Part shown: positions 1 through 1,207 of the stretch, in pieces | Layout: each line of letters starts with the position of its first letter | How positions within the stretch are numbered: position 1 is the first letter of the stretch | Source: Escherichia coli | GTDB taxonomy: Bacteria; Pseudomonadota; Gammaproteobacteria; Enterobacterales; Enterobacteriaceae | Direction: 5' to 3' (one strand) | Assembly (NCBI RefSeq): GCF_003334385.1 | Contig: NZ_QOWN01000121.1 | Length of the DNA: 1,207 nt | Position numbers and translations under genes: made by a program | Notes under the pieces: model-generated | What the model saw: the letters and a program-made list of their open reading frames with translations, nothing else | The model's database searches: none | Told to the model about the DNA's origin: nothing

Positions 1-313
1 CGCTCAAGCAACAGCGCATTCTGGCGCATGATCCGGTAAACACGTTTGGCATTGATCGCAGGCATACCATCAAGTTCTGCCTGTCTGCGAAGCAGCGCCC
101 ATACCCGACGATAACCATACGTGGGCAGCTCTCCGATAACATGGTGTATACGGAGAAGCACATCCGTATCATCAGTGTGACGACTGCGGCGGCCATCCAT
201 CCAGTCATCGGTTCGTCTGAGAATGACGTGCAACTGCGCACGCGACACCCGGAGACAACGGCTGACTAAGCTTACTCCCCATCCCCGGGCAATAAGGGCG
301 CGTGCGCTATCCA
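1..313 (-). CDS. insD: IS2 OrfB (InsD), DDE transposase catalytic part, N-terminal ~104 codons only; 3' end truncated by the window edge
   Basis: Manual translation of the reverse complement of 1-313 from the GTG at 313-311 gives (V/M)[103 protein letters not shown], recognised as the InsD N-terminus. It is in the -1 frame relative to orfA and overlaps its 3' end. It is absent from the ORF track because it has no ATG and no stop inside the window. Confidence 0.85.
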
Positions 314-637
314 CTTTTTTGCCCGTCCATATTCAACGGCTTCTTTGAGGAGTTCATTTTCCATCGTTTTCTTGCCGAGCAGGCGCTGGAGTTCTTTAAT
401 CTGCTTCATGGCGGCAGCAAGTTCAGAGGCAGGAACAACCTGTTCTCCGGCGGCGACAGCAGTAAGACTTCCTTCCTGGTATTGCTTACACCAGAGAAAT
501 AACTGGCTGGCTGCTACACCATGTTGCCGGGCAACGAGGGAGACCGTCATCCCCGGTTCAAAGCTCTGCTGAACAATTGCGATCTTTTCCTGTGTGGTAC
601 GCCGTCTGCGTTTCTCCGGCCCTAAGACATCAATCAT
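272..637 (-). CDS. insC: IS2 OrfA (InsC), the small helix-turn-helix DNA-binding / regulatory transposase subunit, 121 aa
   Basis: The supplied ORF 272..682(-) contains [49 protein letters not shown]...[15 protein letters not shown], recognised as IS2 InsC. I place the start at the ATG at 637-635 (residue 16 of the track ORF), which has the GGAG ribosome-binding site upstream. The track's longer N-terminus begins at a GTG inside the IRL and is unlikely to be real. Stop is TAA at 274-272. Confidence 0.9.
314..320 (-). other. Programmed -1 ribosomal frameshift slippery heptamer A AAA AAG, joining orfA to orfB to make the OrfAB transposase
   Basis: The minus strand reads GGGCAAAAAAGTGGATAGCGCAC. 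In the orfA frame this is GCA AAA AAG TGG. After a -1 slip the reading continues AAA AAA GTG GAT AGC..., giving [15 protein letters not shown]..., which matches the InsD N-terminus. A6G frameshift sites are the established mechanism in IS3-family elements. Confidence 0.7.
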
Positions 638-642
638 CTGTT

Positions 643-646
643 CTCC
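643..646 (-). promoter_or_regulatory. Shine-Dalgarno (GGAG) for IS2 orfA
   Basis: The minus strand reads CATTGGAGAACAGATG: GGAG followed by a 5-nt spacer and the orfA ATG at 637-635. Confidence 0.5.
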
Positions 647-676
647 AATGACTAGTCTAAAAACTAGTATTAAGAC

Positions 677-696
677 TATCACTTATTTAAGTGATA
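677..696. repeat. 9-2-9 palindrome TATCACTTA-tt-TAAGTGATA straddling the inner edge of the IS2 IRL
   Basis: Seen directly: 677-685 TATCACTTA, 686-687 TT, 688-696 TAAGTGATA, a perfect reverse complement. It lies between the terminus and the orfA start, where the IS2 promoter/operator is reported. Its function is inferred, not shown. Confidence 0.6.
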
Positions 697-728
697 CTGG
701 TTGTCTGGAGATTCAGGGGGCCAGTCTA
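688..728 (-). repeat. IS2 left terminal inverted repeat (IRL, ~41 bp); element terminus at position 728
   Basis: The minus-strand sequence starting at 728 is TAGACTGGCCCCCTGAATCTCCAGACAACCA..., the characteristic IS2 terminus. The exact inner boundary is taken from the published ~41-bp IRL length, not measured here because the right end is absent. Confidence 0.75.
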
Positions 729-913
729 GTCAGTGATCTACAGCCTGTTGAATAAAACCCCGGATGCTTCCCCCGATTCTGCAAGTAATACTTCGGTTAT
801 TTGCACTATTTTATCCCTGTTGAATTTGGTTAAGCCGGTGCAGACGCGCCGGGAAACGCACACCTGAACCGGCACAATAAAATACAATACAACCCCCTGT
901 TACTGGAGAAATG

Positions 914-945
914 TAAGCGTCAACGGAGCACCGTATTGACGCTTA
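914..945. repeat. Perfect palindrome / hairpin (10-bp arms TAAGCGTCAA / TTGACGCTTA, 12-nt loop) at the IS66-like terminus, overlapping the transposase stop codon
   Basis: Seen directly: 914-923 TAAGCGTCAA and 936-945 TTGACGCTTA are exact reverse complements. The loop CGGAGCACCGTA can form an extra 3-bp stem (CGG/CCG). On the plus strand it is followed by TTTATT (946-951), so it resembles an intrinsic terminator in that orientation. Confidence 0.6.
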
Positions 946-1128
946 TTTATTGGTGAGTACTACGTTCCATGGCAGGAGTTCGTCAACTCGGTTGGAAGGC
1001 CATTCCGGCAGTACGCTCAGGATATGGCGCAGATACGCTTCCGGATCGATACCGTTCAGACGGCAGGTGCCGATCAGCCCGTACAACAGTGCTCCACGCT
1101 CGCCGCCGTGATCGCTGCCAAAGAACAT
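943..1128 (-). pseudogene. IS66-family transposase (TnpC-like), C-terminal 61-codon fragment
   Basis: ORF 943..1128(-) translates to MFFGSDHGGERGALLYGLIGTCRLNGIDPEAYLRHILSVLPEWPSNRVDELLPWNVVLTNK. This matches the conserved IS66 transposase C-terminus pattern (WLFAGSD.GGERAA..YSLIGTCKLNG.DPEAYL...ELLPWN). Full-length proteins are ~500 aa, so about 90% is missing. The frame immediately upstream is closed by stop codons. Confidence 0.6.
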
Positions 1129-1180
1129 AAAGATGGTATGACCTTTATATACTCACTATAGCATTGGTGGGATATTCCAG

Positions 1181-1186
1181 AGGAGG
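1181..1186 (+). promoter_or_regulatory. Strong Shine-Dalgarno AGGAGG, 5 nt upstream of the ATG at 1192
   Basis: Positions 1181-1194 read AGGAGGTCATTATG: a consensus ribosome-binding site with optimal spacing to an ATG. Confidence 0.4.
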
Positions 1187-1191
1187 TCATT

Positions 1192-1207
1192 ATGCATTCG
1201 GAAAATA
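1192..1207 (+). CDS. 5' end of an unidentified ORF (M-H-S-E-N...), running off the window 3' edge
   Basis: ATG at 1192-1194 preceded by AGGAGG, then CAT TCG GAA AAT. Only 5 codons are visible, so no product can be assigned. The call rests entirely on the translation-initiation context. Confidence 0.25.

Follow-up and report, generated by a model that had tools for sequence, protein, structure and literature searches.

Three insertion sequences, IS2, ISEc23 and ISEc45, on one scrap of the Escherichia coli chromosome, with ISEc45 at a specific site in the ISEc23 transposase gene

IS4321 and IS5075, both of the IS1111 group, have their insertion sites in terminal repeats of transposons of the Tn21 family. 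For elements with the IS1111 layout a seekRNA has been shown to be required, and insertions of ISEc21 fall at a conserved site within transposase genes of the IS3 family (Siddiquee et al. 2024, PMC11187229). ISEc45, the element of concern here, belongs to the protein set of the same work, in whose identity matrix its transposase is merely 15-25% identical to other IS110/IS1111 transposases; elsewhere in the literature found, ISEc45 figures just in lists of genome-survey papers.

By its sequence, the window analysed here, i.e. the whole stretch of 1,207 nucleotides, consists of three insertion sequences well known from E. coli, IS2, ISEc23 and ISEc45, piled up on a scrap of chromosome (Table 1). 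All three are routinely annotated, and the finding as such is ordinary and already known. A preliminary description of the window had recognized an IS-scarred junction in accessory DNA without cargo inside the window, which our analysis supports, but counted two IS families where there are three, ISEc45 having been overlooked. Positions 1-1132 are 99.6% identical to strain MEI4BO-21, where IS2 is followed by the spacer and the spacer by an uninterrupted ISEc23; the match ends at 1132, and from there on the window is the left end of ISEc45. The IS2 and ISEc23 parts are near-identical copies of known elements, and a chance match is of no concern. Taken as a whole, we are highly confident that the window is best explained by three insertions, with ISEc23 split by the site-specific ISEc45, and in it a single scrap of E. 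coli chromosome would have received three transpositions, each a separate event.

Table 1. Features of the 1,207-nucleotide window, with coordinates and strand.
Feature	Position	Strand	Basis or remark
IS2, left 728 bp (IS3 family)	1..728	-	99.5-99.6% identity to IS2 copies; remainder beyond window start
IS2 OrfB (InsD), N-terminal part	1..319	-	NCBIfam NF006918 'IS2 transposase TnpB'
IS2 OrfA (InsC), complete, 121 aa	272..637	-	NCBIfam NF006928 'IS2 repressor TnpA', full length
26-bp quasi-palindrome, IS2 left non-coding end	653..678	.	comparison with other IS2 copies
Native E. coli chromosomal DNA, 184 bp	729..912	.	100% identity in SK1144, unbroken into both flanks
ISEc23 right end: terminal inverted repeat and last 62-63 tnpC codons	913..1132	-	cut off at 1130-1132 by ISEc45
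Hairpin-forming palindrome in ISEc23 terminal repeat (TAAGCGTCAA...TTGACGCTTA)	914..941	.	predicted DNA fold
ISEc45 left end (IS110 family, IS1111-type layout)	1133..1207	+	75/75 identity to RefSeq-annotated ISEc45 copies

The IS2 terminus, ...GGGGGCCAGTCTA at 728, is the exact end of an intact 1,331-bp IS2 in strain GE3. OrfA reaches 274 bits on its NCBIfam model (cut-off 229), and the partial OrfB covers profile positions 1-104 of 301 on its own (E 2.9e-68), OrfB being reached by -1 frameshift at an A6G motif (AAAAAAG) that can be read directly at 314-320 on the minus strand. The quasi-palindrome stands in the opposite orientation to that in the IS2 of the closest relative, L001, and in the intact IS2 copy of GE3: the only four differences from L001 (659, 662, 669, 672) amount to the exact reverse complement of 653-678, and both orientations of these 26 bp are present among the IS2 copies retrieved.

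We confirmed that IS2 terminates at 728 and that an inverted repeat of the IS66 family (GTAAGCG...) begins at 913, both of which had been proposed from the letters alone, and the placement of the two elements on the minus strand, 184 bp apart, was correct as well. The uninterrupted sequence of SK1144 shows what lies between them, as ...gacgca is directly joined there to GTCAG and, at the other end of the spacer, GGAGAAAT to gcctgcg. Among relatives the spacer is situated between sgc-type PTS genes and the fec operon; it is found at full length in 859 genomes and on the chromosome in 2,934 of 2,935 places, which rules out a plasmid or prophage origin of the window and speaks against the plasmid or prophage-border context envisaged earlier. 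An Rfam scan of the window revealed no RNA family in the spacer, which consists of non-coding sequence or pseudogene debris, lies upstream of the decayed gene for an oxidoreductase and is caught between two insertions. These 184 bp are native to the chromosome and run without a break in uninterrupted genomes, so that a truncation of the IS66-family element by IS2, which had been considered, did not take place; the ISEc23 end is intact and the spacer colinear with the uninterrupted chromosome.

The ISEc23 part is 100% identical to that element over its entire length in the window, and positions 729-1132 are likewise 100% identical to the best matches listed among 52 genomes carrying an intact ISEc23 at this site. 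Three contexts, that shared by the window and L001, that of L002 and that of the uninterrupted L003, diverge directly before GTAAGCG at 913 (± 1 base). On the minus strand, 62 residues from 943-1131 match Pfam PF13817 'IS66 C-terminal element' (1.6e-17), and the NCBIfam model NF033517 transpos_IS66 is matched at profile positions 348-385 of 387. The terminal repeat reads GTAAGCGTCAACGGAGCACCG at 913, and the opposite end in L001, reverse-complemented, reads GTAAGCGTAAACTGACCGCCG; the palindrome within it has a predicted DNA fold of -12.7 kcal/mol (z = -5.4), equalled by none of 200 shuffles. Relatives with the element at this chromosomal site have the gene order tnpA-tnpB-tnpC, and so do split copies.

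Since the closest relatives show neither IS2 nor ISEc23 with a matching target-site duplication, both elements would later have been involved in rearrangements and mark rearrangement breakpoints. In L001 the IS2 flanks are ATCGT and GTCAG, without a 5-bp duplication (the far IS2 end of the window's own copy lies outside the window), while in GE3 an intact upstream IS2 is flanked by ATCGT on both sides and a separate 262-bp IS2 remnant adjoins GTCAG. The unequal flanks in the closest relative fit recombination between two IS2 copies, and a recombinant of this kind, with ATCGT at the far flank, would have lost a block comprising aldose-epimerase, fucP, rbsK and deoR. Target-duplication tests mislead at this locus because the IS2 copies there appear to have recombined, and the check originally suggested, a second GTCAG at the far IS2 end, yields ATCGT in L001. 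For ISEc23, the 8-bp target-site duplication is absent in L001 and GE3 (flanks GGAGAAAT vs GAAACTGC); judged from these comparisons, this copy lies at a rearrangement breakpoint, its identity as ISEc23 being unaffected (100% in sequence).

Concerning the third element, its start is ambiguous between 1131 and 1133, as AG borders both element ends, and the window accordingly holds the first 75-77 bp of ISEc45. The homology to the IS66 family ends at 1130-1132 because ISEc45 begins there; it reaches 1132 (1130 if the ambiguous AG is counted to ISEc45), and not 1128 as first given. Base 1128 is merely an internal Met codon. Within the ISEc45 part we found a subterminal inverted repeat, ATGACCTTT, at 1138-1146, the sequence AGGAGG at 1181-1186 and the transposase start ATG at 1192, of which 5 codons (MHSEN...) lie within the window; the ISEc45 protein in supplement file 6 of PMC11187229 begins MHSENIAAYVG. 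The ISEc45 copy of L009 has a left end identical to that of the window, and its transposase, of the DEDD (RuvC-like) IS110 type, reaches 280 bits on the 'IS110 family RNA-guided transposase' model NF033542 (cut-off 140); Pfam PF01548 and PF02371 are matched by the ISEc45 transposase as well. The element is bordered by AGATG(G/A)T (7 nt) before ATGACCTTT on the left and by AAAGGTCAT followed by AAG (3 nt) on the right, and in relatives a 252-nt non-coding region lies downstream of the transposase gene. This geometry, the left half of which is visible in the window at 1131-1146, agrees with the IS1111 layout as described in PMC11187229. ISfinder and RefSeq naming places ISEc45 in the IS110 family.

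In relatives, ISEc45 has a length of 1,447 bp, with the IS66 element continuing past the insert, the order being IS66 TnpA, TnpB, the N-terminal part of TnpC, the ISEc45 transposase on the opposite strand and a 61-aa C-terminal remnant; this order was seen in L002, L006, L007 and L009 and in 6 of the 10 contexts, none of them the window's own, in which the 61-aa remnant was found by exact protein match. Every relative with both ISEc45 ends adjoining IS66 sequence has the IS66 gene continuing directly after ISEc45, where ...CATAAG is followed at the junction by AGTTTTTCTTTCCGAGACAG, identical to uninterrupted ISEc23. In the proposed course of events, IS2 would have inserted between ...gacgca and GTCAG, and ISEc23 184 bp beyond the IS2 site, after GGAGAAAT and pointing the same way. 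ISEc45 would then have inserted antisense into the ISEc23 transposase gene tnpC, within the stretch encoding G-K-K-N-F-M-F-F-G-S (DNA: GAACATAA-AG-TTTTTCTTTCC), and split off the last 62-63 codons, so that the split ISEc23 could no longer make full-length TnpC. Past 1207, the remainder of ISEc45 (~1,370 bp, ending ...AAAGGTCATAAG) would be expected, followed by AGTTTTTCTTTCCGAGACAG and the rest of ISEc23, with ~1.4 kb of tnpC and then tnpB and tnpA.

The ISEc45 left end was found in 915 records (869 genomes) and the IS66/ISEc45 junction in 845 records (818 genomes), i.e. the IS66 site adjoins in 845 of the 915 left-end records. The insertion always lies directly after GAAGAACA-NNN-AG and in a single orientation, and the junctions show no duplication beyond the ambiguous AG common to both. 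While the left ends are identical at 73-75 of 75 positions across copies, the 100-nt host IS66 flanks are merely 72-100% identical. As the same position and orientation recur among IS66-family genes with 72-100% identity between them, ISEc45 is a case of site- and orientation-specific insertion into mutually diverged IS66-family genes.

Splitting by ISEc45 has to be weighed against the original view that the IS66-family element was reduced by deletion to its last ~220 bp, possibly via IS2, with 1129-1207 as an unrelated flank. The window indeed shows merely ~220 bp of IS66-family sequence, and IS-associated deletions do occur at the locus, the IS2 and ISEc23 of L001 being without target duplication. 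Nevertheless, we consider a deletion remnant extremely unlikely, given that 1133-1207 is 100% ISEc45 left end including the transposase start, that IS2 is separated from the break by an ISEc23 terminus and a 184-bp spacer, both intact, and that in relatives the IS66 gene continues after ISEc45, the element there being split by site-specific insertion and not deleted. An assembly artefact, i.e. a chimeric join of repeats with the reads of IS copies collapsed, would have in its favour that 5,426 complete E. coli genomes, as well as plasmids, metagenome contigs and species-representative genomes, did not yield the exact combination of spacer, ISEc23 end and ISEc45, and that the two junctions are just 220 bp of high-copy repeat apart. 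In the genomes examined at the site, this chromosomal ISEc23 copy is free of ISEc45. However, each junction is backed by other genomes: the one between IS2 and spacer is real in L001 and GE3, that between spacer and ISEc23 is 100% identical in the best matches listed from the 52 genomes, and that between ISEc23 and ISEc45 recurs in 818 genomes. Considering further that a fresh ISEc45 insertion into another ISEc23 copy is expected of a site-specific element and that absence from databases is weak evidence, an artefact appears very unlikely indeed.

Independent insertion also competes with a single ancient event, after which an IS66::ISEc45 composite would have spread in trans via intact IS66-family copies, with no active targeting. 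The split element retains both IS66 ends, so that mobilization in trans would be possible, and variants of flank, left end and right flank are common to groups of copies, e.g., CGTAG / ATGAT / AA in L002, L015, L017, L019 and L022; a share of the many junctions could go back to IS66::ISEc45 units that spread after having been split. As the general explanation, though, such spread is in our view very unlikely: in L002 and L010-L013 the left ends are 97-100% identical whereas the host flanks are 72-91% identical, the host IS66 genes diverged long before the ISEc45 insertions and the insertions must therefore be independent. Site-specific insertion is moreover what the family is known for (PMC11187229).

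Regarding the means by which ISEc45 finds its site, the family suggests that a seekRNA or bridge RNA would direct target choice by pairing with both target halves, and that its source would be the ~250 nt following the transposase gene. By the same family precedent, the transposase promoter would form in the excised circle only, from TTGACA (right end), 17 nt and TATGAC (left end); no sigma-70-like promoter was found in the integrated ISEc45 left end. The non-coding region folds at -72.7 kcal/mol (z = -2.4), modestly better than shuffles, forming a long basal stem as well as an internal loop that contains CACGUAG, the copies being too nearly identical to inform on covariation, and an Rfam scan of the window and L002 returned no RNA family for this region. 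In L002, the scan found isrC, in a different spacer. The best guide-like match to the right junction in a k-mer search spans 10 nt (ATAAGAGTTT), with 22 of 500 shuffles reaching the same, and is of marginal significance. The candidate loop CACGUAG matches the ISEc43-type flank exactly and the ISEc23 flank (CATAAAG) at 4 of 7 positions. Covariation of the loop 7-mer with the left flank was rejected, as copies with CACGTAG occupy both CACGTAG-type and CATAAAG-type sites. We are evenly balanced towards a broader reading in which an RNA-guided ISEc45, with the GKKNFMFFGS codons of IS66-family TnpC as its dedicated target, would parasitise and inactivate the IS66 family on E. coli chromosomes and plasmids, the window would show a fresh insertion into a chromosomal ISEc23 copy, and the loop variants of the non-coding region (CACGUAG vs CAUAUAG) would reflect natural retargeting between sites of the ISEc43 type and the ISEc23 type.

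The window, being mobile-element debris without cargo, has little significance beyond correct annotation. For annotation, where GAACAnnnAG directly followed by ATG(G/A)TATGACC adjoins a short terminal IS66 'remnant', the IS66 element should be taken as split by ISEc45 and not as deleted. The strict preference of ISEc45 for a single conserved site within transposase genes of the IS66 family offers an example from nature of one IS targeting another, and the element could serve as a test case for RNA-guided targeting of the IS1111 type, for which the insertion of ISEc21 into IS3-family genes is a direct precedent.

Compared with the described elements, the window's IS2 resembles IS2 of the IS3 family by 99.5% identity over 728 bp, the same terminus and OrfA/OrfB with the A6G -1 frameshift motif, but holds the left 55% of the element alone and is inverted at 653-678 relative to some other copies. 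The ISEc23 part shares with ISEc23 100% identity over 913-1132, the GTAAGCG terminal repeat and the PF13817 domain, and differs by the ISEc45 interruption in tnpC. For the ISEc45 end, insertion site and orientation agree with those in 818 E. coli genomes. Like ISEc45, ISEc21 (IS110 family) targets codons for a conserved motif in the transposase of another IS family, and ISEc11 (IS1111 family, seekRNA) has subterminal repeats with 7-nt and 3-nt extensions; a DEDD transposase, orientation-specific insertion without duplication and a long adjoining non-coding region are common to ISEc21, ISEc11 and ISEc45 (Siddiquee et al. 2024, PMC11187229). ISEc45 differs from both in its target, the IS66-family tnpC motif GKKNFMFFGS, and in that its seekRNA is putative. 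With IS4321/IS5075 it has in common that another mobile element is targeted, at a terminal repeat in their case and within the transposase coding sequence here.

Read directly and compared with complete Escherichia coli genomes, the 1,207-base window falls into four blocks (see table). It holds three insertion sequences, all well known and routinely annotated, that are nested on a short piece of chromosome. The IS-scarred junction without cargo in the window that the preliminary description proposed holds, as do its IS2 end at 728, which is the same terminal base as in the intact IS2 of strain GE3, its IS66-family end at 913, the 184-bp gap between them and their common minus orientation. While this observation was confirmed, the interpretation was only partly right, having missed a third element, ISEc45, whose left end begins at 1133 and which explains the apparent truncation of the IS66-family element.

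Features of the window and of the ISEc45 element
Feature	Position	Strand	Details
IS2, left 55%	1-728	minus	99.5% identity to the intact 1,331-bp IS2 of GE3
IS2 OrfB, N-terminal part	open frame 1 to ~319	minus	first 104 positions of NCBIfam 'IS2 transposase TnpB' matched
IS2 A6G frameshift motif	314-320		
IS2 OrfA	272-637	minus	complete; 274 bits against NCBIfam 'IS2 repressor TnpA'
Chromosomal spacer, non-IS	729-912		100% identity to the SK1144 chromosome
ISEc23 right end (IS66 family)	913-1132	minus	terminus GTAAGCG; PF13817
ISEc45 left end (IS110 family)	1133-1207		all 75 bases identical to annotated ISEc45 copies
ISEc45 left end, structure			7 nt + ATGACCTTT
ISEc45 right end, structure			AAAGGTCAT + 3 nt
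ISEc45 non-coding region			252 nt, downstream of the transposase gene

An alignment of the window with the uninterrupted ISEc23 of strain MEI4BO-21 (L001) and with an ISEc45-bearing locus (L002) places the switch from ISEc23 to ISEc45 exactly after ...GAACATAAAG; ISEc23 homology reaches 1132, and the upper limit of 1128 assumed earlier is merely an internal methionine codon. The ATG at 1192 opens the sequence MHSEN, which is how the published ISEc45 transposase begins; in relatives this protein has 377 aa and scores 280 bits against NCBIfam 'IS110 family RNA-guided transposase'. Four ISEc45-bearing relatives (L002, L006, L007 and L009) show the order IS66 TnpA, TnpB, N-terminal TnpC, ISEc45 transposase on the opposite strand and C-terminal remnant, and an exact-protein look-up with the 61-residue remnant returned this order in six of ten contexts. 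ISEc45 is 1,447 bp long in the relatives, and past its right end (...AAAGGTCATAAG) they continue with AGTTTTTCTTTCCGAGACAG, as uninterrupted ISEc23 does. At least in all relatives, the IS66-family element is split by ISEc45; the reduction to its last ~220 bp described earlier is thus not the outcome of a deletion. Nor has IS2 truncated its IS66-family neighbour, because both the ISEc23 terminus and the intervening spacer are intact. None of the complete E. coli genomes searched, and no plasmid, metagenome contig or representative genome, contained the spacer, the ISEc23 end and ISEc45 in this arrangement, and an assembly chimera in place of a genuine ISEc45 insertion keeps a small probability; however, every junction is well attested individually, and it is simpler to suppose that a site-specific element has newly inserted.

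Insertion of ISEc45 is both site-specific and orientation-specific: its left end was found in 915 records and is joined to the IS66 site in 845 of them. In the copies compared it invariably lies directly after GAAGAACA-NNN-AG, and the target codes for the TnpC motif G-K-K-N-F-M-F-F-G-S. Spread of one IS66::ISEc45 composite, as opposed to repeated independent targeting, is argued against by the hosts themselves. Among copies the ISEc45 left end is 73-75/75 identical, whereas the adjoining 100 nt of IS66-family host are only 72-100% identical, so that the hosts must have diverged long before the insertions, which favours repeated independent targeting. A second, independent triad of IS2, short spacer and IS66::ISEc45 in the same relative orientations was seen in L002 (6001-7280) and other listed matches; many human isolates carry it in their iha-sat pathogenicity island, with ISEc43 as the IS66-family host and a spacer made up of 256 bp from another IS fragment. 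Within this transposase-annotated fragment, L002 6748-6870 matched Rfam isrC, an Hfq-binding sRNA (97 bits). Furthermore, L021 (CP042953.1, 1203011-1211196) carries two ISEc45 transposase genes that point the same way and are separated by 2.1 kb. Each follows a different variant of the IS66-type left flank (TAAAG and CGTAG), an arrangement that suggests split IS66 elements in tandem or nested one within another.

The spacer is identical to a stretch of strain SK1144 that continues on both flanks (...gacgca directly before GTCAG..., and gcctgcg directly after ...GGAGAAAT); it is present at full length in 859 genomes and is chromosomal in 2,934 of 2,935 places. Spacer and ISEc23 end together (729-1132) are 100% identical to the best listed of 52 genomes covering them, with an intact element at the site, and the ISEc23 end codes for the last 62-63 TnpC residues (Pfam PF13817, 1.6e-17). 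In L001 and GE3, ISEc23 lacks the 8-bp duplication (GGAGAAAT versus GAAACTGC), so that ISEc23, too, lies at a breakpoint, with the spacer on one side and, on the other, an IS3-type fragment adjacent to the fec operon. Its terminal repeat contains a strong hairpin (914-941, TAAGCGTCAA...TTGACGCTTA; DNA fold -12.7 kcal/mol, z = -5.4) immediately beyond the tnpC stop codon (943-945), which might be a transposase-binding site or a terminator.

Among complete genomes, only MEI4BO-21 has a full IS2, the spacer and ISEc23 as in the window. GE3 carries a 262-bp IS2 left-end remnant adjoining GTCAG and, about 5.4 kb upstream, an intact IS2 with a perfect ATCGT duplication. In L001, the bases next to IS2 are ATCGT at one end and GTCAG at the other, and the intervening block of aldose epimerase, fucP, rbsK and deoR is missing, a pattern characteristic of homologous recombination between two copies of IS2. 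At 478 and 490 the window IS2 has the bases of the intact GE3 copy, and at 659-672 those of the GE3 remnant. It is therefore either a comparable recombinant whose crossover lay elsewhere or derived from a copy that was complete at the outset. In both cases the search for a GTCAG duplication proposed earlier is unreliable at this site. The window IS2 differs from that of L001 and from the intact GE3 copy at just four positions (659, 662, 669 and 672), all accounted for by exact inversion of a 26-bp quasi-palindrome (653-678; 14-bp core flanked by the 6-bp repeats TAGTCT and AGACTA) in the non-coding stretch that separates the terminal repeat from orfA. The IS2 copies compared include both orientations, which are found together even in GE3 alone, and the inversion looks like a template-switch or small-inversion polymorphism.

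The integrated ISEc45 left end contains no sigma-70-like promoter. Joining the ends would place a perfect -35 box TTGACA (right end, L007/L009) 17 nt from TATGAC (left end, 1137-1142), and the pair fits a predicted circle-junction promoter, a mechanism known in the family of ISEc45.

By family analogy, a seekRNA or bridge RNA from the ISEc45 non-coding region would select the target. This region had no Rfam family match; its predicted fold is a long stem with an internal loop (z = -2.4), and a 7-mer in this loop, CACGUAG, is identical to the ISEc43-type left flank but agrees with the ISEc23 flank at only 4/7 positions. For the best match to the right junction, of 10 nt, 22 of 500 shuffles did as well. 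As the RNA evidence for ISEc45 itself is weak, we infer RNA guidance from its family. In L006 (5482-5508) and L016 the predicted loop reads CATATAG where other copies have CACGTAG, and both copies lie in ISEc23-type sites with the left flank CATAAAG (6/7 positions matched instead of 4/7), which may hint at natural retargeting, although other CACGTAG-bearing copies also occupy CATAAAG sites.

The end extensions and downstream non-coding region of ISEc45 correspond to the IS1111-type layout reported by Siddiquee et al. (PMC11187229), who showed that both ISEc11 and ISEc21 need a seekRNA. Dedicated targeting of IS66-family transposase genes by ISEc45, which lies mostly outside the window, is a further example of known behaviour, the insertion of ISEc21 at a conserved site in IS3-family transposase genes (PMC11187229) being a direct precedent for one insertion sequence targeting another.

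Follow-up and report, generated by a model that had tools for sequence, protein, structure and literature searches.

The question raised by this locus is whether the copy of IS2 found in it is, as the original prediction held, an intact and potentially active element lying next to a gene start. The window, by which we mean the whole 1207-bp stretch of DNA that was analyzed, is a mosaic made from three insertion sequences with a short stretch of host DNA between them. Its features are as follows:

1..728, minus strand: IS2 nt 1–728 of 1331 (the left 55%), placed by a gapless alignment with K-12 IS2A; the element continues past the window's left edge
687..728, minus strand: IRL, the left terminal inverted repeat (42 bp), which acts as the recipient end; 41 of its 42 bases are those of K-12
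673..690, minus strand: OrfA operator (IS2 nt 39–48, including TAAATAA) and P_IRL, a weak promoter of the extended −10 type that starts with TGAT at nt 48–51, at the positions given in PMC3299598
272..637, minus strand: orfA (insC), the gene for the OrfA repressor and for the N-terminal portion of the transposase; it has 121 codons followed by a stop, from translation
488–490, minus strand: codon 50 of orfA, TGT (Cys) in place of CGT (Arg), from translation
314..320, minus strand: the A6G slippery heptamer A AAA AAG (IS2 nt 409–415), from the sequence
1..314, minus strand: codons 1–104 of the orfB frame, which correspond to OrfAB residues 109–212 (the middle interval, without catalytic residues), from translation
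729..912, no strand: 184 bp of intergenic DNA of the E. coli chromosome, from the rbsK–DeoR ... alcohol dehydrogenase–acuR region, identified from the empty site in strain R8
913..1132, minus strand: the right end of ISEc23 (IS66 family), cut off at 1132, from the RefSeq annotation of a 100%-identical stretch
1133..1207, plus strand: the left end of ISEc45 (IS110 family), within the ISEc23 transposase gene, from comparison of interrupted with uninterrupted ISEc23
1192, plus strand: the ATG of the ISEc45 transposase, from the annotation of loci that are 96–99.7% identical

The Left Half of IS2

An alignment with the IS2 reference and a count of the substitutions had been proposed together with the original prediction. 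The reference used was IS2A of E. coli K-12 MG1655 (NC_000913.3, 381260–382590), which belongs to the IS2 group of the IS3 family. Over nt 1–728, the two are identical at 725 of 728 positions (99.6%), with no gaps and three substitutions, and judged from the sequence of the visible 55%, the element is IS2; a chance match need not be considered. OrfA scores 238.9 bits against the NCBIfam model NF006928, “IS2 repressor TnpA”, which is above the curated cut-off of 229, and the orfB part aligns with profile positions 1–104 of the 301 in NF006918, “IS2 transposase TnpB”, at 228 bits, to be read against a cut-off of 597 that applies to the whole protein.

There is no indel or stop in the visible 728 bp, and the anatomical part of the original prediction stands. 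The orfA frame is uninterrupted through its 121 codons and stop at 272–637. The A6G heptamer, A AAA AAG on the minus strand at 314–320, is intact in the overlap between orfA and orfB, and orfB, in the −1 frame, stays open for 104 codons without a stop, from 314 down to the window edge at position 1. IRL is complete (687–728), out to the terminal TA. In the map of Lewis et al. (2012; PMC3299598), the operator occupies nt 39–48 and P_IRL begins at nt 48, and both have the K-12 sequence. A generic sigma-70 promoter scan of the window gave no site; this carries no information, as P_IRL belongs to the weak extended −10 type and lacks a −35 element. An Rfam search of the window gave no family at E ≤ 1. 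The open reading frame listed over orfA has 136 codons, as it starts from an upstream in-frame GTG; orfA itself has 121.

The first of the three substitutions, A>G at IS2 nt 32 (window position 697), lies inside IRL. The second, C>T at nt 239 (window position 490), changes codon 50 from CGT to TGT and results in the replacement R50C in both OrfA and OrfAB. The third, A>C at nt 606 (window position 123), is synonymous. At the protein level, R50C is the sole amino-acid difference of the window-identical allele from K-12. IS2 as such is found in about 88% of complete E. coli genomes, and full-length copies at other sites (L008, L009 and pS88) match the window at 100% over all 728 bp.

Element C, a non-conserved part of the protein-binding domain, ends with nt 32, where IRL has A and IRR has T according to our own IRL–IRR alignment; the names of the IRL and IRR elements, including element C, are those of PMC3299598. 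In a 41-mer census of complete E. coli genomes, the 6,419 places with G32 were spread over 2,351 genomes, none of which had more than 30 copies; A32 occupied 13,861 places, with 40 copies as the highest number in one genome. Copies with G32 show proper 5-bp target duplications at many sites. With these duplications and as many as 30 copies in one genome, G32 is benign and compatible with transposition, and the idea that it impairs the function of the end is ruled out.

A Nest of Insertion Sequences

According to the original prediction, the element lay next to a gene start. What IRL in fact adjoins is 184 bp of intergenic DNA, followed by the 3′ end of a transposase gene of ISEc23, broken by ISEc45. 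The terminal repeat of ISEc23, GTAAGCGTCAACGG... (GTAAGCG...), begins at 913 and is matched 20/25 by the opposite end of the element in strain MEI4BO-21 (L001). The last 61 codons of the ISEc23 transposase are found at 943–1128 on the minus strand, and this 61-aa tail matches profile positions 348–385 of the 387 in NCBIfam NF033517 (DDE_Tnp_IS66). The gene is broken at 1132/1133 by an element of which 75 bp and five codons are in the window. It is identified as ISEc45 by 96–99.7% DNA identity to loci annotated as such, and by the recurrence of the same junction in loci with a 377-aa DEDD_Tnp_IS110 gene.

The sole gene start in the window is the ISEc45 ATG at 1192, which is 464 bp from IRL and points away from it. 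The suggestion that the element might exert polarity on a host gene, or activate one, finds nothing in the window to support it. Transcription of IS2 is directed inward from IRL, away from the flank, so that any read-through would exit at IRR, beyond the window's left edge. IS2 sits in a nest of insertion sequences, made up of IS2 and then an ISEc23 split by ISEc45, and not beside the start of a host gene.

Residue 50 and the Transposition Pathway

IS2 moves by a copy-out/paste-in mechanism (PMC3299598, PMC3219604). P_IRL drives weak transcription of orfA and orfB, and most ribosomes yield OrfA, which is a repressor of P_IRL. OrfAB is the product of a rare −1 frameshift at A AAA AAG, which fuses OrfA residues 1–108 to the orfB frame. 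Through its H+HTH region, OrfAB binds to the protein-binding domain of each end, and it dimerizes by means of a zipper-like motif. It then cuts IRR at its 3′ end and links this end to a point 1 bp outside IRL, giving a figure-of-eight and subsequently a minicircle, in which the abutted ends form a strong promoter, Pjunc. Both ends of the minicircle attack the target, and integration is accompanied by a 5-bp duplication (all from PMC3299598 and PMC3219604).

Residue 50 belongs to the recognition helix (helix 3) of the HTH (residues 30–51), a motif common to the OrfA repressor and the OrfAB transposase. The helix 3/HTH region in the window retains the invariant tryptophan, W49, and S57, but has cysteine at residue 50 and not the wild-type arginine. 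In a random-mutant study by Lewis et al. (2011), R50H led to mostly dissociated protein–DNA complexes and a transposition frequency of 0.00 (PMC3219604). This was the only substitution at R50 that was tested, and the authors describe R50 as “pivotal” for recognition of the cognate DNA (PMC3219604). A search of the literature gave no paper that mentions IS2 R50C.

Arginine is found at residue 50 in 116 of 120 close relatives of OrfA (81–100% identity). A wider set of 122 homologues, in which identity falls to about 50%, has R at this position in 111 cases, K in 7, H in 2 and C in 2, so that R or K is kept in 118 (97%) while the remainder of the helix varies. The invariant tryptophan beside it is kept in 121 of the 122. 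The conservation of Arg50 across elements with different ends argues for a general contact with DNA. The statement in the original prediction that nothing in the visible 728 bp indicates a decayed copy is therefore not sustained, since R50C hits a residue whose R50H mutant is transposition-null.

Located in the HTH that OrfA and OrfAB have in common, R50C would most likely weaken binding to the IS2 ends. Weakened binding would make the copy at best a weak autonomous transposer, and poor end binding would be expected to affect self-repression by OrfA as well as self-transposition. The reading that we favor, by a modest degree, is that the R50C proteins bind the IS2 ends poorly, with both self-repression and self-transposition weakened, and that the intact IRL could serve as recipient end for the transposase of another copy. 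Because IRL is intact, a co-resident R50 transposase could mobilize the copy in trans, provided that IRR is present.

Distribution of the R50C Allele

The census of the two alleles was made with a 41-mer centered on the SNP, with megablast seeding on the matching allele only, in 5,426 complete E. coli genomes. It gave the following counts:

T239 (R50C): 439 places in 383 genomes; median 1 and maximum 3 per genome; plasmids/chromosomes 366/73
C239 (R50): 12,245 places in 3,519 genomes; median 2 and maximum 29 per genome; plasmids/chromosomes 1,225/11,020

R50C thus makes up about 3.5% of IS2 copies and is mostly plasmid-borne, being carried mostly beside iss on ColV-type plasmids such as pECOS88. 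A larger index of proteins has the exact R50C OrfA in 5,282 blocks, compared with 80,750 for R50. Such rarity and lack of expansion within genomes are what one would expect of a poorly active or inactive allele; the low number of R50C copies per genome is, at the same time, confounded by lineage because most of these copies ride on ColV-type plasmids.

R50C copies with perfect 5-bp duplications are found at at least six sites (ACGAT, GCAGC, TCAAC, ATATG, GCCAC and ATCAT), and the allele is present on at least five haplotypes. Two of the copies, L008 and L009, are identical across all 1331 bp and are located at two different sites. It follows that the allele either moved itself or was copied into elements that did, and its spread to several sites would also fit a functional transposase. 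These haplotypes are visibly mosaic, as in pS88, which has a K-12-like leader and an L004-like right half, and both gene conversion between copies and trans-mobilization by an R50 transposase are realistic routes for R50C. The occurrence of identical proteins on diverged haplotypes was also considered as a sign of purifying selection on R50C and was rejected, as the L004 and pS88 types differ at four non-coding positions only.

It is nearly as likely as not, though we hold this more tentatively than the poor binding itself, that R50C is a circulating, binding-impaired and non-autonomous allele of IS2 that hitch-hikes mainly on ColV-type virulence plasmids and at a few fixed chromosomal sites, and that it reaches new sites only through trans-mobilization by R50 or gene conversion.

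An Autonomous Element?

The alternative closest to the original prediction is that the copy is a complete, autonomous and transposition-competent IS2 that tolerates R50C and has an intact orfB, including the DDE residues, and an IRR in its remaining 603 bp. There is no structural lesion in the 728 bp, and the R50C copies flanked by proper 5-bp duplications at several sites also speak for such an element. Furthermore, in all of the full-length copies with the exact 728-bp allele that were examined (L008, L009, pS88/L038 and L041), the 409-aa fusion frame is present and IRR is complete. Most of the sampled copies with a clean left 728 bp are likewise full length, about 24 of 26 being complete in what is a biased sample. 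Against this stand the null phenotype of R50H and the retention of R or K in 97% of homologues, as well as the maximum of three R50C copies in a genome, compared with 29 for R50. In addition, the relatives at the same site are truncated or recombinant. We consider full autonomy unlikely.

The two parts of IS2 that carry out the first chemical step of transposition, the catalytic core and the donor end, are outside the visible sequence. The window encodes OrfAB residues 1–212. In the domain map of OrfAB, these include the H+HTH (13–60), the leucine-zipper-like motif (70–103) and the middle interval (104–206), and the catalytic site occupies residues 236–398, with D240, D306 and E342 (PMC3219604). 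IRR is the sole donor end, while IRL is “the exclusive recipient end” and “lacks donor function” (PMC3299598); IRR of IS2 is 41 bp long and reads ...GGGGCAAATCCA. Because the DDE core and the IRR donor end both lie off the window, activity is not something that the window can be read for.

Nor can the right half be inferred from the left, because two full-length haplotypes share the exact 728 bp. These are the L008/L009 type and the pS88/L041 type, which are 17 nt and 5 amino acids apart in their right halves, with C245R, R251K, D295E, S298A and V332M in the pS88 type and a K-12-like sequence in the L008 type. There are also IS2 copies in which a clean first 728 bp is followed by a single-base indel or frameshift, at nt 840 in L006 and at nt 1088 in L002.

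The Same Insertion in Other Genomes

The insertion point reads ...CAGACGCA/GTCAG..., with the slash marking the junction, and the flank on the IRL side, on the IS2 strand, is CTGAC. In strain R8 (L026), the site is empty, reading ...CAGACGCA/GTCAG/TGATC..., in a region that consists of rbsK, a DeoR regulator, an ilv pseudogene ... an alcohol dehydrogenase and acuR. The same intergenic sequence is found in NCTC86, without ISEc23. The IS2 of NCTC86 was considered as a candidate for the same insertion and rejected: it is 132 bp away, full length and only 98.9% identical, and represents an independent event, so that the region is a repeated target for IS2. Other IS2 copies are flanked by 5-bp duplications.

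The same junction between IRL and flank is present in 22 complete E. coli genomes, with 100% identity over window positions 690–1132. MEI4BO-21, GE3, NCTC11121 and the 19 others have the identical 404-bp flank, including the ISEc23 end, but unlike the window, none of them has ISEc45 in ISEc23. In 21 of the 22, IS2 is a 262-bp remnant annotated as “transposase, incomplete”, and a second, full-length R50C copy of IS2 is found 6–10 kb away in the same orientation, beside a PTS operon. The remnants have C239 (R50) and G251, whereas the window copy has T239 and C251. MEI4BO-21 is the only one of the 22 in which IS2 is full length. Its flanks are unequal, CTGAC on the left and ACGAT on the right, the latter followed by a hypothetical-protein gene and the PTS operon; it is therefore the recombination product of the two local IS2 copies, with loss of the intervening DNA. 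The IS2 of MEI4BO-21, which is without a target duplication, differs from the window at four positions (nt 57–70).

The window copy reaches at least 466 bp beyond the common truncation point and is therefore not the truncated form. From its sequence, its haplotype (K-12-like at nt 57–70, T239 and C251) is consistent both with an ancestral copy of full length and with a recombinant whose crossover lay between nt 71 and 238.

These relatives give rise to the other alternative, namely that there is a structural defect or rearrangement beyond the left edge. The copy could be truncated, have a frameshift in orfB or lack IRR, or it could be a recombinant with the IS2 located 6–10 kb away, without a target duplication. 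That IS2 ends at nt 262 in 21 of the 22 genomes with the same junction, and that the sole full-length case, MEI4BO-21, is a recombinant with unequal flanks, both point in this direction. So do the indels behind a clean left half in L006 and L002, and the window haplotype is the one expected from a crossover at nt 71–238 between the two local copies. However, the window copy continues 466 bp past the point at which the others are truncated, the clean-left copies are mostly complete in the (biased) sample described above, and a recombinant would remain a complete IS2 with both ends. We regard such a defect as improbable, somewhat more so than full autonomy. It can coexist with the favored reading of a binding-impaired R50C element, with which it is compatible.

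The whole composite (IS2, 184 bp, ISEc23 end and ISEc45) is absent from the 5,426 complete E. coli genomes, in which the best match is that of window positions 1–1132 to MEI4BO-21. It is also absent from PLSDB, the GTDB species representatives, the JGI metagenomes and IMG/VR; the search pattern was checked against the window itself. Exact-protein searches with the R50C OrfA and with the 61-aa IS66 tail gave other contexts only.

Significance and Comparison with Known Elements

The element is already known, its surroundings are an ordinary nest of insertion sequences, and the R50C allele is modestly interesting. One more copy of IS2 changes nothing, because IS2 is a textbook element present in most complete E. 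coli genomes. There is, however, a more general point: a copy without stops or frameshifts is not necessarily wild type, as is shown here by one missense change at a residue for which a null phenotype has been published, and an insertion sequence cannot be called active from a half that is without the catalytic core and the donor end. The allele census, in which R50C is rare, plasmid-borne and never expanded, is of modest use for modeling the dynamics of insertion sequences and for annotating them as active or inert. If R50C is indeed binding-impaired, it would be a natural example of an attenuated insertion-sequence allele that is maintained in populations.

Compared with K-12 IS2A, the window copy has the same IRL, operator and P_IRL, orfA, A6G site and orfB start, and differs by the three substitutions described above. 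Two other known copies are 100% identical to the window over 728 bp, including R50C: the IS2 beside iss on the ColV-type plasmid pECOS88 (NC_011747.1; transposase WP_088130945.1) and the chromosomal IS2 located between dacD and sbcB (L008). Their insertion sites differ from that in the window, and their right halves differ from each other.

Among the better-known elements of the IS3 family, IS911 and IS3 share with IS2 two overlapping frames joined by a −1 frameshift, an HTH with an invariant tryptophan (W49 in IS2) and a DDE transposase. They also share copy-out/paste-in transposition through figure-of-eight and minicircle intermediates. Unlike in IS911 and IS3, only IRR donates in IS2 and IRL only receives, and OrfA represses P_IRL.

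IS2 at the Insertion Site in Related Genomes

Of the 22 complete E. coli genomes with an IS2 at the insertion site of the window, 21 retain no more of the element than nt 1-262. The copies relevant to the site and its surroundings are the following:

Loci L024, L025 and L042: IS2 remnant adjoining ISEc23
MEI4BO-21 (L001), 3398-4728: full-length IS2, flanks unequal (CTGAC vs. ACGAT)
NCTC86 (L037), 1999-3329: full-length IS2

The MEI4BO-21 copy arose when recombination with another IS2, 6-10 kb away, deleted DeoR-rbsK-fucP-epimerase. In NCTC86, an independent insertion, which carries the R50 allele and is 98.9% identical over its first 728 bp, lies in the same intergenic region, 132 bp from the insertion point at window position 729, suggesting that the region is a local hot spot for IS2.

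IS2 haplotypes are mosaic (pECOS88, L038; L041, 17959-19289; L008; L004), which indicates that IS2 copies have exchanged sequence by recombination or gene conversion. Two different right halves follow the same left 728 bp, and nt 57-70 are the sole difference between the L004-type and pS88-type elements. The ColV-plasmid copy adjoining iss has no target duplication (flanks CACCT vs. CAATT).

One copy (L012, 3910-5240) combines R50C with R291L. The catalytic-domain mutation R291H was null in Lewis et al. 2011 (PMC3219604). R291L is a second change, alongside R50C, at an experimentally critical residue. The element is still flanked by a 5-bp duplication, GCCAC.

IS66-Family Elements and Their Surroundings

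IS66-family elements repeatedly enter the left end of IS2: ISEc8 splits an R50-allele copy at about nt 101-109 on the AR_0089 plasmid (L040, 17464-21244), and ISEc43 splits the chromosomal site-A copy near nt 65 (L011, L042).

In the 184-bp host spacer between IS2 and the ISEc23 end, two hairpins with T-runs resemble terminators. Both lie on the strand that carries the genes of ISEc23 and IS2:

Window 893-909, minus strand: terminator-like hairpin
Window 760-776, minus strand: terminator-like hairpin

Their number falls within the range of shuffled sequences (two found, 0.9 ± 0.9 expected).

The IS66-family transposase genes themselves (ISEc23, ISEc43) hold ISEc45 at one identical position across many unrelated contexts:

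Window 1116-1207: ISEc45 within an IS66-family transposase gene
L014-L022, about 4700-6190: the same arrangement
L002, 5016-6652: the same arrangement

The 61-aa IS66 tail ORF created by this insertion has index entries in 7,061 blocks. ISEc45 inserts at CCAAAGAACATAAAG^TTTTTC, and its right end (GACAAAGGTCATAAGAG) resembles the left side of this target. The pattern looks like sequence-specific targeting of one IS by another, and sequence-specific targeting is expected of IS110-type recombinases.

Follow-up and report, generated by a model that had tools for sequence, protein, structure and literature searches.

A perfect palindrome in the orfA leader of the insertion sequence IS2, with 9-bp arms and a 2-bp spacer (window 677-696, IS2 nt 33-52), is very probably the operator for OrfA (InsA), the repressor that the element itself encodes. 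The window is the whole stretch of DNA analysed, 1,207 nucleotides in length, and the part considered here is the regulatory leader of IS2. The finding describes the PIRL/OrfA autoregulatory region of this element, which is already known biology, and the additions made here are modest: the whole dyad, and not only its A/T-rich centre, is conserved with compensatory changes in related elements, and the copy of IS2 in the window has an R50C substitution in OrfA. Two smaller ACTAGT-type palindromes in the same leader are most likely not protein operators but belong to the 5′-UTR and the initial transcribed region.

Identity of the element and organization of its left end

Window 1-728, read on the minus strand, is the left part of IS2; 725 of its 728 nt match a canonical IS2 copy (L001), its reverse complement opens with TAGACTGGCCCCCTGAATCTCCAGACAACCAGTATCACTTAA/TAGACTGGCCCCCTGAATCTCCAGAC, and the E. 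coli RefSeq annotation of the element is IS3-like element IS2 family transposase. The assignment to IS2 made in the original prediction is therefore borne out by both sequence identity and annotation. Coordinates are converted as IS2 nt n = window 729-n, and the resulting numbering agrees base for base with the published IS2 bases. The element is abundant: of 5,426 complete E. coli genomes, 4,829 contain the 94-nt leader, which has 23,189 occurrences in all. The features discussed below are as follows; the length of the IRL and the Pribnow box of Pjunc are taken from PMC3299598 and PMC3219604.

Window 723-728 (IS2 nt 1-6): TAGACT, the outer 6 bp of IRL and the -10 element of the minicircle-junction promoter Pjunc
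Window 687-728 (IS2 nt 1-42), minus strand: IRL, 42 bp, beginning 5′-TAGACTGG and ending ...TATCACTTAA
Window 706-711 (IS2 nt 18-23), minus strand: TCTCCA within IRL, a possible anti-Shine-Dalgarno (anti-SD) sequence complementary to UGGAGA
Window 677-696 (IS2 nt 33-52), no strand: dyad A, the perfect 9-2-9 palindrome, TATCACTTA-TT-TAAGTGATA in direct reading
Window 681-690 (IS2 nt 39-48), minus strand: residues protected by protein, TTAAATAAGT, containing TAAATAA (PMC3299598)
Window 673-681 (IS2 nt 48-56), minus strand: PIRL, weak extended -10 promoter, TGATAGTCT (PMC3299598 and sequence)
Window 653-678 (IS2 nt 51-76), no strand: dyad B, imperfect, TAGTCT-N14-AGACTA, centred on the first ACTAGT
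Window 663-668 (IS2 nt 61-66), no strand: ACTAGT, 5-10 nt downstream of the -10 hexamer
Window 650-657 (IS2 nt 72-79), no strand: GACTAGTC palindrome in the 5′-UTR, 3 nt upstream of the Shine-Dalgarno (SD) sequence GGAG
Window 643-646 (IS2 nt 83-86), minus strand: SD sequence GGAG, 5 nt upstream of the orfA ATG
Window 272-637, minus strand: orfA, 121 codons plus stop, ATG at 637-635 (IS2 nt 92-94), encoding the helix-turn-helix repressor OrfA/InsA
Window 314-320 (IS2 nt 409-415), minus strand: A6G (AAAAAAG), the programmed -1 frameshift window (sequence; PMC3219604, PMC3299598)

The three palindromes of the original prediction all fall in the interval from the IS2 terminus (window 728) to the orfA ATG (637-635). 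The IRL at window 728-687 matches the 42-bp IRL of IS2 apart from one substitution, A32G. This change (A>G at window 697) is one base outside the 9-2-9 palindrome, in the protein-binding domain of IRL, and is also present in one other locus (L054). The outermost hexamer of IRL, TAGACT, recurs as a direct repeat at window 654-659 (IS2 nt 70-75; TAGACTAG compared with TAGACTGG); as this repeat is present only in the IS2 clade, it is probably coincidental.

The orfA gene encodes a 121-residue helix-turn-helix protein with a coiled-coil dimerisation region, residues 8-87 of which match HTH_Tnp_1 (E = 6e-18). A -1 frameshift at A6G yields the OrfAB transposase (PMC3219604, PMC3299598), and a programmed frameshift is annotated in an identical locus. 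The start of orfA is placed at nt 92 because the SD sequence and ATG are at window 646-635 and all relatives have the start at this position. An ORF of 136 codons that opens with a GTG at window 682 is the mechanical longest ORF, and its GTG was rejected as the start of the gene, given the SD sequence and ATG at 646-635.

A palindrome that contains the published OrfA site

The 9-2-9 palindrome predicted at window 677-696 is present exactly as described, with perfect 9-bp arms that end at this length because the flanking bases (676 and 697) are both C. Its axis falls between IS2 nt 42 and 43, precisely where the 42-bp IRL ends on its inner side, so its left arm is the innermost element of IRL, TATCACTTA, and its right arm is an inverted copy of that element just inside IRL. 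The TATCACTTA element is also present at the right end of IS2, where transposase binds, but IRR ends ...TATCACTTAA followed by CCCATT, without a mirrored arm. The inverted copy is thus confined to the left end, which argues for a role as promoter-operator rather than in end recognition.

The 9-2-9 palindrome is beyond chance. In dinucleotide-preserving shuffles, arms of at least 9 bp with a spacer of 6 bp or less occurred in 2.8% of shuffles of the whole 1,207-bp window and in 0.34% of shuffles of the 91-nt leader, and a 30-nt piece around the palindrome, folded as single-stranded DNA, has a z-score of -3.75, with none of 200 shuffles folding as well.

OrfA has been reported to bind immediately upstream of PIRL, a weak extended -10 promoter situated just inside IRL (PMC3299598, citing Hu et al. 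1994). The docking site of the repressor is 5′-TAAATAA-3′, at IS2 nt 40-46 (window 683-689; PMC3299598, Lewis et al. 2012), with strong protection of residues 39-42 (TTAA) and 43-48 (ATAAGT) (PMC3299598), and the first bases of PIRL, TGAT, are nt 48-51 (window 678-681; PMC3299598). PIRL has a TG at nt 48-49 and the hexamer TAGTCT at nt 51-56 but no -35 element, and TGATAGTCT is the sole match to TGNTANNNT in the IS2 part of the window. A scan of the window for sigma-70 -35/-10 promoters gave no match, as expected for an extended -10 promoter. Consistent with this position of PIRL, an oligonucleotide from which IRL was deleted, while the E-10 promoter was conserved, starts at ATAAGTGATAGTCT (PMC3219604, Lewis et al. 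2011).

The docking site, the protected residues nt 39-48 and the TGAT of PIRL are all inside the 9-2-9 palindrome, its centre being the published repressor site and its inner arm containing the promoter TG and the -10 hexamer's first two bases. Taken together, these positions identify the palindrome as operator and promoter together. What would be seen in a dyad operator is found here, namely inverted half-sites beyond chance expectation that overlap core promoter elements. The original prediction had placed the orfA promoter and the OrfA/InsA binding site in this stretch, which agrees with the coordinates in PMC3299598, and had proposed its palindromes as the operator and promoter elements. 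This stands for the 9-2-9 palindrome, as the published site is inside it and not elsewhere, but not for GACTAGTC and the second ACTAGT. As published, the docking site is the A/T-rich centre TAAATAA and not the arms (PMC3299598). The footprint of Lewis et al. (2012) was obtained with an OrfAB-GFP preparation that also contained OrfA and on a substrate that ended at nt 50 (PMC3299598), so that the inner arm was only partly assayed.

Conservation of the dyad in IS2-like elements

When one genome per species was scanned, relatives of OrfA, 63-99% identical, were found to be encoded at 80 loci, from Enterobacterales, Aeromonas and Burkholderiales. The comparison covered 59 distinct leaders of IS2-like elements and an alignment of 48 leaders, and in nearly all of the relatives the distance from the IS terminus to the start codon is ~91 nt. 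A dyad at the inner edge of IRL takes the following forms.

IS2: TATCACTTA-AA-TAAGTGATA
Close enterobacterial relatives: TATCACT-N6-AGTGATA
Rahnella (L017): TCACTTA-A-TAAGTGA
Aeromonas: CCTCTTAA-C-TTAAGAGG
L031 and L036: TCTCTTAA-C-TTAAGAGA
L032: TATCTT-N7-AAGATA
Burkholderiales: CCCAC...GCGGG, degenerate

Perfect arms of at least 7 bp are present at the inner edge of IRL in 20 of the 59 distinct leaders, as compared with 1.2% of 2,320 equal-sized control windows taken from the bodies of the same elements. In the Burkholderiales the dyad is weak; its perfect arms reach 3-4 bp, which does not exceed background. Across the 48 aligned leaders, the nine pairs of dyad A are complementary in 74.5% of cells, versus 39-54% when the partner is slid, and none of 500 shuffles matched the observed pairing or covariation score, statistics that overstate independence as the covariation consists of a few clade-level events; shuffles can be surpassed by related sequences even when nothing constrains these. 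The compensatory changes include a double change at nt 35/50, from T-A to C-G, with a standard pair in 47 of the 48 rows (44 Watson-Crick and 3 U-G), and one at nt 37/48, from A-T to T-A.

The arms also track the DNA-binding domain. Each arm type is accompanied by its own sequence at the start of the recognition helix, VAASQLFLW with TATCAC, VNANQLFKW with CCTCT, IQPSLLFKW with TCTCT and VNPNQLFHW with CCCAC. Such a correspondence fits co-evolution of protein and DNA, although it is confounded by phylogeny and so is not independent evidence. That a dyad is kept while its arms differ, in step with the recognition helix, suggests that the entire palindrome serves as the operator, and not the A/T-rich centre alone.

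The alignment also revealed potential alternative translation starts. In the elements from Aeromonas (L019-L024, L028) and Burkholderiales (L033-L079), an ATG or GTG lies in frame 27 nt upstream of the start codon of the alignment; its position corresponds to IS2 nt 64-66 and so to the predicted transcription start. These upstream codons give similar nine-codon extensions (MFSTSHNEK and VFLTNTRQE), and many of the Burkholderiales elements have (A/T)TG ACT AAC at nt 70-78. In IS2 itself, the leader is 1 nt longer and the frame of the upstream start has a stop codon. In Aeromonas and Burkholderiales elements, the upstream ATG or GTG could be an alternative or leaderless start, or provide an N-terminal extension.

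The small palindromes of the leader

The GACTAGTC palindrome predicted at window 650-657 is present in direct reading. The second ACTAGT is also present but at 663-668, one base away from the predicted 664-669, which reads CTAGTA. The latter copy (nt 61-66) covers the predicted transcription start, 6-8 nt after nt 56. A leader with two copies of ACTAGT is unusual, as the same hexamer occurred twice within the 91 nt in only 0.32% of leader shuffles, in what is a post-hoc test, and the tetramer CTAG, present at 652, 664 and 726 (3 observed versus a Markov expectation of 0.8), occurs nowhere else in the window.

Nevertheless, there is about an even chance that the ACTAGT-type palindromes have no function as palindromes and are lineage-specific sequence of an A/T-rich leader in which the 9-2-9 palindrome alone is functional. 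Palindromes of 6 bp are expected often and self-complementary hexamers arise easily in such a leader. Their symmetry is lost in relatives that look intact, being of normal length and having both inverted repeats (L013, L015, L017 and all of the Burkholderiales elements). In place of GACTAGTC there is AAACTGGTC in L013, GACTGGTT in L015 and L017 and GACTAACA in Burkholderiales, and in place of ACTAGT there is ACTATG in Aeromonas and ACTGTG in Burkholderiales. Among the relatives, there is no compensatory change in either ACTAGT (56% paired) or GACTAGTC (61.5% paired), and with symmetry lost in this way the two were rejected as conserved palindromes.

Set against the absence of any function is the conservation of the two ACT cores (nt 61-63 and 73-75), which are among the most conserved positions of the leader. 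C62 and C74 are invariant, A61, T63, A73 and T75 are each at least 90% conserved, and conservation this strong indicates that the region is under some constraint. In the alignment, conservation extends to two ACT triplets at a distance of 12 bp and not to the symmetry. Inspection of nt 33-80 by eye for Fis and IHF consensus sequences gave only poor matches.

A larger dyad over the -10 hexamer and predicted start site

The -10 hexamer TAGTCT is followed, 14 bp downstream, by an inverted copy, AGACTA, so that a larger imperfect dyad, dyad B, that was absent from the original prediction spans IS2 nt 51-76. It is conceivable, but rather improbable, that dyad B is a second operator over the -10 hexamer and start site, for OrfA, OrfAB or a host protein, or that it consists of paired -10-like hexamers for divergent transcription; the GACTAGTC palindrome would then be a by-product of the inverted copy AGACTA. 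In the 48 relatives, 77.6% of the cells of dyad B are paired, versus 25-57% with the partner slid, and none of 500 shuffles matched the observed pairing or covariation. T51, A52 and G53 and also A73, C74 and T75 are invariant or nearly so, the pair at nt 56/71 changes from T-A in the IS2 clade to A-T in the Burkholderiales, and that at nt 58/69 changes from A-T to G-C in Aeromonas.

Most of this signal, however, comes from pairs that never vary (TAG/ACT), and the two halves could each be conserved separately, one as the -10 hexamer and the other as the possible alternative start-codon region, (A/T)TG ACT AAC, of the distant clades. Compensation amounts in effect to a single event, between two large clades, and in the Aeromonas, Cedecea, Paludibacterium and Martelella elements only 3-4 of the 6 arm positions are complementary. 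The published footprint substrate, which stops at nt 50 (PMC3299598), falls short of nt 51-80. As a pattern in aligned leaders, dyad B is thus a weak lead and not a finding. The same region has a conserved direct repeat, ACT-N9-ACT, at nt 61-63 and 73-75.

Potential structures in the leader RNA

The two copies of ACTAGT are mutually complementary and form a 7-bp inverted repeat (IS2 nt 61-67/72-78). The palindromes might act as RNA structure. Transcripts that read through from outside, or that originate from Pjunc, would fold such that hairpins at nt 33-52 and nt 61-78 bring UCUCCA (nt 18-23) onto the SD sequence UGGAGA (nt 82-87), blocking it and turning translation off, while transcripts from PIRL, which start at about nt 62-64 and so do not have the upstream strands, would stay translatable. 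Protection of this kind from outside activation is described for IS10 and IS50.

We regard regulation in this manner as unlikely for IS2. For nt 13-109 and nt 1-109, both the minimum free energy fold and the centroid fold do have a three-way structure in which the SD sequence is paired (-22.2 and -25.4 kcal/mol), an RNA of PIRL length does not form this structure, and at some positions of dyad A there is a G-U pair instead of a mismatch (nt 39/46, U-G in 14 sequences). But the fold energies have a z-score of only -1.4, with 13-18 of 200 shuffles folding equally well, RNAalifold gave no consensus pair for the 48 relatives, and a search of Rfam at E <= 1 gave no match. The hairpin formed by the two copies of ACTAGT shows no covariation, being 66% paired with shuffles equal or better. 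The anti-SD pairing (nt 18-24/81-87) holds in only 51% of cells and does not extend beyond the IS2 clade; it was rejected, as within that clade both partners are conserved for other reasons. Occlusion of the SD sequence also fits badly with the efficient translation that Pjunc transcripts need for step II of transposition.

The copy of IS2 in the window

Within orfA there is a C>T change at window 490 (IS2 nt 239) that results in R50C in the helix-turn-helix recognition helix of both OrfA and OrfAB. An arginine at this residue is conserved across all 16 aligned relatives, with lysine in two. With R50H, transposition was abolished and DNA binding was weaker, and R50 has been proposed to contact DNA (Lewis et al. 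2011, PMC3219604). With R50C this copy of IS2 is probably immobile and dependent on OrfA supplied in trans, and the OrfA that it encodes may be a defective repressor. Among 5,426 E. coli genomes, 383 have the R50C allele, at 439 places in all, of which 366 are on plasmids; the median is one place per genome, and this distribution fits a copy that does not proliferate.

IS2 adjoins the right end of an IS66-like element, ISEc23, at window 729-1132. Homology to an intact ISEc23 locus ends at ~1132, the C-terminus of the ISEc23 transposase is encoded by an ORF at window 943-1128 on the minus strand, and just past its stop codon there is a 10-bp inverted repeat at window 914-945 (TAAGCGTCAA/TTGACGCTTA). 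In other genomes, an IS110-like ISEc45 is annotated beside ISEc23, consistent with a nest of insertion sequences. The last 75 bases of the window, which are unassigned, contain a good extended -10-like motif, TGCTATAGT, at window 1155-1163 on the minus strand.

Proposed mechanism of autoregulation

With the palindrome at nt 33-52 as the operator of OrfA, one half-site would be the inner end of the left terminal repeat and the other would be the extra inverted copy just inside the repeat. As the TG of PIRL and the first two bases of its -10 hexamer are in the inner arm, a bound dimer of OrfA, or bound OrfAB, would exclude RNA polymerase from PIRL and so keep orfA-orfAB transcription low. OrfA that acts in this way on its own promoter would constitute negative autoregulation. 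The literature shows that OrfA acts as a repressor, that it has a binding site at TAAATAA, nt 39-48, and that the promoter is of the extended -10 type (PMC3299598). We infer that both arms are contacted by an OrfA dimer; OrfA is reported to dimerise through residues 58-105 (Lei & Hu 1997, via PMC3219604).

A more extended proposal, which we put forward only tentatively and consider doubtful, is that the IS2-group leader contains other sites besides the A/T-rich docking site. OrfA may read the arms as a dimer, in which case arms and recognition helix would have co-evolved across Enterobacterales, Aeromonas and Burkholderiales, and there may be a second conserved element over the -10 hexamer and start site. 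Such an element, for which TAGTCT-N14-AGACTA and the ACT-N9-ACT repeat at nt 61-75 are the candidates, may be a further operator, a host-factor site or a means of RNA-level control specific to Pjunc transcripts.

Under the preferred reading, the region would be an autoregulatory switch that keeps IS2, among the most abundant insertion sequences of E. coli, near-silent until formation of the minicircle junction creates a strong promoter. The result is of little importance beyond correct annotation, but the arm variants of the relatives are ready-made natural variants with which specificity could be tested.

Comparison with known systems

The IS2 system in the window has the same TAAATAA, protected nt 39-48, TGATAGTCT coordinates, orfA and A6G as published IS2, and nt 33-91 are identical. 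This copy differs from published IS2 by A32G, outside the palindrome, and by R50C in the OrfA/OrfAB recognition helix. The reports on IS2 in PMC3299598 and PMC3219604 make no mention of the 9-2-9 dyad or of its conservation in relatives.

InsA of IS1 resembles OrfA in being a small N-terminal product that shares the DNA-binding domain of the transposase, binds at the promoter at the left end and represses both transcription and transposition (Machida & Machida 1989; Zerbib et al. 1990, as cited). It belongs, however, to an unrelated family, with a zinc finger/helix-turn-helix, and its sites are within both inverted repeats, whereas the IS2 dyad is made of an inverted repeat element plus an extra inverted copy. 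IS911 and IS30 are other circle-forming elements. IS911 has the same IS3-type organization as IS2, with orfA, a -1 frameshift and orfAB, and likewise has a weak promoter at IRL and a strong junction promoter. In IS30, an N-terminal fragment similarly overlaps its own promoter (PMC3299598). Unlike OrfA of IS2, OrfA of IS911 does not repress the promoter but modulates complexes formed by OrfAB (PMC3299598).

Follow-up and report, generated by a model that had tools for sequence, protein, structure and literature searches.

The window, i.e., the whole 1,207-nt stretch of E. coli DNA that was analyzed, contains a 184-bp spacer at positions 729-912 that is enclosed by insertion sequences (ISs). The following features were mapped in it:

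1-728, minus strand: left 728 bp of IS2 (IS3 family), 99.5-99.6% identical to the annotated IS2 copies in genomes L007 and L012
272-682, minus strand: IS2 orfA, from the ORF list
314-321: IS2 A6G frameshift motif, CTTTTTTG on the plus strand; orfB starts beyond it
728, minus strand: IS2 IRL terminus, ending in ...GGGGGCCAGTCTA
729-806, minus strand: 5' stub (~26 codons) of a PF27752/UCP030791-family pseudogene, from tblastn and DNA alignments
744-753, minus strand: repeat copy 1, ATTCAACAGG, comprising the codons Ile-Gln-Gln and the first base of Ala
807-909, minus strand: leader/upstream region of the pseudogene, with ~75-78% identity to the region between alpA and PF27752 in intact paralogues
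816-825 (feature 814-825), minus strand: repeat copy 2, which shares bases with a Shine-Dalgarno-like AGGGA (818-814; 7 nt upstream of the GTG)
834-873, minus strand: imperfect leader hairpin GCCGGT...ACCGGC, found in most paralogues
910-912: AAT, common to the L001-type junction and absent from the ancestral L003/L004-type leader
913-1132, minus strand: right end of ISEc23 (IS66 family), with terminal GTAAGCG
914-923 and 936-945: perfect 10-bp inverted repeat TAAGCGTCAA / TTGACGCTTA, just inside the ISEc23 terminus
943-1128, minus strand: last 61 codons of the ISEc23 TnpC
1133-1207, plus strand: left end of an ISEc45-like IS110-family element, inserted in the ISEc23 transposase gene, with the transposase ATG at 1192

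As an earlier note on this DNA had stated, the spacer is bounded by IS ends, with the IRL of IS2 ending at 728 and the IRR of ISEc23 starting at 913, and it holds no meaningful ORF, the longest frames that touch it being 44 aa (plus strand) and 49 aa (minus strand). The direct repeat reported there, CCTGTTGAAT, is indeed exact at 744-753 and 816-825 (72 bp apart), and CCTGTT does occur a third time at 896-901; the hexamer is also found at 439, i.e., outside the spacer and inside IS2. All three described C-runs are present, the last one at 893-897 as given, while the other two were misplaced by one position (758-761 and 770-774 rather than 757-760 and 771-775).

A decayed island gene and its leader

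Distant blastn searches against plasmids uncovered paralogues that are 75-78% identical to the spacer; the same type of search with the spacer against the phage collection yielded no match. In these paralogues, spacer positions 3 to ~74 fall on the 5' end of a gene on the minus strand (annotated as "inovirus-type Gp2 protein" or "hypothetical protein"), and positions 75 to ~160 fall between this gene and the alpA-family gene upstream of it. When the proteins of intact paralogues were compared with the window by tblastn, they matched VQITEVLLAESGE (806-768) and then, after a frameshift, GSIRGFIQQAVDH* (771-730), with a combined E value of 2e-5 in the window alone. Beyond the window, in strains SK1144 (L001) and ABU 83972 (L005), the similarity extends up to residue 125-128 of 187 (E = 1.7e-23 and 9e-31, respectively), and the pseudogene bodies of both strains contain several stops and frameshifts.

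In the protein collection, 329 relatives of the intact paralogue were found, all of which carry PF27752 (UCP030791); nearly all are from E. coli, and E. albertii and Salmonella are also represented. Some sources label PF27752 proteins "inovirus Gp2 family protein" (e.g., WP_057697845.1). NCBIfam and PHROGs scans of intact paralogues assigned no family, and a literature search returned nothing on PF27752 or UCP030791. A Pfam scan with a set that apparently lacks PF27752 gave a weak match of the intact paralogue to PF11726 (YagK/YfjJ; 14.4 bits), which at E = 0.037 is below significance. YagK/YfjJ proteins, known from the cryptic K-12 prophages CP4-6 and CP4-57, do belong to the same kind of island module, and the intact modules contain a genuine YagK/YfjJ gene a few genes further upstream; however, neither the stub nor the PF27752 paralogues are significantly similar to a typical YfjJ-like protein (L003 6315-6884).

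The order of genes in the conserved modules with intact PF27752 copies (L016, L018, L019 (1011-3513); L023 (1033-3549); L009, L010, L015) is a YagK/YfjJ-like gene, a gene for a hypothetical protein of ~190 aa, alpA, and PF27752. Variable cargo comes directly after the PF27752 gene, for instance KwaA/KwaB of the Kiwa defence system or DndB; the module looks like a cargo hotspot in AlpA-type islands. In E. coli, the PF27752 family is part of such AlpA-type genomic-island modules.

The window shares with the PF27752 proteins of E. coli islands and plasmids the first 26 codons and the leader (~75-78% DNA identity), with conservation of the motifs VQITE..LL.E.G and RF(V/I)QQAVDHW. In contrast to its relatives, which have an ORF of about 170-187 aa directly after alpA, the window holds a stub whose body is cut by IS2, with no alpA upstream, and the leader homology is all that is kept of the usual gene neighborhood. 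More specifically, the stub starts with GTG at 806-804 on the minus strand, carries a 2-bp insertion at about 766-769, and has a TGA at 732-730 in place of TGG, a conserved Trp codon. Given the length of ~26 codons, the 2-bp insertion, and the TGA, together with the stops and frameshifts in SK1144 and ABU 83972, we consider the stub to be a fragment of a pseudogene and not a gene; it is by these stops and frameshifts that the gene appears to be dead. The stub carries no annotation in the RefSeq records examined, and no transposase lies under the match. In one genome (L002 5828-6139), RefSeq lists a plus-strand "hypothetical protein", WP_249940207.1, that spans an IS100 junction and the spacer antisense to the stub and is probably a spurious gene call.

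Upstream of the start codon, the leader homology in strain C10 (L003) and in L004 extends past 909, whereas the window and SK1144 diverge from 910 on. The AAT at 910-912 is probably the residue of an older deletion junction, as judged from just these 3 nt. Loss of the ribosome-binding site through a 10-bp deletion was also considered as the origin of the short leader of the window; this was rejected, since the intact copies in L016, L020, L021, and L023 have the same form and carry AGGGA or GGGGA 7 nt before the start codon.

Two elements of the leader are shared among PF27752 genes. The core of the hairpin recurs as CCGGTG...CACCGG, and a box, GCTTAACAAAATTCAAC(A/G)GGG, is well conserved just before the ribosome-binding site (814-830, minus strand). 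The conserved box and hairpin may have had, or may still have, a putative cis-regulatory activity in intact copies. A more specific proposal, namely, that the leader with its hairpin and its AAATTCAAC(A/G)GGG box couples the gene and the defence cargo to AlpA, strikes us as rather unlikely. Almost all pairs of the hairpin are invariant and covariation is sparse (of the 14 pairs in the main hairpin, one shows a compensatory change), which speaks neither for nor against the structure. Should the proposal be true, the leader could be a site of read-through or translational control, a fossil of it would be preserved in the window, and the 10-mer repeat would still be incidental. The conserved leader of the intact genes, which lie between alpA and the cargo, is a thread for specialists that concerns the intact PF27752 paralogues and not the window.

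Conservation of the repeat and alternative explanations

The earlier note had put the chance of an exact 10-mer repeat within 184 nt at 1-2%, and our simulation agrees with this estimate: 64 of 5000 dinucleotide shuffles of the spacer (1.3%) hold an exact direct 10-mer repeat. When the whole 1207-nt window was shuffled, such a repeat was present in 416 of 1000 sequences (42%), so that one 10-mer repeat is unremarkable for a reader who scans the full window.

We compared the two copies in an alignment of 13 distinct homologous sequences, 10 of which are paralogue rows. Copy 1 falls in the conserved peptide motif RF(V/I)QQAVDHW, and copy 2 belongs to the leader box AAATTCAAC(A/G)GGG. Exact identity of the two copies is restricted to the lineage of the window/L001, L003, and L005. 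The coding copy reads GTTCAGCAGG or ATTCAGCAGG in 9 of the 10 paralogue rows; in the tenth (L020), it is the same as in the window, but the leader copy differs. Variants of the leader box in the alignment include ATTCAACGGG, ATTCAACAGA, ATGCAAC--GG, and ATTCACAAGG. In most intact paralogues, the two copy positions differ at 1-3 of 10 bases, and at the position of the third CCTGTT the paralogues have CACTGG, AACTTG, or AACTGG.

These data bear on an idea raised in the earlier note, i.e., that the spacer is a protein-binding site array. Candidate regulators that would bind the 10-mers and the third CCTGTT to control the gene include AlpA and the PF27752 protein itself. The leader copy does lie in a fairly conserved box adjoining the Shine-Dalgarno sequence, and the two positions still agree at 7-9 of 10 bases in intact paralogues; yet by calculation ~6 pairs with an 8/10 resemblance are expected by chance within 184 nt, and the conserved RF(V/I)QQA peptide explains the coding copy. 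Moreover, the exact identity is limited to the pseudogene lineage, the paralogues do not keep the third CCTGTT, and copy 1 is missing from about half of the genomes that carry the segment. Given that the repeat pair is not conserved in most intact relatives and that its copies reside in unrelated contexts (codons versus leader), an array of this kind is highly improbable. Instead, the Ile-Gln-Gln codons and the leader box, which overlaps the Shine-Dalgarno sequence, happen by chance to be identical over these 10 bp, and neither the repeat nor the C-runs nor the third CCTGTT has a function in its own right.

In strain C10, a 297-bp deletion lies inside the pseudogene, with its junction at a CTTGTTG/CCTGTTG microhomology that involves repeat copy 1 (L003 4990-5010 compared with L001 5708-5720 and 6012-6024). 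Here the repeat motif acted as a substrate for deletion and not as a functional site.

A small regulatory RNA encoded by the spacer had been suggested as well, and the stable hairpin at 834-873 and two weak terminator-like motifs on the minus strand would suit it. An Rfam scan of the window at permissive E values, however, returned only sub-threshold noise of about 17 bits or less (the best hit over the spacer scored 17.4 bits against a gathering score of 45, and gathering scores are at least 45), and a promoter scan of 700-960 found no sigma-70-like site on either strand. Folding z-scores are ordinary (-0.14 in the gene sense and -1.54 for the plus strand), the main hairpin has the one compensatory change mentioned above, and the coding stub and leader account for the whole segment. 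We consider a small RNA very unlikely, even though the relic may be transcribed, e.g., by read-out from the flanking ISs.

Distribution among E. coli genomes

The spacer has a match in 2213 of 5426 complete E. coli genomes, with at least 80% coverage in 859, and in many genomes, numbering in the hundreds, the chromosome matches the 184 bp at 100% identity. The arrangement IS2-spacer-ISEc23 is found in 22 complete genomes; strains GE3 and MEI4BO-21 are examples of carriers. In SK1144, the match spans exactly window positions 728 to 913 with neither IS at the site; ABU 83972 likewise has no IS there, and the two strains are collinear for ~1 kb leftwards, reaching a DeoR regulator gene and an ilvN-like pseudogene. 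On the other side, the spacer of SK1144 is joined straight to alcohol-dehydrogenase-like gene fragments adjoining acuR (L001 6186-6480), which we take to be a YhdH/AcuI-like C-terminus. This join marks another old deletion junction, 3 bp from the position of ISEc23 in the window. In L003 and L004, the gene upstream at the same locus encodes a zinc-ribbon protein, whereas ISEc23 occupies this place in the window.

Among an evenly spaced sample of 60 records, 32 retain spacer positions 76-181 only, i.e., repeat copy 2 without copy 1. In these 32, the GTG start codon of the pseudogene is the exact endpoint of an IS66-family element (...GTACGCTTAC/CAC..., L004 4990-5001 and L006 4990-5001; spacer position 75/76, i.e., window 803/804). 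The junction is identical in all sampled cases and suggests a single old insertion that spread, as opposed to a hotspot.

The earlier note had also proposed a remnant of a third element. This holds insofar as the segment is the relic of a genomic-island gene with its leader, but no third IS or transposon is involved. A third-IS remnant, or sub-terminal sequence of IS2 or ISEc23, might be envisaged at a locus so dense in ISs (IS2, ISEc23, and ISEc45, with IS100 and other IS66-family copies elsewhere). Nevertheless, the same 184 bp are present in SK1144 with neither IS at the site, which rules out the sub-terminal variant; in addition, positions 728 and 913 are exact IS termini, each intact relative is an ordinary protein-coding gene that follows alpA, and no transposase is annotated under the match. 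Such an origin is accordingly extremely unlikely.

Taken together, we conclude with a probability of roughly 0.9 that the spacer is an inert relic, comprising the ~26-codon start and ~100-bp leader of a dead PF27752/UCP030791 gene caught between ISs, and that its repeat is coincidental. It aligns end to end with degraded coding and intergenic DNA of related genomes and the 10-mer pair is not conserved, essentially the outcome that the earlier note had named as speaking against its own reading. A false lead is thereby removed, since the repeat, the C-runs, and the "unassigned" status all stem from a decayed gene start and its leader. The segment is not new: it is the fossil of a known, uncharacterized gene family, and its DNA is present in thousands of sequenced E. 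coli genomes.

Flanking ISs and the order of events

The probable order of events begins with the decay of the gene. The TGG-to-TGA change is common to the window and ABU 83972, the latter without IS2, and the 2-bp insertion is common to the window, SK1144, and C10; further stops and frameshifts lie downstream in strains without IS2. The gene was thus dead already before the ISs arrived. IS2 inserted after codon 26 and severed the gene body, whereas the insertion of ISEc23, at ~106 bp upstream of the start, severed the far upstream region. In a third step, IS-mediated recombination or deletion probably stripped the original outer flanks, given that neither IS2 nor ISEc23 has matching target-site duplications.

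With regard to IS2, the reference copies in L007 and L012 are annotated as "IS3-like element IS2 family transposase", and both the near-identity to them and the terminal inverted repeat at the junction place the left flank in this element. The 5-bp target-site duplication is missing, the copy in L012 having ATCGT on one side and GTCAG on the other. In L007, a second IS2 copy lies 5.4 kb away and carries a proper ATCGT duplication. From these junction sequences, we infer that the IS2 of L012 and of the window is a recombinant of two copies, formed with deletion of the intervening DNA. In GE3 (L007), the spacer-side IS2 is reduced to 249 bp (L007 7868-8128 compared with window 467-728), and the truncation joins the interior of IS2 to the body of the pseudogene at a CTTCCTTCCT microhomology.

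The right flank is assigned to ISEc23 by its terminal GTAAGCG and by window positions 600-1132, which include the ISEc23 end and are 100% identical in 21 genomes annotated with ISEc23. The inverted repeat at 914-923 and 936-945 is a sub-terminal hairpin of this end. An 8-bp target-site duplication is absent, as the flanks in L007 read GGAGAAAT on the spacer side versus GAAACTGC on the far side; the sequence past the far ISEc23 end of L007 was sought in 12 kb of L001, and no match was found there. The relic conforms to the standard pattern of IS-flanked relic DNA in E. coli islands (IS2, IS66-family) without any difference: exact IS termini abut it, target-site duplications are missing, and the hybrid IS2 indicates recombination between IS copies with deletion. 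The locus clearly illustrates how one IS insertion after another, together with recombination among IS copies, reduces an island to fragments.

The ISEc45-like element to the right interrupts ISEc23. In the uninterrupted ISEc23 of L012, the homology to the window stops at 1132, and window 912-1207 matches L008 6386-6681, which carries an ISEc45 annotation, at 95.9%. This ~96% match in strain 118UI, where an IS66 remnant is joined to ISEc45, lies in a different island, beside iha and sat.

Follow-up and report, generated by a model that had tools for sequence, protein, structure and literature searches.

A hairpin and U-rich tract at the tnpC-proximal end of the insertion sequence ISEc23, and its standing as a candidate inward-facing terminator

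The left end of IS200 carries a bidirectional Rho-independent terminator (nt 12 to 34) that was tested experimentally and protects the element against impinging transcription (PMC4513863). The right end of the insertion sequence ISEc23, one copy of which lies in the stretch of Escherichia coli DNA analyzed here (hereafter the window, meaning all 1,207 nt of it), resembles this arrangement in having, within its first ∼35 nt, a hairpin that faces incoming transcription, with a U tract behind it, and the IS200 terminator is the closest functional analogue of the ISEc23 motif. The two belong to unrelated families, IS200 having a Y1 transposase and no inverted repeats. Moreover, the IS200 terminator, located at the 5′ end next to the transposase gene, stops sense read-in, whereas the ISEc23 motif lies at the 3′ end of its operon and would block antisense read-in; the former was tested by experiment, and the latter is a predicted candidate. 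Measured against canonical E. coli Rho-independent terminators as modeled by TransTermHP (PMC1852404), the ISEc23 stem-loop is of ordinary size (<59 nt, with a loop within 3 to 13 nt), but it differs from them in its A-U-rich stem base, its bulge, its interrupted U tract and the lack of a gene ahead of it in the window. A perfect palindrome at the end of a mobile element also recalls the subterminal hairpins of IS200/IS605 and IS91-type elements. Those hairpins are bound as single-stranded DNA by HUH transposases and their pairing is kept across families, whereas the pairing in ISEc23 is not conserved; IS66 elements have a DDE-type transposase and inverted repeats. With the inverted repeats described for IS66 elements, ISEc23 shares the GTAAGCG tip, imperfect repeats of ∼24 bp, 8-bp duplications and the gene set tnpA-tnpB-tnpC, while a second, inverted copy of the tip just internal to the right repeat sets ISEc23 and a few other lineages apart. 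A literature search found no paper on the end structure of ISEc23 or IS66, on this hairpin or on a terminator at IS66 ends.

The window holds the following features (positions are counted from its first base; where no strand is given, the feature is not stranded):

1 to 727, minus strand: left part of IS2, with an insC-type ORF at 272 to 682 (minus strand) and the IS2 tip at 727.
728 to 912: non-IS flank between IS2 and ISEc23; the same flank adjoins an intact ISEc23 in E. coli GE3.
913 to 936: right terminal inverted repeat (IRR) of ISEc23, GTAAGCGTCAACGGAGCACCGTAT, with its tip at 913.
914 to 923: outer arm of the palindrome, TAAGCGTCAA, made up of the family-invariant tip TAAGCG and the lineage-specific TCAA.
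923 to 934, plus strand: apical part of the hairpin in the minimum free energy structures, a helix of 3 to 4 bp (CGG/CCG) with the loop AGCA.
931 to 941: right-end box, CCGTATTGACG (alignment columns 19 to 29).
936 to 945: inner arm of the palindrome, TTGACGCTTA.
943 to 945, minus strand: TnpC stop codon TAA; its distance to the tip, 33 nt, is shared by every relative whose end is 33 nt long.
946 to 951, plus strand: U tract (TTTATT) of a read-in transcript, which on the opposite strand reads AAT AAA (Asn-Lys), the two final codons of TnpC.
946 to 1132, minus strand: C-terminal part of ISEc23 TnpC (62 codons), severed by the insertion of ISEc45; matches NCBIfam NF033517.
1133 to 1207, plus strand: left end of ISEc45 (IS110 family), with the transposase start codon at 1192.

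The original prediction had placed the palindrome at the terminus of an IS66-like remnant, and it was right on both counts. Positions 913 to 1132 are 100% identical to nt 1 to 220 of ISEc23, and megablast against complete E. coli genomes matched 700 to 1132 at 100% to loci annotated as IS66-like element ISEc23 family transposase. Full-length ISEc23 TnpC scored 452 bits against the IS66 family transposase model NF033517 (cutoff, 180), which the 61-aa fragment in the window also matches. In the intact ISEc23 of E. coli GE3, the ends GTAAGCGTCAACGGAGCACCGTAT and GTAAGCGTAAACTGACCGCCGTAT form a 24-nt terminal inverted repeat (83% complementary) that starts with GTAA(GCG), and the RefSeq annotation gives the gene order tnpA-tnpB-tnpC, of which the window keeps the 3′ end of tnpC only. 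At one locus (L002) a 2,532-bp element lies between 8-bp direct repeats (TTATTTAC), and 8-bp direct repeats were also found around five further relatives (L062, GAACGAGA; L025, ACTTTGTC; L038, GTTAATTG; L019, TCTATGCA; L016, AATTAAAC); target duplication was scored on these intact relatives, the left end of the window copy falling outside the window. Because 8-bp direct repeats flank intact copies, position 913 is the first base of the element, abutted by flank bases 905 to 912 (GGAGAAAT). The GE3 copy next to the same flank has no duplication (GGAGAAAT versus GAAACTGC), which suggests a later rearrangement. All four defining features of the IS66 family are present, and we put the probability that 913 to 945 is the tnpC-proximal terminus of ISEc23, an IS66-family insertion sequence, at about 97%.

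Of the neighboring elements, IS2 was called from the features underlying the matches, which are annotated as IS3-like element IS2 family transposase, and in some other genomes only the part of the window from 728 onward is matched, consistent with an IS2 tip at 727. The whole stretch from 700 to 1207 occurred in no complete E. coli genome by megablast (best coverage, 85%), and the junction of truncated transposase and IS110-like element ISEc45 family transposase (1100 to 1207) was matched in 860 genomes. In E. coli 504838 and plasmid pSCU-107-1, ISEc23 resumes on the far side of ISEc45, so that ISEc45 represents a simple insertion after ISEc23 position 220 (window 1132/1133). The ISEc23 copy of the window is disabled by this later insertion into tnpC. 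The gene starting at 1192, toward which transcription had been proposed to be blocked, is therefore the transposase of the later-inserted ISEc45 and not a host gene.

Within the ISEc23 end, the outer arm of the palindrome is the element tip, and the inner arm consists of the TAA stop codon plus part of the right-end box CCGTATTGACG. Immediately internal to the 24-bp repeat, the inner arm is peculiar to the right end; in left ends its place is taken by GTAGCC or CTGGTCA. The ATTGACG part of the box is likewise confined to the right end. The site is certainly the right inverted repeat of ISEc23, the DNA substrate of TnpC, and the box is, by inference, probably the part of that end which the transposase recognizes. 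The other option of the original prediction, a transposase-binding element, is accordingly plausible where this inner box is concerned.

An inverted-repeat search recovered the perfect 10-bp stem that had been described: the arms at 914 to 923 (TAAGCGTCAA) and 936 to 945 (TTGACGCTTA) are 10 nt long and 100% complementary, with a 12-nt spacer. By our own calculation, 1.2 kb of random sequence would contain about 0.02 inverted repeats that pair perfectly over 10 bp and have arms 3 to 20 nt apart. Folding of 905 to 960 was strong on both strands, with −17.8 kcal/mol (z = −3.4) for plus-strand RNA and −17.0 kcal/mol (z = −4.8) for minus-strand RNA, none of 200 shuffles being as good in either case; as DNA, both strands folded at −12.7 kcal/mol (z = −5.4 and −6.3). 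The minimum free energy structures add a G913-U946 pair and an apical helix of 923 to 926 with 931 to 934. On the plus strand the stem is followed by TTTATT (946 to 951), and on the minus strand by C ATTTCTCC, which is flank DNA. The minus-strand ORF 943..1128 ends in TAA at 945-943, so the transposase stop codon does lie inside the stem as originally claimed. The three base pairs next to the U tract are A-U, and the hairpin contains a 2-nt bulge. A-U pairs beside the U tract and a bulge in the stem each lower the efficiency of a terminator. No covariance model of Rfam 15 matched either strand of the window at E values up to 1.

Terminator scores were obtained with our own re-implementation of TransTermHP, which uses the published parameters (PMC1852404) and is not the original program, at cutoffs of −2 for the hairpin and −2.5 for the tail. 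The plus-strand stem-loop at 914 to 945 (hairpin, −7.5; tail, −3.32) passed both cutoffs and ranked first among the candidates on both strands of the window. At 32 to 34 nt it has a size suited to an intrinsic terminator, and on the plus strand it is directly followed by a U-rich tract (UUUAUU). The tail on the minus strand scored −2.21 and failed the −2.5 cutoff, bearing out the claim that the sequence past the stem is U-rich on the plus strand only. A built-in simple terminator scan, whose loop limit is 8 nt, made no call at the site, and placed minus-strand terminator-like sites in the flank at 909-893 and 776-760. Random sequence of the same GC content yielded 18 equally good candidates per 2 Mb on one strand (∼9 per Mb). 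An equally good candidate also occurs inside the coding region of ISEc23, which means that the terminator score is not very specific. The predicted strength of the ISEc23 candidate is moderate, not outstanding, and we infer that the hairpin and UUUAUU have the geometry of a moderate Rho-independent terminator.

If the site works in this way, RNA polymerase entering from the right flank on the plus strand, antisense to tnpC, would transcribe the tip; the first 33 transcribed bases would fold into the −17.8 kcal/mol hairpin with UUUAUU directly after it; and part of the polymerases would be released at UUUAUU, ∼35 to 40 nt inside the element. Such partial termination would lower antisense transcription of tnpC and, in the window copy, also read-through toward ISEc45. 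The original prediction that the structure could block read-in from the IS2 side holds up in its orientation and in passing the cutoffs, but not in its source of transcription: a promoter scan found no promoter-like site anywhere in the window, the IS2 side included, and the IS2 gene is on the minus strand and points away. The same scan gave no support for an antisense promoter that would use the TTGACG of the inner arm. An identical hairpin followed by TTTATT is found in E. coli K-12 MG1655 (around 2,078,519 to 2,078,565 of U00096.3), where it sits behind cbeA-cbtA-yeeW, on the strand of these genes, at the right-hand border of prophage CP4-44. For the 3′-end mapping that had been suggested, one data set was consulted, the published K-12 tables (PMC7815308; Adams et al. 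2021), with coordinates mapped by an offset that was checked on the yeeX terminator. They list no plus-strand Term-seq 3′ end between 2,074,672 and 2,090,132, a weak negative that presumes the region to have been transcribed at the time. We give measurable termination in vivo at the ISEc23 right end roughly even odds, and consider it doubtful that the end has been selected for a terminator role. As a proposal, the terminator reading makes physical sense, has the right orientation and agrees with the family trend described below.

The palindrome was compared among relatives by reading the segments from the tnpC stop codon to the tip at 80 loci with TnpC relatives of 47 to 100% identity. What is conserved across these relatives is the tip GTAAGCG and the box CCGTATTGACG (931 to 941), the latter nearly invariant down to 53% TnpC identity, and in many lineages the distance from the stop codon to the tip is 33 nt. 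Beyond these two motifs, ISEc23 has a handful of additional matching bases. Over 21 distinct ends, and counting both the 10-bp stem and the apical helix, 67.4% of cells were paired versus 67.6% in column shuffles, with one double-sided change. This covariation test shows no evolutionary signature of selection for the ISEc23 stem, and the 21 ends do not form a conserved structured element of the IS66 family with compensatory changes. Because pairing equals that of the column shuffles, the partial complementarity is best seen as a product of two independently conserved motifs. A strong hairpin containing the tip was found only in ISEc23, the L098 variant, the L143 type, L025 and L027. In the ISKox1-like group (TnpC identity, 73 to 88%), the palindrome is absent, with two or more mismatches, and the TTTATT tail is present. 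The earlier suggestion of a palindrome conserved among the ends of IS66 elements has therefore to be given up, given pairing at the level of shuffles and absence both from the left end and from the ISKox1-like relatives; the palindrome is a trait of the ISEc23 lineage that is shared with few others.

These comparisons bear on a simpler account of the hairpin, in which the invariant tip GTAAGCG and the box CCGTATTGACG plus TAA are partly self-complementary by chance and have no RNA function. A few neutral substitutions specific to ISEc23 would then have perfected the match, and the end would act only as double-stranded DNA that TnpC recognizes and cuts, with termination too slight to matter. 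Family-wide pairing is what column composition predicts, and the alignment pairs that are invariant or nearly so (2-33, 6-29 and 7-28) stem from the tip, the stop codon and the box. All 33 bases of the end, including the loop, are identical beside TnpC genes of 82 to 100% identity, and identity of this kind beside diverged genes is a sign of gene conversion or of selection acting on the DNA sequence rather than on pairing. The hairpin and tail also occur independently of each other: the L143 type (TnpC identity, 87%) has an identical hairpin with arms of 11 bp that is followed by CCTGAT (tail score, −0.43), L025 and L027 (relatives at 55 to 57%) keep the hairpin without a U tail, and the ISKox1-like group has the tail without the palindrome. 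By this measure hairpin and tail are uncoupled, which counts against a selected terminator, and the lack of a listed Term-seq 3′ end at the K-12 copy fits the same account. Against it, at least some termination is to be expected on physical grounds from a hairpin of −17.8 kcal/mol with UUUAUU after it, and a by-product confined to a single lineage does not predict what was found among more distant IS66 ends. We regard a chance origin without RNA function as rather unlikely.

Those more distant ends were sampled as 24 diverged right ends, at most 85% alike, over the same segment from stop codon to tip. As a group they are more structured than their shuffles (mean z = −1.6; z below −2 at 8 of the 24), which counts against the chance account. 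Candidates on the read-in strand that pass both cutoffs are present at 11 of the 24 ends, 9 of them strong (hairpin score −5.8 or better), and 13 lineages have no inward-facing candidate; sense-strand candidates are present at two. From random windows of these loci, 2.5 ends with such a candidate would be expected, and 0.6 with a strong one. As a control, 264 long-ORF ends away from IS66 regions were scored, of which 17% had an antisense candidate and 7% a strong one (Fisher P = 0.002 and 1e-4, values that are optimistic in that the 24 ends are phylogenetically related). The scoring is also permissive. The enriched motifs belong to about five non-homologous hairpin types, of which the ISEc23 palindrome is one. 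The ISKox1-like group has a mini hairpin (GCCGTATTGACGGC) with the same tail as ISEc23, elements of Oxalobacteraceae have the hairpin CGCTGGGAAGCG with a U run that is noncoding in some, and L067 and L056 have the hairpins GGCTGGCCGCAGGCCAGC and CGCGAATCGCG, respectively. Other IS66 lineages have different hairpins in the same inward orientation, and this trend favors a generalized form of the idea of a read-in terminator. In that form, inward-facing intrinsic terminators would have arisen repeatedly among IS66 elements, each independently and from an unrelated hairpin, in the few dozen bases that separate the tnpC stop codon from the right tip, and would insulate the transposase operon from antisense read-in; the ISEc23 palindrome would be one version of them. 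We put this proposal forward tentatively and consider it unlikely as it stands.

The strand on which a structure acts may, however, be the other one. On the tnpC mRNA the hairpin spans from the stop codon to one base short of the IS tip, where it could form a barrier to 3′-to-5′ exonucleases or an occasional terminator and so give the transcript a stable 3′ end wherever the element lands. The sense fold is strong (−17.0 kcal/mol; z = −4.8), hairpins directly past the tnpC stop codon recur among lineages, and the L143 type, L025 and L027 keep theirs without an antisense U tail. The hairpin of the Oxalobacteraceae elements has its better pairing on the sense strand, where a G-U stands against A-C on the read-in strand, and it (CGCTTCCCAGCG) shows one compensatory pair (T-A to C-G) besides the G-U that forms on the sense strand only. 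The end of the L098 variant speaks in the opposite direction, as C921T keeps a G-U pair in plus-strand RNA only and leaves an A-C mismatch on the sense strand, and there is no covariation in the ISEc23-type stem. As a sense-strand terminator for tnpC the structure was rejected. The plus-strand tail lies within the element and does not vary, whereas that of the sense strand consists of UUAC and whatever the target site supplies; over 53 distinct ISEc23 insertion sites the sense tail passed −2.5 at 5 and never reached −3.3, and the target sites (n = 53) are AT-rich and symmetric in A and T. We consider a sense-strand 3′ stem-loop function to be distinctly unlikely.

A third account needs no RNA at all. 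The inverted copies of TAAGCGTCAA, 22 bp apart from center to center, could be a DNA-level dyad, either a binding site for dimeric TnpC or TnpA or a pseudo-end that tells right from left during synapsis. It would fit that the palindrome is confined to the right end, that its inner arm shares bases with the strongly conserved right-end box and that the whole 33 bp are identical beside diverged TnpC genes, and the mechanism of IS66 transposition has been described as insufficiently characterized (PMC12898284). However, close relatives that have transposed, as their 8-bp direct repeats attest (L062, L019, L016 and L038), do not have the palindrome, and the palindrome is therefore not required for IS66-type transposition. 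Independent movement of the palindrome was tested and rejected as well. At one locus (L095) it is followed by CCCTGAAG in place of TTTATT, which had prompted the idea of a mobile or solo 34-bp unit or of an excision footprint. Exact-match scans of viral and metagenome collections found the perfect 34-mer at five loci in three distinct contexts, and each of the five proved to be the right end of a related IS66 element, or a nested IS66 fragment, whose TnpC C terminus is different; none of the five is a solo 34-mer with target duplications. A role as a DNA-level dyad seems very unlikely to us. It and the two preceding alternatives, the chance by-product and the sense stem-loop, are not mutually exclusive.

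Overall, the site is the ordinary end of a common insertion sequence with a modest question attached. Should the hairpin not terminate transcription, it is merely an annotated end of that element. If it does terminate, every ISEc23 right end would be a portable one-way transcription stop, including the numerous orphan ends in E. coli genomes and plasmids and the one in K-12. Insertions would then alter the expression of their neighbors by allowing read-out and blocking read-in, and nested elements such as ISEc45 would be shielded from outside promoters. If the reading for the whole family is true, orphan ends such as that at the CP4-44 edge behind cbtA-yeeW in K-12 would be ready-made terminators for host and prophage operons. 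IS66 would in that event join the short list of insertion sequences that protect themselves against impinging transcription.

The box CCGTATTGACG (window 931-941; columns 19-29 of alignment A2, in which the right ends were compared) was nearly invariant at IS66 right ends, down to relatives with 53% TnpC identity, and its ATTGACG part was missing at the left ends of IS66 relatives. The box is probably an end-specific recognition site of the IS66 transposase; no description of it was found in the searchable literature. In itself, the box forms a small dyad, CGT-ATTG-ACG.

An IS66 element whose TnpC is 87% identical to that of ISEc23 shared the 33-bp end (L143 8234-8267; L144; L145 808-841; L095 13550-13583), with C rather than T at the equivalent of window 946, which gives perfect 11-bp arms, and with a TnpC C-terminus of …PSG versus …TNK in ISEc23. 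The end of this relative lies nested within another IS66 element at L145, and amid a nest of IS66 fragments inside a phage tail gene at L095. Ends were mosaic at locus L098 (1550-5714), where two tandem copies encode a TnpC 99.8% identical to that of ISEc23 but differ from it by three substitutions at the right end (GTAAGCGTTAACGGAGTGCCG…), and where the exact ISEc23 33-mer adjoins, on the same contig, a TnpC fragment that is only 82% identical. These mosaic ends suggest recombination or gene conversion between co-resident IS66 relatives. IS66 relatives from Oxalobacteraceae (L059, L053, L065, L071, L064 and L074) had a common hairpin around CGCTTCCCAGCG, immediately 3′ of the tnpC stop codon, with one compensatory pair (T-A in L059 versus C-G in both L053 and L065). 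One G-U pair of this hairpin is present on the sense strand only.

Terminator-like sequences were also found outside the terminal palindrome of ISEc23, at the following positions:

Window 760-776, minus strand: terminator-like site in the flank separating IS2 from ISEc23 (TCGGGGGAAGCATCCGG then GGTTTTATTC).
Window 893-909, minus strand: terminator-like site in the flank separating IS2 from ISEc23.
ISEc23 positions 1639-1671 (element at L002 196-2727), antisense: terminator-like motif within the coding region (ACTCATGACCGTTTTTATAATGCGGTCAGGAGT then TTTTTAC).

The two minus-strand sites (776-760 and 909-893 in the direction of reading) would halt read-out transcripts from ISEc23 heading to IS2. 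The internal antisense motif had better hairpin and tail scores (H = -9.9, T = -3.74) than the motif at the ISEc23 terminus.

ISEc45 (examined in window 1112-1207 and at L082 5000-5110 and 6440-6500) is an IS110-family element of about 1,445 bp, with about 250 nt of non-coding DNA downstream of its transposase gene; its right end (TGACAAAGGTCATAAGAG) is similar to the left flank of its target (TGCCAAAGAACATAAAG). It followed ISEc23 nucleotide 220, at one identical tnpC position, on plasmids as well as in 860 of the 5,426 complete genomes of E. coli. Insertion of ISEc45 into ISEc23 tnpC looks sequence-directed, like that of IS110/IS1111 elements with a guide RNA. The arrangement of IS2, flank, 220-bp ISEc23 end and ISEc45 (window 700-1207) was unbroken in no complete E. 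coli genome of the collection (best coverage, 85%). In E. coli strain GE3, the flank of the window is accompanied by an intact ISEc23, which lacks an 8-bp direct repeat (GGAGAAAT versus GAAACTGC), and by a shorter remnant of IS2. Because no complete E. coli genome of the collection holds the whole arrangement and GE3 differs in these respects, the locus is, on sequence comparison, one that has been rearranged more than once. Across 53 ISEc23 insertion sites (loci L001-L138), positions 2-6 of the 8-bp target, counted from the right tip, were AT-rich (about 68-81% A or T, the two being equally frequent), and G was frequent at position 10 (28 of 53).

E. coli K-12 MG1655 (L142 2501-2533; LR881938 2,062,012-2,062,044) retains an orphan right end of ISEc23, about 160 bp long, at the right-hand border of prophage CP4-44. 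This end lies some 260 nt downstream of yeeW and shares the strand of cbeA-cbtA-yeeW. Its hairpin and TTTATT are identical to those of the window copy, so the idea that the terminal hairpin acts as a terminator is open to direct testing in K-12, the standard strain for laboratory work.

Follow-up and report, generated by a model that had tools for sequence, protein, structure and literature searches.

The 1,207-nt stretch of Escherichia coli DNA analysed here, denoted as the window, is a stack of insertion sequences (IS), in which a part of IS2 is followed by a short spacer and by the 3' end of an ISEc23-like element of the IS66 family that is interrupted by the left end of ISEc45, an arrangement abbreviated as IS2 / spacer / ISEc23::ISEc45 (Table 1). 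The first segment is assigned to IS2 by its sequence, and plasmid matches over this part (1-727) are annotated as 'IS3-like element IS2 family transposase'. The 185-bp spacer also adjoins ISEc23 in 22 genomes, where it is located near fecE. In strain GE3, ISEc23 sits within the remnant of an IS3-family element. Extending from 914 to 945, an inverted repeat of 10 bp (TAAGCGTCAA...TTGACGCTTA) stretches across the terminal repeat of IS66 and also overlaps the stop codon of tnpC; a terminator-like hairpin on the minus strand (909-893), separate from this repeat, is found just outside the IS66 end. The full arrangement of the window was not found in the complete E. coli genomes or plasmids searched.

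Table 1. Features of the window and their coordinates.
Feature	Position	Strand	Remarks
IS2, left part	1-727	minus	orfA at 272-682; terminus ...CCAGTCTA ending at 727
Spacer	728-912		185 bp, abutted by IS2
3' end of ISEc23-like IS66-family element	913-1132	minus	terminal inverted repeat starts GTAAGCG at 913
Last 61 full codons of tnpC	943-1128	minus	split Phe and Asn codons extend to 1132
Core dinucleotide AG, common to target and IS circle junction	1131-1132		sole overlap of left and right junctions
ISEc45 left end (IS110 family, IS1111 group)	1133-1207	plus	75 of 1,444 bp lie in the window
Terminal extension ATGG (4 nt) between core and subterminal repeat	1133-1136	plus	placed by junction comparison
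Putative extended -10 half, TGgTATGAC	1134-1142	plus	promoter would be complete in the circular form alone
Left subterminal inverted repeat TATGACCTTT	1137-1146	plus	partner AAAGGTCATA near the right IS end, outside the window
Ribosome-binding site AGGAGG of the ISEc45 transposase gene	1181-1186	plus	followed by TCATT and ATG (1192-1194)
ISEc45 DEDD transposase, first five codons (MHSEN)	1192-1207	plus	377 aa in full copies

The IS66-family part is well defined. From 640 to 1132, the window shows 100% nucleotide identity to loci of 22 complete E. coli genomes that are annotated as 'IS66-like element ISEc23 family transposase', and the features of IS66 membership, namely the C-terminal region of TnpC and the terminal inverted repeat GTAAGCG at 913, are present. 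The minus-strand IS66-like ORF of 61 codons that was described in an initial annotation of the window is real. Its product aligns to the C-terminus of the IS66 transposase model NF033517 (positions 348-385 of the 387-position profile) with 33.8 bits, a score that is below the whole-protein cut-off because 61 aa remain. The ATG at 1128-1126 corresponds to an internal Met codon of TnpC, embedded in the motif ...CLGKKNF-M-FFGSDHGG..., and alignment to intact IS682/ISEc23 reveals that IS66 homology runs 4 nt beyond this codon, to 1132. There it ends, as had been claimed, and no frameshifted continuation is present across 1129-1207. The TAG (1158-1156) and TGA (1155-1153) codons that were said to close the IS66 frame exist in the same frame of the minus strand; they lie eight codons upstream of the Met codon, not immediately upstream of the ORF. 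The insertion splits the conserved GKKNFMFFGSD motif between its Asn (AAC) and Phe (TTT) codons, and the ISEc23 transposase gene is thereby interrupted and presumably inactivated.

Beyond this point, the window continues with the left end of ISEc45. Positions 1120-1207 match 915 records, which belong to 869 of the 5,426 complete E. coli genomes; identity reaches 100% in the best of them, and among the matches listed the feature under this part of the window is an 'IS110-like element ISEc45 family transposase' or an IS110-family transposase. Of the transposase gene, 16 nt lie within the window; the full-length features were read from a homologue in strain 504838 (L001), which is 100% identical to 1120-1207. 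In this copy, the full element extends over 1,444 bp (4014-5457, from ATGGTATGACC... to ...AAAGGTCATAAG), with a left end of 59 nt upstream of the ATG and a non-coding region of 251 nt downstream of tnp. The 10-bp inverted repeat formed by TATGACCTTT and AAAGGTCATA is flanked by extensions of 4 nt on the left and of 2 nt plus the core on the right; the left extension reads ATGG in the window and ATGA in some other copies, and relatives share the layout of an A followed by 3 nt. The ATG equivalent to 1192 opens an ORF of 377 aa in L001, in agreement with the gene start that had been proposed at this position, and the AGGAGG-N5-ATG arrangement noted at 1181-1194 is present as well (chance expectation, 0.01 matches per window). 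The L001 protein matches NF033542 ('IS110 family RNA-guided transposase') with 280 bits at a cut-off of 140, contains the domains PF01548 (DEDD_Tnp_IS110, E=3e-15) and PF02371 (E=8e-23), and carries the sequence GLVPGEYSSG, fitting the motif GL-P----SG of the C-terminal IS116/IS110/IS902 domain. Of its first 103 residues, 102 agree with those of the ISfinder ISEc45 protein as given in the supplement of a paper, and the codons MHSEN of the window are identical to its start. As judged from these profile and sequence matches, the gene starting at 1192 is that of the ISEc45 transposase. ISEc45 is an already known, catalogued element, and its nested insertion into a known IS is ordinary; it has been listed as a member of the IS1111 group with a predicted bridge RNA in its right end (Durrant et al., PMC11208160).

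The two junctions of the element were defined by alignment with intact IS682/ISEc23 and read CATAA-AG-ATGG... on the left and ...CATAAG-AG-TTTTTC on the right. The uninterrupted IS682/ISEc23 site (...GAACATAA-AG-TTTTTCTTTCC...) contains one copy of AG and otherwise differs by the absence of the element alone. AG is also the core at both junctions in those relatives whose junctions are readable, and beyond this shared 2-nt core no target duplication was found at the ISEc45 junctions. In five copies (L001, L002, L016, L017, and L018), IS66 tnpC resumes directly after an element of 1,444-1,446 bp. Natural empty sites are provided by GE3 and 21 other genomes, which harbor an uninterrupted ISEc23 at the same chromosomal locus, an island adjoining fecE. 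By these alignments, the junction in the window is a nested insertion of ISEc45 and not a deletion. It is highly probable that ISEc45 inserted into an ISEc23-like tnpC between the Asn and Phe codons of GKKN|F-MFFGSDHGG, by RNA-guided recombination at the AG core.

Insertion of ISEc45 follows a pronounced site preference. At least four different IS66-family backgrounds carry the element at one and the same tnpC position (KKN|F/Y), and an IS66 3' end adjoins its left end in 887 of the 915 matching records. Left flank and core read CATAA-AG in the window, L001, L018, and L002 (the flanks of the latter show ~79% protein identity to IS682), CACGT-AG in L014, L016, and L017 (ISEc43), CATGT-AG in L015, and TATGT-TG in L012. 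The target site is CACGTAATTTTTCTT for the ISEc43 type and CATAAAGTTTTTCTT for the ISEc23 type. Megablast queries of 80 nt representing the CATAA and CACGT types match 736 and 762 records, respectively, numbers that are uninformative as counts of flank types because both queries cross-match. In FORC_069 (NZ_CP023061.1, ~866.9-869.1 kb), an ISEc23-type and an ISEc43-type left flank lie within ~2 kb, which suggests adjacent IS66 copies, each with an ISEc45.

Two peculiarities of the core were encountered among these sites. The core of intact ISEc43 is AA (CACGT-AA-TTTTT; L025, 140-200), and the interrupted ISEc43 copies (ISEc43::ISEc45; L016 and L017) show AG at the left and AA at the right junction. 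This asymmetry fits the pattern expected from a 2-nt heteroduplex after strand exchange, with the top-strand lineage inherited. An allele of IS682 tnpC, CATAA-AGAG-TTTTT (L003, 2501-2688, SCU-104), has an extra AG at the insertion core (corresponding to 1129-1132 of the window) that frameshifts tnpC; up to 34 records are at least 99% identical to it. Since the right end of ISEc45 finishes ...AAGAG, this allele could be the scar of an excision in a slipped register, or else an unrelated 2-nt duplication. A deletion via CATAA microhomology was rejected as its origin, as the predicted product CATAAGAG differs from the observed sequence CATAAAGAG.

Regarding the mechanism, ISEc45 is supposed to move in the form of a circle that joins its right and left ends (...GGTCATAAG-AG-ATGGTATGACC...). 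The circle junction would create a promoter, composed of TTGACA from the right end, 17 nt, and TGgTATGAC at the start of the left end. A reconstructed TTGACA-N17-TATGAC architecture is found at the junctions of ISEc45 and of 5/9 relatives, and in the integrated form no complete sigma-70 promoter is present upstream of the gene; the reconstruction and the incomplete integrated promoter fit a junction promoter of the ISEc11 type. The resulting transcript would include both the transposase gene and the 251 nt of non-coding sequence downstream of it; the latter is predicted to fold as a bridge/seekRNA that contains two internal loops. Of these, loop 1 would provide the right and left target guides, and loop 2 the left donor guide and a short right donor guide. 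The DEDD transposase, with this RNA as its guide, would then catalyse recombination between the circle and the site in IS66 tnpC, at the AG core.

The putative guide RNA was characterized by comparison with 11 relatives from alpha-proteobacterial plasmids (45-53% amino-acid identity), giving 12 regions with that of ISEc45. The ISEc45 non-coding region folds with -55.6 kcal/mol (z = -5.5 vs shuffled versions). Upon individual folding, each of the 12 regions forms two loops and a small conserved hairpin, enclosed by a long closing stem whose sequence is unrelated among the elements. RNAalifold applied to a MAFFT alignment reveals compensatory changes in 6/10 consensus pairs of the inner helices; the closing stem, for which the individual folds provide the support, is absent from this consensus of the 12 regions because its sequence and length vary among the elements. 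No Rfam family was matched by the full element together with its flanks (E<=1). From these folds, we infer that the 251-nt region probably represents a structured guide RNA of the bridge/seekRNA type.

The target is A/T-rich and partly palindromic, and for this reason a k-mer and wobble search of the ISEc45 non-coding region against target and donor gives numerous 6-8-mers that are ambiguous. The guide positions were placed after lining up the homologous regions from the relatives. The left donor guide (AUAAGAG in ISEc45) is located directly 3' of the conserved hairpin and has the same bases as the right IS end (CATAAG) and the core in 12/12 elements, whereby its three variable bases (AAG, CGG, GAG, or CAG) covary exactly with the right IS end. 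The left target guide is found on the 3' side of the first loop, ends with AG-A, and corresponds to left flank, core, and first IS base (CACGUAG(A) in ISEc45). Proceeding outward from the core, its match is contiguous in each of the 11 elements whose left junction is readable, with a mean identity of 3.3/5 flank bases compared with 1.5/5 for non-cognate pairings. On the 5' side of the same loop, just before the stem, the right target guide is complementary to core and right flank in most relatives, as exemplified by GCAUCGCU with AG-CGATGC (L019) and ACACGCU with AG-CGTGT (L007). In ISEc45 it may tentatively be assigned to AAAAAGAAUU, which would pair with AG/AA-TTTTTCTT; the right-guide assignments of this element are tentative because of G-U/G-T wobbles, one mismatch, and low-complexity sequence. 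The right donor guide comprises 4-5 nt and its placement is insecure.

When the relatives with 45-53% amino-acid identity were checked for insertion into IS66 tnpC, none was found there. L019, L023, and L024, from plasmids of Mesorhizobium, Bradyrhizobium, and Methylocystis (45-50% aa identity), are inserted inside the IS66 terminal inverted repeat (GTA-AG|CG...). IS66 tnpA and tnpB follow, and the guide segments GUAAG and ...CGCU fit the terminal-repeat site. The ISEc45 clade therefore targets IS66 elements at a second place, and it seems to live on IS66 elements, the enterobacterial target being a coding motif of tnpC and the alpha-proteobacterial one the terminal repeat. Two further relatives exhibit unusual right ends. 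In L021 (~2170-2480), a tandem duplication comprises the right end together with part of the guide-RNA region, and in L022, the right end is directly followed by the first bases of a left end (AG-ACCGT). Both arrangements look like relics of tandem or circle-junction forms.

The left target guide does not fit all occupied sites equally well. CACGUAG (L001, 5283-5290) matches intact ISEc43 (CACGT-AA-TTTTT) at 5/5 flank positions, with ...AAUU as another perfect partner, whereas it matches CATAA-AG of the window (1124-1132) at 2/5 flank positions, with all three core-proximal positions mismatched. CATAA-AG sites hold ISEc45 at four independent loci, and the CACGTAG segment is identical in 5/5 full-length copies examined, including three in CATAA sites. 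Because of this mismatch between guide and flank, RNA-guided recognition of the exact site in the window is incompletely explained. Possible reasons are a loose left half-site, pairing in a shifted register (UAGAAAG vs CATAAAG, with a contiguous AA-AG), or spread through recombination between IS66 copies. It is conceivable, albeit doubtful, that ISEc45 integrates efficiently into CATAA-AG-TTTTT sites (ISEc23/IS682) despite the core-proximal guide mismatches. If so, natural targeting in the IS1111 group would be driven mainly by the right half-site and the core, or by shifted-register pairing, and the IS682 allele with the extra AG as well as the AG/AA asymmetry of ISEc43 would fit as by-products at the tandem-AG right end. 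As a side observation, the guide misfit at the ISEc23 site could inform rules of off-target tolerance for bridge/seekRNA recombinases.

In the window alone, IS66 homology just stops and other DNA follows, which led the initial annotation to consider a deletion or rearrangement at ~1129-1145 that places unrelated DNA beside an IS66 remnant. A sharp junction of this kind does exist, precisely at 1132|1133, but it is the left boundary of ISEc45 and not the product of a deletion or rearrangement. The DNA beyond it is a discrete element with subterminal inverted repeats that occurs in 869 genomes; in the full copies inspected, the remainder of tnpC comes after it, and the empty sites differ by the exact absence of this element alone. 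A deletion is thus extremely improbable and, as far as the alignments go, already refuted for this element type. The gene at 1192 had likewise been viewed as a candidate non-IS gene, i.e. cargo or a passenger of a larger mobile region, a notion favored by its strong ribosome-binding site and by its being the sole gene in view that belongs neither to IS2 nor to IS66. The HMM profile search with the L001 product, read from the ATG equivalent to 1192, returned an IS110 transposase instead, and with the family assignment to the ISEc45 DEDD transposase (NF033542, PF01548, PF02371) the probability of a cargo gene becomes practically nil.

The remaining alternatives accept ISEc45 as the inserted element and concern its history at this locus. 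Arrival by homologous recombination or gene conversion, or mobilization in trans of an already interrupted ISEc23, would require no de novo insertion here and would sidestep the poor fit of the left target guide. Many genomes harbor several ISEc23/IS682 copies, and positions 900-1207 are 99-100% identical to junctions elsewhere. Against this, CATAA-AG is occupied in two or more strongly differing IS66 backgrounds: the flanks of L002 share no more than ~79% protein identity with IS682, and therefore direct insertion into CATAA-AG must have taken place at least once per background. The immediate flanks in the window are, moreover, of the ISEc23 type up to the junction, and a recombinational origin is regarded as rather unlikely. 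ISEc45 could also be present as a decayed fragment, with the ATG at 1192 heading a pseudogene, since 4/11 related copies inspected are truncated or frameshifted; in L012-L015 this occurs soon after the start. These four copies are 90-95% identical and have the ATGA left end, whereas positions 1120-1207 of the window are 100% identical to intact copies such as L001, and decay is regarded as improbable. The preferred reading remains the nested, RNA-guided insertion of ISEc45 into the tnpC gene of ISEc23.

For annotation, this means that the region consists of IS2 / spacer / ISEc23::ISEc45, with no cargo gene and a disrupted ISEc23 transposase. ISEc45 in ISEc23 constitutes a clean natural example of an RNA-guided IS parasitising another IS family, and the comparative data appear to place the guide segments of the ISEc45 RNA.

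With respect to known systems, the left end in the window is 100% identical to annotated copies of ISEc45 (ISfinder), and no difference is detectable in its 75 bp besides the ATGG/ATGA variation. A close counterpart is ISEc11, whose seekRNA originates from the downstream non-coding region, co-purifies with the transposase, and is needed for circle formation and targeted insertion, as demonstrated by experiments on ISEc11 and other members of the group (Siddiquee et al., 2024, PMC11187229). ISEc45 resembles ISEc11 in its size of ~1.44 kb, the short left end, the subterminal inverted repeats, the terminal extensions, and the downstream guide-RNA region, which is a predicted one in ISEc45. Insertion without target duplication is common to both, as is a circle-junction promoter, putative in the case of ISEc45. 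They differ in the target, which is GTGAAAATACTG for ISEc11, and in the transposase (339 aa vs 377 aa in ISEc45). The seekRNA of ISEc11 carries its top-strand match on the 5' side of the bottom-strand one (Siddiquee et al., 2024, PMC11187229), an order that is also predicted for ISEc45. IS621 (Durrant et al., 2024, PMC11208160) likewise combines a DEDD recombinase with a structured RNA that has target- and donor-binding loops, each of which pairs with both strands around a shared 2-nt core; the ISEc45 core reads CT on the opposite strand. Unlike in ISEc45, the RNA of IS621 is encoded in the left end, the subterminal repeats are very short, and the guide order per loop is reversed, with the bottom-strand guide 5'. 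IS1111-group elements located inside other mobile elements are comparable to L019, L023, and L024, whereas ISEc45 targets a coding motif and not a terminal repeat. In this respect it is similar to ISEc21, an RNA-guided IS that targets a conserved coding motif within transposase genes of the IS3 family; ISEc21 belongs to another subgroup (with an upstream non-coding region) and differs from ISEc45 in the targeted IS family and the motif recognized.
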